A stretch of 64,000 nucleotides of DNA. Source: Gemmatimonadaceae bacterium (GTDB lineage Bacteria; Gemmatimonadota; Gemmatimonadetes; Gemmatimonadales; Gemmatimonadaceae). Within the stretch, counting starts at the first letter, position 1. Each line of letters opens with the position of its first letter. Shown piece by piece: positions 1-64,000 of this stretch. The stretch is from contig JBJMOW010000005.1 in assembly GCA_045803545.1 (NCBI GenBank), positions 1,312,001 through 1,376,000 on the forward strand, in the 5' to 3' direction. Position numbers and translations under genes: made by a program. Below the pieces are notes generated by a model, which worked only from the letters and a program-made list of their open reading frames with translations, was not told where the DNA came from and searched no databases.

Positions 1-2158
1 GCGTGAGATCCATCGGAATCGTCTGACCACCTGCCTCGAGTGTTCCCTTGTACGTCGTAACGCCAGGCGTAAGGTCATACGCCGGCTTCGGTGCGCTGGG
101 CGCGACTTCCACCTTCTTCGCGACGACGACTGTCTTCGGATCCACAGTGAGCTGCGCGAGACGCGTGCTGATCGCCGGCGTCATGCTCTGCTGATAACGA
201 CCGCCCAGGTGCTTCGCCAAAAACTTCTCAGCGGCCGCAAACATCGCGAGGTTGTTGATTGGGCGCGCGAAGCCGTGGCCTTCATCCGGCGCGAGCAGGT
301 ATTCGACGGGCGATCCACGGTCGCGCAGAGCGGTGACGATCTGCTCGCTCTCTGCTTTATTCACTCGCGGGTCGTTGGCTCCCTGCACCACCAATAGCGG
401 CGCCTTGATCTTGTTCGCCGAAGTAAGGGGAGACTGGCGAATCAGCTGGGCTTTGCCGGCTTCGGTGTTTGGATTTCCCATTCGCTCGTTGAAGACCGTG
501 CGGATGGACTCCCAATACGGCGGAATCGAGTTGAGCAGCGTGATCAGGTTGGACGGGCCGACGTAAGACACTCCGGCTGCGTAGACGTCGGGAGTGAATG
601 CGAGGCCGGCGAGGGTCGCGTAGCCGCCGTACGACCCGCCCGCGATGCCAACACGCTTCGGATCTACGATGCCTTGGGAGACCAGATAGCGGACACCCTC
701 AGTGATGTCGTCCTGCATCTTCTGGCCCCACTCGTTGTTGCCGGCATTGAGGAACTTCTTGCCGTAACCGGTCGAAGCGCGGAAGTTCGGCTGCAGCACT
801 GCGTAACCACGATTGGCAAAAAACTGCGCGTATGGATTGTATCCCCACACGTCACGCCCCCACGGACCTCCGTGAATCCAGGCGACGAGCGGGAGATTCT
901 TGGCCGGCACGCCGACGGGAAGCGTGAGATAGGCGGGGATTACCAAGCCATCAGATGACTTGTACGAGATCGCCTTGACGCGCGCGAGCGATTCGCGCGG
1001 CAGCTTGTCGAATACGCGGTAGAGGAACGTCAGCTTCTTGCTATTGCGATCGTACAGGTAGCGCTCGCCCGGCTCACGATCGCTGGACGCGACGACCATC
1101 CACTCATTCTCGTCGCGAGTGGTAGACGTAATGTTGATCTCCTTCCCCGGCAGCTTGCTCTTGATAAGATCGTAATCCTTCTCCCACTGCGGATCCTTGA
1201 AGTACACCCGCGTTCGATCGTCGACGTAGGCAGTCGCGACAAGCTTGTTGGTAACCTCCGAGAAAGTCGCAGCACCGAAGTCGACGCGGTTCAGCGGATC
1301 GGATTCGACGAGCTGCTCTGACTTGGTGTTGGGATCAAAGAGAACCAACCGGGTGAGGTCTGGCGTTCCCTTGTTGGTCTCCAGGTAGAGCTTGTCGTTA
1401 GCCGCATCGAACTGAAGCGGATTGCAGGTCTCGAAGACGTTGCACGAATAGATCTGCGTGAAACCGCTCGGATCGACGCGCAGGATCTCCGTGTCACCCT
1501 TATCCGTGCTGCGTGCCGCCAGTTTCAGATTGCCGGCGTTGTCGAAGATCCAGCTCGATACACGCTCGGTGTTCTGCTTGAGCAGGGTCTTCTCACCAGT
1601 CGCGATGTTCAGCTTATACAGATCGTGCCATGCTTTGTCGCGATCGTTGATGCCGACGTACATGGTGTTGGGATCGTTGCGCGGCACGGCGTAGATTATC
1701 GCGCGAACACCCTTCGCTTCCGTGAGATTCCGGGCGGCCGGAACTTCCTGGCCTGTCGCAGCTGCGGCCGATGGATCGACGGCGTAAACGTTGAAGTTCT
1801 CGTCGCCGCCCTGGTCCTGGACATAGAGGATGTACTTGCCGTCTCTGCTCCAGAAATACTGGGTTACAGGACGCTTGATGTCGTTGGTGATCAGCTTCGC
1901 CGCCGTCCACGGCTCGTTGACGCCCTTCACCCAGATGTTGCGCGTGTCCTTGTACGGTTTGAGGAACGAGATGTATTTCCCGTCGGGCGATATCTGCGCG
2001 CCGGAGATCTCCGGATTGCCGAAAAACAGCTCGCGATCGATGAGCGGTGGCAGCTTGCCGTTCTGGGCGGGCAAGAATGCCGGAGTGGTAAATGCGATCG
2101 CAACCGCGAGAGACCAGCGTAGGGTCTGCCGCGGGCGAAGAGTGACGGGAATTCTCAT
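1..2158 (-). CDS. S9 family peptidase (prolyl oligopeptidase/acylaminoacyl peptidase-like), exported; 3' end runs off the window
   Basis: Absent from the ORF track because there is no stop in the window. Manual translation from ATG 2158 gives MRIPVTLRP...PPLIDRELFFGNPEISGAQISPDG, then VHGGPW(G), NFRASTGYGK and nucleophile motif GIAGGSYGGY near 620-650. Confidence 0.9.
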   Translation of the reverse strand, partial: MRIPVTLRPRQTLRWSLAVAIAFTTPAFLPAQNGKLPPLIDRELFFGNPEISGAQISPDGKYISFLKPYKDTRNIWVKGVNEPWTAAKLITNDIKRPVTQYFWSRDGKYILYVQDQGGDENFNVYAVDPSAAAATGQEVPAARNLTEAKGVRAIIYAVPRNDPNTMYVGINDRDKAWHDLYKLNIATGEKTLLKQNTERVSSWIFDNAGNLKLAARSTDKGDTEILRVDPSGFTQIYSCNVFETCNPLQFDAANDKLYLETNKGTPDLTRLVLFDPNTKSEQLVESDPLNRVDFGAATFSEVTNKLVATAYVDDRTRVYFKDPQWEKDYDLIKSKLPGKEINITSTTRDENEWMVVASSDREPGERYLYDRNSKKLTFLYRVFDKLPRESLARVKAISYKSSDGLVIPAYLTLPVGVPAKNLPLVAWIHGGPWGRDVWGYNPYAQFFANRGYAVLQPNFRASTGYGKKFLNAGNNEWGQKMQDDITEGVRYLVSQGIVDPKRVGIAGGSYGGYATLAGLAFTPDVYAAGVSYVGPSNLITLLNSIPPYWESIRTVFNERMGNPNTEAGKAQLIRQSPLTSANKIKAPLLVVQGANDPRVNKAESEQIVTALRDRGSPVEYLLAPDEGHGFARPINNLAMFAAAEKFLAKHLGGRYQQSMTPAISTRLAQLTVDPKTVVVAKKVEVAPSAPKPAYDLTPGVTTYKGTLEAGGQTIPMDLT

Positions 2159-2300
2159 TGGAAAGTCCGTGACGGGGGAAATGCGGAGTGCCGAGTCCAG
2201 CTGCGTGTATGAGGCAGCCTCGAACGGGTACTAACGTATAGCGCATACAAAAGTGCCACCAGCACAAATTCGACGCCTTTTATCCGAGATTACATAGCGA

Positions 2301-2930
2301 ATGTCTTCTCTCGAACCAAAAACCGTGACGATGGTTCCGACTCCGCGGCGACCGTTTGGTCCCGGAGCAATACTGGTAGTCGTAGCACTTTTGCTGTTGA
2401 TCGCGTTTGGCTATTGCGCCAGTCGAGTGGCGAGGAACCCGTTTCTCGGTCGAAGCGAGCCGGTCGTCACGCACGACATTGTCGTGCAGCAAATACGCAA
2501 CGTCGCAAAACTGGTTTCGAGCGAAGCAAGTGTGCGCGACGTCGTGTCGTATCAGAATACGTGGTACGGATCGACGAAGCGTTCGCTGGTTGTCGTCACC
2601 GGCAGGCTGCTCGCGGGCATCGACCTCAAGGACAATCCAGACGTCCGCATCGACGACGCCGATCGCCGGATCATCATTCGCATTCCGCCCGCGAAGTTGA
2701 TCGCGGTCGAGATAAAAGACATGCAGACCTACGACGAGCACGGCGGATTGTGGAATCCGTTTACGCCCGAAGATCGCGACGCGATTCAGCGACAGGCGCG
2801 AGCTCAGCTGCTCGCCGCTGGCTCGCAGATGGAGTTGCTCAAACACGCGAATGAAAGCGCGGTGGAGATGCTGCGCATGTTGCTTGCAAAGGACGGCTAC
2901 ACCGTTGATGTTGCAGTGAGAGGTACATAA
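2301..2930 (+). CDS. DUF4230 domain membrane-anchored protein
   Basis: N-terminal TM, then 'IRNVAKLVS', 'G.L.AGIDL' and 'I.I.IPPAKL' pattern typical of DUF4230. Confidence 0.8.
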   Translation: MSSLEPKTVTMVPTPRRPFGPGAILVVVALLLLIAFGYCASRVARNPFLGRSEPVVTHDIVVQQIRNVAKLVSSEASVRDVVSYQNTWYGSTKRSLVVVTGRLLAGIDLKDNPDVRIDDADRRIIIRIPPAKLIAVEIKDMQTYDEHGGLWNPFTPEDRDAIQRQARAQLLAAGSQMELLKHANESAVEMLRMLLAKDGYTVDVAVRGT

Positions 2931-2951
2931 CGGAAGTCAGCCGGAGGTTTC

Positions 2952-3605
2952 ATGAACGAGCGCGTCCCGTCTGCAGTCGCCGTCGTTTCGTCTCTGGTAA
3001 TCATCGCGTACGCTTGTACAACGGCACAAACCACCACCAACACCAATCCGTCTCCCGCGGGCGGAGTTGCCGCCAACGCGCAGGGCGGCCTCGGTGGACC
3101 CGGTGGCCGCGGCGGATTCCGGGGGCCTCTTACTGATTCGGCGCGCAGAGTGCGCGACAGTGTCACTGCGGCTCGTCGTGACAGCGGCGCGGCAGGAGTG
3201 ATGCGATTTATCGCCGGCCGCGAGAATCAGCCCGCCGAAAGCGTCTTCAAGAACATCAAGATTTTCAAAGGCGTGCCGGCGGGCAGGCTCGTCAACATCA
3301 TGAACAACGGCTTTGGCCGCTCACTGGGCGTCAGCTGCGGTTTTTGTCACGTGCCTGGCAAATGGGATCTCGACGACAAGGAAGAGAAGAACACCGCACG
3401 GCTAATGTTCGCGATGGTCCAGACCATCAATGGCGAATACATCTCCAAGGTGCCGCACGACAGCGCCAGTCCGCAGCCGGTGGTGAATTGTTTCACCTGC
3501 CATCGAGGCGAGCCGCGTCCACTGGGACCGGGCGGGCCGCCGCCGGGAAATCGGCCACCGGGAGGCCCGCCACCAGGTTCTCCGCCGCCCGCTAGCGGAT
3601 TCTAG
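2952..3605 (+). CDS. Diheme c-type cytochrome lipoprotein (CytoC_RC/PufC-like family)
   Basis: Lipobox-like IAYAC; two CXXCH motifs (CGFCH, CFTCH); 'VFKNIKIF' and 'K.TARLM..MV..IN' motifs; Pro/Gly-rich tail. Confidence 0.75.
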   Translation: MNERVPSAVAVVSSLVIIAYACTTAQTTTNTNPSPAGGVAANAQGGLGGPGGRGGFRGPLTDSARRVRDSVTAARRDSGAAGVMRFIAGRENQPAESVFKNIKIFKGVPAGRLVNIMNNGFGRSLGVSCGFCHVPGKWDLDDKEEKNTARLMFAMVQTINGEYISKVPHDSASPQPVVNCFTCHRGEPRPLGPGGPPPGNRPPGGPPPGSPPPASGF

Positions 3606-3625
3606 CCGTCAGCGCCCGGCAACTC

Positions 3626-4135
3626 CTACTGCGCCGGGCTGCCGATTTCGGCGACGAGCTTCCACTTTCCGCCGACTTTCTTCCAGACGTTGAGGAAGTT
3701 GCCGGACTGCTTTGTGGGCTTGCCTTTGACGTCCGCCGTTTGCGAGAACGTACCGTAGTCCCACGCCATCGTGGCGTCGTCGGAGAAGTTCACGCCGTCG
3801 CTGTGGAAGGTGACGTCCTTCACATTTGCCTTGACGGCCTCGACGTACGATTTCCGAATATCGGCCAATCCTTTCACGGTCTTCCCACCGCCGATCGAGA
3901 CAGCGTCGTTGTCGTAGCAGCACATGACTGAATCGACGTTTTTCGAGACCATACCGCGAATGAACGCCGAGTCATTGCCAAGTATCTCGGCGCTGGCTGC
4001 GTTGCGGTCGAAGGACTTGCCACTCGCTGTCGATGAGGCTGCGGTCGAGTCGGCCGAGGCGGGCGTGCTTTTGTAGCAGGCGGACTGAATAACCGCGAGT
4101 CCTGCAACCAAGGCGATAGTGCTCGAAATGCGCAT
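3626..4135 (-). CDS. DUF4440/SnoaL-like (NTF2 fold) lipoprotein
   Basis: Start MRISS after a GGAGG RBS; lipobox QSAC; C-terminal 'GNFLNVWKKVGGKWKLV' NTF2 signature. Confidence 0.8.
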   Translation of the reverse strand: MRISSTIALVAGLAVIQSACYKSTPASADSTAASSTASGKSFDRNAASAEILGNDSAFIRGMVSKNVDSVMCCYDNDAVSIGGGKTVKGLADIRKSYVEAVKANVKDVTFHSDGVNFSDDATMAWDYGTFSQTADVKGKPTKQSGNFLNVWKKVGGKWKLVAEIGSPAQ

Positions 4136-4159
4136 CGTTCCTCCCGGTTGGTTTAACAA

Positions 4160-4293
4160 AAGGTAGGCAGACTGCAGAGAAAGCTCAGAGGGCAGGATGC
4201 AGCGTATGATTGGCGTTTGTAGCGACTTGCGCCAGAACGCCACATTCAACGCTGGGAACCCAGTCCTGTGCTGCTCTGCTACCTGCCTACCTT
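4160..4293. repeat. Long imperfect intergenic palindrome (rod-like hairpin)
   Basis: Nested complementary blocks: AAGGTAGGCAG/CTGCCTACCTT, GCAGAG/CTCTGC, CAGCGT/ACGCTG, TGGCGTT/AACGCCA. Confidence 0.65.
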
Positions 4294-4319
4294 GCTGCAG
4301 TTTAGTCCTCAGTCCCAGT

Positions 4320-5030
4320 CTACTGCTGAAGACGGATCTCCCGCGCTCCGAACGGACGCGCGAAAGTGCCCGCGTTCGCGCGCTGGGCGAGCGCGTTGAC
4401 GCGGCTCACCGTCTGTCGAACCGTGTCGGTAATGCGATCCCACTGGCCGCCCGCGATCCAGTCCGAGGGCGCCATCCAGCTGCCGCCAACTGCGACGACG
4501 TTCTTCATCGCCAGGTATTGCGGGAACGTAGCCCCGGTGACTCCGCCCGACGGATTGAATTGGATGCCGTTGAACGGACCATTCAGCAGCTCCAGGTACT
4601 CCGTCCCGCCGAGGGTGGTGATCGGCCACAGCTTCATGAGTTTGAGGCCGGTGTCGAGCACGGCTTCGATCTCCGAGGCCGTCGCGACACCCGGAAAAAC
4701 GGGTATGTCCTGCTCGAGACAATAGTCGACGACATCGCGCTTGAATCCCGGGGAGATCACGAACTCGGCGCCGGCCGCTTTCGCCTGCTTTGCCTGCTCG
4801 ACATTGAGCACGGTCCCGCAGCCCGCGAACATCTCCGGCTGCTCGCCTTTGATCCGTCTCAGCGCTTCGAACGCCTTCGGCGTGCGCAGCGTGATCTCAG
4901 CGATCGGCAGTCCGCCGCTTAGTAAAGCACCTGCCAGCGGCAGCGCATTGTTGGGGTCTTCGATGACGATGACCGGAATGATCCGCCAGCGGCGCAGAGC
5001 TTCATTTATCGACGTTTCGTGAACTTCCAC
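4320..5030 (-). CDS. eda: KDPG/KHG aldolase
   Basis: 'EITLRT', 'GCGTVLN', 'FVISPG', 'PGVAT.SE', 'KLWP', 'VGGSW'; GTG start after GGAGG. Confidence 0.9.
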   Translation of the reverse strand: MEVHETSINEALRRWRIIPVIVIEDPNNALPLAGALLSGGLPIAEITLRTPKAFEALRRIKGEQPEMFAGCGTVLNVEQAKQAKAAGAEFVISPGFKRDVVDYCLEQDIPVFPGVATASEIEAVLDTGLKLMKLWPITTLGGTEYLELLNGPFNGIQFNPSGGVTGATFPQYLAMKNVVAVGGSWMAPSDWIAGGQWDRITDTVRQTVSRVNALAQRANAGTFARPFGAREIRLQQ

Positions 5031-5144
5031 CGTTAGTCCTCCAGACGGGCGCAGGGCGAGGGTAGAAAGGTGCACCAATCGCCGGCCTTAGAGTAGGGGC
5101 GGGAGTCTGTTACAGTTGAGTCCCGGCGAGAGTCTTGATTTACC

Positions 5145-5648
5145 ATGTCTCCCGCCGCCAGCACCGATCACACAATCCGCACGATTACCATCGACGGACG
5201 GAAGTACAACGTCGTGCTTCGCGTCGGTTACGACGGCGTTGAGTATGTCGGCAGGATGCGCTTTACGGACACGGCAAGTCCCGATCTGTCGTTCCAGGAT
5301 CACGGGTCGATCCCCGGCGCCAGCATGCTCGAGACGGTACGAAAGGCGAAGGAGTTTTCTCCAAACGAGATCGAGCAACGGCTGCATCGGGCGCTGTCGG
5401 AAAAACGTCGGTTCAACAAACTTCGCGACGCCACCGACGATATGATCAACACCATCAAATACCTCAATCGCCTCGCGATCGATATCAAGAAGGGGCGGCT
5501 CGATCAGGATGGTGGAAAGCAGGAGCTGGAAAACGTCCAGAATCAGCTGCTCGAGATCGTGCGCACCTTCCGCCACCACGCCGGTGTCGAGGATCATCCG
5601 CAAGCGAAGCGGACTCCGCGCAGCGCCAAGCGAAAATCACTGTCCTGA
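5145..5648 (+). CDS. Hypothetical cytoplasmic protein (beta N-domain plus helical C-domain)
   Basis: Fills the gap between eda and the DMT gene; protein-like composition; no family recognised. Confidence 0.65.
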   Translation: MSPAASTDHTIRTITIDGRKYNVVLRVGYDGVEYVGRMRFTDTASPDLSFQDHGSIPGASMLETVRKAKEFSPNEIEQRLHRALSEKRRFNKLRDATDDMINTIKYLNRLAIDIKKGRLDQDGGKQELENVQNQLLEIVRTFRHHAGVEDHPQAKRTPRSAKRKSLS

Positions 5649-5703
5649 CGAACTGACGAACTGATCGACTTCGCTCGCCGGACGGTCGTTATTAAGATTC
5701 GGC

Positions 5704-6639
5704 GTGACGAAACCAACCAAAGCGCAGGCGTTCGCCGCGCTCGCAGCTGCCGGCTCTCTCTGGGGAACCGGCTTTCTTTTTGGCAAGTGGGCGCTCGAAG
5801 AGCTGTCGGTCGGGGAGATGGTTTTCTACCGATTTGTGTTCGCCTCCCTTGGCTTCGCCCCCGCAGTGATCCGTGGGTTTGCGCATCCCTCATCCCGCAT
5901 CCCTCGCAACGACTTCTGGCTGATCTTCATCTGCGCGCTCGTCGGCGTTCCGATTCAGTTCATCATTCAGTTCGAGGGACTCGCCCACACCACCGTTTCC
6001 CACGCATCGCTGATGGTCGGTGGACTGCCGGTGCTGCTAGCCGCTGGATCCGCGTTGTTCGCTCACGAACGTGTGACGCTTAGTCGCTGGATCGCGCTCA
6101 TCGCATCCACCGTCGGCGCAGCACTCATCGCACTCGGCGCCTCCACCGGTGAAGGCGGGTCGCACGCAACGGTACTCGGCGATCTACTCGTCGCCACATC
6201 GTTGCTGGCAGCCGTAGTCTGGATCCTGATCACACAACGCTTGATGCGAAGCGGTCGCTATACGCCCGTCACCGCCAGTGCATACGTCATGACACTCGGC
6301 GCGGTGCTACTCGCGATCTGGGTTGTCGCGACCGAAGGACCGCCGCCCATCCATCTAACTCTCAAGACCTGGGCGTCGGTCGCCGCGATGGGACTTTGCG
6401 CGACGACGGTGACAACCTATCTGTGGAACTGGGGACTTTCGCATGTGCCGGCGTCACAAGCGGGCGTCTTCATCAATCTCGAGCCGGTGATCGGCGCCAT
6501 CCTGGGCGTGATGATCTTCAGCGACATACTCGGCCCGTACGCGCTGGTTGGCGGGGTGCTGGTCGTCGGAGCCGCGATCTACGTCGCATCGAGCGAGAAC
6601 CATCCGGAAGACCGCTCCCGCGAAAGGGCTATCGCTTAG
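5704..6639 (+). CDS. DMT/EamA family transporter
   Basis: About 10 TM segments; 'LWG', 'YRF', 'HER', 'GD', 'NLEPV' motifs. Confidence 0.9.
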   Translation: MTKPTKAQAFAALAAAGSLWGTGFLFGKWALEELSVGEMVFYRFVFASLGFAPAVIRGFAHPSSRIPRNDFWLIFICALVGVPIQFIIQFEGLAHTTVSHASLMVGGLPVLLAAGSALFAHERVTLSRWIALIASTVGAALIALGASTGEGGSHATVLGDLLVATSLLAAVVWILITQRLMRSGRYTPVTASAYVMTLGAVLLAIWVVATEGPPPIHLTLKTWASVAAMGLCATTVTTYLWNWGLSHVPASQAGVFINLEPVIGAILGVMIFSDILGPYALVGGVLVVGAAIYVASSENHPEDRSRERAIA

Positions 6640-8410
6640 GCTGATTTCTCCGCGACGGAATCACTTGCGGCGCCGTTGGTAAGCTTCGCTCCCATGCGCC
6701 GGATGTCACGACACGATTGCCACCCGCCTGCAGACTCCCGGCAAAGATCGCATACAGGTCCGAAGCCGCAGTGTTCACTCCATAACCAAGGTCTGCCATC
6801 GACCGCACGGTCATCACGCTGATCGGCATCGGCGATGCGTTCGCGAATCCCGTCATCAGCTCGGTGCCGAACGTCGTCTCGCGCCAGTGTGAGTTGGCAG
6901 TTCCAGCGCCGCCGGTGTTCTCCACCGGTACTGAGTTCAGACAACTGTTGGTGCCGCCCGTCAAAATGCAGCCGGCGATTCCACCGGATCCGAGATACCC
7001 AACGGTTGGCGTATCGAATCCTGTCAGCAAATTGAGATTGTTCCAGAAAACTCCAAATCCGAGCACGTGGAGCATCTCGTGAGTGATGACATCCTGCAGG
7101 CTGCCGGTGTTCGACAAGGTGTTGAGATCGTCGAGATCGAATTCCATCACACCAACGACCGTGCGCAGATCATTGGCGTCGCGCAGGTAGCAAGGCCCCG
7201 CTTGCGCGAGAACCTTTCCTGGTCCGTCGATTGGCTGAACCGACGCGTAGATGATCACGCCAGGTACCTGCTCGGCGAGAACCGGGATGCCGGTGACGCC
7301 GCACGTCGTTGGATCAGCGCCAGTTGCATCGACGGTTGGCACGCTTCCGACTATGAATCCTCGGATTCTTGCTGCAGCAGTGGTGAAAAACGCCTGCTGG
7401 GCGGGTGTCATTGGCGGCCCCCACAGTCGCACGTCGATCACATAGTCGGACGTTGCCGACGCGGAGACGATTGCTGATTTGCCGCTGATGCTGGCGATGA
7501 CTTGTTGTGACAATGCCGATTTGCCGAGCGTGAATCGCGGCATGGTGATACTGCCGTCCGCCGCTGCGGGTGCTGTAAAGCCGGCGAGCGCTCCCCCGCC
7601 GGTAGTCACCGAGAAATTGGCGACGACTCCATCTGCTTTGTTGCCGTACTGGTCAGCGGCGGCGAGGACGACCGGCAGCGTTAGCGTCGTGCCCGCGAGC
7701 CCGCTCTGATTGTTTCCATTTATGACATCGAACGAAACTACCGGACCGGCAGCGGCTGCAACTGTGTACGCTACTGTTGCAGCTGACGATGAAAGCGTGA
7801 GAGTCTGATTTCCTTTTACCGTCCCGAGGGTCCACGACGGCACGGTGACGACCCCGGCATTGTCGCTGGTGAGTTTGTCGATAGCTGCGCCACCACCGAC
7901 GACAGTCACGTTGACGTCGGTGTTAGCAATCGGATTGTCGAACGCATCCTTTAGAATTGCCGATATCGCTGAAGCGACCGGTTGGCCGACGGTGCCGGTC
8001 AGGCTTGTCGCTCCGGTGGCGACGAGCTTGGCCGCCACGCCCGGATTGGAGGGGACGTCGACGGCGGCGGGAGCAAGCCCACTGACGGAGATCTTGAGTG
8101 AATTGACGCCTGGTGACTTGCCGAGGGTCCAGATGCCGACAGGTGTCGTTGGAGTGGCGCTCTTGGCGGGCGCGTTGGTTACGGTCCCGCCACCGGCACT
8201 GACACTGATCGAAAGCGCGACTCCCGCAATCGGGTTTCCATTCTGGTCCTTCACGACAAAGGCCGGCTCGACCGGCAGCGGCAGTCCAGCGTAGAACGGT
8301 CCGCCCGGAGCCTGCACGATCTCAATCGAGGCCGGCTTGACGCGCGGACCGGACGAGTCACCGCAGCCAAGCGTTATGACGATGACCAGCGGTGGGAAAA
8401 GGCGTCGCAT
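6629..8410 (-). CDS. Leishmanolysin-like (M8) zinc metalloprotease lipoprotein with Ig-like repeats
   Basis: Lipobox TLGC; Big-like beta repeats; HEMLHVLGF, 'SHWRE', 'ELMTG', 'DLGY' motifs. Confidence 0.85.
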   Translation of the reverse strand: MRRLFPPLVIVITLGCGDSSGPRVKPASIEIVQAPGGPFYAGLPLPVEPAFVVKDQNGNPIAGVALSISVSAGGGTVTNAPAKSATPTTPVGIWTLGKSPGVNSLKISVSGLAPAAVDVPSNPGVAAKLVATGATSLTGTVGQPVASAISAILKDAFDNPIANTDVNVTVVGGGAAIDKLTSDNAGVVTVPSWTLGTVKGNQTLTLSSSAATVAYTVAAAAGPVVSFDVINGNNQSGLAGTTLTLPVVLAAADQYGNKADGVVANFSVTTGGGALAGFTAPAAADGSITMPRFTLGKSALSQQVIASISGKSAIVSASATSDYVIDVRLWGPPMTPAQQAFFTTAAARIRGFIVGSVPTVDATGADPTTCGVTGIPVLAEQVPGVIIYASVQPIDGPGKVLAQAGPCYLRDANDLRTVVGVMEFDLDDLNTLSNTGSLQDVITHEMLHVLGFGVFWNNLNLLTGFDTPTVGYLGSGGIAGCILTGGTNSCLNSVPVENTGGAGTANSHWRETTFGTELMTGFANASPMPISVMTVRSMADLGYGVNTAASDLYAIFAGSLQAGGNRVVTSGAWERSLPTAPQVIPSRRNQPKR

Positions 8411-8593
8411 GCGAGTTTTAAACTAGGTGTGGCGGGATCGCCAATACTCTGTGCTGACGCCCACCTGTCAAGCCTTGGGGGGTGAACAACCGATTAGAAG
8501 CGGCCGGTGCTGCTGAAACTTCCAACCCTTTTCGGGCATAAGGTATCAAAGGGGTATTCCCGGAATCCGCTAACCCTTACGGACTGCAACCGT

Positions 8594-11191
8594 ATGCTCA
8601 TTACCACTCCCGCGTTCGCAATCATCGGCCTCGCCCTGAATCTTCAGACGGCAGTTGCCCAAAACAGTCAGGCTTCCCGCAATGACAGCGGTCAACCGAG
8701 ACCGTCGGTGGTAGCGGCGCCGACAGATACGAGCGCGACCGCGGTGCGTGCGGACGGCTCGATCAACATCGACGGCAAGGACGATGATGCGGCGTGGCGT
8801 AGTGCGCCGCCGATCACGCAGTTTCAGGAATGGCGTCCGAACGAAGGCAAGGCGGCGCGATTCAAGACCGAAGCGAAGATCGTTTACGACGCGGCGAACC
8901 TCTACGTTTTCGTGCGGGCATTCGACCCCCACCCAGATAGTATCAAGAAGATCCTCGAGCGTCGTGACACTTTCACCTCGTCCGACATGATTTGGATCTT
9001 CGTTGATTCCTATCATGACAAGCGCACGGGATACGAGTTCGGCGTCAACGCCGCCGGCGTGAAGATGGATCAGGCCGTCTACGACGACGGCAACGAGGAC
9101 GGAGCATGGGACGCGGTGTGGGACGTCGCCACCCGCATCGACTCACTGGGGTGGACGGCAGAGTTCAAGATCCCCTTATCACAGATGCGCTACAGTCGCG
9201 ACCGCGAGCACACCTTCGGCATCATGGTCGACCGCGATGTCTATCGATACAACGAGCGTTATATCTGGCCGCTACTGCGCCAGTCGAAGCCGGGCTTCGT
9301 ATCGCAGTTCGGCTCCCTGCATGGAATGGACGATCTGGAGAATCCGCGCCGGCTGGAAGCGATGCCGTACGTCGTGACCAAGAACGCGTCCACGATCAGG
9401 AATAACGCGTTCACACAAAAGTCGAATCTGGATGTTGGTGGAGACTTCAAATACCGCATCGCACCCAATGTCACACTCGACGCGACCATCAATCCTGATT
9501 TCGGTCAGGTCGAATCGGATCCGTCGGTGCTTAATCTTTCAGCGTACGAGAGCTTCTTCGACGAGCGGCGTCCGTTCTTCGTCGCCGGTCGCGGACTGTT
9601 CCGCGCCGACGTCAACTGCAGCGCCGTCAACTGCTGGGGGGAGTCTCTATACTATAGTAGACGCATCGGTCGCACCCCCGAGCTCGCCGGCACTTACGGT
9701 GACACCGTTCCGCAGCAGCCGGTAACCATCCTCGGCGCCGGCAAGCTGCTGGCGAGATTCCCCAAGGGAACGACGGTCGGATTGCTGGAGGCTGCAACGC
9801 AGCGCGAGACCAATCCGGGCGACACCACTTACTCGCCTTCGACCAACTACGCGGTGCTACGCGCAACGCAGGACTTCCGCGGCGGTAGCAGCGGAATCGG
9901 TACGATGATCACCGCAGTGAATCGTCGGATGGATGAGTGGTCTTCGCCATATCTCGCAACGAGCGCCTATGTCGGCTCGCTCGATTTCCGTCACCGCTTC
10001 TTCAAGAACACGTACGAGATCACCGGCAACCTCGACAGGAGCGTGGTGCGGGGCTCGACTGGCGTTATCGCGTCGTTGCAGAACAATGGGGTGCACCAGT
10101 ATCAGCGGCCCGATGCAAATCTTCCGCTCGACAGCACGCGCAACTCGCTCGGCGGAGACGCCGAAGAATTCGCGGTCGGCAAGATTGGTGGGCAGCACAT
10201 GATGTTCAATTCGGCTTACTCGCGCCGCTCGCCCGGCTTCGACGTCAACGACCTCGGCTACCTGCGTCGCGCGGACCAGGTGTCATGGAGTACCTGGGCC
10301 GGCTTCTTCGATCGTCGGGATCGCTTGTTCTATCACCGCTTCCAGTTGAACAACAACTGGTGGCAGTGGTGGACCGCTGAAGGCCTGCCGCTCGAGCGTG
10401 CTTACAACTACAACACCCACATTACGCTCAAGAACTATTGGGGCCTCCACCAGGGTGGAACGATCGGTCAGCTCGGTAAGACCTACGATGATCGTCAGCT
10501 ACGTGGTGGTCCGGCGGTGCGCCAGGACAGGTACATCGCGCCGTGGCTTTCGATCAACGGCGACGATCGCAAAGCAATCGTGCCGTACTTCAACGGCAGC
10601 TACTTCGAGAGCTCGAACAGGAGAAACTGGTCGGTGAACGCTGGCCCCGAAGTCGATTTCAAGGTGCTGGGCCGGTTTAGCTCAGCGATCTCGGCGAACT
10701 GGAGCCACAACGTCCAGGACAACCAGTTTTACGGGAATTTCACCGACGCTGCCAATTCTCCTCACTACACTATCGCGCACCTCGATCAGACCACGACGTC
10801 GGTGACGGCGAGGCTTAACTACACGTTCACGCCGAACCTGTCGCTGCAAACCTACGCATCGCCGTTCGTGTCGAAGGGAACGTACAGCAACGTCCGCCAG
10901 GTCTCGGCGACGCCGCGCGCTGACAACTACGACGATCGCTACACCGCCTACAATGATCCCTCGGTCACGAGCGATCCGGGCGGCTTCAACTTCAAGGCGC
11001 TGCAGTCGAATGTCGTTCTGCGCTGGGAATACAATCCAGGCTCAACACTGTTCGTGGTCTGGAACCAGGGTCGCCAGGGATTCAACGGCATTGAGGGCGA
11101 CCGAGCGTTCAGCGGCGACATGCGCGACCTCTTCAAGCTGCATCCGGCAAACACGTTCCTGATCAAGGCGAGCTATTGGCTCAATAGATAA
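8594..11191 (+). CDS. CBM9-like plus DUF5916 outer-membrane protein
   Basis: Signal peptide; 'IDGKDDDAAW', 'WTAEFKIP', 'TINPDFGQVE.D', 'YYSRRIG'; C-terminal 'K.SYW'. Confidence 0.85.
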   Translation: MLITTPAFAIIGLALNLQTAVAQNSQASRNDSGQPRPSVVAAPTDTSATAVRADGSINIDGKDDDAAWRSAPPITQFQEWRPNEGKAARFKTEAKIVYDAANLYVFVRAFDPHPDSIKKILERRDTFTSSDMIWIFVDSYHDKRTGYEFGVNAAGVKMDQAVYDDGNEDGAWDAVWDVATRIDSLGWTAEFKIPLSQMRYSRDREHTFGIMVDRDVYRYNERYIWPLLRQSKPGFVSQFGSLHGMDDLENPRRLEAMPYVVTKNASTIRNNAFTQKSNLDVGGDFKYRIAPNVTLDATINPDFGQVESDPSVLNLSAYESFFDERRPFFVAGRGLFRADVNCSAVNCWGESLYYSRRIGRTPELAGTYGDTVPQQPVTILGAGKLLARFPKGTTVGLLEAATQRETNPGDTTYSPSTNYAVLRATQDFRGGSSGIGTMITAVNRRMDEWSSPYLATSAYVGSLDFRHRFFKNTYEITGNLDRSVVRGSTGVIASLQNNGVHQYQRPDANLPLDSTRNSLGGDAEEFAVGKIGGQHMMFNSAYSRRSPGFDVNDLGYLRRADQVSWSTWAGFFDRRDRLFYHRFQLNNNWWQWWTAEGLPLERAYNYNTHITLKNYWGLHQGGTIGQLGKTYDDRQLRGGPAVRQDRYIAPWLSINGDDRKAIVPYFNGSYFESSNRRNWSVNAGPEVDFKVLGRFSSAISANWSHNVQDNQFYGNFTDAANSPHYTIAHLDQTTTSVTARLNYTFTPNLSLQTYASPFVSKGTYSNVRQVSATPRADNYDDRYTAYNDPSVTSDPGGFNFKALQSNVVLRWEYNPGSTLFVVWNQGRQGFNGIEGDRAFSGDMRDLFKLHPANTFLIKASYWLNR

Positions 11192-11206
11192 CGGACGTGT
11201 AGCCAC

Positions 11207-11247
11207 CAATCGCGGCGATGGAGATCCCATCGCCGCGATTGTGTTTT
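11207..11247 (+). terminator. Rho-independent terminator
   Basis: 15-bp stem CAATCGCGGCGATGG/CCATCGCCGCGATTG followed by TGTTTT, just after the DUF5916 stop. Confidence 0.8.
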
Positions 11248-11318
11248 CATGGACTCGGCGCGCCAAAATGCCACCCGGCGGACTGTGAAAGGGCCGCGCC
11301 GAGAATCGTCTTATAGAT

Positions 11319-14108
11319 GTGCCTGCATTCAGTTTGAATCCGTCGCGTCAGGGTATAACCTCAGCGACCCTGCGCCGCATCCTTTTAGTCGTTGCGCTCT
11401 TCGCGTCGAGTGTGGCGACCGCGCAGGTGCAAAGGCCGCGCGGCTATCCCGGCAAACCGCCGTGGGCTGATACGGCGAGCGAGTCGAACATCTATCCGGT
11501 CGGCGACGCGATCGGAGTGTACACGGCGGTACTCGATCTCTACTTCAGCGAAGGCTCTGATCGTCCGAGCGTCATCGTGATGCACGACACCGCCGAAGGT
11601 CGGAGCGGCGGGCCATGCCCAATGCAGTGCCCGGAAGCCTGGCTGCACAAATCGAGAATCAAGGAGAGCACGATGCTTTCCTTCGCGAAGCTCAGTCCGA
11701 AGCGACCAAGGATCGTTCCGTTCGGATATCGCATCCCGATCACGTTCATCTCCTACGAGCAATACAATCAGCTGAGAGAGGCAGGGCGAGCACGCCCGCA
11801 AATCCATCAGGGCGGCAACGTCGAAGGTCAGGAGTGGGAGGTCGAATTCGCGAACAGATACCCGGGCGCATGGGGCTTCATCTACTTGTCGAAAGTTGGA
11901 TTCGACGATGCGCACACCGAGGCGCTCATTTCGGTCCACTTCTATTGCGGCCTCGCCTGCGATGCTGACGAAAACATTTTCCTGAAAAAGGTCGAGCAAC
12001 GATGGGTGGTGGTGGAACGCATCCCGAATTCGAGCCAGGGGCTCCAACCGTTCTCCAGTATGCGATATCGCGGGCCCTCGGGCAGCAGCCCGAGTGAATC
12101 GGAAGTTTTGTATCCGCCCGCGTCTGAGCGGCCCGAGGGAGAAGACGTCGCGGAAGTTTATAACACGGTGCTCGACAGCCTTTACAGCTTTCACGGCGAA
12201 TTTCCGCGCCGGATCGTAATCACTGATTGGTTTGCAGTGGACGGCGGGACCTATGACTCGGTTCCTCACAAGCGTCCGATTCAGGTTTCGACACTGGCGC
12301 GGTACAAATTCTTCCGAGGCGTGCGCGCGCCGCTCTACACAAGTCTCAAACTGCGCGCGCCGGTATCGGTGCTGCCCCGGGACTCGATGCCGGGAATAGA
12401 ACTTCGTGGCAAACCACTGGAGAAAATCGCGCTCGACAATATGGTGATGACCGAGAATTCACCTTTCTGGCTCGGGTTTCGAATGCAGTACCCCGGCGCG
12501 TGGGGCACTGTTGGATTCACGCGTGCTGCCTTCAACGACAGTCGAACCGAGGCGCTTGTCTTCACCAGCCACGCGTGCGGCCAGAGTTGCCGCAACGACG
12601 ACAACTGGCTCCTCGAGCGCGACGGTACGAAATGGCGGATCGCCGAGCGCATTCCGCGGCTGGCGGACAAGGATTGGGAGCTTGACTCGTTGCGCTATCT
12701 GGGCGCCGATGCTGATCCGCGAGCATACAGGAACCGGCGCGTTCGTGGAATATTTGTCAACCAGTCGACCGGAGCTCCACTTCCCGGACTCCGTTTCACC
12801 ACGAGCATCGATCGCGACTCGTCACTGAGGAAAGCGGACAACGAGGGTGGTTTCGAGCTTAGGAGTTTACCCCTGATGGGCGGCATCTGGCTCGGCGTTC
12901 CGTGTCAGCGGCAGCCGATGCTACCTGATGCTCCACGGAAATACAGTTCGCGACCGCTGCGTGTTGCCGAATTCACCACCCACCCCGGGCTCGATTCGAG
13001 TGTGAGGGTGCCGGTCGATTTCAGGCGGTGTCTGCTCGGTCGTCGCGCTAAGGCGCTGGCGGGCGGTAAACCGGGACCACAGGCGCTTGCCTCGGGTTAT
13101 CCGGACGCGACTGACGCCGCAGTTTATAGAGGAGTCTTCGAGGCGCTTTATCCAGCCTCTCGAGGCCCGGTGCTTCTTGTACCATATGTGCACCGAATTT
13201 GGCCGTACGTGTTTGAGTCCGAACTTGTTCGTCTGCAAAAACAGGGAATCGTCGATTCAACCGTAGCGAGTCGACTGGCCGCACTCCCCAAAGATTCAGT
13301 TTGGATACGGCCTGGCGTGTCGTTCGGACGGAAGGTTGTGATTCTCGGTTCCGCGGAGCGGGCCTTCCTCGAGGAGCAAGCCGCCGAAATAAGCTACGCA
13401 GGAGAACAGCGGGATTTTTCGTTGCTGGGAATGGCAAAAGAAGCATATCCGGGCGCAGACAAAATCCGCGCTCTAAGCCGAATTGTCTACAACCGGGCAA
13501 TGAACCAGGCATTGGTGCAAGTCACCGAGACCGATCAACCGTACGATTTCGGTGAGACCATGATTCTCCACAAGGAACGCGGTGCCTGGCGGGTCGTCCA
13601 GCGACACGTAGAAGACGAGGCAACGTCCGGCGAAATGATCGCTGGTCGTTGTGAGCCGGTTGATGCCGTTCCGACCACACTGCGTCTCGACCAGCTCGAG
13701 CGCTTTGTTGGTGATGCAGACATAACCGTGATTCCGACGTCATCGGGCCTGCGACAGTATGGCGGAACGACGCGCTATCGATTCACCCCGAACGACACGC
13801 TTCACCGATATTATTGGCTGCCCAGCTTCAAAGGCGACAAGAGGCCGGCAAAACGCCTTCAGGGAGAACAAAAGCTCGCGACGGTTCAGGAATTTGATAG
13901 CGTCGGCAATGCGTCGAAGTATCTCGGGGAGCTCACATTCAGGCCAGCTGGATCGACCATCGCGTTCTTCCAGCCGAACACCCTTGACGGTTGGTTCGAA
14001 CAATTAACCATCCTGCGCGTCAATGGTCGCCAGTTCTTCGGCAAGTGGGAGAGTGGAAGTGGCCCGACCTACCCCTTCAAGGGATATTTCTGTGGGCGGC
14101 TCCGGTAG
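11319..14108 (+). CDS. Exported hypothetical protein with three internal repeat domains
   Basis: 929-aa ORF with signal peptide; three 'VY..V...LY...YPGA...ALV/I...W.V..R' modules. Confidence 0.75.
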   Translation: MPAFSLNPSRQGITSATLRRILLVVALFASSVATAQVQRPRGYPGKPPWADTASESNIYPVGDAIGVYTAVLDLYFSEGSDRPSVIVMHDTAEGRSGGPCPMQCPEAWLHKSRIKESTMLSFAKLSPKRPRIVPFGYRIPITFISYEQYNQLREAGRARPQIHQGGNVEGQEWEVEFANRYPGAWGFIYLSKVGFDDAHTEALISVHFYCGLACDADENIFLKKVEQRWVVVERIPNSSQGLQPFSSMRYRGPSGSSPSESEVLYPPASERPEGEDVAEVYNTVLDSLYSFHGEFPRRIVITDWFAVDGGTYDSVPHKRPIQVSTLARYKFFRGVRAPLYTSLKLRAPVSVLPRDSMPGIELRGKPLEKIALDNMVMTENSPFWLGFRMQYPGAWGTVGFTRAAFNDSRTEALVFTSHACGQSCRNDDNWLLERDGTKWRIAERIPRLADKDWELDSLRYLGADADPRAYRNRRVRGIFVNQSTGAPLPGLRFTTSIDRDSSLRKADNEGGFELRSLPLMGGIWLGVPCQRQPMLPDAPRKYSSRPLRVAEFTTHPGLDSSVRVPVDFRRCLLGRRAKALAGGKPGPQALASGYPDATDAAVYRGVFEALYPASRGPVLLVPYVHRIWPYVFESELVRLQKQGIVDSTVASRLAALPKDSVWIRPGVSFGRKVVILGSAERAFLEEQAAEISYAGEQRDFSLLGMAKEAYPGADKIRALSRIVYNRAMNQALVQVTETDQPYDFGETMILHKERGAWRVVQRHVEDEATSGEMIAGRCEPVDAVPTTLRLDQLERFVGDADITVIPTSSGLRQYGGTTRYRFTPNDTLHRYYWLPSFKGDKRPAKRLQGEQKLATVQEFDSVGNASKYLGELTFRPAGSTIAFFQPNTLDGWFEQLTILRVNGRQFFGKWESGSGPTYPFKGYFCGRLR

Positions 14109-14246
14109 GGCACGACTCGCGAAACTCGGTTGGCACCTACATCGTTCGTATCGTGTAAAACAGTCTGCGGACTAGTGTAAACTGAGTCCGCGCGTAATGG
14201 TGATGCTCCCCGTCGCACACCGCTCCGTCCGCTCTCTCACCCACTA

Positions 14247-16307
14247 ATGCGAAACACCGTCAATCGAAGCGGCCTCCTCGCTGTCCTCGCCTTCGCTGCG
14301 GCGTGCAGCACTCCAGCCGTCACCAACAACAACGCGCCCGCCCCCGCGTCCGGCGACTTTCTCGCCGCTAACCTCGACACAACCGTTAGCCCTGCAGTCG
14401 ACTTCTTTCAATACGCGAACGGCGGCTGGCTGAAGCGGCATCCCATTCCGGCGTCCGAAGCGACGTGGGGAATTGGCAACGAAGTGCGCGAGCAGCTCTA
14501 CGTGAACCTGCGCAAGATCAACGAGGAGTCGGCCGCAGCCACGGCTGCCCCGGGAAGCGAAGCGCAGAAGATCGGTGATTTCTGGGCGACGGCGATGGAT
14601 ACCGCGAAGATCGAGCAGCAAGGCATTCACCCGCTTGACGCCGAGCTCGCGCGGATCGGTGCGATCAAAACGCCGAGCGACGTAATGGACGTCACCTTCG
14701 CGGAGGGTCCGCTGCAAGTCGGGCCGTTCTTCGGGTTCTACGTCTACCAGGATGAGCGGCGCAGCGACGTGCAGGCGGCGCATCTATCTCAGGGTGGCCT
14801 GGGAATGCCGGAGCGCGATTTCTATTTCAATCCGGATACCGGCGTCGCACGCATTCGCGGCGAGTACGTGAAGCACATCGCGCGCACGTTGCAGTTGTTG
14901 GGACGCGATCCGACGTCGGCGAGTAAATCGGCGCAGGACATCATGACCTTCGAGACTGCGCTCGCGAAGGCATCGCGAAAGCTCGAGGACCTGCGTGATC
15001 CGGTCGCGAACTACAACAAAATGACGCCGGCACAGCTGACGTCGAAGTACACCCCGAACATCGATTGGGCCACCAGACTCAGTTCGTGGGGCCTGCGTCC
15101 CGATTCAGTCATCGTAGGCCAGCCCGAGTTCTTCACCGCGCTTCAGGGGCTGGTCAACTCAACGCCGATTCCGGTGCTGCAGGATTATCTGCGTTATCAA
15201 CTGGTCACCACGTACTCGCCCTATCTGAGCAATCAGTTCTACAACGAGTACTTCGATTTCTACGGCCGGACGCTCAACGGTCAGCGTGAGCCACGCGCAC
15301 GCTGGAAGCGCGTGCTCGACATTCAGGGCAACGCCATGGGGATGGTGCTCGGCAAACTTTTCGTGAACGAGTATTTCTCGCCCAAAGCGAAGCAGCGCTA
15401 CACCGACATGGTGGAGGCGATTCGTACCGCGTATCGCGAGCGCATCAATCGTCTCACCTGGATGAGCGATTCGACCAAACAGCGGGCGCTGCAGAAACTG
15501 GCGACGGTGTATCCGAAGGTCGGATACCCGAACAAGTGGAAGGATTATTCGGCGCTGGTTGTCGGTCGCAGTTCGTACGCCGAGAACATGATGAACGCAA
15601 ATCGCTGGGCGTTCAACGATAATATCTCGAAGTTCGGCAAGCCGGTGGATCGTACCGAATGGGGCATGACGCCGCAGACGTACAACGCGTACTACAATCC
15701 ATCGAACAACGAAATCGTTTTGCCGGCGGCAATCTTCACCGTTCCCGGAGTTCCGGACTCGGCGGTCGATGATGCAGTGGCCTACGGTTACGTAGCCGCA
15801 GGTACAATCGGCCACGAGATCACCCACGGGTTCGACGACGAAGGCCGCCAGTTCGACGCCAAGGGTAATCTCACCGACTGGTGGACTGCTACCGACGCCG
15901 CAAACTTCCAAAAACGCGCGGACGTGATGGCGAAGCAGTTCGACGCTTATGAGCCGCTACCGGGCCTCCATATCAACGGCAAGGCTGGACTAGGCGAGAA
16001 CATCGCCGACTACGGCGGAATGCTGTTGGGCCTCGATGCATTCCGTAAGACGAAACAGTACCAGGAAGGGAAGAAAATCGGCGGACTCACTCCGCTGCAA
16101 CGCTACTTCCTCGGCTACGCCATCGGCTGGATGTCACAGCAGCGCGACGAATCGCTGCGAAGTCAGCTGCTGAGTGATGTGCACTCGCCCGCGAAGTGGC
16201 GCGTGCTCGGCCCGGTTTCGAACGTGCCCGAGTTTTATCAGGCGTTTGGGGTGAAGCCAGGACAGCCGATGTACCGGCCGGATTCCGTGCGGGTGCAGAT
16301 CTGGTAA
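14247..16307 (+). CDS. M13 family (neprilysin/PepO-like) metalloendopeptidase, lipoprotein
   Basis: Lipobox AAAC; 'DFFQYANGGW', 'NAYY', 'HEITHGFD', 'GENIAD', 'HSP' motifs. Confidence 0.95.
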   Translation: MRNTVNRSGLLAVLAFAAACSTPAVTNNNAPAPASGDFLAANLDTTVSPAVDFFQYANGGWLKRHPIPASEATWGIGNEVREQLYVNLRKINEESAAATAAPGSEAQKIGDFWATAMDTAKIEQQGIHPLDAELARIGAIKTPSDVMDVTFAEGPLQVGPFFGFYVYQDERRSDVQAAHLSQGGLGMPERDFYFNPDTGVARIRGEYVKHIARTLQLLGRDPTSASKSAQDIMTFETALAKASRKLEDLRDPVANYNKMTPAQLTSKYTPNIDWATRLSSWGLRPDSVIVGQPEFFTALQGLVNSTPIPVLQDYLRYQLVTTYSPYLSNQFYNEYFDFYGRTLNGQREPRARWKRVLDIQGNAMGMVLGKLFVNEYFSPKAKQRYTDMVEAIRTAYRERINRLTWMSDSTKQRALQKLATVYPKVGYPNKWKDYSALVVGRSSYAENMMNANRWAFNDNISKFGKPVDRTEWGMTPQTYNAYYNPSNNEIVLPAAIFTVPGVPDSAVDDAVAYGYVAAGTIGHEITHGFDDEGRQFDAKGNLTDWWTATDAANFQKRADVMAKQFDAYEPLPGLHINGKAGLGENIADYGGMLLGLDAFRKTKQYQEGKKIGGLTPLQRYFLGYAIGWMSQQRDESLRSQLLSDVHSPAKWRVLGPVSNVPEFYQAFGVKPGQPMYRPDSVRVQIW

Positions 16308-16312
16308 GACTC

Positions 16313-16546
16313 CGGACCGAGGACTTTAGAAGCGAACTACCTCGCTGAGCGCTGACCGCTACACGCTGTTAGCTGGCCGCGGCCTGCAACGGGACAGGTC
16401 CCATTGCATAGAGCCAAAGAGAACGCGCTTCCCAGACTTCAACGCAATTTGTCCCGTCGCCTGCAGCGAACAGCGGTCAGCGTGTAGCGGTCAGCGCTCA
16501 GCGAGGTAGTTCGCGGTTAAGGTCCGCGGTTAAGGTCCTGAGTCCG
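16313..16546. repeat. Long palindromic element with 37-bp perfect inverted repeats
   Basis: 16332-16368 is the exact reverse complement of 16478-16514; imperfect outer IR 16313-16328/16531-16546; inner ACGGGACA/TGTCCCGT. Confidence 0.9.
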
Positions 16547-17675
16547 CAGCCCGACGAAGGTACGTGAACACGTTGCCCGCCAGCCGCTTCGACGCCCGGT
16601 TCGCCTCGAAAAGGTGCCCGCGCAAGCTGTGGACGAAGCCGATGAAGTAAAGTCCGGGACGCGACGTTGGCTCGCCCGACGCCGCGATCGGCTCGGCGAC
16701 GTCGTCGAGCACGCCGTTGCCGTCGATCAGACGAGCAAGACCCGTCTCGAATCCGATCGCGGCAACGATTGAGTCGAACGACTCCTCGACGCCGTCCGCG
16801 TAGACTGCGCCGGCCGGCGTCAGGCGCTCGACTCCCGGCCGGATGTGGAGCAATCCGCGCTTGACCGCGCTCACGAATCCGACGTCGATCAATGGAATCC
16901 GCTTCGCCGAATATGGACCCCAGGCCGGCTGAGGAATTTTGTATTTCGTCAGATCGCCCAGCGTGATCCGCGCGGTGAGGCGGCCCAGGCGATCGGCGAC
17001 CGCCGGCGGCAGAAGACTCAGGATGATTCCGGTGCGCTGAACGGGCATTCCGAACGGATCACGCGGCACGATCATCGGTGGCGTGCGGATACTCAACGCT
17101 ACGAATTTGCCGCCGTTCTCGGCGATGTCGGCGGCGATCTCAGCGCCGCTGTTTCCGGAGCCGACCACCAGGACGCGTTTGCCGACGAACGACTTCGCGT
17201 TCGAGTATCCCACCGAATGTGAAAGCTGTCCGCGAAAATCCAGCGTGCGCGGCCAGTGCGGATCGATCGGCCGCCGGTATTGACCGGTGGCGATGACGAC
17301 GGCGCGAGAGCTCCACGTTTGGCCGTTGGAGGTTGTCGCCTTCCAGCGCGACTTCTGCGGATCCGACGAGATGGCAGTCACCGTCGCGCCGTTGACAACC
17401 TTGAGCCCGAAGTGATCAACGTACTCGCGGAGATACTCCACGAATTGATCGCGCGAGAGGTACTTTGGATAACGGCGCGGAATCCCGAAGTGCGCGAGCC
17501 CGGAGAATCCGCGCACTGTGTGCAGGTGCAATCGATCGTAGCGTCGGGCCCAGGTACCGCCGACTTGCGCATCCTGCTCGAGCACAACGGAGTCGATTCC
17601 CTGCTGCTTGAGCGCGCCGGCCGCCGAGAGCCCCGACGCGCCACCGCCAACAATCACAACTGACGCTTCCGCCAT
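16530..17675 (-). CDS. Flavin-containing monooxygenase (FMO/YUCCA-like NAD(P)/FAD oxidoreductase)
   Basis: GGGASG FAD motif, 'GGTW..RYD', 'ATG', 'HS..Y', GSGNSG NADPH motif. Confidence 0.9.
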   Translation of the reverse strand: MAEASVVIVGGGASGLSAAGALKQQGIDSVVLEQDAQVGGTWARRYDRLHLHTVRGFSGLAHFGIPRRYPKYLSRDQFVEYLREYVDHFGLKVVNGATVTAISSDPQKSRWKATTSNGQTWSSRAVVIATGQYRRPIDPHWPRTLDFRGQLSHSVGYSNAKSFVGKRVLVVGSGNSGAEIAADIAENGGKFVALSIRTPPMIVPRDPFGMPVQRTGIILSLLPPAVADRLGRLTARITLGDLTKYKIPQPAWGPYSAKRIPLIDVGFVSAVKRGLLHIRPGVERLTPAGAVYADGVEESFDSIVAAIGFETGLARLIDGNGVLDDVAEPIAASGEPTSRPGLYFIGFVHSLRGHLFEANRASKRLAGNVFTYLRRAADSGP

Positions 17676-17750
17676 CCGCCAATCTTGACGCGGCGGATGG
17701 CGCGGTGCAATCTCGCCGTGGCATGTCCTCAACCGCATCCCGGAGGCAGG

Positions 17751-18605
17751 ATGAAACGTATGCTCGCACTGCTGGCGCTCGGAGCGATCTCACAGATCGC
17801 CTCGGCCCAGAGTAAGGATGAACGCGCGATCCGCGCCCAGGATGAAGCATGGCAGAATGCGATCAACGCGCGGGATCTCGACAAGATTCTCGCGGTTCAC
17901 AGACCCGACGCGATCTACATGATGTCGCACCAGCCGCTGATCAAGGGCGCCGTAGCGATCCGCAGCGGATGGTCGGAAGCAATCAAACTTCCGAACTACA
18001 ACGTTCACTGGACGCCGACCAGGATCGACGTAGCCAGTCCGCGCGTCGCCACTGAGTACGGTACCTACACTGAGTCATACACGGGACCGGATGGGAAACT
18101 CGTCAATGATGGCGGCAACTATGTCACCATCTGGCACAAGGTGAACGGCAAGTGGCTGGTCGCACTCGATGCACCGAACACGACGGCGCCGCTGCCGGCA
18201 GCGCCGGAAATGGCGGCGACGATGGCGGACGTGCAGATGACGTCCAACGCCGCCGTGACATGGACGCCACTCAACGTTCCAGGCTTCGATCCCGGAACTC
18301 AGCTCGCTGTGATCAACGGTGATCCGACAAAAGCCGGTGAGTACACGCTGCGCCTGAAATTCCCGGCCGGCTATCGTTTCCCGGTGCACTGGCATCCGGG
18401 CGCCGAGAATCTAACGGTGCTTTCTGGTGCGTTCCTGTTCGCACCGGGCAATACTGCGGATTGGAGCCAGGTGAAAACCTATGGTCCGGGCGACTATATC
18501 TTCGCGCCGGCGCGCCATGCGCACTTTGGTGGAGCGCAGACCGAGACCGTCATCGAGCTGCATGGCAACGGTCCGTTCGCCATCAATCTCGGAGCACCCA
18601 AGTAA
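17751..18605 (+). CDS. Exported DUF4440 (NTF2) plus cupin (DUF4437-like) fusion, copy 1
   Basis: GGAGG RBS; signal peptide; 'GNYVTIWHKVNGKW'; cupin motifs 'PVHWHP..E...VLSG' and 'PARHAH'. Confidence 0.85.
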   Translation: MKRMLALLALGAISQIASAQSKDERAIRAQDEAWQNAINARDLDKILAVHRPDAIYMMSHQPLIKGAVAIRSGWSEAIKLPNYNVHWTPTRIDVASPRVATEYGTYTESYTGPDGKLVNDGGNYVTIWHKVNGKWLVALDAPNTTAPLPAAPEMAATMADVQMTSNAAVTWTPLNVPGFDPGTQLAVINGDPTKAGEYTLRLKFPAGYRFPVHWHPGAENLTVLSGAFLFAPGNTADWSQVKTYGPGDYIFAPARHAHFGGAQTETVIELHGNGPFAINLGAPK

Positions 18606-18616
18606 CGGAGACGCGA

Positions 18617-19108
18617 TTGCGAATGTTTTGCGTTGGCGCCGCCACCCTTCTGTTAACGACAGCCTGTCTTCCTCGGCTTTCGACGGGGCCGGCGCCAACG
18701 CAGACGACAGCCTTCGGCGACCGAATCAGAGTTTGGCATCGGAGTCCATGCTGCGCCAACCCGATAATCGGTGTTGAGGACTCGCTGACAGACGACGCGC
18801 TGTGGGTAAGAGCCGAGCGTGATCAGGCGCGGCTGACGGTGCCCAGGGCGTCGATCACCCACGTCGACAAGTGGATCAAAGTCAATCCGCCGCCCGCTGG
18901 CAAGCTATACGCTGTGAGCTTTGCGGCCGGCGCTGGCTTAGGTCTTCTGCTCGATGTTTTCATGTGGAGGCTATCTCGGCCGGACCCCTGGAACTACCAC
19001 GGCCGCTTCATAATTGGTGGCGCCGTCGCCGGATTACTCGCCGGAACGGTGTTTGGTGCTTTGGAAGACGCCAGATGGGAAGCGGCATCTATACCATCGA
19101 CCCGCTAG
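18617..19108 (+). CDS. Hypothetical lipoprotein with C-terminal glycine-rich hydrophobic hairpin
   Basis: TTG start after GGAG; lipobox LTTAC; ends GAVAGLLAG...RWEAASI. Confidence 0.6.
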   Translation: MRMFCVGAATLLLTTACLPRLSTGPAPTQTTAFGDRIRVWHRSPCCANPIIGVEDSLTDDALWVRAERDQARLTVPRASITHVDKWIKVNPPPAGKLYAVSFAAGAGLGLLLDVFMWRLSRPDPWNYHGRFIIGGAVAGLLAGTVFGALEDARWEAASIPSTR

Positions 19109-19217
19109 CGAGGAATTCCCGAAAGACATCGTAGCGCCGCCGAAAACCGCCGGGTGTTATTCGCCTGAAGTGTCTAGAACGTGGAACTAAATTACAGGTC
19201 CACGGAGGACACTTCGC

Positions 19218-20072
19218 ATGATCAGCAGGACCGCTCTCAGCTGCGCCGTCGCATTCGCCATCAGCGCCCAGTCGCTCGCCGGGCAATCAACCGAAGAACG
19301 GTCGATTCGCTCACTTTCCCAGCAGTGGCAGCAATACATCGCCGAGAAAAACATTGATCGCATTGTTGCGCTGCATACCACTGATGCGGTGGTGATGCCG
19401 TCGAACCTTCCAGTGGCGAAGGGAGGGGGGTCGATCAGGGCGATGTACAACGATCTCGTAAATACGCCCGGGCTGAAGCTTCACTGGGTGCCGACCAAGA
19501 TCGACATCGCCAGTCCACGCGTCGCCACCGAATACGGAACCTACAATCAGTCTTACGAGACGTCCCGCGGACGGACCAGTGAGAGCGGCAACTATGTCAC
19601 GATCTGGCACAAAGTGAACGGTCAGTGGCGAATCGCAGTTGATGCCCCGATCAGCACCGTGCCGATGCCGGCAGCGTGGCCAGCGGAAACGTCGCAGATG
19701 GTCGCGCGGTCCAATGAGCAGTTGACGTGGAACGATTTTTCGCCGCCAGGATTCCCGGCGGGCGGGAAAATCACCGTGCTGCAAGGCGATCCATTCAGTC
19801 CTGGCCAGTTTGTGCTGCGGCTCCAGTTACCGGATGGGTATCAGATTCCGCTGCATTGGCATCCGACGGGAGAGTACGTAACGGTGATCTCGGGCGAAGC
19901 GCAATTCGGGATGGGAAACGCGGTCGACATGAGCTCGACGCAACATTTCCACGCCGGGGATTTCGCGTTCATTCCCGCCCGCCAGTCGCACTACGGTCGC
20001 GCGAGCGGGACGACCGTGCTGCAGATCAGCGGGCAGGGGCCGTTTCAACTCAATACCGGGGTTCCGAAATAG
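19218..20072 (+). CDS. Exported DUF4440 (NTF2) plus cupin fusion, copy 2
   Basis: Paralog of 17751-18605 (shared 'ASPRVATEYGTY', 'GNYVTIWHKVNG', 'HWHP'). Confidence 0.85.
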   Translation: MISRTALSCAVAFAISAQSLAGQSTEERSIRSLSQQWQQYIAEKNIDRIVALHTTDAVVMPSNLPVAKGGGSIRAMYNDLVNTPGLKLHWVPTKIDIASPRVATEYGTYNQSYETSRGRTSESGNYVTIWHKVNGQWRIAVDAPISTVPMPAAWPAETSQMVARSNEQLTWNDFSPPGFPAGGKITVLQGDPFSPGQFVLRLQLPDGYQIPLHWHPTGEYVTVISGEAQFGMGNAVDMSSTQHFHAGDFAFIPARQSHYGRASGTTVLQISGQGPFQLNTGVPK

Positions 20073-20169
20073 GATTGAGCGTCACAGCCAATCGGAGTTA
20101 CCAGACGGGGTTGAGCCGTTCGGACCAACGGCCAGTCCGGAGTCCGGACTAACTGAGGAGTGCGGAATA

Positions 20170-22092
20170 TTACTTCGGCGACCAGGAGTTGTTGGTTGAG
20201 TCCGCATCGACCCAGATACCGGTGTCGAGCGTCGCGGACTGAACGGTTTTGCTCGTCCTGATCGGGACGATAGTGTGCTTCGGGTCGTGCGCCCAGATAC
20301 CGGCGGTCTGGTGGAATGTCTGGGTCGTTCCGTCGGTGAACTTGGCGACAACGTCGACGGGAACGGGCATCCCGCCAACGTTACCGATGTGAACGTCGTA
20401 TCCGTTGCCAGTTTTCTCGACTGCCAGGAGCGCGAGGTCGATGTTGCCCGAATTGAAGAACCATCCATTCCAGAACCAATTGAGATTCTGCCCGGTGATG
20501 TTGTTCACCGAGTTGAAGAAATCCCACGGGATCGGATGCTTGCCGTGCCAACGATCCATGAAGCCGTGTAAGGCCGCGCGGAACTGGGTGTCGCCAAGCA
20601 TGTCCTTGAGCGCAAGGTAGCCGAGGGCGGGTTTGCCGTACGAGTTGTCACCGTAGGCGGCGCCGGTGAGTGCGTCAGTGGGCGTGATGATTGGAAGATC
20701 CTCGAGCGAGGAGGGATTGCCCGCCCACCCGCTGACGCGGAACTGCTTGAAGAATCCGCTGGCGCGGTCGACGCCGAGGTCAGAGACGCCGATCAGATAC
20801 TCGAATGCCGTCGCCCAGCCTTCGTCCATGTAGGCGTAGCGGGTCTCGTTGATCCCCATATAAAACGGGAACCAGCTGTGCGCGATCTCGTGCTCGACGA
20901 CGAAGCGCGCGAAGACGGTGTCGGGGAAGGCTTCGTCGTTGACGAACATCGGATACTCCATGTCCGCCGTTCCCTGTACCACCGTCGTTTTCTCAAATGG
21001 GTAGGGCACCCCTGGCCAGTTGTGGGAGAGCCACTCCAGGCTGTGACGGCCGTACTGGACCATGTGATGATAGTCTGCTGCCGTGTCGTTATACGAAGCC
21101 TGCACAATGGAGCGGCGCCGAGTGGTGCTGTCGACGATGACACTCGCACCATCCCACACGTAATGATCGCTGAGATTGAACGCCATGTCGGAAATGTCGC
21201 GGGCGCGGAATCGCCAGGTATTCCGTGATTGCTTCGTCACCCTCTTCGCAGTCATGTCGGCAAGGGTCGCGACGTTGATGGTCTGGTCGGATGTCATCGA
21301 CCGATTGAAACGATCGAGGATCGCCGGCTGGAGAACGTCGGCGGCGTTGAGCAGCGTGCCCGTCCCCCATACGACGAAATTCGCCGGCACCGTGATCGCG
21401 ACATCGTAGTCATTGAAGTCGCTGTAGAACTCCTGCATGTCGGTGAAGTTCATGGTGTCCCAGCCATCATAGTCGTCGAACACCGCGACACGCGGATAGA
21501 AGTAGGCGAGGAAATACGTCGTCGAGTCGAGCATTCCCTCGCGCCCGCTCTCCAGCGAGATCGGATAGTGCCACTTGAAGCTCAAATGCACCGAGTCGTG
21601 CGGCAGCAGTGGCGTCGACAACGGAAAACGTTGCCAGGTGAAAGTCTGCGCGCCGCCCGGCCACGCTGCGCTGAGCCCATTCACCGCGAATGACTCGACC
21701 GTCACTCCCTCGGTGAGATAGTCGGCTCGCGCACCACCCATCCGCGGTGCGCCCGGCTTGTGGATGTTCAGCAAGAGCTTGATCACCGGGTTCCGCAGGG
21801 TGTCGGGGCTGTTGTTGTAGTAGGTGATCTCCTCGCTGCCGCGGACGTTCCGGTCAGGCGGAAGCGCCGTGATCGCGATGTCGTAGCGACCGCGATTCTG
21901 CCAGTACTTGGGGCCGGGGCGCCCGTCGGCCGAGCGGGTGCCGTTGCGAAATGCACGCTGGATATTGCGCGGCATGTAGAGCGCAGTCGCCGGCGTCGTT
22001 AACGGAGTTGGTGAGACGATGGGTGCGGGCGCGCATCCGACAGCGGCGACGATTACGAGTCCAAGCGCGTGCAGGCGCATTCGGAGATCCAT
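20170..22092 (-). CDS. M1 family metallo-aminopeptidase, lipoprotein
   Basis: 'GRPGPKYWQN', 'MEYPM', HEIAH..WF, 'MDEG', 'YGKP'; lipobox AVGC. Start 22092 or 22080. Confidence 0.9.
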   Translation of the reverse strand: MDLRMRLHALGLVIVAAVGCAPAPIVSPTPLTTPATALYMPRNIQRAFRNGTRSADGRPGPKYWQNRGRYDIAITALPPDRNVRGSEEITYYNNSPDTLRNPVIKLLLNIHKPGAPRMGGARADYLTEGVTVESFAVNGLSAAWPGGAQTFTWQRFPLSTPLLPHDSVHLSFKWHYPISLESGREGMLDSTTYFLAYFYPRVAVFDDYDGWDTMNFTDMQEFYSDFNDYDVAITVPANFVVWGTGTLLNAADVLQPAILDRFNRSMTSDQTINVATLADMTAKRVTKQSRNTWRFRARDISDMAFNLSDHYVWDGASVIVDSTTRRRSIVQASYNDTAADYHHMVQYGRHSLEWLSHNWPGVPYPFEKTTVVQGTADMEYPMFVNDEAFPDTVFARFVVEHEIAHSWFPFYMGINETRYAYMDEGWATAFEYLIGVSDLGVDRASGFFKQFRVSGWAGNPSSLEDLPIITPTDALTGAAYGDNSYGKPALGYLALKDMLGDTQFRAALHGFMDRWHGKHPIPWDFFNSVNNITGQNLNWFWNGWFFNSGNIDLALLAVEKTGNGYDVHIGNVGGMPVPVDVVAKFTDGTTQTFHQTAGIWAHDPKHTIVPIRTSKTVQSATLDTGIWVDADSTNNSWSPK

Positions 22093-22238
22093 AAGAGTTG
22101 GTGTTAACTGCCATGTACCTCGTGAACGAGGTATTCTAACGCGCGGTTTCATCTACTGCGCGGCGGGCCTCTCTATAGACCGCGACGCCGTGTCTCGGTT
22201 TTGTAAACGCAATCAAGAAGTGCTACGTTAGCCCGGCC

Positions 22239-23210
22239 ATGATCCTGCACGAGCGCTGGTTTCTCGACGAATCGAAGTTTCCGGTTCAATTCGACACCTG
22301 GAACACTCCGCAGGCGCTGATCCCGGTCGGTATTGCGGTCGGCGTCACCGCCATCGCGACGATCATCTACCGTATGCGCGGCGGGCACAACGTGATCCCC
22401 GGCCCGATCCAGCTCGGCATGCCTTGGGAGAACTACATCAAGCTTCTCAGCTGGATGCCGCTCGTCATCGGCGTGCATCTCGGTGTCACATTGCTGGTCA
22501 GCGGAGTAAGCCGCCAACTCTTCATCCCTAATCTCGTCCTGCCGCTCAACCTGCTCGGCGGCGTGCTCGGGATGATCGAGATCGCGATCGCGCTCAGTTT
22601 CATCTACGGTGCGCTGGCGCGACCGGCGGCGGCGGTGCTGGCGTTTATCTGGCTCGTTGGAACGATGGTATTCGGTCCGCTCCGGCTCATCGAGCATACT
22701 GAGATACTCGGCATCGCGTTCTTCATTTTCGCGACTGGACGTGGTCCGCTCGCGTTCGACCAGGCGCTCGATCGTCTCAACAAGCCGGTCGATCAGCTCA
22801 TTCCCTACGCCGTCCCGGTGCTGCGCGTCGCCCTCGGCATCGCGCTCACAGTCGTTGCGTTCACGGAGAAGATCTGGAACGTCCCAATGGCCGTCGCCTT
22901 CCTGCAGGACCATCACTTCAATTTCTTTCCTTACATCGGCATGACATCGGTCGACAATGTCAGGTTCGTGCTGATCGCGGGGACCATCGAGCTGATCGTG
23001 GGGCTGATGCTGATTACGGGCTCATACGTGCGGCTGGTGATTCTGATCACGTTGGTTCCGTTCAATCTCACGCTCCCGTTCATGGGATGGCGGGAGCTCG
23101 TGGGCCATCTGCCGACTTACGGCATCCTTGCATTGCTGCTGTTATGGGGAGATGAGCGGCCGGGAGAGCGCGGCACGTTAGTGCGAGCGTTGCGTGGTGC
23201 GCGAGTTTGA
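22239..23210 (+). CDS. DoxX-like multi-pass membrane protein
   Basis: About 8-9 TMs; N-terminal HERWF; 'LRV..G......EK', 'IEL..G', 'ELVGHLP'. Confidence 0.65.
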   Translation: MILHERWFLDESKFPVQFDTWNTPQALIPVGIAVGVTAIATIIYRMRGGHNVIPGPIQLGMPWENYIKLLSWMPLVIGVHLGVTLLVSGVSRQLFIPNLVLPLNLLGGVLGMIEIAIALSFIYGALARPAAAVLAFIWLVGTMVFGPLRLIEHTEILGIAFFIFATGRGPLAFDQALDRLNKPVDQLIPYAVPVLRVALGIALTVVAFTEKIWNVPMAVAFLQDHHFNFFPYIGMTSVDNVRFVLIAGTIELIVGLMLITGSYVRLVILITLVPFNLTLPFMGWRELVGHLPTYGILALLLLWGDERPGERGTLVRALRGARV

Positions 23211-23320
23211 TTGAGGGCAGAAGCCTCACAGCATCGATCGCGGACTAATTGAGGATTCACGACGGTGGGCGTATGATTTAGCGCGCTGTTGCTGGACGAA
23301 CCTTGGCTCCGAGGTGTGAA

Positions 23321-24655
23321 GTGCGGCGTCTCTCTCTTCTCGCGTTCGTTTGTCTTGTCGCAGCACCCGCTGCAAACGCGCAGAATCTGCGCGACAAGAT
23401 TTCCGATCTATTTATCTTCGGACCCGGGCAACAACCGCTGTTTCTCGCGGGCTCCGGCGATCCAAACAATCCGCTTTCGATTCAGGCGCACGGCGCGCAT
23501 TTCATTCCCGCCTCCAACGCTGAGAACGCCGCGCTGATCTCGTTCCTCACCGATGCGTTGGGCGTGAGCATCGGGAGTATTCCAATTGGATCGACCAGCG
23601 GTGGCGAGACTTTTCGGTTCGAGGCGGGGCTGCCGGTGCTCGTCTCTACTTCATCGGGTCCGATCTTCGCCGAGCGAGCGCAGACATTGGGACGCGGGCA
23701 CATGCTGGCCGGAATCAGCAGGACCGGATTCCGGTTTGCGACTCTGCGCGGCGTCGACATGGGCGACATCAATCTCGTGTTCACTCACCAGAACGTCGAT
23801 TTCCCGGGATGCAGTGCGCAGTTCGGCGGCGACTGTGCGCTGTACGGCGTCCCGCGCCTCGAGAACGACGCGATGGATTTCCATCTGTCGATGGATCTCG
23901 ACGTCAGAGTCACGTCGATGTATTTCACTTACGGCGTCGGAGATCGCTTCGACTTCGGTGTCGTCGTCCCGATCGTGCAGTCGGAATTTCGCGGACAGAG
24001 CGATGCGCAGATCCGGCCGTTCGGGGGCGATAGCGCACTTCACTACTTCGCGGGCACGCCTTCCAATCCCATATTGACGGCGCATCGCGAAAGTCTTGGG
24101 TCCGCCGCCGGGCTGGGCGATGTCGCACTGCGTTTCAAGCTGAACCTCCGAAACGCACCGGAGGGGGGCTTCGCGCTCCTTGTCGACGGCCGGTTCCCAA
24201 CCGGCAGCCAGGAAGACCTGCTCGGCTCGGGCAAATTTTCCGGCCGCGCGTTGATGATCTTCAATTCCAAGATCGCGGATTTTTCGCCGCACCTGAACGC
24301 CGGCTATTTGTATCACGCCGATAGGACGCAGAACGACGCCATTCTGGGAACGATCGGTTTCGATCAACGCCTCGCTGACGCGTTTACGCTGGCTGCCGAC
24401 CTCGTGACCGAGCTGCAGGTGGGAGACAGCAAGCTGCCACTGCCGGGGATCGTCACCTACGACTCACCGTTCCGGCGGACGCTCAACCCGACAAACATTC
24501 CACAGATGCGGGATGACATCGTGAACGGGTCTTTCGGCTTCAAGATCGCGCCGGCGCGGAAGACAACGATCGTGCTGAATACTTTGTTCCCACTCAATCG
24601 TGGTGGGCTGCGCCCGAATCTCGTCTACACCGCGGGGATCGAGTACACCTTCTAG
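23321..24655 (+). CDS. Putative outer-membrane beta-barrel (MetA-pathway/'transporter' family-like)
   Basis: Signal peptide; 'ERAQTLGRG', 'GLGDV.LR.K', 'PTG...LLGSG'; terminal 'GIEYTF' beta-signal. Confidence 0.7.
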   Translation: MRRLSLLAFVCLVAAPAANAQNLRDKISDLFIFGPGQQPLFLAGSGDPNNPLSIQAHGAHFIPASNAENAALISFLTDALGVSIGSIPIGSTSGGETFRFEAGLPVLVSTSSGPIFAERAQTLGRGHMLAGISRTGFRFATLRGVDMGDINLVFTHQNVDFPGCSAQFGGDCALYGVPRLENDAMDFHLSMDLDVRVTSMYFTYGVGDRFDFGVVVPIVQSEFRGQSDAQIRPFGGDSALHYFAGTPSNPILTAHRESLGSAAGLGDVALRFKLNLRNAPEGGFALLVDGRFPTGSQEDLLGSGKFSGRALMIFNSKIADFSPHLNAGYLYHADRTQNDAILGTIGFDQRLADAFTLAADLVTELQVGDSKLPLPGIVTYDSPFRRTLNPTNIPQMRDDIVNGSFGFKIAPARKTTIVLNTLFPLNRGGLRPNLVYTAGIEYTF

Positions 24656-26370
24656 TGCATCGAAATCAGTCTCCACGCATTGCCGTCGCGTTGGAAGCTC
24701 GCCGCGACGCTGACGCTTTCGTGCTTGCTCTCGTTTTCGGCGGACACGTAGTCATAGCGGCCGGCCAGCGTCGCTTCGGCTGAAGTAGTCGTACTCGAGA
24801 GGTCCTCGATACGGAACGTGACGTTGATGGTTTTCGCGCGCTGGAAGAAATCGAGCAACCCGCGCGCTTGCGATGCGCTGATGTTGGGATGGATGCGGCG
24901 CACGGCGGCCATGTCCTTCGTCTCGATCGCCCGCGCATAAGCGTCTACCACTGGCGTTAGATCACTCGCGGTTGCCGGCTTTGGCGGCGGCGGCGCGGGT
25001 GGCGTCTCCCTCGGCGTCTCCACCGGCTTTTGCACCACGAGCTGTGGCGTTGTGACCACCGGCTGTTGCACCGGAGCGGATTGCGCCGGCGTTTGGGTGA
25101 CGGTGTTCGCCGTAGAGGTGGGCGGGGCCAGCTGCCTCGCCGGTGAAGTGGCCGCCACTCGCTGCGGCGTCGGCTTCTGAGCCGTGGTTGTCGTGCGTGA
25201 ATTACGCGCGGTCTCCTTGCGCTCGTTCTTTGGCGCTGGAGGCGCCGAGACCGGTGTTGGCAAAGCGTTGCTGACGCTCACTTCGGTGGCCGGAGGTTGA
25301 GCCGTTGTCGTGGAGGGCGCCGCGGGCACAACCGAGTCGCGCGTCACGTTCTGACTCGTGACCGCTGAATTGGCGTTGCGAGGTCTGCCGACTTCCGACC
25401 AGACTATCAACAATACCACCGCTGCCAGGGCGGCCAGGCCGGCGATCATGAAATTTCTCGAGCGCGACTCCGCCTTCTTCCGCGCCTGTTCGATTGCGCT
25501 TGATACCGAGGCGCTGAGCGACACCGATTCCGGGTACGCTGGCCCACTGAGTTTCGCGCGGACGGCGCTCAACTCGTTCGCCATAACCAGTGCGTTGGCG
25601 TACCGATCCTTGGGATCCTTTGCCATCGCCTTCTGCACGATCGAGTCGAATGACCGAGGCAGATTCGGCATCAGGGCTGAAACGGGCTTTGGATCTTCGG
25701 TGATGATGCGGAAGAAGAGATTTTGCAGCGTCGGGCCTTCAAACGGCTTCATGTTCGTCAGCAGCTGGTAGAGAACGCCGCCGACGGCGAAGATGTCAGT
25801 CTGCTCCGTCGTCTTCCCTTCCGTGATCTGCTCCGGCGCCATGTAACTCGGCGTGCCCAGCAGGGATCCCGTGGTGGTCATGCTCGACGAGGCGAGGTGG
25901 GCAACGCCGAAATCCATGATCTTGGCGCGGCCATCGCCGGTGACGCGAATGTTCGCCGGCTTGATGTCGCGGTGGATGATTCCGCGTTTGTGCGCGAACG
26001 ACAGCCCGGTGAGGACGTCGATCATGATATCCAGCTTCGCCTGCAGCGACAGCAGCTGCCCCGACTCCATCAGCTTCTCGAGATCGATTCCCTCGACGAA
26101 CTCCATCGCGATGAAGAGGTGGCCGTCCACATCGCCCAGGTCGAAGATGGTGACGACATTGGGATGCTGGAGGGAAGCTGCGGCCTGCGCTTCGTGGAGG
26201 AAGCGGCGGCGCAGATCGTCCTGCCGCGCGATCGACTCGTTCATGACTTTGATCGCGACCGACCGATCGAGCACGGTATCCCGTCCGCGATACACGACTC
26301 CCATCGCGCCCTCGCCAACGAGCTCGACGATCTTGTACTTGCCGATGTCGGGGTACTGGGTATCGGTCAT
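24652..26370 (-). CDS. Membrane-bound Ser/Thr protein kinase with Pro/Thr linker and C-terminal NTF2-like domain
   Basis: GEGAMG, VAIK, HRDIKPAN, DFG, GTPSYMAPE; single TM. Confidence 0.92.
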   Translation of the reverse strand: MTDTQYPDIGKYKIVELVGEGAMGVVYRGRDTVLDRSVAIKVMNESIARQDDLRRRFLHEAQAAASLQHPNVVTIFDLGDVDGHLFIAMEFVEGIDLEKLMESGQLLSLQAKLDIMIDVLTGLSFAHKRGIIHRDIKPANIRVTGDGRAKIMDFGVAHLASSSMTTTGSLLGTPSYMAPEQITEGKTTEQTDIFAVGGVLYQLLTNMKPFEGPTLQNLFFRIITEDPKPVSALMPNLPRSFDSIVQKAMAKDPKDRYANALVMANELSAVRAKLSGPAYPESVSLSASVSSAIEQARKKAESRSRNFMIAGLAALAAVVLLIVWSEVGRPRNANSAVTSQNVTRDSVVPAAPSTTTAQPPATEVSVSNALPTPVSAPPAPKNERKETARNSRTTTTAQKPTPQRVAATSPARQLAPPTSTANTVTQTPAQSAPVQQPVVTTPQLVVQKPVETPRETPPAPPPPKPATASDLTPVVDAYARAIETKDMAAVRRIHPNISASQARGLLDFFQRAKTINVTFRIEDLSSTTTSAEATLAGRYDYVSAENESKHESVSVAASFQRDGNAWRLISMH

Positions 26371-26474
26371 GGACGTGCATGTTCACGGCCGAGGTCAGGA
26401 CGGCCGATGTACCGAGAATATTGGGGTCTTCGCGGCTTAGGGCAATGACTGGCGGCGGAGGACTAACAGCGTTT

Positions 26475-26623
26475 TGACTGAGGCCCGAGGACTAAGTGCA
26501 TCGATCATCGCGGACTTATTGCTGATCGATGACAACCGAGAACGAGCGCTCAAAGTCCTCAGTTGTCTGCAATTCTCACTTAGTCCGCTATCGTAGATGC
26601 ACTTAGTAGTCGGGCCTCAGTCA
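26475..26623. repeat. REP/MITE-like palindromic element (family copy A)
   Basis: TGACTGAGGCCCGA/TCGGGCCTCAGTCA termini, ACTAAGTGCATC/GATGCACTTAGT, GCGGACT/AGTCCGC, GACAAC/GTTGTC; homologous to 61837-61983. Confidence 0.85.
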
Positions 26624-27366
26624 GCAATAGCCTTCGATTTCAGCGAGGAATCAAACAGCTCGATGAGTTTATCAAACCCTCTTTCCGCACTCCGCGGATC
26701 GAACATCTCGCGGCCGGGGATCATCCAGCCATGCCGCGCATTGTAAGTCTCGCTGGCGAATTCGCCGCCCCATTTCTCCAGAGCGGACTCGAACATCTCG
26801 ACCTGGCCCGCGGTCATGCTATTGTCGTTGGTCGCGTGGCCGAAGTAGAGGCGGGCTTTTACGCGCGGCAGTGCGCGGTGCGGGCTGGTGTCTTCGTCCT
26901 TGTACAAACCGCCGCCGTGGAAGGACGCCGCGGCGCCGATGCGATCGGGTCGAGCTGCTGCGATGCGCAGCGCGAATTGCCCGGAATAGCAGAATCCTAC
27001 AACGCCCATTGGGCCACCGCTCACGGACGCTTGTGAAGCGAGAAAGTCGACGTAGGACCGGCCATCACGCTCCATTGTATCGGGGGTGAGGGGAGCGGTC
27101 AGCTCCCCGGCGCGCGCCTTCGTCTTCGGATCCTGAAAATCGAAGTTCTCAAAGAAGGGCGGTTTGCCGGCGCGATAGAAAATGTTCGGCAGCAGCACGG
27201 TGTAGCCGTGCTCGGCGATGCGTTTCGCCAGGTCGACGTAAGCCGGGCGGACTGCCCAGATATCAGTGAGGACGATTACGCCCGGATTGCTGTCGTTGTC
27301 TGGGCGAACCAGTGTCGCGTCCAAGACGCCGTCGGAAGTGCGAATGTCGACTTTTTCTTCAGTCAT
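26617..27366 (-). CDS. Dienelactone hydrolase family protein
   Basis: 'GY.VL.PN.FYR', nucleophile motif GFCYSG, 'SFHGG', 'HGW'. Confidence 0.92.
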   Translation of the reverse strand: MTEEKVDIRTSDGVLDATLVRPDNDSNPGVIVLTDIWAVRPAYVDLAKRIAEHGYTVLLPNIFYRAGKPPFFENFDFQDPKTKARAGELTAPLTPDTMERDGRSYVDFLASQASVSGGPMGVVGFCYSGQFALRIAAARPDRIGAAASFHGGGLYKDEDTSPHRALPRVKARLYFGHATNDNSMTAGQVEMFESALEKWGGEFASETYNARHGWMIPGREMFDPRSAERGFDKLIELFDSSLKSKAIAD

Positions 27367-27426
27367 TGGCTTCGGTACTGGCGATTGGATTTCAAAGTTC
27401 TAGAATAGGCAGCAAAGGAGATCACG

Positions 27427-28713
27427 ATGAGAAGATTCGTCCACTCCCTGGTCATTCTTGCGCTTGCGCCTTCCCTGCTGTGGGCGCAATCCGCGACAAC
27501 CGTACCGGCACCGCGGACAATCAACGGTTTCGATGCGTCCAGACTGGCGCGCATCGATCAAGCCCTTCAGCGCTACGTCGACAGCAACGAAATCAGCGGC
27601 GCTGTCGCACTCGTCCTCCGCGACGGGCGACCGGTTTATGAAAAGGCAGTCGGCTGGGCGGACAAGGAAGCCGGTCGACGGATGACGACCGATGCGATCT
27701 TCCGCATCGCGTCCCAAACAAAAGCGATTACCAGCACGGCGGTGCTGATACTGGTCGAGGAAGGCAAGATCGGGCTACAGGATCCGGTAAGCCGTTTCAT
27801 TCCGCAATTCGCACACACCACCGTCGCGACACGATCCGACACCGGTCGGGTGATCGTTCCGGCGAAACGTGAGATCACTATTCACGATTTGCTCACTCAC
27901 ACTTCGGGAATTTCTTACGGCGTCGACTCGATTGTAGCTCCGCTCTACGCTGCGAGGACGTTGGGTCCGGCTGCTGGTTGGGGTTGGTACACTGCCGACA
28001 AGAACGAGCCAATCTGCACGACGATGGAGCGGCTCGCGTCATTGCCTTTCGTTTCGCAGCCCGGCGAGAAATGGGTATACGGCTACAGCATTGACGTACT
28101 CGGCTGCGTCGTTGAGCGCGCGTCGGGAATGCCACTCGATCAGTTCATCCGCACCCGAATTACTGATCCGCTCGGTATGAAAGACACGTTCTTTTTCATA
28201 CCGTCGGACAAGAAGCAGCGGCTGGTCACAGTGTACATGAATGACAGCGCAGGTCGCCTGCAGCGAGCGCCCGCGGGTGCAAAAGGTCAGGGACACTATG
28301 TCGAAGGGCCTAGACGAAATTTTGCCGGTGGAGCGGGATTGCTGTCGACCGCTCGCGACTACGGACGCTTTCTGCAGATGGTCGCCAACGGCGGACAACT
28401 CGGTGGCGTCCGTATTCTTGCGCCGCGCACCGTGAGATTGATGACCACCAATCAGGTTGATACGCTGCTCAAAGCCGGGAATGCGTGCATGGGCTTCGGT
28501 CTAACCTTCGGCGTCCACGATCGCTTTGGTTGCGACGACCTCTCGTCAGAGGGCACCTACTTCTGGGGCGGTGCTTACGGGAGCTCTTACATGGTCGATC
28601 CGCAGGAGCATCTGATCATTGTTTACATGGAGAATCGACTGCCGCGTCACCCGGACGTGGGGGACAACTTCCGAACTCTCGTCTACCAGGCGTTAGTCGA
28701 GCCGCGAACGTAA
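27427..28713 (+). CDS. Serine hydrolase (beta-lactamase/S12 family), exported
   Basis: 'FRIASQTK' (SxxK), 'LLTHTSG', 'PG.KW.YG', 'WGG'; signal peptide. Confidence 0.92.
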   Translation: MRRFVHSLVILALAPSLLWAQSATTVPAPRTINGFDASRLARIDQALQRYVDSNEISGAVALVLRDGRPVYEKAVGWADKEAGRRMTTDAIFRIASQTKAITSTAVLILVEEGKIGLQDPVSRFIPQFAHTTVATRSDTGRVIVPAKREITIHDLLTHTSGISYGVDSIVAPLYAARTLGPAAGWGWYTADKNEPICTTMERLASLPFVSQPGEKWVYGYSIDVLGCVVERASGMPLDQFIRTRITDPLGMKDTFFFIPSDKKQRLVTVYMNDSAGRLQRAPAGAKGQGHYVEGPRRNFAGGAGLLSTARDYGRFLQMVANGGQLGGVRILAPRTVRLMTTNQVDTLLKAGNACMGFGLTFGVHDRFGCDDLSSEGTYFWGGAYGSSYMVDPQEHLIIVYMENRLPRHPDVGDNFRTLVYQALVEPRT

Positions 28714-28719
28714 GGTTGG

Positions 28720-30666
28720 CTACCGCGGCCACACGTTGTTCAATCGATTGACGTCGGGCAGGACGTGTCGCGGGTCAACCTCCACACGCACAACTGTCTT
28801 TTGTTCCGGAACGCGGTACACGAACACCGAGCCGAGATTCCACATCTCGATCGGCAACTTCGGGGTGCTCTGTGAGCCGTCGGCGAAGGTAATGGTAAGT
28901 TCCGTCGGCAGGATCATGGTCCCGCGATTGGAAAGGCGAACAAGCGTCCCGCCCCCTTCCGGTACGAACCGCACAGAATCGACCGCGACATCGAGACGCG
29001 ACGTCGAATAGATCCAGCCACGCCAGAACCACTCGAGATCCATTCCCGATTGATCGCGCATAATGCGGAAGAAATCCGCTGGCGTCGGATGCTTGAACGC
29101 CCATGCCTTGATGTATTCGCGGAACGCCTTGTCGAAACGATCCTTGCCGAGCACTTCGTAGCGCAGTGTCTGCATCATGAGCGCCGGTTTCTGATAACCG
29201 ACCCAGAACAGATCGCGGACCTGGGTCGGGTTGGTTATCAGCGGCTGCTCTTCGCCCGGTTTGGCGTGATCAGCGTACAAGTGCAGTGGATGCGCTTCGA
29301 TCGAGTCGCCGTAAGGCGTGCCGCGGAAGTAGGACGCGGCGTTGCCCAGATCGATGAACGTGTTGAAGCCTTCGTCCATCCACGGATATAGACGCTCGTT
29401 GGAGCCCACGATCATGGGGAACCATTCGTGCCCGAATTCGTGGGCGATCACCCACTGCTGATCTTCCCGAGTACCGGCGTTCGGTGTGAAGGTCAGCATT
29501 GGGTACTCCATGCCAGCGATTGGCCCCTCGACCGTCGTCGCGTGCGACCACGGGTAGCGGTACCACCGCTCGCTGAAGTACTTGATCGTTTCTCGGCCGA
29601 TGTGATTCACTTCCTTCCACTTGCCAGCGTTCGGTCGATAGAGATCCTCGACGAGGATGCCGTTGTATCCGCTCGCGTCCCATCGGAAATTGGGACCACC
29701 CGCGAAAGCGAAGTCGCGCACGTTCCTGGCGATGTAGTGCCAGGTGAGCGACGAATGGGGATGCAGCGCTGACAATTCTCCCTGTGCGAAAATGCGGGGA
29801 CGTGTCTTGTCGAAATTGCCGACCTCATCGCCGCGAATGATCGCGATGGCGGTGTCAGATCTTCGCGCCAGAGCCAGCCGCGCGCGCTGAATCGCGGTCA
29901 GCACCTGTTCCGGATTCATCAGCTCGCCAGTGGCGGCGATGATATACGACGCCGGAACGGTCAGCGACACATCGAAGTTGCCGTACTCGAGATAGAACTC
30001 GCCGGCTCCGATGTACGGCTCGTGATTCCAGCCGCGCACGTCGTCGTAGACGGCCATGCGCGGGTACCATTGGGCGATCTCGTAGAGTGGTCCGTCGCGG
30101 CCCATTCTTCCACCGCCGTTCTCCGGCACGTTGAACTTCCAGGCGGCGTCGATGTCAATGGCAGCGCCGGGCGCTAGCGCCGTCGCAAGATCTATCCGCA
30201 TCGTCGTCCCGAAAGTCGTGCGGTTTGCGTTCACGCCGGCCACGAGGAGCGAGTCCAGTGTCAGCCCGCCACTGAATCTCTGACAGGAGAAATCGAACGC
30301 GACGTCGAGAAAAACGAGCGGCGGCTGATTGAGTTGATTGGTGATGCTGTTCGGCGCGCAGAGATTCTGCTCGACGAACAACCATAGGTACGGCAGCGAA
30401 TCTGGCGAGTGATTCACATAGTGAATCGTCTCGCGCCCGCGAATCTCGTTCTTCGCCGAGTCGAGAATCGCGTTGATCCTGTAGTCGACGTGCTGCTGCC
30501 AGTATCTCGCGCCGGGCCGGCCGCTGGCACTGCGATATTCGTTGGGCGCGGGAAGAATGAGCGGCTGGAATGGGGACGAATCCGCCACTTGCTGCAGCGA
30601 CTGCGCGCCAGCGGCAGCGCCAGCAGCCGCGACTAGTGCGACGAAGGCAGCGATGCTACTACGCAT
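28720..30666 (-). CDS. M1 family metallo-aminopeptidase, exported
   Basis: 'SGRPGARYWQQ', 'GMEYPM', HEFGHEWF, 'WMDEG', 'YQKP'. Confidence 0.92.
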   Translation of the reverse strand: MRSSIAAFVALVAAAGAAAGAQSLQQVADSSPFQPLILPAPNEYRSASGRPGARYWQQHVDYRINAILDSAKNEIRGRETIHYVNHSPDSLPYLWLFVEQNLCAPNSITNQLNQPPLVFLDVAFDFSCQRFSGGLTLDSLLVAGVNANRTTFGTTMRIDLATALAPGAAIDIDAAWKFNVPENGGGRMGRDGPLYEIAQWYPRMAVYDDVRGWNHEPYIGAGEFYLEYGNFDVSLTVPASYIIAATGELMNPEQVLTAIQRARLALARRSDTAIAIIRGDEVGNFDKTRPRIFAQGELSALHPHSSLTWHYIARNVRDFAFAGGPNFRWDASGYNGILVEDLYRPNAGKWKEVNHIGRETIKYFSERWYRYPWSHATTVEGPIAGMEYPMLTFTPNAGTREDQQWVIAHEFGHEWFPMIVGSNERLYPWMDEGFNTFIDLGNAASYFRGTPYGDSIEAHPLHLYADHAKPGEEQPLITNPTQVRDLFWVGYQKPALMMQTLRYEVLGKDRFDKAFREYIKAWAFKHPTPADFFRIMRDQSGMDLEWFWRGWIYSTSRLDVAVDSVRFVPEGGGTLVRLSNRGTMILPTELTITFADGSQSTPKLPIEMWNLGSVFVYRVPEQKTVVRVEVDPRHVLPDVNRLNNVWPR

Positions 30667-30899
30667 TCTTCCGCGCCGCCGAAGCTGGCCCGCGAACCAC
30701 CCGACCCGATAACGCGCCAGTGTGCTCGCCGTTCCTGAGAACCTGGACACCGTTGGCGACTACGTCACGCACGCCCGTTGATGCCAGGGCCAGCACAAAG
30801 AATGGGAGGCCAATGCCAGAACAGATTCGAGTCATCGGTGTCTGATAGGAGCAACACGAAAGTACCTCGGCCTGGTATGTCGCACTAGGATTTCTCGCG

Positions 30900-31544
30900 A
30901 TGAAACTGCAGCCTCGATCGGTGGTTTTTGGAACTCTTTTCTTGGGCGGGCTACTGCTGATCGCCTGGCAGGAGTACTACAGGAAATCCGAGATGCTCTC
31001 GGCGATCGGCCTTCCTGGCCAGCGGGGAAATACCCACCGTCACTGCGATGGCGTGTACTCCCATCCCAGATGGCGAGTGCTCCCGCGAGGCTTGATCACT
31101 TGTCGCGGACTCGGCTCCCGCTCGGATTTCGCGATGGTAGGCGTCGACGCACTTACGCGCCAAGTGATCGTGGCGGGACGAGGTTGGCCTGCATTTGACT
31201 CGGTCAACTGGGCATGGGAAAGGGATTCGACCGAGCAGCAACTGAGGCTCCGCGGTGGCCACGAGTTCAAGTGTCTTTACGCGCCAGAACTGAATCCTCC
31301 GAGCACCATGAAGTATTGGCGCTTTAACGGCTTTTTCGTGAGGGAGAACGCGTATGCGAGGCCGGCCCCCTATGTGGTGCCGTGGCAGTTAACCCTGTCT
31401 GCGTCGACTACTCAACCAGAGGAATGTCTACGGCCGCCGGCGTCCCGCGACCCTGAGGAGTCCAATCCTTGTGTTGGCGCGAGAATCATCGTTCCCATCG
31501 GGTTCGGTAAGGCCATTTGCTGGAAGGCTCCGCCATGGGCCTGA
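30900..31544 (+). CDS. Hypothetical membrane-anchored Cys-rich protein
   Basis: N-terminal TM; six Cys; no family recognised. Confidence 0.5.
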   Translation: MKLQPRSVVFGTLFLGGLLLIAWQEYYRKSEMLSAIGLPGQRGNTHRHCDGVYSHPRWRVLPRGLITCRGLGSRSDFAMVGVDALTRQVIVAGRGWPAFDSVNWAWERDSTEQQLRLRGGHEFKCLYAPELNPPSTMKYWRFNGFFVRENAYARPAPYVVPWQLTLSASTTQPEECLRPPASRDPEESNPCVGARIIVPIGFGKAICWKAPPWA

Positions 31545-31666
31545 TCCGCTGGTCCCACACCTGCAGCGTGTAAACCGGTTTTCAGATTCCTTTGTCCAAT
31601 GCCGGGTAGACCTGCCGACAAAACTTTTCCCGGATTGGCACCGTAGAGGGGATTGGAGGTCGTTCG

Positions 31667-32356
31667 ATGCCTTATCCTCATCACTATGCGATGAGTCGGA
31701 GCGATCCGGGGACTTTCGTGGTGCGCCCCGGTAGCAGCGATGCGCTGACGGCGCGCACCATCGACGCAACGCAGCGCCCGGTGCTGACGCGAGCTTCGGA
31801 AAGCGTCGCGCAGGCAGCGCCCCAGGTCGTGGACAGCTTCCGCGGCGCCTTCACCAACCCGCTCTTTCTCAGCGCGCTCGGACTATCACTGATCGCAGTC
31901 TGGATACTGTCGCGGATGCGGCGCCAGCTCTCGGGTCTCGCCCTCGGCGCGATGCTGGTCGTCGCGTTGACGTCGTTCAGTGCGCCACACAAGCCGAAAT
32001 CGAAGTTCCAGCGGGTCGTCGATTTGTCCCACACGCCGAAGACCACCCGCAACCGGATGCAGTCGACATCGTGGAACGGCTATCGCTACATCGCGCCGAG
32101 GCAGCCGGAGGAAGAGGCGGTGGCGCTTGTCGAGCCGGAGCCGGCAGCGCCTGCGATGTATCCGGATCCGGTGGAAGTCGTTTTGCCTGCGACGCCCGTA
32201 ACACCGATGCCGGAATGGCGCGACGAGATACGGCGCAACGTCGAGCGCGAGGCTTATCGGCTGTTGCAGGATCGACAAATGCGCGACCTCCTCGAGCGCG
32301 TGCGGGCGCAAGCACGACAAGATCAGCGGCTCAGGAGATGGCGGCGAGAGTTTTAG
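31667..32356 (+). CDS. Hypothetical membrane protein
   Basis: GGAGG RBS; two TMs, Pro-rich linker, charged helical C-terminus. Confidence 0.6.
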   Translation: MPYPHHYAMSRSDPGTFVVRPGSSDALTARTIDATQRPVLTRASESVAQAAPQVVDSFRGAFTNPLFLSALGLSLIAVWILSRMRRQLSGLALGAMLVVALTSFSAPHKPKSKFQRVVDLSHTPKTTRNRMQSTSWNGYRYIAPRQPEEEAVALVEPEPAAPAMYPDPVEVVLPATPVTPMPEWRDEIRRNVEREAYRLLQDRQMRDLLERVRAQARQDQRLRRWRREF

Positions 32357-32362
32357 TTTCTC

Positions 32363-33991
32363 TCAGCCCGTTGGTTGAACCAGTCGCATAAGCACGGTCA
32401 CATCAGGATCGATAATCACATCGCGCACACGAGTGCCGCGTGGCGAGATCTGCACGCTGGTCTCACTCGTGGCTGCGACCGGAATCTTCATCGTGCGTCG
32501 CGCACCGTCGCCGTCGACAATGAGGACGGGTAGCGTGAGCGCGAAGAATCCATAGCGGCCGACCTGTTTCACATTGAGCATGGTTCCACGCTGCGCATCG
32601 TATGTCCAGGACACTGCCAGCTCGGCAAACCCGGGTCGACGCAGCCACTGATCGAAGAATCCGCGCAGATCTCTATGCGACACGTACTCCAGATTCCGAC
32701 GCAAGTCATCGGTCAGCGCGTTCATGTCCTTGTGCGCGGCGTAGTAATCCTGTATTCCGCGAAAGAAAATCGAATCGCCGAGCTCCGTCCTCAGCATGTG
32801 AAGGACGAATCCACCTTTCTGGTAGCTGTTCACGTTTAGCAGCTCCAGCAGATTTGGCTGAGTCGTATCGACGACGGGACGCGTTGGAACCGCAACCGTA
32901 TCATTCAGAATGTCGGTGCGGATGCGCGACATCTCGGCGCGGAATGCGCTGTCGCCGTGGGCGTGTTGGGTATAAAGCGCAGCGAAGTAGGTAGCAAATC
33001 CTTCCGACAGCCAGACGTGGGACCACGCTCTCTCGGTGACGCCGTCTCCGAACCACTGGTGCGCAGTCTCGTGCGCGATGATGCTTTCCGGTACGCCGTT
33101 GCGATGGAAGAACCCATCGGCGTAAAAAATCGCCGTCGCATTTTCCATCCCGCCGAAGCGGGTTCGAGATTGCAGGTGAGCGAGCTTCTCATATGGGAAC
33201 GCGCCGATCGTCCTGGCGAAGAAGTCGACGATGTCCCCAGCGTGGCTGAACGCACCGGGCAGCATCTTCGCCTGCTCCGGCTCCGCATAGACGGTTTGGC
33301 GTACACAGCTCACGATTTCGGCGTGGCCGCACGCACTCTCGCCGAGGTCCATTTTCACGAGTGGCGCGGCAGCGATGACCATCAAGTATGGTGCGATGCG
33401 CTTCGACTCACGCCAGCGTGACACGACGCGTTGTCGCTGCGCCTGCGTCACGTTGTGCTCTTCGATCAGCGCGCCATTGGCGACAATGGTCTTTCCGATC
33501 GGTGCCGTGACCGTCCACGTCACGGTTGCCTTGGCGTCGGGCCGATCGATAGTCGGAAGCCAGTGGCGCGCGCGGGTCGGCCAGTTGTCGCCGAAATAAG
33601 TCCAGCGTCCAGCGCTGTCCTTGCTCGCGATCAGCCCGTCGGTGGGCGCACCGTCGTAGACCACGCGCACGGTAAATCGCTTTGGGATTCCAGCTGGAAT
33701 CGGAATCACGATCGCCGAGCCCGTGCGGCGGAATCTGACGCCGCTGTTTGACTCGAGGTCGACGCGCTGGACGTGGAGGCCGATCAGATCGAGCGTCAGG
33801 CTGTCGGCAGGCGCTCGTCGCACCAACGTTATGCGCGCGTCTCCGTGGATTGCTGCTCCCGAATCAGGCAGATCGATCGTGAACTGGTAGTCGAGCGGGA
33901 GGATTGCCGCCGAATCAGCCTGCGCGCCGAGGTCGACGGTGCACATCACGAGTGCGACCAAGACGAGGCGAGCTTTAAGAGATGGGATCAA
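32363..33991 (-). CDS. M1 family aminopeptidase (GGMEN type), exported
   Basis: GGMEN, HETAHQWFG, 'WLSEGFA', 'YQKG'. Confidence 0.93.
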   Translation of the reverse strand: MIPSLKARLVLVALVMCTVDLGAQADSAAILPLDYQFTIDLPDSGAAIHGDARITLVRRAPADSLTLDLIGLHVQRVDLESNSGVRFRRTGSAIVIPIPAGIPKRFTVRVVYDGAPTDGLIASKDSAGRWTYFGDNWPTRARHWLPTIDRPDAKATVTWTVTAPIGKTIVANGALIEEHNVTQAQRQRVVSRWRESKRIAPYLMVIAAAPLVKMDLGESACGHAEIVSCVRQTVYAEPEQAKMLPGAFSHAGDIVDFFARTIGAFPYEKLAHLQSRTRFGGMENATAIFYADGFFHRNGVPESIIAHETAHQWFGDGVTERAWSHVWLSEGFATYFAALYTQHAHGDSAFRAEMSRIRTDILNDTVAVPTRPVVDTTQPNLLELLNVNSYQKGGFVLHMLRTELGDSIFFRGIQDYYAAHKDMNALTDDLRRNLEYVSHRDLRGFFDQWLRRPGFAELAVSWTYDAQRGTMLNVKQVGRYGFFALTLPVLIVDGDGARRTMKIPVAATSETSVQISPRGTRVRDVIIDPDVTVLMRLVQPTG

Positions 33992-34089
33992 CGGAGCTCC
34001 GATAGTTGAACCGACAGCCGTCGTAATATGGCCCGGCGGTGGCCGGAAACATGCGTCTAGGGCGCGCTACCTTTCAGGGAGTTAACAGG

Positions 34090-34500
34090 ATGAGAAAGCT
34101 ACTGCTCGCGTGTGCGTCGGTCGCATTACTTGGCTGCGGCGGTGATTCCACTGGTCCGTCAGCAAGCGCTGTCGGCACATGGAATCTGCAGACGGTGAAC
34201 GGCTCGGGTCTGCCCTACACTGTGATCTTCGTCGCCTCACCGGTTTATCGACTCGAAATCCTCAGCGATCAGGTCCTTGTGAACGCCGACGGAACCTACG
34301 CCGAAACATCGAGCGTTCGCGAAACCAACGGCAGCACCGTCACGACGTCGACCGAACAGGACGATGGAACCTGGAGTCAACACGGAAATCAGGTCGACGT
34401 CACGTCGAATGCGGATGGCAGCGTGAGTACGGCGGTTATAAGCGGCGACAAGCTCACCCTGGCGGCACAGGGAGTAAACGCGGTCTACGTCCGGCAGTAG
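34090..34500 (+). CDS. Lipocalin-like lipoprotein
   Basis: Lipobox LLGC; 'VGTWNL..VNG' followed by beta strands. Confidence 0.7.
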   Translation: MRKLLLACASVALLGCGGDSTGPSASAVGTWNLQTVNGSGLPYTVIFVASPVYRLEILSDQVLVNADGTYAETSSVRETNGSTVTTSTEQDDGTWSQHGNQVDVTSNADGSVSTAVISGDKLTLAAQGVNAVYVRQ

Positions 34501-34515
34501 CAGCGCGGGTTCGCC

Positions 34516-35964
34516 TTACGGCACGCGCCAGATATTCAGAATGCCCGTAGTCCGATGGGAGTTCGAATCTCCTTCGGGAAGTGCGATGCGGCCGTCGGCA
34601 ATAATCGGAGTGTTCCAGTGGCCGTCTCCGGCTTCGAGCCGGCCGACCTGTCGTCCTGATTCCGGGTCATAGACACGGAGCCCACCACCGCGGTGATCGT
34701 AGACGTAAAGCAGTCCACCGGCGACAACCGGACTGGTGCCTGAGTTCCGGTTGTGCCATTTGTCCTGCAGACGTCCATTAGCAAAGGTCCACGCTGCGGT
34801 TCCGCCATTGTCGGCGGCGAAGATCCACGTTGTCGCGCCGCGCAACACCGCGGGCGATGTGAAGAGATCGTCGCCCGACGGAGTCGAGACGATTTGCGTC
34901 TCGCCGCCGCGTCGTCCGCCGTTTCGGGCACGTCCCCACTGCAACAGCCGAATGCGACCGTCCTTGCCCCCCTGAATTACGTAGCCGTTTCCGATCAACA
35001 CAGGCGACGTCGAGCCGAGATCGGCATCGCGTGAGTTGAGATCGTCGGTGTTGGTGGGTGTGTAGTTGTCGAGAACATTGGTGCCGGTGGAGTCGATGGA
35101 GACAGCGGCGTCGCCCCAATTGTTGCGCCCGTCGTAGCGAGCGTTGCCGGTCGCGATGTAGATGTCGCCCGTCGTCGTGTCGATGACCGCGCCGGTGCGA
35201 CCCCAGATCGCCGAGCCGCTTTGTTCACACGACGAAGGCTCGATCAGCTCGTGGCGATCGGCGCAGAGTGAGTTCCATACGTGAAGCAATCGGCCTGATG
35301 CTGCGTCGAGGATTGCCACGTGTCCCTGATACGGCGGCGCGTCGCCGATATAGCCGCCGGTCGTGGCAACGACTCGACCACGAAAGAAATTCAGCGATGA
35401 CGCGATTTTCTCCCGCTGTGCTAATAGGGTAATCGGAGTGCTCCACACTGGGCGTCCGTCTGCAACCGAAAGCTTTTGGATGTTGCCATCGGGTGATGCA
35501 GCGTAGATGAAATTGCCCGAAGGATCGGCGACGGGCGTGGCGGTAGTGATCTGGCGGGACCCTGCCCAGCGGTCGTAGTGCGGCGGCGTGTAGCGCCAGA
35601 GGATCGATCCATCGTTGGCGTCGATCGCGACGGTCTTACCGTATGTAGTCGTGACGAAGAACACGTCGCGATCCGCGCCGTTCACGCGGACGCCGTGCAA
35701 ATAAATCGGAGACGCGTCGACAGTACCATCGAGCTGCACCTGTTGTCGCCGCATCGAACCGATATTGGCAGCAGTGATGCCGGTTGCATCCGTTGAAGCG
35801 TTGGAGCGACCTGCATCCCAGCCGAACCGGCTCCAGTCGTGGGTGCCGGCGCGCCGTTGTACCGTCTTCGATTGATTCACGGCGTTGTCTTTCGAGTTGC
35901 TGGCCGGAACCGCGCCGCAGGCCCAGAGGGCGACTACTACAAGACCGCGATATTGCATTCGCAC
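34516..35964 (-). CDS. PQQ-binding-like beta-propeller lipoprotein
   Basis: LWAC; repeated 'A.D...G...W' blades; 'DADLGS.SP', 'GKDG'. Confidence 0.8.
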   Translation of the reverse strand: MRMQYRGLVVVALWACGAVPASNSKDNAVNQSKTVQRRAGTHDWSRFGWDAGRSNASTDATGITAANIGSMRRQQVQLDGTVDASPIYLHGVRVNGADRDVFFVTTTYGKTVAIDANDGSILWRYTPPHYDRWAGSRQITTATPVADPSGNFIYAASPDGNIQKLSVADGRPVWSTPITLLAQREKIASSLNFFRGRVVATTGGYIGDAPPYQGHVAILDAASGRLLHVWNSLCADRHELIEPSSCEQSGSAIWGRTGAVIDTTTGDIYIATGNARYDGRNNWGDAAVSIDSTGTNVLDNYTPTNTDDLNSRDADLGSTSPVLIGNGYVIQGGKDGRIRLLQWGRARNGGRRGGETQIVSTPSGDDLFTSPAVLRGATTWIFAADNGGTAAWTFANGRLQDKWHNRNSGTSPVVAGGLLYVYDHRGGGLRVYDPESGRQVGRLEAGDGHWNTPIIADGRIALPEGDSNSHRTTGILNIWRVP

Positions 35965-36016
35965 CGCCGAAAATGTCCGCCAATATGATACCGGCGCGCG
36001 CGCCAGGGTTGAAAGC

Positions 36017-37573
36017 CTAGGTCGAGGCTTTCAGATGATCGGCGAGGCGCAGGCTCAGGGCGACGAGGGTAAGGGTGGGATTGACCGCACCCGCAGTGGG
36101 ATAGACTGCCGCGCCGCCAATATAGAGATTGCTGATCCCATGCACTCTGCAATCAGGATCCGTCACGCTTTGCTTCGGATCAGTCCCCATCCGCAAAGTC
36201 CCCATGTGGTGCCAGCCGCCACTGATGAAACTCGGCCACGTCTTGTCGTCGCTCAGCAGCCAGTCTTTGATCTGAACGCGACCAGTGTCGGTGCGGCCCA
36301 TCTCGCGGCCGAGCAGATGGTAGAAGGTGCGCATGGTGTGCTTGTCCAAATCCGTTACGCGCCAATCGAGCTTTGCACGCGGCATTCCCAGCGCGTCCTT
36401 CTCAGTACTCAGCGTCACGCGTGAATCGGGATTGGGCGCCTGCTCCTGGCGGGTAGTTAGATGAAAAAAGCGCTGCGGACCCTTGGTCCGTGGCGCTGAG
36501 CTCGCTGCTTTGATCGCTATTGGCGGGGGGCCTTTTCGTCCGCCGTTTTCCCACGCACGCTCCTGATTCATTAGCACGGTATCGATGAACTGGAAGGTGC
36601 TTTGAACCGGATCACCGTAATTCCCTGCCTCGACCGAGCAGGTGCCGTGGAGAATTCGCTGCTCGCGCTGCGCCATCGGCGTCACTGCCAACTCTCCGCG
36701 AGGTGTGCCTCCAAGGCCGACAAACTCGTAGAGCTTGGTCCCGGTCGACTCGGGCCTGGTGAGCGCCAGCTCGCCCGACGGCATCTCGAAGTGCTCCATG
36801 AAATAGCGGCCAACGAGGTCGTTATCGTTGCCCAAACCCGCTTTTGCCTGCCGATTGGACGCGAGTAGCAGTCGCGCGTTCTGGATGGTGTGGCAGCAGA
36901 GTATGAAGCGTTTTGCCCGCGCCCGATATTCCTTGCCGTCGAAGGAGCGTATCCGCACTGACTGAACAGCATGCACGCTCTCGTTCGCTTCGACTTCGAC
37001 GACGTTGGCATTGGTGTACAGGTGCACGTTCGGCGAGCTCACGATCTCGGCGCGATACTTCTGGCCCATTCGAGTAGGCGGACTGAATTGCCACATCTTC
37101 GTCCACATTAGTTTCGAATCGCCGAGCAGCGGCACGCGCTCTGAATCGCCGTTTTTCCAGTCGGCAGCGCCCCACTTATTTGGAACGAGGTCCAGAATCG
37201 GTGCTGCGCGGGTGTAGTATGGATCCAGATCGGCGCGCGAGATCGGCCAGCCGCTGTGGGGAACCCAATCGCGTTTCTCGAAATCGATTGGCTCGTATGT
37301 CGAGCACCAGCCTGCCCAGTGATTGGTGGTGCCGCCGAAGTAGTGCAGCGCCGCTGCCTGGAGCGGGAAGTACGGCTGCCCCACGATATCGCCGCGATAA
37401 AGATCCTGCATTTTCGGATCGAACTCGAAGCCGCCACCTTCGAGCAGAATCACATTCAGGCCTGCATGATTCAGCTCACGCGCGATGGTGATTCCGGACG
37501 CTCCCGCGCCTACGATGCAGACGTCGCCCTCGAGGACCGCTCCGTTGGGAAGTGTTCTCGCGTCGGTGTGCAC
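36017..37573 (-). CDS. GMC family FAD oxidoreductase
   Basis: GAGASG, 'GGTTNHWAG', 'VGRYFMEH', 'HHMGT.RM', 'NPTLT'; no signal peptide. Confidence 0.92.
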   Translation of the reverse strand: MHTDARTLPNGAVLEGDVCIVGAGASGITIARELNHAGLNVILLEGGGFEFDPKMQDLYRGDIVGQPYFPLQAAALHYFGGTTNHWAGWCSTYEPIDFEKRDWVPHSGWPISRADLDPYYTRAAPILDLVPNKWGAADWKNGDSERVPLLGDSKLMWTKMWQFSPPTRMGQKYRAEIVSSPNVHLYTNANVVEVEANESVHAVQSVRIRSFDGKEYRARAKRFILCCHTIQNARLLLASNRQAKAGLGNDNDLVGRYFMEHFEMPSGELALTRPESTGTKLYEFVGLGGTPRGELAVTPMAQREQRILHGTCSVEAGNYGDPVQSTFQFIDTVLMNQERAWENGGRKGPPPIAIKAASSAPRTKGPQRFFHLTTRQEQAPNPDSRVTLSTEKDALGMPRAKLDWRVTDLDKHTMRTFYHLLGREMGRTDTGRVQIKDWLLSDDKTWPSFISGGWHHMGTLRMGTDPKQSVTDPDCRVHGISNLYIGGAAVYPTAGAVNPTLTLVALSLRLADHLKAST

Positions 37574-37574
37574 C

Positions 37575-37937
37575 TTACGCGCGACTGAGCGAGAAGAGCG
37601 CTGCCTGCCTGGCTTCCGTCAGAGAGAGCACCCAACCATCGACGATCACTACGCGTCCGTTCGCGAAGTCTTCTTCGATCATGTTGTCGAGCGATGCGCC
37701 AAATACAGGTTTGCGATCTCCCGATATGGCTGCTCGCAACGCGTCTGCGGTGCTCTCCGCGGGTGCCTGGGCGCGATAACGCGCGCCCAGCTCGCGCACG
37801 CGATCGGCTCCAAGCATCGCGATCAGGGATGGTTGGTCGAGCGGGCGATCGCGCTGGGTCGAGCATCCGATGTCGGCCAGGGTGCCAAGAATCCCCAGCG
37901 CACTCAGCTCAAGAAAATGCCGCCTATCAAGATTCAT
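37575..37937 (-). CDS. Small Tat-signal protein, putative GMC partner subunit
   Basis: Twin-arginine 'DRRHFL'; possible lipobox DIGC; 'DFANG....VDGWVLS.TEA'; stop 1 nt before the GMC start. Confidence 0.75.
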   Translation of the reverse strand: MNLDRRHFLELSALGILGTLADIGCSTQRDRPLDQPSLIAMLGADRVRELGARYRAQAPAESTADALRAAISGDRKPVFGASLDNMIEEDFANGRVVIVDGWVLSLTEARQAALFSLSRA

Positions 37938-38057
37938 CGCACACTTCCCGTTTCGGGTTCAGTTAGAGCTCGAAGAAGAATTGAACAATCGGCGGACGCC
38001 GCGTCCAGACAGGATGCCTCCCTGGTCCCGACCTTCGATGTCCGTGGTGGCGCAACG

Positions 38058-38444
38058 TTACGGATTTCGAATGTAGTAGTAGACGAGCCCGAGAAAGCCA
38101 CCCACGACTAGTCCACCCCCGACGTCACGCGCGATGCCGATGGTCGGCAACGCCATCCACTCTCCGCCGTGCTTGAGACCTTCTGAGATTTCGTACGCAA
38201 ACAACCCTGCCCCGGCCAAACCACCCAGGACTGCTCCAAAAACTACGTATGGGGCTCGACTTGGTCCGTCTACCGCGATCTTCCTTACCGTGTCTCGTCG
38301 AACAGTGTCGATGCCGCCCGTTTTACTGGTTCTTGATTGGATCCCGGTTGGATGCACGAACGCGATCGAAGTCTGCTGGCCTCGAGCGTTGTCGGGTGTT
38401 CCCACTACGCCCACCAGACCAAGGATGAGAAGCAATTTTTTCAC
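38058..38444 (-). CDS. Hypothetical exported protein with glycine-rich hydrophobic C-terminus
   Basis: Signal-like VKKLLLILG; 'GAVLGGLAG' and 'GGGLVVGGFLG'; start uncertain. Confidence 0.5.
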   Translation of the reverse strand: MKKLLLILGLVGVVGTPDNARGQQTSIAFVHPTGIQSRTSKTGGIDTVRRDTVRKIAVDGPSRAPYVVFGAVLGGLAGAGLFAYEISEGLKHGGEWMALPTIGIARDVGGGLVVGGFLGLVYYYIRNP

Positions 38445-38561
38445 GGCCGCACATTGTGCTTGTGCAAACCGCGCGGCCATACGTATGCTGACGTAGACTT
38501 CCACGCCTGGTAGTAGACTCACTCAAGGCCTGTTGAATCCGACGTGATGCTAGCCCGCGGA

Positions 38562-39944
38562 ATGATTAGACGAACTCTTGCGATCGCGCTGATCGCCGCG
38601 GCACCCCTTGGCGCCCAGACCAATTCAGCGCCGGCGAATAAAGGAATGGCGCAGATTGTCGGTGCGGTTCTCGACAGCGTCAATGGCGGACTCCTCTCAG
38701 GCGCCACTGTGATCCTTCAGGGAGCGCAAAGGACCATCGAGACTGACTCCGCCGGCCGTTTCAAGTTCGATAGCGTACCGCCCGGCACCTACCAGCTCGG
38801 CGTTTTTCATCCGGTCCTCGACGCACTCGACATCTCGATCGCCACCAGACCATTTCACGCCGCCGCGGACAGCGCGAACGTGGTGATTCTCTCGGTGCCG
38901 TCGCCAGCGACTATCGTGCACAGTCGTTGCGGAAATCTGGCAAGCCAGGCTGGATCATCGGCGATCCTCGGCCATGTCAGCGATCCCGAAACGCTGCAGC
39001 CAGTCGCCGGGGCGGAAGTCTCGGTCGCCTGGAGCGAAGTCGAGGTTTCCAAGTCGGTTGGCATCCGCAACACCCCGCACTTGTTGAGCGACACCACCGA
39101 CACCAACGGCGCTTACCAACTATGCGGCCTGCCCAGCTCGCTCGAGGCGACTCTCAAGGCGCGGCGCGGGGCCGCGGTCACCGGCGAGATACCGGTCTCA
39201 CTCGGCGGTCGCGCGATCGAAGTTCAGGGACGAAGCCTGTTGTTGTCGAAGGATGATTCGACTACCAGGACTGGAAGTGCGACTGCCTCCGGTGTCGTTA
39301 TCCTCGAGGGAAATCCACCGGAAATGATCAGTCGCGTGGAAGTCGAGGGTACCAACATCGCAGCCGTGACGAATGCAAAGGGAGAATTCACGCTGCGCAA
39401 TCTTCCCGCCGGTACCCGCAACATCATCGCGCGTCACCTTGGATACGCCGTTCAGACAGCGACCGTCGATCTCAATTCGCGTGAACAAGAGCACGTGACC
39501 ATCAAGCTGCCCAGGTATGTCGCAGTGATGGATCCGGTGCTGGTGACCGCGCGTCGCAACGTGGCGCTCGACAAAGTCGGCTTCAACATGCGCAAGAAGT
39601 CAGCGTTCGGATATTTCCTCGATGCAGATCGGATCTCGAAGATGCATCCGTTCTACGTGTCGGATATCCTGCGTCAGGTGCCGGGACTGCGCGTCGGGTA
39701 CGGTCCGCGCGGCGAGCCAGTCGTAACGAGCACACGCGATATACGAGGGTCGTGCGTCGACTACTGGGTGGATGACGTTCCCTTCGTGGAAATCGAGCCG
39801 GGTGAAATCAACAACTTCGTCAATGGCGGCGAGGTAGTGGCCGCCGAGGTTTATCAGAGCGGTACGGCTCCCGCGCAGTACGTCAGAAACGGTGGCAGCT
39901 GCACCACAATAGTCCTTTGGACTCGGTTCCGAATTCGTGGTTAG
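38562..39944 (+). CDS. Carboxypeptidase-regulatory-like repeats plus TonB-receptor plug-like domain, no barrel
   Basis: Three 'G.V....T...G.F/Y....P.G' modules, then 'L..V.VTA', 'DILRQVPG', 'YWVD', 'EVY'. Confidence 0.75.
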   Translation: MIRRTLAIALIAAAPLGAQTNSAPANKGMAQIVGAVLDSVNGGLLSGATVILQGAQRTIETDSAGRFKFDSVPPGTYQLGVFHPVLDALDISIATRPFHAAADSANVVILSVPSPATIVHSRCGNLASQAGSSAILGHVSDPETLQPVAGAEVSVAWSEVEVSKSVGIRNTPHLLSDTTDTNGAYQLCGLPSSLEATLKARRGAAVTGEIPVSLGGRAIEVQGRSLLLSKDDSTTRTGSATASGVVILEGNPPEMISRVEVEGTNIAAVTNAKGEFTLRNLPAGTRNIIARHLGYAVQTATVDLNSREQEHVTIKLPRYVAVMDPVLVTARRNVALDKVGFNMRKKSAFGYFLDADRISKMHPFYVSDILRQVPGLRVGYGPRGEPVVTSTRDIRGSCVDYWVDDVPFVEIEPGEINNFVNGGEVVAAEVYQSGTAPAQYVRNGGSCTTIVLWTRFRIRG

Positions 39945-40011
39945 CGCGTGTCGTCGTTGTTAATGCCGGCGATTTCGAGCGACAGACAGACGACGGCCGG
40001 AGTGAATTTCA

Positions 40012-40545
40012 TCATCGTGTACTGAGTGTGCGTCGCATCACGAGCCGGCGAGTGGCATCGAGCCCGCGAGCGGTTTCAGCTTCGAAAACCCTGCGCACCG
40101 CCCGCGACCACTCTTCGGGCGGAACTTCCTCGAAGCCCAGTCGCATGTAGAAGGGCATGTTCCACGAGACGTCGCGGGAGGTATTCAGCGTGACCGCACC
40201 GTAACCCTGGCGCGCGGCCCACCTGCAGACCGTCATCACCAGGCTGCTCCCCAAACCGTGTCGCATGTGATCGGTGTGCACATCCAGCTCGTCGAGGTGT
40301 GCTGAGCCGGACTCGATCAGATCCACGAGCGCAAAACCCACGGGAACGTCGTCAGCGAGCGCGACCCAGAGCAGGCCGTTGCGCTGGCCGCGACGAAGCG
40401 ATTCCTCGCTCGTCGTTTGAGTAAGCAATGACTCCGATGCGTAGCCCTCGAAGAGTCTGGCAGCGGCGAGCTCGATGCCCGGCAGATATGACATGTCAGA
40501 AGGACGAGCCAGGGCAATCGTATAAGAAAGAGTTTCCGTGGACAT
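40012..40545 (-). CDS. GNAT family N-acetyltransferase
   Basis: 'PVGFA', 'ELDV...MRHGLG', 'N.PFY.RLGF'. Confidence 0.9.
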   Translation of the reverse strand: MSTETLSYTIALARPSDMSYLPGIELAAARLFEGYASESLLTQTTSEESLRRGQRNGLLWVALADDVPVGFALVDLIESGSAHLDELDVHTDHMRHGLGSSLVMTVCRWAARQGYGAVTLNTSRDVSWNMPFYMRLGFEEVPPEEWSRAVRRVFEAETARGLDATRRLVMRRTLSTR

Positions 40546-40579
40546 GCTTTGGAAACTCCACATCCCGCCCTACAGTTCC

Positions 40580-40858
40580 CTACTGATCCGCCTTCGCGCG
40601 CCAACGGCGGAAATGCGCAGTCAACGTGTTGAGATCCTTCTCGGAAATCGATTCTTCAGGCAGACAGCCGAGGGCCGCGATTGTCTGCCGCATCTGTTCG
40701 ACGTACGTGACGCACGGAGGGCAGCCGGTGAGATGGCGATCGAAGCGCGCACGCAGCTCCGATGTGAGCGCATCTTCGAGATAGTCGGTCACCAACTCGA
40801 CCATCTCCTTGCATGTGAGTCCACCGAGGTCGGGCATCGTCGTCGAAATATCGGTCAT
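40580..40858 (-). CDS. Zinc-finger (zf-HC2/ZAS) soluble anti-sigma factor
   Basis: 'C...VELVTDYL', HLTGCPPC (HxxxCxxC); ATGA overlap with the sigma gene. Confidence 0.9.
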   Translation of the reverse strand: MTDISTTMPDLGGLTCKEMVELVTDYLEDALTSELRARFDRHLTGCPPCVTYVEQMRQTIAALGCLPEESISEKDLNTLTAHFRRWRAKADQ

Positions 40859-41559
40859 TTGAAATGCCTCTCCAGCAACGCTCGGACACGGCTGCGCGCG
40901 CGGTGCAGGAGTACTCTTTGATTGGTCTCGCTGATTATTAGAACGTTACAAACATCCTCGGTAGGCCAGCCTTCGACGTCGCGCAGTGTGATCACCTGCT
41001 GCTGCGCCGGCGGCAGGGTCGAGATCGCCTGCTGAATCAGCTCCATTATTTCGCCTCCCAGCAATCTCGCGTCGGATGACTCGCCCCAGGATTGGGGCGG
41101 GACCGCCCAATTATTCGCCCACTGGTCGTCCGCACCGCGGAATCTCTCCGGAGACACCGCCGGCTCGCCCGGCGCTTCAGCCTCTTCGTTGAGTGTAGAG
41201 AAAGAACCGGCACGGCCTTCCTGCGCCGCACGAGTTCGAGCGCGATTGACGAGAATCTGAAACAGCCACGTCTTGAACGTAGCGCGCTCCTCGAATTTCC
41301 CGATCCCGCGAATCACGCCGAGCCACGTGTCCTGCACGATCTCCTCGGCGACAGCGAGGTTGCGACAGTAGACGATAGCAAGCCGCAGTAACGGCGGCTG
41401 GTAACGTTGCAACAGTGCAACGAATGCCCGCTCCTCGCCGCGTTTGAGTCCGGCGACGATATCAGCGTCCTTGTCCACGCGCGATGTCCCCAGCGGCATC
41501 GATAACGAAGCCAATTCCGATTCGGCTGTAACAACTGACGGACTTCGTGGACTAAGCAT
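40855..41559 (-). CDS. ECF sigma factor 1
   Basis: Region 2 'AEEIVQDTW...FKTWLFQI..NR'; region 4 'LRDVEG....VC..L.ISETNQRVLLHRAR'. True start may be ATG 41499. Confidence 0.92.
   Translation of the reverse strand: MLSPRSPSVVTAESELASLSMPLGTSRVDKDADIVAGLKRGEERAFVALLQRYQPPLLRLAIVYCRNLAVAEEIVQDTWLGVIRGIGKFEERATFKTWLFQILVNRARTRAAQEGRAGSFSTLNEEAEAPGEPAVSPERFRGADDQWANNWAVPPQSWGESSDARLLGGEIMELIQQAISTLPPAQQQVITLRDVEGWPTEDVCNVLIISETNQRVLLHRARSRVRALLERHFK
41527..41553 (+). promoter_or_regulatory. Putative ECF promoter TGTAAC-N17-GACT upstream of the DUF417 gene
   Basis: Motif seen directly; a second match with the same spacing lies upstream of the DoxX gene. Confidence 0.45.
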
Positions 41560-41603
41560 CAGGAAATCTCACACACGACAAACAATTGGAACGGAGGAGT
41601 TCC

Positions 41604-42122
41604 ATGCGGCGCTCTGAAGACATCTACTATAGCACAGGAATCGGAATCTCGCGCTACGGCCTGGTTGGCCTGCTATTGCTGTGGGGCAGCTTCAAGTTCT
41701 TCTCCTTCGAGGCGATGGCGATCCAACCCCTTGTTGGGAACAGCCCGTTCTTCAGCTGGATGCTGCCGGTTTTCGGCTTGCGCGGCACCTCGAACATCAT
41801 CGGCATCGTCGAGGCGAGCACGGGACTTCTCATCGCTACGCGTCATTGGCTCCCACGTATCTCGGCGTACGGCTCGCTGTCAGCGAGCGTGATCTTCGCC
41901 ATCACGCTGTCCTTTCTGGTGACGACACCAGGCGCATTTGCCGCCAACAGTCCATGGAGCGGCTTTTTGCTCAAGGACATCCTGTTTCTCGGTGGCGCGC
42001 TGGTCACTGCCGGCGAGGCGATGATAGCTGCGCGCGCTGTTGATCTGGCGCTGACGATGCCGGAGACGACGCATCGAGCGCCGTCGATCCAGGAACTAAA
42101 GAAGCGCGCCGCAGGTTCATAG
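41604..42122 (+). CDS. DUF417/YkgB (RclC-like) membrane protein
   Basis: GGAGG RBS; 'RYGL', 'KF..FEA..I.PLV.NSP', 'TLSFL.TTPG', 'FLLKD'. Confidence 0.85.
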   Translation: MRRSEDIYYSTGIGISRYGLVGLLLLWGSFKFFSFEAMAIQPLVGNSPFFSWMLPVFGLRGTSNIIGIVEASTGLLIATRHWLPRISAYGSLSASVIFAITLSFLVTTPGAFAANSPWSGFLLKDILFLGGALVTAGEAMIAARAVDLALTMPETTHRAPSIQELKKRAAGS

Positions 42123-42132
42123 GTCGCGGCCG

Positions 42133-42774
42133 ATGATAGAGACCACGCATCAACCGCCTGTATTGACGCCGGAGTCCAACCAGAAGCGCGACCGCGAGTT
42201 TGCGGCGGGTGCGCTTCCCTTGATCCCGGACGTCAAGCGGTACGCGCTCTCACTCACGCGCAACGAAGCAGATGCCGACGACATCGTTCAGGAAACCTAT
42301 CTTCGCGCTCATCGCTACTGGTCGACGTTCCAGGGCGGAACGGACTGCCGCAAGTGGCTCCTTACCATCTGCCGTAACGTCTTCACCACGAACATTCGGC
42401 GCGAGGAAAGATCGGTCGCTGTTGAAGACGACGAGCTCGAGTCGCTTGCGGCGGCGCGGACGCATAACGCTGCCCGGGTGGCGGGAGTCGATGATATCTA
42501 CGCCAGGCTCGACGTCGGTCCCGCCATTCGCGCCGCCATCGATCGGCTCGATCCCGTCTTTCGCGAAGTCGTCGTGCTCAGTGATGTCGAAGGTTTCTCG
42601 TATGAGGAAATCGCGGAGACCCTCCGTATTCCGATGGGAACGGTGCGCTCACGCCTCTTCCGCGCGCGTCGCCCCCTCCAGGAAGCGCTGATGGTCTACG
42701 CGCTCGATGCCGGCTACGGACGCGATAAGGTTGCGCGCAAACGCTCGGCCGCAGAGGCGACCGACAATGGATAG
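42133..42774 (+). CDS. ECF sigma factor 2 (SigR/SigH/RpoE-like)
   Basis: 'DADDIVQETYLRA', 'WL..I.RN', 'FSYEEIA..L.IPMGTVRSRL.RAR'. Confidence 0.92.
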   Translation: MIETTHQPPVLTPESNQKRDREFAAGALPLIPDVKRYALSLTRNEADADDIVQETYLRAHRYWSTFQGGTDCRKWLLTICRNVFTTNIRREERSVAVEDDELESLAAARTHNAARVAGVDDIYARLDVGPAIRAAIDRLDPVFREVVVLSDVEGFSYEEIAETLRIPMGTVRSRLFRARRPLQEALMVYALDAGYGRDKVARKRSAAEATDNG

Positions 42775-43018
42775 CCATCGCAGCGAGTGCGAGGCAATCG
42801 TGCGCCGCTTGTGGCCTTATCTCGACGACGTACTCGGCGAGTCTGACAAGGAGCGTGTCACCCGTCATTTGCAGGAGTGTGAAGACTGTCTGTCGCACTT
42901 CGACTACGCCCAGGCCTTTCTCGATGCGGTGCACGCTGCACGTCCAATCGTGGAAGCGGATGACGGACTGCGTGCGCGAGTCCTGGCCGCACTCACCGAC
43001 AACGGCCTCGCGATTTAA
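42767..43018 (+). CDS. Zinc-finger (zf-HC2/RsrA-like) soluble anti-sigma factor
   Basis: 'C......LW.YLD', HLQECEDC; overlaps the sigma stop by 8 bp. Confidence 0.9.
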   Translation: MDSHRSECEAIVRRLWPYLDDVLGESDKERVTRHLQECEDCLSHFDYAQAFLDAVHAARPIVEADDGLRARVLAALTDNGLAI

Positions 43019-43103
43019 CAAGTCGTTCGCACCGGGAACTAAAACAGATCATCGCCGATTCTTCCGTCAATCCGTACGACAAACCTCCTTCCTGGGAATC
43101 CTC

Positions 43104-44288
43104 ATGGCCAACATTAGCACCCGCTTTCAACTGAAAGCATTTACGCGGCTGGCGACGCTCGCTGGCGCCGCACTACTCGCAGCTTGCGCCGATCAATCAA
43201 CGGTTAGCCCCCTTGCACCCGATCAAGCGGTCGCGAATCGCGGCGCTGGCGAGAGTGGCAGCGGCGAAGGCGGCGTGTTCGTAACCACCAACGGCATTAC
43301 CGGAAATGAAGTGAAAGCATTCCGGAGAGCAGCTGACGGATCGCTCACGGCAATTGGCACGTTCGCGACTGGTGGCACTGGCGTAGGCGGAACGGGCGAT
43401 CCTCTCACTTCACAAGGCGCCGCGGCGCTCAGCCCCGATCACAAGTTCTTGTTTGTCGTCAACGCCGGCAGCAATGACGTGTCGGTGTTCCGTATCAGAA
43501 ACGACGACATCAAGCTCGTTGATCGGAAGCCGTCTAACGGTTCCTTTCCCGTCAGCATTGCGACGACTGACGATATCATCTATGTACTGAACGCTCACAG
43601 TGACAATGTGGGAATCTTCAGCTATAACGAGTCGGGTAACCTCAGCGCGCGCGGGACCGCCGCACTCAGCGCAAACGCGGCAACCGGCGGCACTGAGGTA
43701 CGCGTTTCTCCAAACGGCCGCTGGCTCGACGTCACCGAACGCCTGACCAAGAAGATCGACGCTTTCAGGATTGCTGCGGATGGATCTCTAAGTGCGCCGA
43801 TCCAGAGTGCATCGGCGGGCAACACGCCGTTCGGATTCCAGTTCACTCCGCAGGGCGTACTGGTGGCTTCGGAAGCAGGAAGCACATCGGCGTCTTCATA
43901 TAGTCAGTCGAGCACGGGTGCGCTGACTCCGATCAGCGCTGTCGTATCGAACGGCGGACAAGCTGCACCGTGCTGGTTGGTTGTCGATCCGAGCGGTCGT
44001 TACGCGTACACCGCGAATGCCGGCGGCTCGAGTATTTCCGGTTTCGCGATTGGTACCGATGGGAGCCTGACGCTGATCACACCAGGCGGTCGCACTGCCT
44101 ATCTGGGCGCTGGCGCGCAGCCGCTCGACATCGACTTTGGCGGCAACGGTCACTTCCTGTACGTGCTGGAGAATGGAAGAGGAGTTGTCGGTGGGTTCGC
44201 CGTAAACAGCGATGGGACGTTGACGTCGTTGGGCGAGACCGCTGGCCTGTTTGCAGCATCCGGTTTCATGGGACTGGCGGCGTATTGA
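43104..44288 (+). CDS. Lactonase-family 7-bladed beta-propeller lipoprotein
   Basis: Lipobox LAAC; 'VNAGSN.VS.F', 'PCW', 'YT.NAG' blades. Confidence 0.85.
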   Translation: MANISTRFQLKAFTRLATLAGAALLAACADQSTVSPLAPDQAVANRGAGESGSGEGGVFVTTNGITGNEVKAFRRAADGSLTAIGTFATGGTGVGGTGDPLTSQGAAALSPDHKFLFVVNAGSNDVSVFRIRNDDIKLVDRKPSNGSFPVSIATTDDIIYVLNAHSDNVGIFSYNESGNLSARGTAALSANAATGGTEVRVSPNGRWLDVTERLTKKIDAFRIAADGSLSAPIQSASAGNTPFGFQFTPQGVLVASEAGSTSASSYSQSSTGALTPISAVVSNGGQAAPCWLVVDPSGRYAYTANAGGSSISGFAIGTDGSLTLITPGGRTAYLGAGAQPLDIDFGGNGHFLYVLENGRGVVGGFAVNSDGTLTSLGETAGLFAASGFMGLAAY

Positions 44289-44295
44289 GTTTCAA

Positions 44296-44335
44296 TGTGC
44301 TGGCTCCGCTGCATATCTTGCGGCGGGGCCGCACA
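44296..44335 (+). terminator. Hairpin after the lactonase gene (terminator-like, weak U tract)
   Basis: TGTGC-GGCTCCGCTGCA / TGCGGCGGGGCC-GCACA stem with G-U pairs. Confidence 0.45.
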
Positions 44336-44380
44336 GCTTCTGAGGGCCCGGCCACCTATATAGTTGGCCGGGCTTCACAC

Positions 44381-45022
44381 ATGGAATCTTTCGTGAACGA
44401 CGACATCACTGACATCCTCGCCATCTCCGGCAGCCTGCGCGCGCATTCTTCCAACACCGAAGTGCTGCGCGCGTGTGTCCTTGTCGCACCCGGCGACATC
44501 AGCATCAGGATCTACGACGGACTCGGCACACTACCCCATTTCAATCCTGACCTCGACTTCGAAGGAGCAGTGCTGCCGGAGACAGTCGAAAATCTCCGCG
44601 CTGAGATTCGTAGAGCGGATGCGCTGTTGATTTCGTCACCGGAGTACGCGCACGGGGTGCCGGGCTCACTCAAGAACGCGCTCGATTGGCTGGTTAGCGC
44701 GCCTGAGATGGTATTCAAGCCGATCGGTGTACTCAACTCCTCGTCGCGCTCGGTCCATGCCTATGCATCGCTGGTGGAGACGCTGCGCACGATGTCGACT
44801 GAGATTGTTTCCGAGGCGTCGCCTTTATTGTCGCTAACACGATCGATGGCGAGCGCCGAGTCGATCGCGGCAAATCCGGAAATCGCGGATAGACTTCAGA
44901 CCGCCCTCGCCGCTCTGGCATCGGCGGGCATCCGCTATCGCGAGCGCGCCGTCGAGCTGGCTCCGGCGAATCTCAGCCCGAACCCGTCGGGGTCGAGCAC
45001 CGTAAAGTCGCGCAGTCCATAA
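44381..45022 (+). CDS. NADPH-dependent FMN reductase
   Basis: 'ISGSLR..SSN', 'LP.FNPD', 'SPEYAHGVPG.LKNALDW'. Confidence 0.92.
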   Translation: MESFVNDDITDILAISGSLRAHSSNTEVLRACVLVAPGDISIRIYDGLGTLPHFNPDLDFEGAVLPETVENLRAEIRRADALLISSPEYAHGVPGSLKNALDWLVSAPEMVFKPIGVLNSSSRSVHAYASLVETLRTMSTEIVSEASPLLSLTRSMASAESIAANPEIADRLQTALAALASAGIRYRERAVELAPANLSPNPSGSSTVKSRSP

Positions 45023-45315
45023 TACCGATCCGCGATCCGTCGCTCGACGCGCAATCCGAGTTGCTGAACGAGCTCCCACATTGCGTCGACCTCAGGCGTC
45101 AGGATGCGAACGTTGGCGCGCGATGCATCGACGACCGGTAAATCCGGTCGTTGATCGAGAAAGAACTCCATCCCTTTCCATCGCAGCGCGGCGAAATGTC
45201 CATCGCGTCGCTGGAGGGTAAATCCGAGCGCTGTGTACACGGCCAGTGATCGGTCGAGATTACTGACGAAGACTTCGACCACCAACTGGTCACCGAGCTC
45301 GCTGAGCGAATTCAT
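44935..45315 (-). CDS. VOC/glyoxalase family protein
   Basis: 'V.NLDRS...Y..LGF', 'YYGLRDF.V.DPDGF.L.F'; TGATG coupling to the DoxX gene. Confidence 0.85.
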   Translation of the reverse strand: MNSLSELGDQLVVEVFVSNLDRSLAVYTALGFTLQRRDGHFAALRWKGMEFFLDQRPDLPVVDASRANVRILTPEVDAMWELVQQLGLRVERRIADRYYGLRDFTVLDPDGFGLRFAGASSTARSR

Positions 45316-45785
45316 CAGCGTGTGGACCTGCCCCGCGCAAACAACCATCGATCCATCGAAAGCGGACCTGATCCGATCATGGCAACTGTGAGCAGCGCCC
45401 CGACGTACAGGAGATTGATCTCGTAGCCCGGCGGTCCGAACACAGGACCCGCGGCAGTCAATCCTATGGTATGGACCGAGCTGTACCCGTAGTGGATGTG
45501 AATCGTGAACATCGCGACCAACATCGAGATGATCAACGGGATACTGACTATCTCCACGAACAGGCCCGCAACGATCGCAAGGCCGCCAAAGATCTCGACC
45601 AGCATCACCACCCAGGCAGTTGCGCTCGGCGCAGGAGTGCCGATCACCTGAAGGAGCTTCCCAAACTTTTCGGGACCGGCGCTCCATTTCGCGAATCCAT
45701 GGGCAATGAAGCCGTATCCGACAATCAATCGCAGGGGTACTGCCGCCCACCAACGCGGCGATCTCTCATTCCACACATCGAACAT
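45315..45785 (-). CDS. DoxX family membrane protein
   Basis: 'LRL.VG..F..HG..K', 'E..GG', 'GYE', 'G.GP.S.D'. Confidence 0.9.
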   Translation of the reverse strand: MFDVWNERSPRWWAAVPLRLIVGYGFIAHGFAKWSAGPEKFGKLLQVIGTPAPSATAWVVMLVEIFGGLAIVAGLFVEIVSIPLIISMLVAMFTIHIHYGYSSVHTIGLTAAGPVFGPPGYEINLLYVGALLTVAMIGSGPLSMDRWLFARGRSTR

Positions 45786-45806
45786 TTTGACTCCTCAGTT
45801 GCGCTG

Positions 45807-45833
45807 AGGCGGAGCGACACGGTCCGCCTTACT
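45807..45833 (-). promoter_or_regulatory. Putative ECF promoter AGTAAG-N17-GCCT upstream of the DoxX gene
   Basis: Same spacing and partial consensus as 41527-41553. Confidence 0.35.
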
Positions 45834-45884
45834 ACTGAGGATTAACTCAAGACAGCACCTTATAGTTCAGCGCGCGCGCGACCA

Positions 45885-46364
45885 TCACCTGGCCAGCGAG
45901 ACAGGCTCCCATTTGTACGCGGTCAGATACCCCGCCGCGACGCCAATCAGCCCGCCGAGAATTCCGCCAAACGGAATTAAAATGATTCCTCCGTCGCATC
46001 TGTCTCCGCCTTTGCAGCTGATAGCCCCGAGATAGCCGAGTGCAAGGCCTGCGCTGGCGCCGATAGCAAATCCCGTGAGCGCTCGTGATCCGCCGTTCCC
46101 CAGGCGCTTGGACACGTCCAGCCGGGTGAGCTCGGCGCGACTGTAGTCTAGTCGGCCGTAGCACGTCGGGCAGCGTTCGACGATCAGCGAATCCTGTGTA
46201 AAGCGCGAGAGAACGCCCGACCGAAACAAAGAGTCGCCGAAAACCTGAAACCGGATCGAGGCGCCCGGCTCGATACCAATCGGCCGCGCACTCGATTGGG
46301 CTCGCGCCGACAAACCGCAGAGCAAGAATGCCGCCCCCAGACAAAATCGAACTGAAGCTTTCAT
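45885..46364 (-). CDS. Hypothetical exported protein with glycine-zipper-like C-terminus
   Basis: Signal peptide; CPTC; 'GGILGGLIG...KWEPVSL'; resembles 18617-19108. Confidence 0.65.
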   Translation of the reverse strand: MKASVRFCLGAAFLLCGLSARAQSSARPIGIEPGASIRFQVFGDSLFRSGVLSRFTQDSLIVERCPTCYGRLDYSRAELTRLDVSKRLGNGGSRALTGFAIGASAGLALGYLGAISCKGGDRCDGGIILIPFGGILGGLIGVAAGYLTAYKWEPVSLAR

Positions 46365-46370
46365 CGGCCC

Positions 46371-49178
46371 TCACTTTGTGTTGAGGTCCATCACCCAGAG
46401 ATCTGCTTCGTGCCTGCCGAGCGTAAAGTAGATCGTCTTCCCGTCAGTCGAGAAGAACGGGTTGAACGGCCGTCTTTCCGGATCGTCGAACCGCACCAGG
46501 GTCGTCGGCGCGCCTCCATCGATCGGCGACTCGGCGATATTGCGATCTCCGTTCGGAGCGATCACCCGGAAGTAGAGCTTCTTGGCATCGGCACTCCAGG
46601 CTTCGATCGCCACCATCTGCCCGAACGATGCGGGAACTGGGATGGCGCGCACCGGTCCACCAGCGGCCGGGATCACGCGCAGCGGCGCCTGCGGCTGTAC
46701 GCCGGGCGTGTTGGTGGCAGTGATCGTGTAGGCAATGAATTTCGAGTCGGGCGACCAGCGCGGCAGACTGCCGCCGCCCGTGGTGAGTCGACGCGGCTCG
46801 CCGCCGCGCGCGGGGACGACATAGATCTCGATCTGCCCGGTGCGATCGGATTCAAATGCGATCTGACTGCCATCCGGAGACCACGTGCCGCCGAATTCGT
46901 GCGCGGGCCCAGACGCGATCACTCGTTCACCCGAGCCGTCGGCGGCGATGACATAAGAATCGCGATTGCCACTCCGCCACGAATGGAAAGCGATCTCGCG
47001 GCCGTCCGCCGACCACGACGGTCTGAAATCGTCGGCGGAATTGTTGGTCAGCTGCTGAAGACCAGTCCCGTCGACCTTCATTTTGTAAATGTCCATGTTG
47101 CCGGAGCGATCGGAGTCGAACGCCAGCCACTGACCATCGGGACTGAGTCGCACGACCTCGATGCTTTCCGTCGTCGACATGATTGAATGCGCCGTCGAAA
47201 CCGAGACCGCTCCCGAACGCGGAAACGGCAGCGACCAGATCCCGACATTGGTCGTCCACGCCGAATACGCGATTCGATTTCCGACGGTGCTGGCAATGCC
47301 GTGAATCTTGAGTCCCGACGTCAGCCGCTGCGGCACTCCGTCCGTTCCAGTTCCACCCACGCGCTGGTAGTAGAGATCTCTGCCACCGCGTGCGTTCGAC
47401 ACATAGAAGACACCTTTGCCGTCAGCTGCCCAGACTGGACTTACGGTCTGCTGGAGAGAGTCGGAAAGCGCCGTCGCGTTCCTTCCATCCGTGTCGACGA
47501 TCCACACCCGCGATGGAGCGATGTTTCCAAACTGCACTGCGGAATAGATGTAAAGCAGATTCCCTTCGACGAATGCGAGTCGATCATCGTTGGGGGACCA
47601 CGCCAGCGCGTTGGGCTCGTTGGCATCGCGAAGCTTGTGCGGCGAACTGCCATCGGGATTCGCAATCCAGATTGTGCCGAAGCCACCGATAGTGCGCACC
47701 TGTGCATAGGCGAGATGCTTTCCGTCGTGAGACCACGCGGGGCTCACCGAGTATTCCTTGTCCGGATTGCGCACCAGTCGCTGTGGGGTCCCGCCAAGCA
47801 CCGGCACCATCGCGATCCCGGCGGTATCAGCGTACACGATGCGAGAACCATCCGGAGACCATTGCGGAGCGAGACCATCGGCGAGACGGATCGCATCGCC
47901 GCCACCGATATGGCGCACCATGATGCTGGTTATTCCCGGCGATCCCGCGGCATACGCTATCATCTTGCCGTCGGGTGAGAACGCGGGCGTAATCTCCAGG
48001 CCAAGATCGTTGGTGAGTTGCCTCGTGCTTCTCACCTCGAATTGCGCCTCACCAGCGGTGAGATAGCGACTCGCGATCAGACTCCCGACCAGCAACACTG
48101 CGACGATCCCGATCAGCGCGATCGTTCTTCGCCGTTTACTCGTCGGGAGTCTGTCAGGCTCAGTGACGACAGTCTGCGCGCCTGGTGTGACGAATCGCGG
48201 CGAACCGTGCGCCAGCGTGTCTTTCAAAGATGGGACGGATCGCGGCGGAGCAGTTTGTGGATCAGCCGTTGGCGTCGGCGCGCTGATGCCAGGCGCAGTC
48301 ACCGTCGTCGTTACGTCCGTCCCACTTGGCGTTACGACGGTCTCCAGCTGGGCACACAATTCCCTCGCAGTTTGAAACCTGTCGGCCGCCCGCTTTTCGA
48401 GACAGCGCATGATCACCGCGGCGAGCGATGGCGGAACGTTCGGCCGATACTTCGTGACCGGAGCAGCCGGCTCGCTCAGGTGCGCCGCCATCAGCTGCTG
48501 TGGACTCGTGCCGAAAAATGGCGTCATTCCAGCCAGCATCTCATAGCCGACGACGCCTGTCGCATAGATGTCGGCGCGCTGATCCGTCGTCTCTGATCCC
48601 ATTGCCTGCTCCGGCGCCATGTACGCCGGCGTGCCGATCGCGACACCGACAGCAGTGAGACTGATGTCGCCCGCGTCACTTACCGCTTTGGCGATACCAA
48701 AATCGGTGAGCAGAGCGTGATGCCCCGAGAGTAGAATATTTTCAGGTTTGATGTCGCGGTGGGCTGCGCCTTGTCGGTGCGCGTACTCGAGCGCGTCGGC
48801 CACGTCGTGCAGAATTCGTACAGTCTCCGCGATCGGCAGCTCGCCCGAACGCTTCAATCGCGAGCGGAGGGTCTCTCCTTCGACGAGCGGCATCGCGTAA
48901 TAAAGGAGATCGTCCTTCGAGCCGGCGAACAGTAGCGGCACGATGTGCGGATGCTGCAGTCGCGCCGCGAGCTGGATCTCGCGGCGAAAGCGATCGATGT
49001 TGAGCCCAGCGCCGAGCTCGGGCGGCAGGACTTTGACGACGATCTGGCGGCCGAGCGCGACTTCGCGAACGACGAAGACGCGCGCCATCCCGCCACCCAG
49101 ATCATCCGTCACCTCATAGCCTTCGCCGAGCGCGCGCTGCAGTCGCTCGGCGAGATCTCCGGCCGGTCTACCGTTCAG
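46371..49178 (-). CDS. Ser/Thr protein kinase with TM and PD40/TolB-like beta-propellers
   Basis: VVK, HRDIKPEN, DFG, GTPAYMAPE; many 'WSPDG' repeats. Frame open upstream of track start 49112; CTG 49178 proposed as start. Confidence 0.9.
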   Translation of the reverse strand: MNGRPAGDLAERLQRALGEGYEVTDDLGGGMARVFVVREVALGRQIVVKVLPPELGAGLNIDRFRREIQLAARLQHPHIVPLLFAGSKDDLLYYAMPLVEGETLRSRLKRSGELPIAETVRILHDVADALEYAHRQGAAHRDIKPENILLSGHHALLTDFGIAKAVSDAGDISLTAVGVAIGTPAYMAPEQAMGSETTDQRADIYATGVVGYEMLAGMTPFFGTSPQQLMAAHLSEPAAPVTKYRPNVPPSLAAVIMRCLEKRAADRFQTARELCAQLETVVTPSGTDVTTTVTAPGISAPTPTADPQTAPPRSVPSLKDTLAHGSPRFVTPGAQTVVTEPDRLPTSKRRRTIALIGIVAVLLVGSLIASRYLTAGEAQFEVRSTRQLTNDLGLEITPAFSPDGKMIAYAAGSPGITSIMVRHIGGGDAIRLADGLAPQWSPDGSRIVYADTAGIAMVPVLGGTPQRLVRNPDKEYSVSPAWSHDGKHLAYAQVRTIGGFGTIWIANPDGSSPHKLRDANEPNALAWSPNDDRLAFVEGNLLYIYSAVQFGNIAPSRVWIVDTDGRNATALSDSLQQTVSPVWAADGKGVFYVSNARGGRDLYYQRVGGTGTDGVPQRLTSGLKIHGIASTVGNRIAYSAWTTNVGIWSLPFPRSGAVSVSTAHSIMSTTESIEVVRLSPDGQWLAFDSDRSGNMDIYKMKVDGTGLQQLTNNSADDFRPSWSADGREIAFHSWRSGNRDSYVIAADGSGERVIASGPAHEFGGTWSPDGSQIAFESDRTGQIEIYVVPARGGEPRRLTTGGGSLPRWSPDSKFIAYTITATNTPGVQPQAPLRVIPAAGGPVRAIPVPASFGQMVAIEAWSADAKKLYFRVIAPNGDRNIAESPIDGGAPTTLVRFDDPERRPFNPFFSTDGKTIYFTLGRHEADLWVMDLNTK

Positions 49179-49316
49179 TCGAGCTCCCCGCTGAGTTGCC
49201 CATAAAATACCGGTCGGAGTTGGCGAGCGGGCAGATTGTTGTTCCAGCTCTGCGCTCCCGCATCCCCCTTCCCTCCCTCCGATTTCCGGAGTAACTCACA
49301 GCAAGAGCAAGGAGGC

Positions 49317-51380
49317 ATGATGCCAACCAGTATCAACAATGTGAGGACGATCGCACTGTGCGGTCAGGCGGGCAGCGGCAAGACTACTCTGGCCGAGGCA
49401 CTGCTCGCGAAGGCAGGAGCAATAGCCTCGGCCGGTTCAGTAGAGAGAGGAACTACAGTCGGAGACTACAGTCCTCTCGAAAAGCAGGTGCAACACACCC
49501 TCAAGCTCTCGGTGGCGAGCTTCGAAGTGAAGAATGGCGGTGACCCAACCCGCGTCCACCTCCTCGACACACCAGGTTATCCGGAGTTCCTCGGGCATTC
49601 GCTGCCGGCGCTGGCAGCGGTCGAGACCGCGGCGATTGTGATCAACGCCGTAAACGGCATCGAGATGATGACAGGCCGTTACATGCAGGCGGCACAGAAG
49701 CGTGGTCTCGACCGACTGATCATCGTCAACAAGATCGACGGCGAAAACGTCAATTGCGCGGCGCTGCTCGGTCAGATCCAGGAGATGTTCGGCAAGGAGT
49801 GCCTGCCGCTCAATCTTCCGTCTGCAAATCGAACGAAAGTCTCCGACTGCTTCTTCGCGCCCGATGGGGAGGCGGATTTCTCGAGTGTGGATGAAGCCCA
49901 CAGGGCACTCGTCGAACAGGTGGTTGAAGTCGACGAGAGCCTGATGGAGAAATACCTCGAGAAAGGCGAGGTTACTCCCGAAGAACTACATGAGCCCCTC
50001 GAGCAGGCCCTGCGCGAGGGGCATTTGATTCCCGTTGTATTCACGTCTGCGCGGACAGGCGCGGGAATCAGTGAGCTGCTCGAAGTGATCGTAAAGCTGC
50101 TCGCGAATCCGCTCGAAGGAAATCCGCCGGTTTATCTGAGTCTCCCCATCGAGGGCGGTGATCCAGTCCCGCTCAAGGCGGCGCCCGATCCCACAGCGCA
50201 CGCACTCGCCCACGTATTCAAGATCGAGTCGGATCCGTACATCGGACGCATCGCGGTGTGTCGCGTGCATCAGGGGCGACTGACACCAAACATGCAGCTG
50301 TACATCGGCGACGGTCGAAAGCCGATCCGACCGGGTCATCTATACATGTTGCGTGGCAAGACGCAGAACGAAGTGCATGAAGCGCTGCCCGGCGACATCG
50401 TCGCGATCGCGCGCATCGAAGAGATCCAGTTCGATCACATCCTGCACGATTCGGCGGACGACGCCAATTTGCACGCGCGTCCGCTGGAGCTGCCGCTACC
50501 GGTGTTCGGTCTCGCGGTGACGCCCAAGAATCACAAGGACGAACAGAAGGTCTCCGATGTGCTGCACAAGATCTCGGCGGAAGATCCGTGCTTCCGCATC
50601 GAGCACAACGCGCAGACAAACGAGACGGTGATGCGCGGCCTTGGCGAGATGCACCTCAAGGCGATTCTCGACAAGATGGCATCGCAGTACAAAATCGAGC
50701 TCGACACCAAGCCGCCCTCGATTCCCTTCCGCGAGACCATCATCGCGAAAGCCGAGGGACACAATCGGCACAAGAAGCAGACTGGTGGTGCTGGACAGTT
50801 TGGCGAAGTGTATCTGCGCGTAGAGCCACTGCCGCGCGGCAAAGGATTCGAGTTCGTCGATGCAGTGAAAGGCGGGACGATACCGCGCCAGTTCATTCCG
50901 TCGGTCGAAAAAGGAGTGCGTCAGGTTCTCGAGCATGGTTACATCGCCGGCTTCCCGCTGCAGGACGTGCGCGTGATCGTGTACGACGGCAAGACGCATC
51001 CGGTCGATTCGAAGGATGTCGCCTTTCAGGCGGCGGGTCGCAAAGCTTTTCTCGATGCGCTGGCGAAGGCGCGGGCGATTGTGCTCGAGCCGATCGTCGA
51101 CGTCGAGATTGTGGCGCCCGAAGACAAGATGGGAGATATCGCGGGCGAGCTGTCGGGCCATCGCGGGCAGATCAAAGGTTCCGATTCGCCGAGGCCGGGA
51201 TTCGTGCAGGTGACGGCACAGGCGCCGTTGTCGGAGCTCGAGCAGTTCCCAGCTCGACTGAAATCAATTACCGCGGGGCGAGGTTCGTATTCTTTGGAGT
51301 TTTCTCACTACGAGCCGGCGCCGACGATCCTGCAGCAGAAGTTGCAGCAGGCGCACAAGCCTCAGGAACTGGAGGCGTAG
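49317..51380 (+). CDS. fusA: Elongation factor G paralog (EF-G II-like)
   Basis: GQAGSGKTT, DTPG, NKID, 'GLGEMHL', 'KKQTGGAGQFG', 'H.VDS'; no str-operon neighbours. Confidence 0.9.
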   Translation: MMPTSINNVRTIALCGQAGSGKTTLAEALLAKAGAIASAGSVERGTTVGDYSPLEKQVQHTLKLSVASFEVKNGGDPTRVHLLDTPGYPEFLGHSLPALAAVETAAIVINAVNGIEMMTGRYMQAAQKRGLDRLIIVNKIDGENVNCAALLGQIQEMFGKECLPLNLPSANRTKVSDCFFAPDGEADFSSVDEAHRALVEQVVEVDESLMEKYLEKGEVTPEELHEPLEQALREGHLIPVVFTSARTGAGISELLEVIVKLLANPLEGNPPVYLSLPIEGGDPVPLKAAPDPTAHALAHVFKIESDPYIGRIAVCRVHQGRLTPNMQLYIGDGRKPIRPGHLYMLRGKTQNEVHEALPGDIVAIARIEEIQFDHILHDSADDANLHARPLELPLPVFGLAVTPKNHKDEQKVSDVLHKISAEDPCFRIEHNAQTNETVMRGLGEMHLKAILDKMASQYKIELDTKPPSIPFRETIIAKAEGHNRHKKQTGGAGQFGEVYLRVEPLPRGKGFEFVDAVKGGTIPRQFIPSVEKGVRQVLEHGYIAGFPLQDVRVIVYDGKTHPVDSKDVAFQAAGRKAFLDALAKARAIVLEPIVDVEIVAPEDKMGDIAGELSGHRGQIKGSDSPRPGFVQVTAQAPLSELEQFPARLKSITAGRGSYSLEFSHYEPAPTILQQKLQQAHKPQELEA

Positions 51381-51393
51381 GCCGAGCGATAGC

Positions 51394-52206
51394 ATGGTGC
51401 GCGTCAGCAGGGCTTTCTCCATGGCGGCCGTTGTCGCAGTTACAGTGGTTTCTGCCGCGACGGTAGCCGCTCAGACGAGAGCGAACCGTTCTGATTCCAT
51501 TCGCGCGGTGGCGTTCGACCGACTGGATCGTGAAGCTCGCACCATGCTCTCCACGATCGATTGCGCGCGCAAGACAGCGCGCGCGCGAGCGGCGGGTTTG
51601 TTCGGTCCCAACGATTCGGGACGACGCGGACAATGTCTGCGGATCTCGGATCGTCCGTACGGAGTTTTCTTCACGCCAGACAGCACTTTTACCACTGCAA
51701 ATCACATGAGTGTTGTCGACCTTACCAGCCAAAGCACTTATTCGGGCGTGATCGATACAGCTTCAGTTCTCGGTGAAGCCAAAGCGGCACACGAGGCGTT
51801 GCTAAAAGGCTTTCCTTCTTTCCGGGGCGCCAAACGCCAATTCGCCCCGCTGTCGTTCCGCTTCGATGGTGACAGCATCGAGGTCTGGCTCGTACCGATC
51901 GGATCGGTGACGGCTCCCCGGTCAACAACGGTCGGCGGTGAGCGCGGATACGTCTACTCTCCCGACGGCCGCACCATGGCGCGTGAGGTTGACGCGTTCG
52001 ACCGCTTCCGCAGTATCTCCGTCCCGGATACGGGGGTCGCCATGATCTTCAGCAGAGAGGATGACCTTCCGCTGTTGTCCGAGCTGCTCGTAGCGAATCT
52101 GCTCCACGGTGATGGACGCGAGGTGCAGATCGTGACCAATACATACGCATCGCAGTTGACGGGGCGCGAGCCAAATTCAGTTTGGTTGCAGTTGCGGAAG
52201 CGCTAG
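51394..52206 (+). CDS. Hypothetical exported protein
   Basis: Signal peptide (VAA-Q); two Cys; no family recognised. Confidence 0.65.
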   Translation: MVRVSRAFSMAAVVAVTVVSAATVAAQTRANRSDSIRAVAFDRLDREARTMLSTIDCARKTARARAAGLFGPNDSGRRGQCLRISDRPYGVFFTPDSTFTTANHMSVVDLTSQSTYSGVIDTASVLGEAKAAHEALLKGFPSFRGAKRQFAPLSFRFDGDSIEVWLVPIGSVTAPRSTTVGGERGYVYSPDGRTMAREVDAFDRFRSISVPDTGVAMIFSREDDLPLLSELLVANLLHGDGREVQIVTNTYASQLTGREPNSVWLQLRKR

Positions 52207-52336
52207 GAAGTCGCCGAGCGGCAGCTTCATTCGAACGAGCTGGATCAAAAGAGTAAGACTCGCCCCTCAGGTTGGCGCGGTTTTCAACGCTTTCTGGATC
52301 CGCGTTGTCTCAGTTAATATCCGATCCGGAATTCCA

Positions 52337-52888
52337 ATGAGACCCAACCTCCTTTGCGCTACCGTCGCAGTCGTGACCATCTCGGCTTCCACTCTGCCAG
52401 CTCAAGCTCGCGCGACCGCTGATGCAAACAGCAGCGCTATCGCCGCTTCGTTCAGCAAATTCAAAAGCCTGAGCAAGGAAAAGCGCGGCATCAAGAAAGA
52501 GAAATATCTGAAGGTGGAGAGCAAGCCCGCGGTTCTTGCGAATCCCGCCGACTATTCAGGCGCGTACGAAGTCCCCGACCTGCACATGCGTCTCGAGCTC
52601 AACGTGAAGAGCGACGGAAGTTTCACCGGCACCGGATACGAGCAGATCAGTGACGGCGTGATGCGCGAGTTCTCTCTTCGCGACGGCAGGATCGATCGTG
52701 CGTTCGCCACTGCGACCAAGGTCTACGCCAATGCGACGGAGACCTTTCAGGGTGCATTCATGAATCGGTCGACGTACGAGAGCCCGACCGACAAAGGTGT
52801 AACCGTCTTCGGTCTTGGCACCATCGGACGCGCGATTTACGTCGACGGAAATACCTTCGACAGATTCTTTTTCCAGAAGTTGCCCTAG
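52337..52888 (+). CDS. Hypothetical exported beta-rich protein
   Basis: Signal peptide; Lys-rich segment, then 'YSGAY' and beta strands. Confidence 0.65.
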   Translation: MRPNLLCATVAVVTISASTLPAQARATADANSSAIAASFSKFKSLSKEKRGIKKEKYLKVESKPAVLANPADYSGAYEVPDLHMRLELNVKSDGSFTGTGYEQISDGVMREFSLRDGRIDRAFATATKVYANATETFQGAFMNRSTYESPTDKGVTVFGLGTIGRAIYVDGNTFDRFFFQKLP

Positions 52889-53442
52889 CGCGGCGCTCCG
52901 TCCGCTTGCGCCATTGGCGGCCGCTCGTCGGCGCTGTCGCCGTAAGAGTACGGCACCGCAACGTCGAGCATCCGCAGATACACCCCGAGCTGCGCGCGAT
53001 GATGCGCGGCGTGCATGAAGTAGACTGAGCGAAGAATCTGCGCCCGCGGTGCACTGATCACCGTGCGCCCCTGGACCTTGAGAGACCAGGGTGCCTGTGC
53101 GCGCTCCCACGTCAGATTCTTGAGCTGTCTCTTGAACTCGCCGCTGACCTGATCAAACATCTTCAAACGCTCGGCGGTGTTCGCGAGAGTGGGAGAGGGC
53201 GGTCGACTGCCGCCTTCGAATTCGTCCTGCGTCAGCTGCATGATGCCGAATCCTGGAAGCTGCGCGATGTGATTGGCGAGCTCGCCGAGTGAGCGCGACT
53301 TGGAATGCGGCCTCCAATCTTCCTTGCCGTCGGGAACGCGCTCGAGCATACGACGCGTTGTCGACAGCTCGGAGTCAGCGTCGGGATAAAGCAGTTCGGC
53401 CGGTGAGGCTTTGGATTCGGTCTCGATTGTCTCGGGGGTCAT
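52885..53442 (-). CDS. DinB family protein
   Basis: 'W.PH.KS.SLG.LA.H', 'H..HHRAQL.VYLR'. Confidence 0.92.
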   Translation of the reverse strand: MTPETIETESKASPAELLYPDADSELSTTRRMLERVPDGKEDWRPHSKSRSLGELANHIAQLPGFGIMQLTQDEFEGGSRPPSPTLANTAERLKMFDQVSGEFKRQLKNLTWERAQAPWSLKVQGRTVISAPRAQILRSVYFMHAAHHRAQLGVYLRMLDVAVPYSYGDSADERPPMAQADGAPR

Positions 53443-53601
53443 TGGGACTTTCGGGTTGGCGGGTAGCTAACAGGCAACGACTTAACAATAGTAGCCCCGT
53501 TGAAGCTGACACCGATATTACAGTCTACGCAACGAGCAACATCGTTTCCTTGCGGGGCACATCAGTTGCCTTCAAAATGGAATACCTATTCGGAGGGAAC
53601 G

Positions 53602-54183
53602 GTGAGACTCCATACTCGCTATTTCGCGGCGTTGGTATGTGCAGTCGGGTTCCTCGCACTCGATTCTGCGTACGCTCAATCGACGGCGACGATCTGCAAA
53701 GACGGAACTACTTCGACGGCGTCAGGCCGCGGTGCGTGTTCCGGCCACGGCGGCGTCAGCAAGAAGGCAACGGCCAAAACGAAGGCCGTCGTCAAGAAAG
53801 AAGTGAAAGCAGCGAAGGTCGACGCCAAGGCGACCAACGGTTCTACAGTTGCCGTCGTGACCTGTGGCGACGGCACGACTTCGACCAACACTGGCCGTGG
53901 CGCATGCTCGCATCATGGCGGCGTCAGAGCAGCGACGACGAACTCGGCGACGACCGGTGCGGTTGTTCCTGCACCCGGAACAGCGGTAGCACCGCGCTCG
54001 CAGCGAGTGACGCGCGCCCCGGCGGCGACACGCGCGTCGGCGACGACGAGAGTTGGGTCCGGTGCCGCTGACGACAACGACCCGACGGGGGCGATCGCGC
54101 AGTGCAAGGACGGACTTTACTCGCATGCGAGAAACCACCGCGGAGCTTGCGGGCATCACGGCGGCGTCGCGACTTGGTTGTGA
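53602..54183 (+). CDS. Exported protein with three DUF3761-like Cys/His repeats
   Basis: GTG after GGAGG; three copies of 'C.DG..S....RGAC..HGGV'. Confidence 0.85.
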   Translation: MRLHTRYFAALVCAVGFLALDSAYAQSTATICKDGTTSTASGRGACSGHGGVSKKATAKTKAVVKKEVKAAKVDAKATNGSTVAVVTCGDGTTSTNTGRGACSHHGGVRAATTNSATTGAVVPAPGTAVAPRSQRVTRAPAATRASATTRVGSGAADDNDPTGAIAQCKDGLYSHARNHRGACGHHGGVATWL

Positions 54184-54211
54184 GGGAAGGTTGGGCACTG
54201 CTCGCCTACGA

Positions 54212-54316
54212 TTAACGCGGTAAGGGGTGAGAAGTAGCGAAGGTGCCAGGAACCAGGTTGGCTGCGAGCTTCCTGGTATCAGGTGCCTATGCTGCTCTCA
54301 CCCCTTACCGCGTTAA
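54212..54316. repeat. Palindromic element with 21-bp perfect terminal inverted repeats
   Basis: TTAACGCGGTAAGGGGTGAGA (54212-54232) / TCTCACCCCTTACCGCGTTAA (54296-54316); inner CCAGGAA/TTCCTGG. Confidence 0.85.
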
Positions 54317-54387
54317 CCATAAAGTGGCTATTCACTCCTCGCAGCTGCCGCTCGAACCTGGGAGCGGCCGTTTGTCGTAAGGCCATT

Positions 54388-55680
54388 ATGCCCAAATACG
54401 CTCTCGCTCTCTGCCTCGTCGCGGTAAGCTGTTCACCGCATAGTAGCACCTCCTCCCGCCTCCCCCCTTCCGCCTCCCGCACCATCGAGATTCGCAACGG
54501 CCAATGGTTCGACGGCACCAGGTTCGTCGATCGCACGATGTACAGCGTCGATGGATTCTTTGCGGAGAACAAACCGCCGCGCGTGGATACGGTGATCGAC
54601 CTGCAGCACGGCTATGTCGTTCCGCCGTTCGCTGAAGCGCACAATCACAACGTCGATGCAACGACTGCGGCTGCAGCTCGCGTCGTGGTCGACAAGTATT
54701 TCCGCGACGGCGTCTTCTACGTTCAGAATCCAGCCAACGTGCTTCGCGCGCGCTCGGGCCTCGTCGGTTTCATCAACGTTCCGACCGGCATCGACGCCAC
54801 TTTTGCCAACGCCGCTCTCACCGGTCCCGGTGGTCATCCGATGGGCTTGTTCCTTCGCAACCTCGGCCGCGGTGCGATGGTCGCGACGGACAGCAATTCG
54901 ACGAGCGGGTTTTTGTGGACGATTGCCGATCGCGGCGATCTGGATCGTAAATGGCCGCAGATCCTCGCCAGCCATCCGGACTTCATCAAGACCATGCTTC
55001 TCTACTCGGAGGAATACGAGCGGAGAAAATCTGATAGTGCATTCTTCAACTGGCGCGGGCTGAACCCGGCACTGTTACCCGAGATCGTTCGTCGCGCGCA
55101 TGCGGCCGGATTGCGAGTGATGACTCACATCGAAACTGCCGCCGATTTCCGCAATGCAGTCATCGCCGGCGTCGATCAGATCGGTCACACGCCTGGATTC
55201 AGAGGAAACGCGAAAACCCAGCTTCCTGACTTCGCTCCGTTTTTGATGACTGATGCCGACGCGGAGCTCGCCGCGAAGCGAGGCGTATTTGTCATTACCA
55301 CTCTCAGTGGGCCAGATGGTTTGCCCGATACCGGCCTCCTCGCGCGCTTCATCAAGCTCGACTCGCTCAACCTGGCGATGATGAAAAAGCATCACGTGAA
55401 GGTCATCGTCGGTAGCGATTCATATCGCACCACGTCGGTACCCGAAGCGATGTGGCTCTCGAAACTCGGCGTGCTCACCAACGCGGAGCTCCTGCGCGCG
55501 TGGACCGACGAAACCGCCCACGCAATCTTCCCGCAGCGGAAGATCGGCAAGCTTGCTCGCGGATACGAAGCGAGCCTCCTGGTGCTCGCCGGTGATCCGA
55601 TCGCCGATTTCAGCAATGTGAGGCGCATCGTGCTACGCATGAAACAGGGACAGCTGATTCAGGTCGCGGCAACGCCGTGA
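54388..55680 (+). CDS. Amidohydrolase family lipoprotein
   Basis: Lipobox AVSC; 'P...EAHNH', 'HIE', 'GSD', 'G.L..GYEA....L.GDP'. Confidence 0.85.
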   Translation: MPKYALALCLVAVSCSPHSSTSSRLPPSASRTIEIRNGQWFDGTRFVDRTMYSVDGFFAENKPPRVDTVIDLQHGYVVPPFAEAHNHNVDATTAAAARVVVDKYFRDGVFYVQNPANVLRARSGLVGFINVPTGIDATFANAALTGPGGHPMGLFLRNLGRGAMVATDSNSTSGFLWTIADRGDLDRKWPQILASHPDFIKTMLLYSEEYERRKSDSAFFNWRGLNPALLPEIVRRAHAAGLRVMTHIETAADFRNAVIAGVDQIGHTPGFRGNAKTQLPDFAPFLMTDADAELAAKRGVFVITTLSGPDGLPDTGLLARFIKLDSLNLAMMKKHHVKVIVGSDSYRTTSVPEAMWLSKLGVLTNAELLRAWTDETAHAIFPQRKIGKLARGYEASLLVLAGDPIADFSNVRRIVLRMKQGQLIQVAATP

Positions 55681-55710
55681 CCGTCACGCAGGATGGGCAG
55701 TCGTAGGTAC

Positions 55711-56502
55711 ATGAAAACCCCTACCGCCTTCCTCGGTGCGCTGTTCGTCGTAATCGCAGCGCCACTCCTGTCTCAGAGCACTCCGCTATCTCCCCAGCAA
55801 GCCTCGAACGCTCAGGCCGCTGAGGCCGGGTATGTGTCGGCAATGCGGACCGATCTCAAGATGCTGGCGACGGCGGAGGAGGCGTACTTCGTCGATCACT
55901 CCGCCTATTATTCCGGGACGGTCAGTGCCGCGAATCCGCTCTTTGGTTTTTCACCATCCCGCGGTGTGACCATCAACGTGAGCGTCCCTGCCGGTGCTCC
56001 GATATGGAATGCCATTGCGATTCATGCCAGATCGCAGACAAGGTGCAGTTACAAACTGCCTGATCCGATCGAGTGTGCTTCGCCCACTGCCACCATCAGC
56101 GCCGGCGCAGCGGCAGCTGGCGACTCAACGGCCGTGGAGAACGCAACGGTCATCAAGGTCGGTGACGAACAGCCAGTCGGCATTCGGCCAGGACAAACGC
56201 GAAAGTGGATCTTTGACATTCCGTACGAACGCACCCGCTGCCTGGCGATGGGTCAGGTCGAGGTCCTTTCCGGTGGCGACAGAAATGTGAATGTGCTGAT
56301 CATGAACGAGATCGCGTACACCGAGTGGTCACACGATCAACCGGTGCGCACGGATTACGAGAGCAACGACAGGCCGCTGATTGCGTTCGACGTCAACATC
56401 AACGACCCGGGCCGCTACATGTTCGTCGTGTCCAATCGCTCATCGAAGTCCGCGGCGAAGGTTGTCCAGCTGCAGCACGTTACCGTCACCTGCGTCGAGT
56501 AG
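55711..56502 (+). CDS. Exported pilin-head-like domain fused to a beta-sandwich domain
   Basis: Sec-type signal; 'YVSAMRTDL...EEAY...GFS.S..VTI...W.A.A.H...C' aligns with the pilin at 58833-59198. Confidence 0.75.
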   Translation: MKTPTAFLGALFVVIAAPLLSQSTPLSPQQASNAQAAEAGYVSAMRTDLKMLATAEEAYFVDHSAYYSGTVSAANPLFGFSPSRGVTINVSVPAGAPIWNAIAIHARSQTRCSYKLPDPIECASPTATISAGAAAAGDSTAVENATVIKVGDEQPVGIRPGQTRKWIFDIPYERTRCLAMGQVEVLSGGDRNVNVLIMNEIAYTEWSHDQPVRTDYESNDRPLIAFDVNINDPGRYMFVVSNRSSKSAAKVVQLQHVTVTCVE

Positions 56503-56612
56503 GGCCGGAGTCAGCTGCACTACCGATTCGCGAGGCAAGGTTAGCAGCGGCGAGTCAGGTCGGGATGAGCGTCGGATTAGGAATGCGTGAAGATTCCTCT
56601 TAAAACTTTTGC

Positions 56613-56668
56613 TTGACGGCGGGCTCAAACTGTTTTATCGATTATCGATATTATCGATAGGCGATAAA
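56613..56668 (+). promoter_or_regulatory. Promoter/operator of the DUF2975-XRE operon
   Basis: TTGACG at 56613, then TTATCGAT three times (56635, 56642, 56651) and CGATAAA. Confidence 0.6.
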
Positions 56669-56669
56669 C

Positions 56670-57197
56670 ATGCCGGCCAGAATTCGTCCATCCGCAGCCC
56701 TTCCGATCGCGTACATGACGTTGCGGATTCTGATCGTCCTCAACTGGATAATCGGCATCTCGATCGTGGTGTTGCTGGTCGCGATGCCAACGAGGGAGTG
56801 GATCATCAGCGCGCTCGATCTCACTCCGTCGCCGCAAGCAGACCGGCTGATCCTGGGGCTGCAGGCAATCGGCGGACTCGGTGTCGTCGCGACACCGATC
56901 AACGATATTGTACTCAAGCGACTGCTCGCGATGGTCAGGACCGTCCGCGCGGGCGATCCGTTCGTCGCCGCAAACGCATATCGGTTGCAGACAATCGCGT
57001 GGGCGCTGCTCGCGCTGCAGATACTCAGCCTCATCATCGGCGGCATCGCCAAGCACGTCTCGACACGCGAGCATCCGCTACATATCAGTGCCGGCTTCTC
57101 GATCAATGGCTGGCTCGCCGTCCTCCTGACGTTCCTGCTGGCGCGCGTCTTTGCCGAAGGCACGCTGATGCGCGAAGATCTCGAATGGACAGTTTGA
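56670..57197 (+). CDS. DUF2975 membrane protein
   Basis: Four TMs; 'GDPF...NA.RL', 'LARVF.EG..MRE.L..TV'. Confidence 0.9.
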   Translation: MPARIRPSAALPIAYMTLRILIVLNWIIGISIVVLLVAMPTREWIISALDLTPSPQADRLILGLQAIGGLGVVATPINDIVLKRLLAMVRTVRAGDPFVAANAYRLQTIAWALLALQILSLIIGGIAKHVSTREHPLHISAGFSINGWLAVLLTFLLARVFAEGTLMREDLEWTV

Positions 57198-57198
57198 C

Positions 57199-57438
57199 AT
57201 GGCGATCACCGTCAAACTCGACGACCTGCTCTACGAACGGCGGATGACCCTGACCGAGCTCGCGGACCGCGTCGACATGACTCTCGCCAACCTGTCCATT
57301 CTCAAAACCGGCAAAGCCCGCGCGATCCGTTTTTCGACGCTCGAGGCGATATGTGAAGTGCTCGACTGCCAGCCAGGCGACATTCTGCGGTTTGCATCGG
57401 AAAAGTCCGCAGCAAAAAAACGCCGCGCGAGTGCTTGA
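57199..57438 (+). CDS. XRE/Cro-C1 HTH regulator (YozG-like)
   Basis: 'MTLTELA...NLSILKTGKARAIRFSTL.AIC..L.CQPGDIL'. Confidence 0.93.
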   Translation: MAITVKLDDLLYERRMTLTELADRVDMTLANLSILKTGKARAIRFSTLEAICEVLDCQPGDILRFASEKSAAKKRRASA

Positions 57439-57475
57439 TCCTACCGCCTCCGCCTCCCTCCTCCTCCTCCCGGCC

Positions 57476-57865
57476 ATGAAACGCAACATTACTTTGACCG
57501 TCACGTCAGTACTTTCGGCCCTGCTCTTCATCAGTCATTGGGTCGATGAGATCTCCCGCGGCTTCGAGCCGGGCACCAGGCAAGGCATCGGTGGGATCGG
57601 GATCCTTGTCGTGTGGCTCTGCGGACCACTGCTACTTGGCACACGACGAGCTGGATACGTACTCATGTTCGTCGCCGGACTCTTTGGGTTTGCCGTTCTT
57701 TTCCTTCACATGGGCGGCAGAGGAATGGTGGGTGGCAGGATCGCCAATACCAGCGGGCAATTCTTCTGGGTCTGGACCCTCATCATGCTCGGGACCATGT
57801 CGGCTATTTCCGCGATCATCGCCGCGTACGAGCTATGGAGTCAGCGACGGATCGCCAGAGGATAA
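57476..57865 (+). CDS. Hypothetical four-TM membrane protein
   Basis: Hydrophobic segments with 'SHW.D' and 'LHM'. Confidence 0.65.
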   Translation: MKRNITLTVTSVLSALLFISHWVDEISRGFEPGTRQGIGGIGILVVWLCGPLLLGTRRAGYVLMFVAGLFGFAVLFLHMGGRGMVGGRIANTSGQFFWVWTLIMLGTMSAISAIIAAYELWSQRRIARG

Positions 57866-57901
57866 TCGTCCGGGTTCCGCGCGCTGCTATCGAACGGATC
57901 T

Positions 57902-58696
57902 CTAGCGCGAAGAGCAATCGACGGATCGCTCGCGGGCGCTATCCGGCAACATTTGCGCTGCGAACAGCCTAAGACCGGTAACAACCTCGCGATACAAGAC
58001 GAAGTCGAGATCGGCGACGGTGCCTCGAACCTCGCGCTGATTGATCAGCGACAGAAAGTCACACGTCGACAACCAGGTTGTCGCCCTGCGCTTGACGTGA
58101 GCCTCTTTGATCTCAGGCAGCCGGAAAGAGTCTTGAATCCGGGCATCGGCACCCCGCCTGCTGTGACCCGCGCGCGAAGTCGAGTCGATTTCGATTCCTT
58201 GCGAAAGCGAAAGAAAGTGTTGCGGCGAGTGCTCACCGAGGTCGAGGGTCATGGTTCGGTGCGCGATATCGAACCGGCTTTCCGAAGTAACGTCGATGTA
58301 CTCATCAGAATCGAGCCTCACGCTGATCGTGTCCGGAACGCGCGAAGCAATTCGACCAGCAAACACGTAGCTCGCGGAGATTGTGTGCACCGTCGGCCTC
58401 GAGAAAAAGACGCGGTGCAGAAAGTCGCGTTTACCGAGCGGCGCGGTATAACTCGCGGTTGTCTTGTTGAGCACGCTGTCGAAGTCGTAAGTGATCTCGC
58501 CAGCAAATACGTCGATCGGACCGGCAGGTAGCGACACGCGTTGCTGGTCATTTTCATCGGGGCTCGCGCAGACTCGCCTCCACGGAGTCAAAACCATCGC
58601 AATCAGGACAATATTGATCGCGACGACTGCGACACCATGCTGCGTTTGAGCCCATGCGCGATTTGCGAGCATTGGCTTGGGGGACGGGTTGATCAT
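57902..58696 (-). CDS. Hypothetical membrane-anchored protein
   Basis: One N-terminal hydrophobic segment; start uncertain. Confidence 0.5.
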   Translation of the reverse strand: MINPSPKPMLANRAWAQTQHGVAVVAINIVLIAMVLTPWRRVCASPDENDQQRVSLPAGPIDVFAGEITYDFDSVLNKTTASYTAPLGKRDFLHRVFFSRPTVHTISASYVFAGRIASRVPDTISVRLDSDEYIDVTSESRFDIAHRTMTLDLGEHSPQHFLSLSQGIEIDSTSRAGHSRRGADARIQDSFRLPEIKEAHVKRRATTWLSTCDFLSLINQREVRGTVADLDFVLYREVVTGLRLFAAQMLPDSARERSVDCSSR

Positions 58697-58770
58697 CGGT
58701 ACTGCCGGAATGGGATTCCGTCAATACTCAACCAGCTTACAAGGGACCCCTGGTGCTGGTCCCCGACTCA

Positions 58771-58810
58771 CGAGAAACAAAAAACCCGGGAGACGATCCC
58801 GGGTTTCTCG
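58771..58810 (-). terminator. Rho-independent terminator of the pilin gene
   Basis: Minus strand AAACCCGGGA-tcgtc-TCCCGGGTTTTTTG. Confidence 0.85.
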
Positions 58811-58832
58811 TTCCAATCTGTTAGTCGTTGGA

Positions 58833-59198
58833 TCAGGTGCAGGCGATCACACCGTTGATCATCGAACACGTCTTGGCGGACTGCGAGTGCGTCGCGGTCG
58901 CGCTCCATGACGGAGGCGGGCCGGCAACTGCGGTCACAACGATCGTGACGTTCGAAGAAGCGCTAAAACCCTGCAGCGGAGCCGCGGAGGTCGCGGTTCC
59001 CGAGAAGTACGCGCCCTGGTTGTCAGCGGCATACTGCTCTTCATACGTAGCAACGTTACGAAGGTCCGACTTCATCGCAGCGACGTAAGCCTTGTCCTTC
59101 GTGTTGGCGAACTTCGGAATCGCGATCGCGGCAAGAATACCGATAATCACGACTACGATCAAAAGCTCGATCAGGGTGAAGCCTTTTTTGTTTGACAC
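58833..59198 (-). CDS. pilA: Type IV pilin (prepilin with class III signal)
   Basis: GTG start after AGGAG; KKG|FTLIELLIVVVIIGILAAIAIP; C-terminal Cys pair; own terminator. Confidence 0.9.
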   Translation of the reverse strand: MSNKKGFTLIELLIVVVIIGILAAIAIPKFANTKDKAYVAAMKSDLRNVATYEEQYAADNQGAYFSGTATSAAPLQGFSASSNVTIVVTAVAGPPPSWSATATHSQSAKTCSMINGVIACT

Positions 59199-59444
59199 GC
59201 TAATTCTCCTGCAGCGGTTGGATTGCGATAACCAATAACATGGCTATTTCACTACATAGACTCCTAAGGGTTTACCCCGGTAAAACGGGTGGCGGGACCG
59301 AGTTAAGCCCCTGAATCCGGACCTGCGGCGGAGGAATGGGGCCCTTAAGTCGCGATCTGCGAACTTCGGTTGCACAACGCAACGCAGTTCCTGCGAGTGC
59401 ATTGCGTGGTACTTTTTACCGAATCACCGGAAGGAGAAGGAGCA

Positions 59445-60632
59445 ATGGATGGCAGTAGTGTCCCAGCGAATCACGTCTCACGTGCGCTCGCGTGCGTTGT
59501 CGCACTTTCCCTCAGCGGCTGCGCAGCCGCCTCTCGATCGAGCTCCCCAACCATGAGTCAAAGCGTTGACTCGGTAGCCTTCGGCACTCTCGCGAATGGA
59601 CAAGGCGCACGGCTCTTCACGCTGCGCAATGCGCACGGCATCGAGATGCAGTTTACCAACTACGGCGGGATCATCACCTCACTCAAAACTCCCGACCGCA
59701 GCGGTCATTTCTCGGACATAGTTCTCGGCTATGACAATCTCGCCGGTTACGTTGCGAGCTCACCGTACTTCGGCGCGATCGTGGGGCGCTACGCGAATCG
59801 CATCGCCCGCGGGCACTTCACGCTCGATGGCGCGACGTACACACTCGCTGTCAACAACGGCCCCAATAGTCTGCACGGTGGACTGCGCGGCTTCGACAAG
59901 GTCGTCTGGAACGCGCGGCCGTTCCGGAATCAGGAAGGAGACGGTGTTGCGCTGGACTACACCAGCCCAAACGGCGAGGAAGGCTATCCAGGCACTCTGC
60001 GCACCACCGTGACCTATACGCTGACGCCCGACGATCGATTGATCGTTGATTACCTGGCGACGACGGACAAAGACACGCCAATCAATCTGTCACAGCATTC
60101 GTATTGGAACCTGGTCGGCAACGCATCGCGTGACATTCTCGGACACGTGCTTACGATCAATGCGGACGCGATCACGCCAGTTGATACGACGCTGATCCCG
60201 ACCGGCGAGATGATGCCCGTGCAGGGGACGCCGTTCGACTTCCGGAGCCCGCACGCCATTGGCGAGCGAGTCGATCAGCGACAGAACGCTCAGATTCGCT
60301 TTGGCAACGGCTATGATCACAACTTCGTGTTGAATCGCGGCGCTGCTGCCTCTGACGCACTCGTGTTGGCAGCGCGCGTGGTCGAGCCTACCTCTGGTCG
60401 GACGATGGACATCTCCACTACCGAACCGGGCATCCAGTTTTACTCCGGCAACTTTCTCGACGGTAGCATTACCGGCAAAGGCGGTGCTGTCTATCACTTC
60501 CGATACGGTCTGGCGCTCGAGACACAGCATTATCCGGATTCACCGAACCATCCGAACTTTCCCTCCACGATTCTGCGTCCGGGACAACAGTATCGGTCAC
60601 GCACCGTCTTCAAGTTTGGAGTGACGCAATGA
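59445..60632 (+). CDS. galM: Aldose 1-epimerase (mutarotase) with lipoprotein-like signal
   Basis: 'GRYANRI', 'LHGG', 'EEGYPG', 'HSYWNL', 'GYDHN', 'LETQH.PDSPN'; lipobox LSGC. Confidence 0.93.
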   Translation: MDGSSVPANHVSRALACVVALSLSGCAAASRSSSPTMSQSVDSVAFGTLANGQGARLFTLRNAHGIEMQFTNYGGIITSLKTPDRSGHFSDIVLGYDNLAGYVASSPYFGAIVGRYANRIARGHFTLDGATYTLAVNNGPNSLHGGLRGFDKVVWNARPFRNQEGDGVALDYTSPNGEEGYPGTLRTTVTYTLTPDDRLIVDYLATTDKDTPINLSQHSYWNLVGNASRDILGHVLTINADAITPVDTTLIPTGEMMPVQGTPFDFRSPHAIGERVDQRQNAQIRFGNGYDHNFVLNRGAAASDALVLAARVVEPTSGRTMDISTTEPGIQFYSGNFLDGSITGKGGAVYHFRYGLALETQHYPDSPNHPNFPSTILRPGQQYRSRTVFKFGVTQ

Positions 60633-61879
60633 AAGCAATGACGCGCCAGCGCATTTCTGCACTTGTTCTTACGCTCGGACTATGCGCAGCAGGCAGCCTT
60701 CCGGCGCAGCGCCCGCAGCCGCGCCTTGGCGATGCGGGATTGCCGGGTCGACCGATGTGGACCCAGCAGCGTGCACGCGCATGGGGTCAATCGGCCGGAT
60801 GGTTGGTCGGCAGCAACTTCGCGCCGAGTACCGCCATCAATCAGCTCGAGATGTGGCAGGCCGCGACGTGGGATCCGCGCACCATCGATCGCGAGCTCGG
60901 CTGGGCCGAATCACTCGGCTTCAATACCATGCGCGTGTTCCTGCACAATCTGCTTTGGCAGCAGGACTCTGCCGGGTTCCTGAGGCGCATGGACCAGTTT
61001 CTGGCGATCGCGCAGCGTCATCACATCAAGCCGATGTTCGTTCTGTTTGATGCGGTGTGGGATCCGCTGCCGCACCTCGGCAGACAGCGCGAGCCGATCC
61101 CGCACCTGCACAACTCGGGTTGGGTGCAGAGCCCGGGCGCGGAAATTCTGTCCGATACGAGTCGCTACGAGTCGCTACGACCCTACGTCCAGGGCGTGGT
61201 TGGAAGATTTGCAAACGATCCGCGCGTAGTTGCGTGGGACATTTTCAACGAGCCCGACAACACCAATCGCCCCGCGTACATTGGCTATGAACCAGTCAAT
61301 AAGCCTGCACTGACGCTGATCCTGATGCGCAAAGCGTTCGCGTGGGCGCGCGCGATGAATCCATCGCAGCCGTTGACTGCAGCGCCCTGGCTGGGCGACT
61401 ACGCGGATCCATCGCGAATGCGGCCGGCGACGAGATTCATGCTCGAGAATTCGGACGTCATCACCTTTCACAGCTACGACGACAGCGCGACGGTCGAGAG
61501 ATTGATTACTGCATTGGAGCGCTATGGGCGACCGATCATCTGCTCCGAGTACATGGCTCGCCCCCGCGGCAGCACGTTCCAGGCGATTCTCCCGATATTC
61601 GCGCGGCGGCACGTGGGCGCCATCAACTGGGGATTCGTTTCAGGAAAGACGCAGACGATTTATCCGTGGGATTCGTGGAACAACGAATACACAGCGGAAC
61701 CGAAGGTGTGGTTCCATGACATTTTCAGGGCGAATGGACAGCCGTACGATCAAGCCGAAGTCCAGTTTATCCGCAGGGTCATTACAAACGCGCGGGGGAG
61801 ATTGAGAACCGATGGATTGCGGCCGACCGCCTTTTGGACCGAGGGCCGAGGACCAAGTGCATCGATTATCGAGGATTGA
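60629..61879 (+). CDS. Glycoside hydrolase family 5 (clan A), exported
   Basis: 'NQLEMWQ', 'GFNTMRVFLH', acid/base 'NEP', nucleophile 'CSEY'; ATGA overlap with galM. Confidence 0.88.
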   Translation: MKAMTRQRISALVLTLGLCAAGSLPAQRPQPRLGDAGLPGRPMWTQQRARAWGQSAGWLVGSNFAPSTAINQLEMWQAATWDPRTIDRELGWAESLGFNTMRVFLHNLLWQQDSAGFLRRMDQFLAIAQRHHIKPMFVLFDAVWDPLPHLGRQREPIPHLHNSGWVQSPGAEILSDTSRYESLRPYVQGVVGRFANDPRVVAWDIFNEPDNTNRPAYIGYEPVNKPALTLILMRKAFAWARAMNPSQPLTAAPWLGDYADPSRMRPATRFMLENSDVITFHSYDDSATVERLITALERYGRPIICSEYMARPRGSTFQAILPIFARRHVGAINWGFVSGKTQTIYPWDSWNNEYTAEPKVWFHDIFRANGQPYDQAEVQFIRRVITNARGRLRTDGLRPTAFWTEGRGPSASIIED

Positions 61880-61983
61880 GTGAGGATTGAGGACAACCAA
61901 GGATTCGAGCGTCCTGCCATCGGTTGTCTTCGGTCCTCACTCAGTCCGCGGTCATCGATGCACTTGGTCCTCAGGCCTCGGTC
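61837..61983. repeat. REP/MITE-like palindromic element (family copy B)
   Basis: GACCGAGG..GAGGACCAAGTGCATCGAT / ATCGATGCACTTGGTCCTC..CCTCGGTC; inner GAGTGAGGA/TCCTCACTC and GACAACC/GGTTGTC. Confidence 0.85.
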
Positions 61984-61989
61984 AAGACT

Positions 61990-62271
61990 TTACTCATGCT
62001 CGAGCCCTGTCCTGTGCTCTCGAATCTCAGTCTCTTCTCCCGCCGCACTGTGTAACGGTCTCTCTTTCGCCCGTCGACCGAAGTAGAACATCAGTGCTCC
62101 AAACACGAGCATCACGATTCCCCACCACAGGTTGATCGCGATGTTTTCCGAGCGCGCGTAAAGCTGAGTGTCTGACCGCGTTGCAGCGCCATAAACCGTG
62201 AGCACTGCGCCGAGCAAGAGAAACAGGGCCCCGATCGGAAGGCGAATATCGAAACGAGCGGCTCCGCTCAT
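61990..62271 (-). CDS. Small two-TM protein associated with the SSS symporter
   Basis: 'DIRLPIG.LF...G', 'INLWWG'; directly downstream of the symporter. Confidence 0.75.
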   Translation of the reverse strand: MSGAARFDIRLPIGALFLLLGAVLTVYGAATRSDTQLYARSENIAINLWWGIVMLVFGALMFYFGRRAKERPLHSAAGEETEIREHRTGLEHE

Positions 62272-62283
62272 GGTCGGCGTCTC

Positions 62284-64000
62284 CTAGAAGAAGATGATGT
62301 TGAGCAGCAGCGCCATCGCCAGCACGAATACAGCGATCACCTTCGGACGTTCGTACCAGACGACGTTGCCTTCGGAGGGTTTTGGCGTGAGGCTGTACAC
62401 TAGCCCGCGCAATTCTTCGTCAGGGCGCGGTCGGGTAACGAGGCTGACGATGATCGTCACCACGAAACAGGTGACCCACGCCGCGATCGCGGTCCAGAAA
62501 GTCTGGCCAAGCTCGCTGCGGTAGATGATGTGTGCGCCGAAGTAGCCACCTTTGACGCCCGGCGTCGCGCCGGCCGCCAGCGACATGCCGTGATGAATCG
62601 CAGCGGCGACCGTTCCTGACAACAAACCGATGAATGCTGCATGGCCCGTCGTTCTCTTCCAGAACATTCCGAGGGCAAAGGTGGCAAACAGTGGCGCGTT
62701 GACGAACGCGAACACCAGCTGCAGAAGATCGAGAATGTTGTTGAAGGAATTCGCGACGTACGCTGCCGCAATCGACAGCACAATACCGAATACGGTCGCC
62801 ACGCGTCCCATCCACAGGTAGTGCTCGTCGCTCGCGCCCTTCTTGATGTGGCTCTGATAGATGTCGTAGGTCCAGACAGTGTTGAATGCGGTGACGTTGC
62901 CCGCCATTCCCGACATGAACGATGCGAGGAGCGCAGTGAGTCCGAGGCCGAGCATTCCCGACGGGAAGAACCGAATCAGCATCATCGGCACGGAGAGGTC
63001 ATAGTCCAGCACGACGTGTCCCGCCTGATCCAGAAGCGCGGCACCGGTTGCAGGATCGATTTTCGGCGGAATGACTCCCTGTCCGCCAGCGACCGACAGT
63101 GGTCCGCTTCCGCCGTGGGCGTGCCAGTCGACGGCCAGCGCGATCATTCCCGGCAGAATCACCAGGAACGGAAAAAAGACTTTCGGGATCGCCGCGATTA
63201 GCGGAGTGCGACGCGCCGCCGCCATGTTCTCCGACGCCATCGCTCGTTGCACGACCAGAAAGTCGGTGCACCAATAGCCGAACGAGAGCACGAAGCCGAG
63301 GCCCATCGCCAAGCCGAACCACTCCACTCCGATTGGATTCTGCGACGAGTCCGCCATGTATCGCCAGGTGTGTGTCAGGGCGCCCGCCTCGAACCCGCGT
63401 CCCACAGCGACCTCAGCCAGTTTGGCCTTGAGTCCGGTCCATCCTCCCGCCGCACGGAGCCCGAGAAATACGAGCGGCGCAAATCCGAAGACGATCAGGA
63501 AGAACTGGAGTACTTCGTTGTAGATCGCGCTGGTGAGCCCGCCAAGGAAGATGTAGGCGAGCACGATCAGCGCGGCGACGATCATGCTGAAGTGAAAGCT
63601 CCAGCCGAGCAGCAGGTTGAACAACTTTCCCATCGCGTACATCGAGATTCCCGACGACATGATCGTCATCACCGCGAATGAGATCGCGTTGAGGCTGCGG
63701 GTCTTCTCGTCGAAGCGAAGCTTGAGATACTCGGGGACGGATCGCGCGCGCGAGCCGTAGTAGAACGGCATCATGAACAGGCCTACAAAGACCATCGCCG
63801 GAATGGCGCCGATCCAGTAGAAGTGACTCGTCGCGATGCCGTACTTCGCGCCCGACGCACCCATTCCGATCACTTCCTGCGCGCCAAGATTCGCCGATAT
63901 GAAGGCGAGTCCCGCGACCCACGACGGGATGGAGCGACCCGATAGAAAGAAGTCCGTGCTCGTCTGCGTCGACCTTCGCAGCATCCAGCCGACGACGAGG
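62284..64000 (-). CDS. Sodium:solute symporter (Na+/sugar), 5' end outside the window
   Basis: 'DFFLSGRS', 'SANLGA', 'PEYL..RF', 'YWCTDF..VQR'; frame open to the window edge. Confidence 0.93.
   Translation of the reverse strand, partial: LVVGWMLRRSTQTSTDFFLSGRSIPSWVAGLAFISANLGAQEVIGMGASGAKYGIATSHFYWIGAIPAMVFVGLFMMPFYYGSRARSVPEYLKLRFDEKTRSLNAISFAVMTIMSSGISMYAMGKLFNLLLGWSFHFSMIVAALIVLAYIFLGGLTSAIYNEVLQFFLIVFGFAPLVFLGLRAAGGWTGLKAKLAEVAVGRGFEAGALTHTWRYMADSSQNPIGVEWFGLAMGLGFVLSFGYWCTDFLVVQRAMASENMAAARRTPLIAAIPKVFFPFLVILPGMIALAVDWHAHGGSGPLSVAGGQGVIPPKIDPATGAALLDQAGHVVLDYDLSVPMMLIRFFPSGMLGLGLTALLASFMSGMAGNVTAFNTVWTYDIYQSHIKKGASDEHYLWMGRVATVFGIVLSIAAAYVANSFNNILDLLQLVFAFVNAPLFATFALGMFWKRTTGHAAFIGLLSGTVAAAIHHGMSLAAGATPGVKGGYFGAHIIYRSELGQTFWTAIAAWVTCFVVTIIVSLVTRPRPDEELRGLVYSLTPKPSEGNVVWYERPKVIAVFVLAMALLLNIIFF

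Follow-up and report, generated by a model that had tools for sequence, protein, structure and literature searches.

What is a pilin head used for when the parts that build it into a filament are missing? It is by the class III signal and alpha1-N that pilins are defined; the head is as a rule known only as a decoration of the filament. The gene at positions 55711-56502 of the window (the whole stretch of 64,000 nucleotides that was analysed, from a Gemmatimonadaceae bacterium) is on the plus strand and codes, stop codon excluded, for a precursor of 263 aa in which a leaderless pilin head is fused to a second domain. The fusion probably descends from a type IV pilin and has lost the ability to be a pilus subunit. 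With a probability of about 0.6, we interpret it as a domesticated pilin module within a soluble, non-polymerising exported protein that serves as a binding or adaptor protein of the cell envelope.

The fusion gene and its protein family

The extent of the gene was taken from the list of ORFs and from the start sites of homologs. As listed, the ORF covers 55693-56502 (+); homologs begin at the second ATG at 55711 (MKT...), and translation probably does not start at the in-frame ATG at 55693. The upstream ORF, which codes for an amidohydrolase, ends at 55680, 12 bases short of 55693. It had been pointed out beforehand that a prepilin leader might be hidden upstream by a frameshift. No G-F-T-L-I-E motif occurs in any frame upstream of the fusion, and the other two frames of 55561-55862 are rich in stop codons, so that the fusion is no frameshift artefact.

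An unusual fusion might also result from a chance ORF, from a pseudogene or from a chimeric assembly, but no support for such a non-functional ORF was found. There are 73 database matches, of which 68 are near full length (at least 86% of the query) with 43-92% identity. Fusion loci occur in five genomes from other assemblies, the dN/dS values are far below 1, and the two-domain fold is modelled confidently. In addition, parts of the gene are covered by DNA contigs from independent soil runs, and one metatranscriptome contig of 180 bases covers 56437-56616, which is thin evidence for expression. We consider this reading refuted and its probability practically nil.

The fusion thus represents a real and conserved, yet unannotated, protein family of the Gemmatimonadaceae. 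Four Cys residues are invariant in the 40 aligned members. Both domains are under purifying selection, with dN/dS values of 0.16-0.30 for the head and 0.14-0.31 for the C-terminal domain, compared to 0.39-0.73 for linker and signal. A one-off fusion, which would have spoken against the original prediction, is therefore not what we found. The distribution of the gene is patchy. A full-length match was found in none of 60 other sampled genomes from the same family, including one from the same genus, and none of the matches to the C-terminal domain in three same-genus genomes, among them the one just mentioned, could be the fusion (best E 8e-14).

A Sec-type signal in place of the prepilin leader

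Residues 1-21 (55711-55773, +) have the appearance of a Sec-type signal peptide, with K2, the hydrophobic core AFLGALFVVIAAPLL and L-L-S before the predicted cut. They are followed by Q22, the predicted new N-terminus, and by a variable spacer (residues 22-33, 55774-55809, +). In the AF2 model, pLDDT is below 50 for the signal residues. Across the family, residues 22-37 have a mean pairwise identity of 0.37.

The same pattern is found throughout the family. The pre-cleavage segment has 21-24 residues in 38 of the 40 aligned members and carries K or R at position 2-3. Around the predicted cut site, position -1 is G, A or S, position -3 is L, A, V or M, and the next residue is Gln, each in 40 of 40. 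With a positive n-region, a hydrophobic core and small residues at -1 and -3, the N-terminus fits a signal for Sec and signal peptidase I, and we infer that it is cleaved.

There is no match to Pfam N_methyl in the fusion protein. Every family member read (18 of 18 N-termini and 40 of 40 aligned sequences) lacks the class III leader, F1 and E5 as well as the long hydrophobic alpha1-N. The alpha1-N of pilins contributes about 20-25 residues to the filament core, and the fusion has a core of only about 14-16 residues. The original prediction, according to which the G↓FTLIE leader and alpha1-N have been replaced by a Sec-type signal, thus agrees with the residue pattern of 40 members. A lipobox, a membrane anchor or a C-terminal sorting domain was not seen in the fusion protein.

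The N-terminal stretch could also be viewed as a decayed class III signal plus alpha1-N which remains uncleaved, so that the fusion would be tethered to the membrane and might still be treated as a non-canonical pilin. Counted from Met1, the conserved Y-V-S-A-M lies at a distance of 40 residues in the fusion and of 37 in the pilin, which suggests in-place decay of an old leader. Furthermore, F7 of the window protein falls on the F+1 position of the pilin, and the family profile aligns with pilin alpha1-N from position 10 onward. However, F7 is not conserved in the family, and G-1 and E+5 are missing from all members. The short core contains Pro and leads into a small-x-small↓Q site in 40 of 40 members, while the signal region shows the lowest identity of the family (0.31) and dN/dS values of 0.41-0.73, as is typical of cleaved signals. 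An uncleaved anchor is very improbable in our view.

The pilin head

Residues 34-125 (55810-56085, +) correspond to the globular head of a type IV pilin, with an alpha1-C helix, an antiparallel sheet and a D-region loop from C112 to C122. The BLASTP alignment of residues 34-113 with residues 31-112 of the neighbouring pilin, taken as 58836-59198 (-), has 39 identities in 82 positions (48%), 53 positives and 2 gaps (E 8e-20), which is close to the 38 of 75 identities counted manually beforehand. The Cys pair, described then as kept, indeed aligns with that of the pilin and is invariant in 40 of 40 members. It bounds a C-terminal D-region as in pilins, and the disulfide bond itself is predicted.

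A pilin fold is also obtained by modelling. The AF2 model has a helix at residues 28-63 and strands within residues 69-123, with pLDDT of about 82-92 (residues 41-120), and predicts an alpha1-C helix on a 4-stranded antiparallel sheet. By VIA, the head resembles PilA4 (6xxd, Z 10.0, 96 aligned residues, rmsd 3.2), PilV (5v23, Z 9.1) and 5g2f (Z 8.2). Conservation within the family is highest in the alpha1-C helix, with a mean pairwise identity of 0.78, and in the D-region, with 0.67, which fits a conserved partner.

The linker and the GOLD-type domain

The head is followed by a flexible low-complexity linker (residues 126-145, 56086-56145, +), with pLDDT below 50 for residues 126-142. The stretch from C122 to G151 varies from 22 to 51 aa across the family (mean identity 0.30) and consists of A (18%), P (17%), S (12%) and T (11%) to a large extent. 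This Ala/Pro/Ser/Thr-rich linker is modelled as disordered and has dN/dS values of 0.39-0.67.

The Ala linker and the two-Cys beta domain of the original prediction were both confirmed, and the latter can now be named. Residues 146-263 (56146-56499, +), with the invariant C177 and C261, are predicted to form a GOLD-type beta-sandwich, which is known above all from the Golgi of eukaryotes. The closest resemblance by VIA is to the GOLD domain of p24beta1 (5azw_B, Z 12.1, rmsd 1.7, 92 of 93 residues), followed by 1o6u (Z 11.5), 5gu5 (Z 11.3) and 7rrm (Z 10.9). Foldseek also places p24 GOLD structures on top (E 2.3e-5 to 5gu5), and the GOLD-type domain of a paralog gives the same fold result (Z 12.3). 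As the pTM of the whole model is 0.49, the arrangement of the two domains relative to each other is not predicted with confidence.

By sequence, the fusion scores 15.1 bits (E 0.025) against PF01105 (EMP24_GP25L), which is under the gathering cut-off of 25.9, and weak matches are found in 6 of 40 family members. The genome search gave 15.5 bits, with none of 14 control genomes over the cut-off. Two relatives, P0110 and P0113, provide a bridge: the profile of the C-terminal domain finds them with E 1.5e-19 and 3.9e-19, and both pass the PF01105 cut-off (36.5 and 35.6 bits).

Other proteins with leaderless heads or GOLD-like domains

A second family with a leaderless pilin head was found in 15 clusters. 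Its members have a Sec-type signal, an unknown domain of 190 aa and the head, with or without a GOLD domain. These heads are 59-66% identical to nine major pilins of the genome and 46-51% to two divergent ones. As this family is leaderless as well, the head is reused as a module.

Such reuse bears on whether the head acts as a docking or secretion tag that takes the GOLD module to the pilus machinery or tip, docking instead of polymerising. The fusion would then be an adhesin of the pilus tip or of the surface, or would be secreted as cargo in a pilus-dependent manner. The head does occur before or after other exported domains, and the succession of pilin module, linker and functional module is that of modular pilins as described in PMC8179133. 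However, the fusion lacks alpha1-N for anchoring in a filament, has no known docking motif and is not linked to minor pilin genes. We consider such a role quite improbable.

The GOLD-like domain is widespread in bacteria, with 1045 representative proteins found by the domain profile. Of the best 148 newly listed relatives, 61 show a zinc-ribbon pattern at the N-terminus and none a prepilin leader. Additional domains include TIR_2 in P0181, CHAT in P0209 and SnoaL in P0149 and P0162. Other bacterial GOLD-like proteins appear to be single-pass proteins with the GOLD-like domain extracytoplasmic and the zinc ribbon, TIR or CHAT domain on the cytoplasmic side. These architectures suggest extracytoplasmic sensing or ligand binding.

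The neighbouring pilin is probably not a specific partner

The gene at 58833-59198 on the minus strand codes for a genuine type IV major pilin of 121 aa with the leader MSNKKG↓FTLIE. It matches TIGR02532 and scores 39.7 bits against Pfam N_methyl (cut-off 21.2). The distance of 2.3 kb to the fusion gene holds. The pair is convergent, and four ORFs lie in between.

The original prediction regarded this pilin as cognate to the fusion, which could not be upheld, and proposed to check whether homologs stay near their own pilin. The genome has 11 intact pilin paralogs at scattered positions, and the neighbouring pilin, which is one of them, is 81-95% identical to eight others. Nine of the 11 are 44-49% identical to the fusion head, the neighbour (48.7%) being no closer than the rest. 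No prepilin gene was found in the flanks of any of the five orthologous fusion loci, four of which are readable for at least 2.4 kb on both sides, and there is no conserved operon around the fusion gene that would give a functional hint. In a quick tree, the branch between the fusion heads and the pilin clade has a length of 1.11 changes per site and an aLRT of 100. Judged from these comparisons, the neighbouring pilin is a paralog of the head's ancestor type and not a specific partner. By our own arithmetic, the chance that one of 11 pilin copies in 3.7 Mb lies 2.3 kb away is only about 1-2%, and thus a local link between the two genes retains some probability.

The missing linkage and the long branch also argue against a surface mimic that tracks its own pilin, as does the identity gap between pilins (77-93% identical to their orthologs in five other genomes) and fusion orthologs (47-64%). 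Such a mimic could be a phage decoy, one of the examples named in the original prediction, a soluble copy of the pilin surface that soaks up the receptor-binding proteins of pilus-binding phages. The fusion derives from a pilin and is probably exported. However, a decoy would be expected to imitate that part of the pilin surface which is exposed, yet the D-region loop is entirely different (CSYKLPDPIEC compared to CSMINGVIAC or CDMTNGVITC in pilins) and the overall identity of the head to pilins is below 50%. Phage tails meet pili outside the cell and the fusion has no evident route past the periplasm. A decoy, which would also leave the added GOLD module unexplained, is hardly to be expected.

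A role as periplasmic modulator is unlikely. By analogy, the soluble head might compete with membrane pilins for a surface of the machinery (alignment complex, secretin, or a pilin-modifying enzyme) or bind the growing fibre, and so tune extension or retraction. In favour of this, the alpha1-C face of the head, which is truly homologous to pilins, is conserved, the heads of the second family have stayed close to the major pilins, and besides its 11 pilin genes the genome encodes a prepilin peptidase (peptidase A24), six T2SSE-type ATPases and one secretin. Bd0109 of Bdellovibrio (PMC3818213) is a partial precedent. However, linkage to pilus genes is missing at all five orthologous loci, and the gene itself is missing from most sampled relatives, although these have many pilin genes. 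Also, the fusion head is much less similar to the pilins than these are to each other across genomes.

A proposed domesticated pilin module

The evidence is best accommodated by a domesticated pilin module in an exported envelope protein. The precursor would pass the inner membrane by Sec and would be cut by signal peptidase I before the invariant Gln22, which then may cyclise. In the periplasm, the two invariant Cys pairs would become disulfides. After cleavage, the mature protein, with a mass of about 25 kDa, would be soluble in the periplasm or cell envelope and, devoid of alpha1-N, could neither be extracted from the membrane nor stacked into a filament. For the pilin head, domestication would mean a role in binding or as a scaffold, and the GOLD-type domain would be a second binding module. 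The protein would have a conserved partner other than the neighbouring pilin.

In at least two families exported by Sec, the pilin head has been detached from the filament-building parts, has remained under selection and is used again. It can thus work as a free-standing module, and the fusion would provide a soluble pilin head of natural origin for study. Provided that pilus components are still recognised by the head, such proteins would add new accessory factors to the type IV pili of a soil phylum that has been little studied. By its C-terminal module, the fusion also leads to a bacterial branch of GOLD that is large and lacks annotation, which bears on the origin of the eukaryotic GOLD domain.

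More speculatively, leaderless heads might be an unrecognised module class. They would connect cargo or sensor domains that are exported by Sec, such as the GOLD-type sandwich and the unknown domain of 190 aa, with type IV pili, either as regulators in the periplasm or as tags for docking or secretion that the pilus machinery recognises. GOLD would then be an old bacterial extracytoplasmic sensor, coupled to TIR or CHAT in some proteins and maybe ancestral to eukaryotic p24 and Sec14L GOLD domains. We give little credence to this extended scenario as yet. Within the accessible texts, a full-text literature search found no published account of leaderless pilin-head modules or of a bacterial GOLD branch.

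Comparison with known systems

The fusion has the beta-sandwich fold in common with the GOLD domains of eukaryotic p24/TMED and Sec14-like proteins (PF01105; 5azw, 5gu5, 7rrm, 1o6u). It differs from p24 proteins in being bacterial and presumably periplasmic, in lacking a coiled coil, a membrane span and a COP-binding tail, and in the positions of its Cys pair, which are in the first long strand and the last strand.

For Bd0109 of Bdellovibrio bacteriovorus, an action on the production of type IVa pili has been proposed (Capeness et al. 2013, PMC3818213). It has about 550 aa and YD repeats, and its pilin-like fold is a prediction of the authors of that paper. We liken the two proteins by this published description.

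In modular pilins such as PilB and PilC of Streptococcus sanguinis, a functional module is attached to a small pilin module (Raynaud et al. 2021, PMC8179133). The fusion has the same layout of pilin module (residues 34-125), linker (126-145) and extra module (146-263). However, the modular pilins were delimited by a class III motif at the N-terminus (IPR012902) and are displayed by the filament, while the fusion lacks this motif and seems to have a Sec/signal peptidase I-type signal instead.

With type IV major pilins, such as PilA4 and the pilin encoded at 58833-59198, the fusion shares a homologous head, as is evident from both the sequence alignment and the structural comparison. It differs from them in having an additional C-terminal domain and in lacking the class III signal with G-1, F+1 and E+5 as well as alpha1-N, so that it would have no way to polymerise.

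The fusion gene and its N-terminus

The ORF listed for the fusion protein spans 55693-56502 on the forward strand. All homologs start at its second ATG, 55711 (MKT...), which gives a product of 263 residues, composed of a signal, a type IV pilin head (residues 34-125), a linker and a GOLD-type C-domain (residues 146-263). The original prediction had aligned the N-terminal domain with a pilin encoded nearby (58833-59198, reverse strand) and had noted that the prepilin leader is missing. In a BLASTP comparison, residues 34-113 of the fusion protein match residues 31-112 of this 121-residue pilin with 39 of 82 identities (48%, E 8e-20). The neighbour pilin is a genuine prepilin with the leader MSNKKG|FTLIE, a Pfam N_methyl score of 39.7 bits (cut-off 21.2) and a TIGR02532 match. 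A hidden leader or a frameshift before the fusion gene was rejected: the amidohydrolase ORF upstream already ends at 55680, several stops interrupt the two remaining frames of 55561-55862, and a GFTLIE-like peptide is absent from every frame. As there is no space for a hidden leader and the BLASTP match is clear, both observations are confirmed.

A Sec-like signal was found at the N-terminus of all 18 homologs inspected, and a class III leader in none of them. An alignment of 40 members of the fusion family has 41 invariant columns, including Q22, the cysteine pair of the head (C112/C122) and that of the C-domain (C177/C261). The residue at position -1 to the invariant glutamine is G, A or S and the residue at -3 is L, A, V or M in all 40 members, and the preceding segment has 21-24 residues in 38 of them. 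This is the pattern of signal peptidase I, by which the precursor would be cleaved. Set beside these conserved positions, the alternative that the signal stays uncleaved and anchors the protein has a very low probability. The distance from Met1 to the conserved YVSAM is similar in the fusion protein (40 residues) and in the pilin (37 residues), which suggests that a class III signal may have decayed in place into the Sec signal.

Glutamine is often found after signal-like N-termini in this genome, for example in the window ORFs starting at 52337, 60629, 51394 and 53500. In 129 of 633 crude candidates (20%, compared to 3.1% glutamine overall), the first residue beyond the hydrophobic core that is not itself hydrophobic is a glutamine, the filter also including membrane proteins. 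Within the limits of this crude filter, the trend resembles the "Q-rule" of Bacteroidetes, which is specific to that group and not to the whole FCB group according to the abstract of PMC5837995.

Predicted structure of the two domains

The AlphaFold2 model computed on the 40-member alignment (mean pLDDT 78.1) consists of a long helix (residues 28-63), strands (69-123), a disordered stretch (126-142) and a beta-sandwich (146-262). The pTM is low (0.49), so that the model does not predict how the two domains are placed relative to each other. A pilin fold had been expected for the head, and a Foldseek-independent fold search bears this out: PilA4 (6xxd) is matched with Z 10.0, rmsd 3.2 and 96 aligned residues, followed by PilV (5v23, Z 9.1), TTHA1222 (5g2f, Z 8.2) and ComP, PilE and others (Z 7.7-7.9).

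The best match of the C-domain is a GOLD domain, that of p24beta1 (5azw_B, Z 12.1, rmsd 1.7, 92 of 93 residues), followed by supernatant protein factor (1o6u, Z 11.5), p24gamma2 (5gu5, Z 11.3) and TMED1 (7rrm, Z 10.9). Generic sandwiches such as PliG, pre-peptidase C-terminal domains and CBMs reach at most Z 9. Foldseek concurs (5gu5, E 2.3e-5). The fusion protein is not filed as a Pfam GOLD member because it scores only 15.1 bits against PF01105 (cut-off 25.9). There is, however, a sequence bridge to support the fold match. A C-domain profile built from seven sequences retrieves the proteins P0110 and P0113 (E 1.5e-19 and 3.9e-19), and these exceed the Pfam GOLD cut-off with 36.5 and 35.6 bits. 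The C-domain is thus GOLD-type and distantly related to GOLD domains.

Conservation, selection and distribution

A search of a large protein collection gave 73 matches at E ≤ 0.001, of which 68 span at least 86% of the fusion query at 43-92% identity and five are shorter pieces. Where names are present, they are "hypothetical protein" (Gemmatimonadaceae MAGs) or the automatic "PilE" of JGI. The possibility of a one-off fusion is ruled out by these near full-length homologs. Selection was estimated as dN/dS by the Nei-Gojobori method for five ortholog pairs, formed by the window gene and the orthologous loci L013-L017. Ratios are 0.16-0.30 for the head and 0.14-0.31 for the C-domain, as expected under purifying selection, compared to 0.39-0.67 for the linker and 0.41-0.73 for the signal; for the pair of window and L013, dS is saturated in head and linker and no ratio is available for these regions. 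In the ESM Atlas, the only match was the cluster of the protein itself, with 126 members from Gemmatimonadota. A search for longer proteins with a fusion-type head gave 194 candidates, none at E ≤ 0.001, which is weak evidence. No family in Pfam, NCBIfam or PADLOC covers the fusion protein.

The full-length profile was run against 60 further genomes sampled from the taxonomic family, one for each genus; one of them, 98% complete, is of the fusion's own genus. The profile has no match there beyond the head region, and the head-region matches, covering profile positions 10 to about 133, are pilins. A GOLD-like match to the C-domain profile at E ≤ 1e-6 occurs in five of 80 further genomes sampled from the phylum, and in three genomes of the same genus no match to this profile is strong enough for the fusion (best E 8e-14). 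The fusion gene thus belongs to the accessory genes of a narrow lineage, and it evolves faster than its conserved neighbour, with 64-67% identity between the window and L013, compared to 92% for the EF-G-like gene.

In the soil run X3, one DNA contig joins 55702 to 56502, skipping 799 letters ("between: not known") with 32 letters on the shorter side. The join spans almost exactly the fusion ORF, and the contig may stem from a relative that lacks the fusion gene or carries a diverged copy. Two metatranscriptome runs cover mainly the 5' part of the pilin gene, which is conserved; RNA over the fusion gene is represented by one 180-base contig (56437-56616, one mismatch), and uncovered parts prove nothing. 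A scan of 54000-59500 gave no promoter-like sites and eight terminator-like sites, with 5.1 expected.

The neighbouring pilin is one of many

The neighbour pilin had been considered cognate to the fusion protein. A scan for the leader pattern revealed 11 intact, scattered genes of the major-pilin type in the genome (3.70 Mb, 6 contigs, of which C1-C4 are referred to here): C1:4593-4946, C2:18749-19108, C2:729645-729995, C2:1168842-1169192, C3:32257-32607, C4:578262-578612, C4:644880-645278, C4:750492-750851, C4:1157990-1158340, C4:1385986-1386336 and, as the eleventh, the neighbour pilin. Nine of the 11 share 78-99% identity. Each of the nine shares 44-49% identity with the fusion head, and the value for the neighbour pilin (48.7% over 78 residues) cannot be told apart from that for C2:18749, C4:1157990 and C4:578262 (48.1%). 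A truncated pilin copy is located at C4:577078-577302.

Among 138 relatives collected, of which 80 were kept, both domains are covered only at L013-L017, which are 47-64% identical to the fusion protein. No prepilin gene or motif occurs in the flanks of these five loci, which extend over more than 5 kb to either side of L013, L014 and L016, over 2.5 kb at L017 and over only about 1 kb downstream at L015; none occurs at L002, the locus of a paralog described below. A conserved neighbourhood was rejected as well: upstream genes are unrelated and gene neighbourhoods differ, except for partial synteny with L013 through the EF-G-like gene. The window pilin has 9-13 matches in each of the five ortholog genomes, with 77-93% identity for the closer ones, so that, judged by identity, the fusion protein is much less conserved between these genomes than the pilins are.

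In a quick maximum-likelihood tree of 82 heads (IQ-TREE; the drawing root is set by two unrelated minor pilins on long branches, L107_2 and L108_1), the branch that separates 39 pilins from 40 fusion heads has a length of 1.11 changes per site and an aLRT of 100. Pilin copies group across genomes, so the paralogs are old. The invariant helix signature of the fusion family, ATAEEAYF, is also found in true prepilins with a GFTLIE leader from Gemmatimonadales, Bdellovibrionota and other MAGs (L033, L035, L046, L064 and L068 from Gemmatimonadota; L069, L081 and L088 from Bdellovibrionota and other MAGs; L090). The head may therefore descend from this pilin type and not from that of the neighbour.

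With 11 copies in 3.7 Mb, the chance of a pilin gene within 2.4 kb of a given gene is only about 1-2% by simple arithmetic. The proximity is therefore unusual locally, yet it lacks conservation, and the genes point towards each other across four intervening ORFs. A complex prediction of the mature fusion protein with the pilin head returned a score of 0.00 ("no answer"), which speaks neither for nor against a complex. Neither the term "cognate" nor the idea of a mimic of this particular pilin is supported, as the head is equally close to nine pilins, sits on a long separate branch and has no pilin gene in the flanks covered at any of the five orthologous loci. A decoy is among the improbable readings. 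A modulator of type IV pili, a more specific reading, has a partial precedent in Bdellovibrio Bd0109 (PMC3818213); we regard it as unlikely, though clearly ahead of the decoy.

The interval between the fusion and the pilin gene contains genes for a membrane protein with DUF2975 (38.1 bits) and, immediately after it, a Cro/C1-type regulator with HTH_26 (71.2 bits; 56670-57438, forward strand). The pilin gene is closely followed, in its own direction, by a 264-residue ORF with one membrane span (57902-58696, reverse strand), which belongs to no Pfam or NCBIfam family and has one paralog with 49% identity (C4:1432063-1432740).

A second leaderless head and a bacterial GOLD-type family

The genome codes for a second protein with a leaderless head and a GOLD domain (443 residues; L002 1495-2826, reverse strand, corresponding to C4:1451486-1452817). 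It is 31% identical to the fusion protein over both domains. Its head is 59-66% identical to nine pilins and 46-51% to two divergent ones, and groups with the pilins in the tree. Its family comprises 15 clusters and is not represented in NCBIfam or PADLOC. In all six members inspected, the head is preceded by a Sec-type signal and by about 190 residues that form a conserved domain; forms of 437-476 residues carry GOLD after the head, and forms of 299-312 residues end just past the second cysteine of the head. The C-domain of the paralog is GOLD according to AlphaFold2 and fold search (Z 12.3). The fold matches listed for this protein are all taken up by its GOLD domain and so bear on that part, not on the N-terminal domain of about 190 residues.

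Secreted proteins with DUF3761 repeats are encoded at both places (window 53500-54183 and L002 3074-3547, both forward strand). The window protein has three stretches (60.3 bits), and the two share a similar Cys/His-rich tail, ...GxCxHHGGVxxWL.

The C-domain profile matched 1045 representative proteins at E ≤ 0.001, 191 of them at E ≤ 1e-10. None of the 148 best GOLD-like representatives newly listed has a prepilin leader; in 61, a zinc-ribbon pattern at the N-terminus precedes a membrane span. Other architectures are tandem GOLD (P0074, P0079), SnoaL plus GOLD (P0149, P0162), TIR-TM-GOLD (P0181, TIR_2 34 bits) and CHAT-TM-GOLD (P0209, 47 bits). As these architectures are so varied, the GOLD-type domain is a promiscuous extracytoplasmic module. 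P0076 has a third layout, in which a head-like region lies between two GOLD domains (head HMM E 2.7e-5). A pilin head has been recruited beside a GOLD-type domain more than once.

Most members of this large unannotated bacterial family (P0074-P0221) carry the GOLD-type domain at the C-terminus of zinc-ribbon single-pass membrane proteins. Further GOLD-like genes of the same genome are located at C4:1289903-1290205 (L123 5859-6623, reverse strand) and C2:84046-84396; the gene context at L123 and L124 gave no clue.

Proposed mode of action

Beyond what has been demonstrated, namely domain make-up, conservation, selection and the absence of both a handle for polymerisation and a conserved partner among the pilins, we propose that the precursor would be exported by Sec, cleaved before Gln22 and stabilised by two disulfides. 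The mature protein, which has no lipobox, anchor or C-terminal sorting domain, would be soluble in the periplasm or envelope, with head and GOLD-type module both offering binding surfaces. In true pilins, the alpha1-C helix is a packing face and the D-region loop is variable and exposed. In the fusion family, these are the best-conserved parts of the head (mean identity 0.78 and 0.67), which suggests a fixed partner. The conserved D-region loop contains LPxP, and SGGD and YFESG are further motifs. A tip adhesin or a secretion tag would likewise make use of the head, and both seem very unlikely for a protein lacking the handle for polymerisation. We consider it likely, with a probability of roughly 0.6, that the fusion is an exported protein which does not polymerise and which uses a domesticated pilin head as the base of a binding or adaptor function.

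Comparison with known systems

The fusion protein has the same layout as modular pilins, as described in PMC8179133, but when tested it lacks their defining class III motif. Its head is homologous to type IV pilins, and the protein itself is not a pilin. Its C-domain, a distant relative of GOLD domains, would work like these. Full-text literature searches outside subscription journals revealed no description of a pilin head combined with a Sec signal and GOLD, nor of bacterial GOLD-domain families; the words "GOLD domains" in a Tiamat preprint refer to the colour of a figure. The fusion is a real and unusual case that extends to a second family and to a large branch of bacterial GOLD domains.
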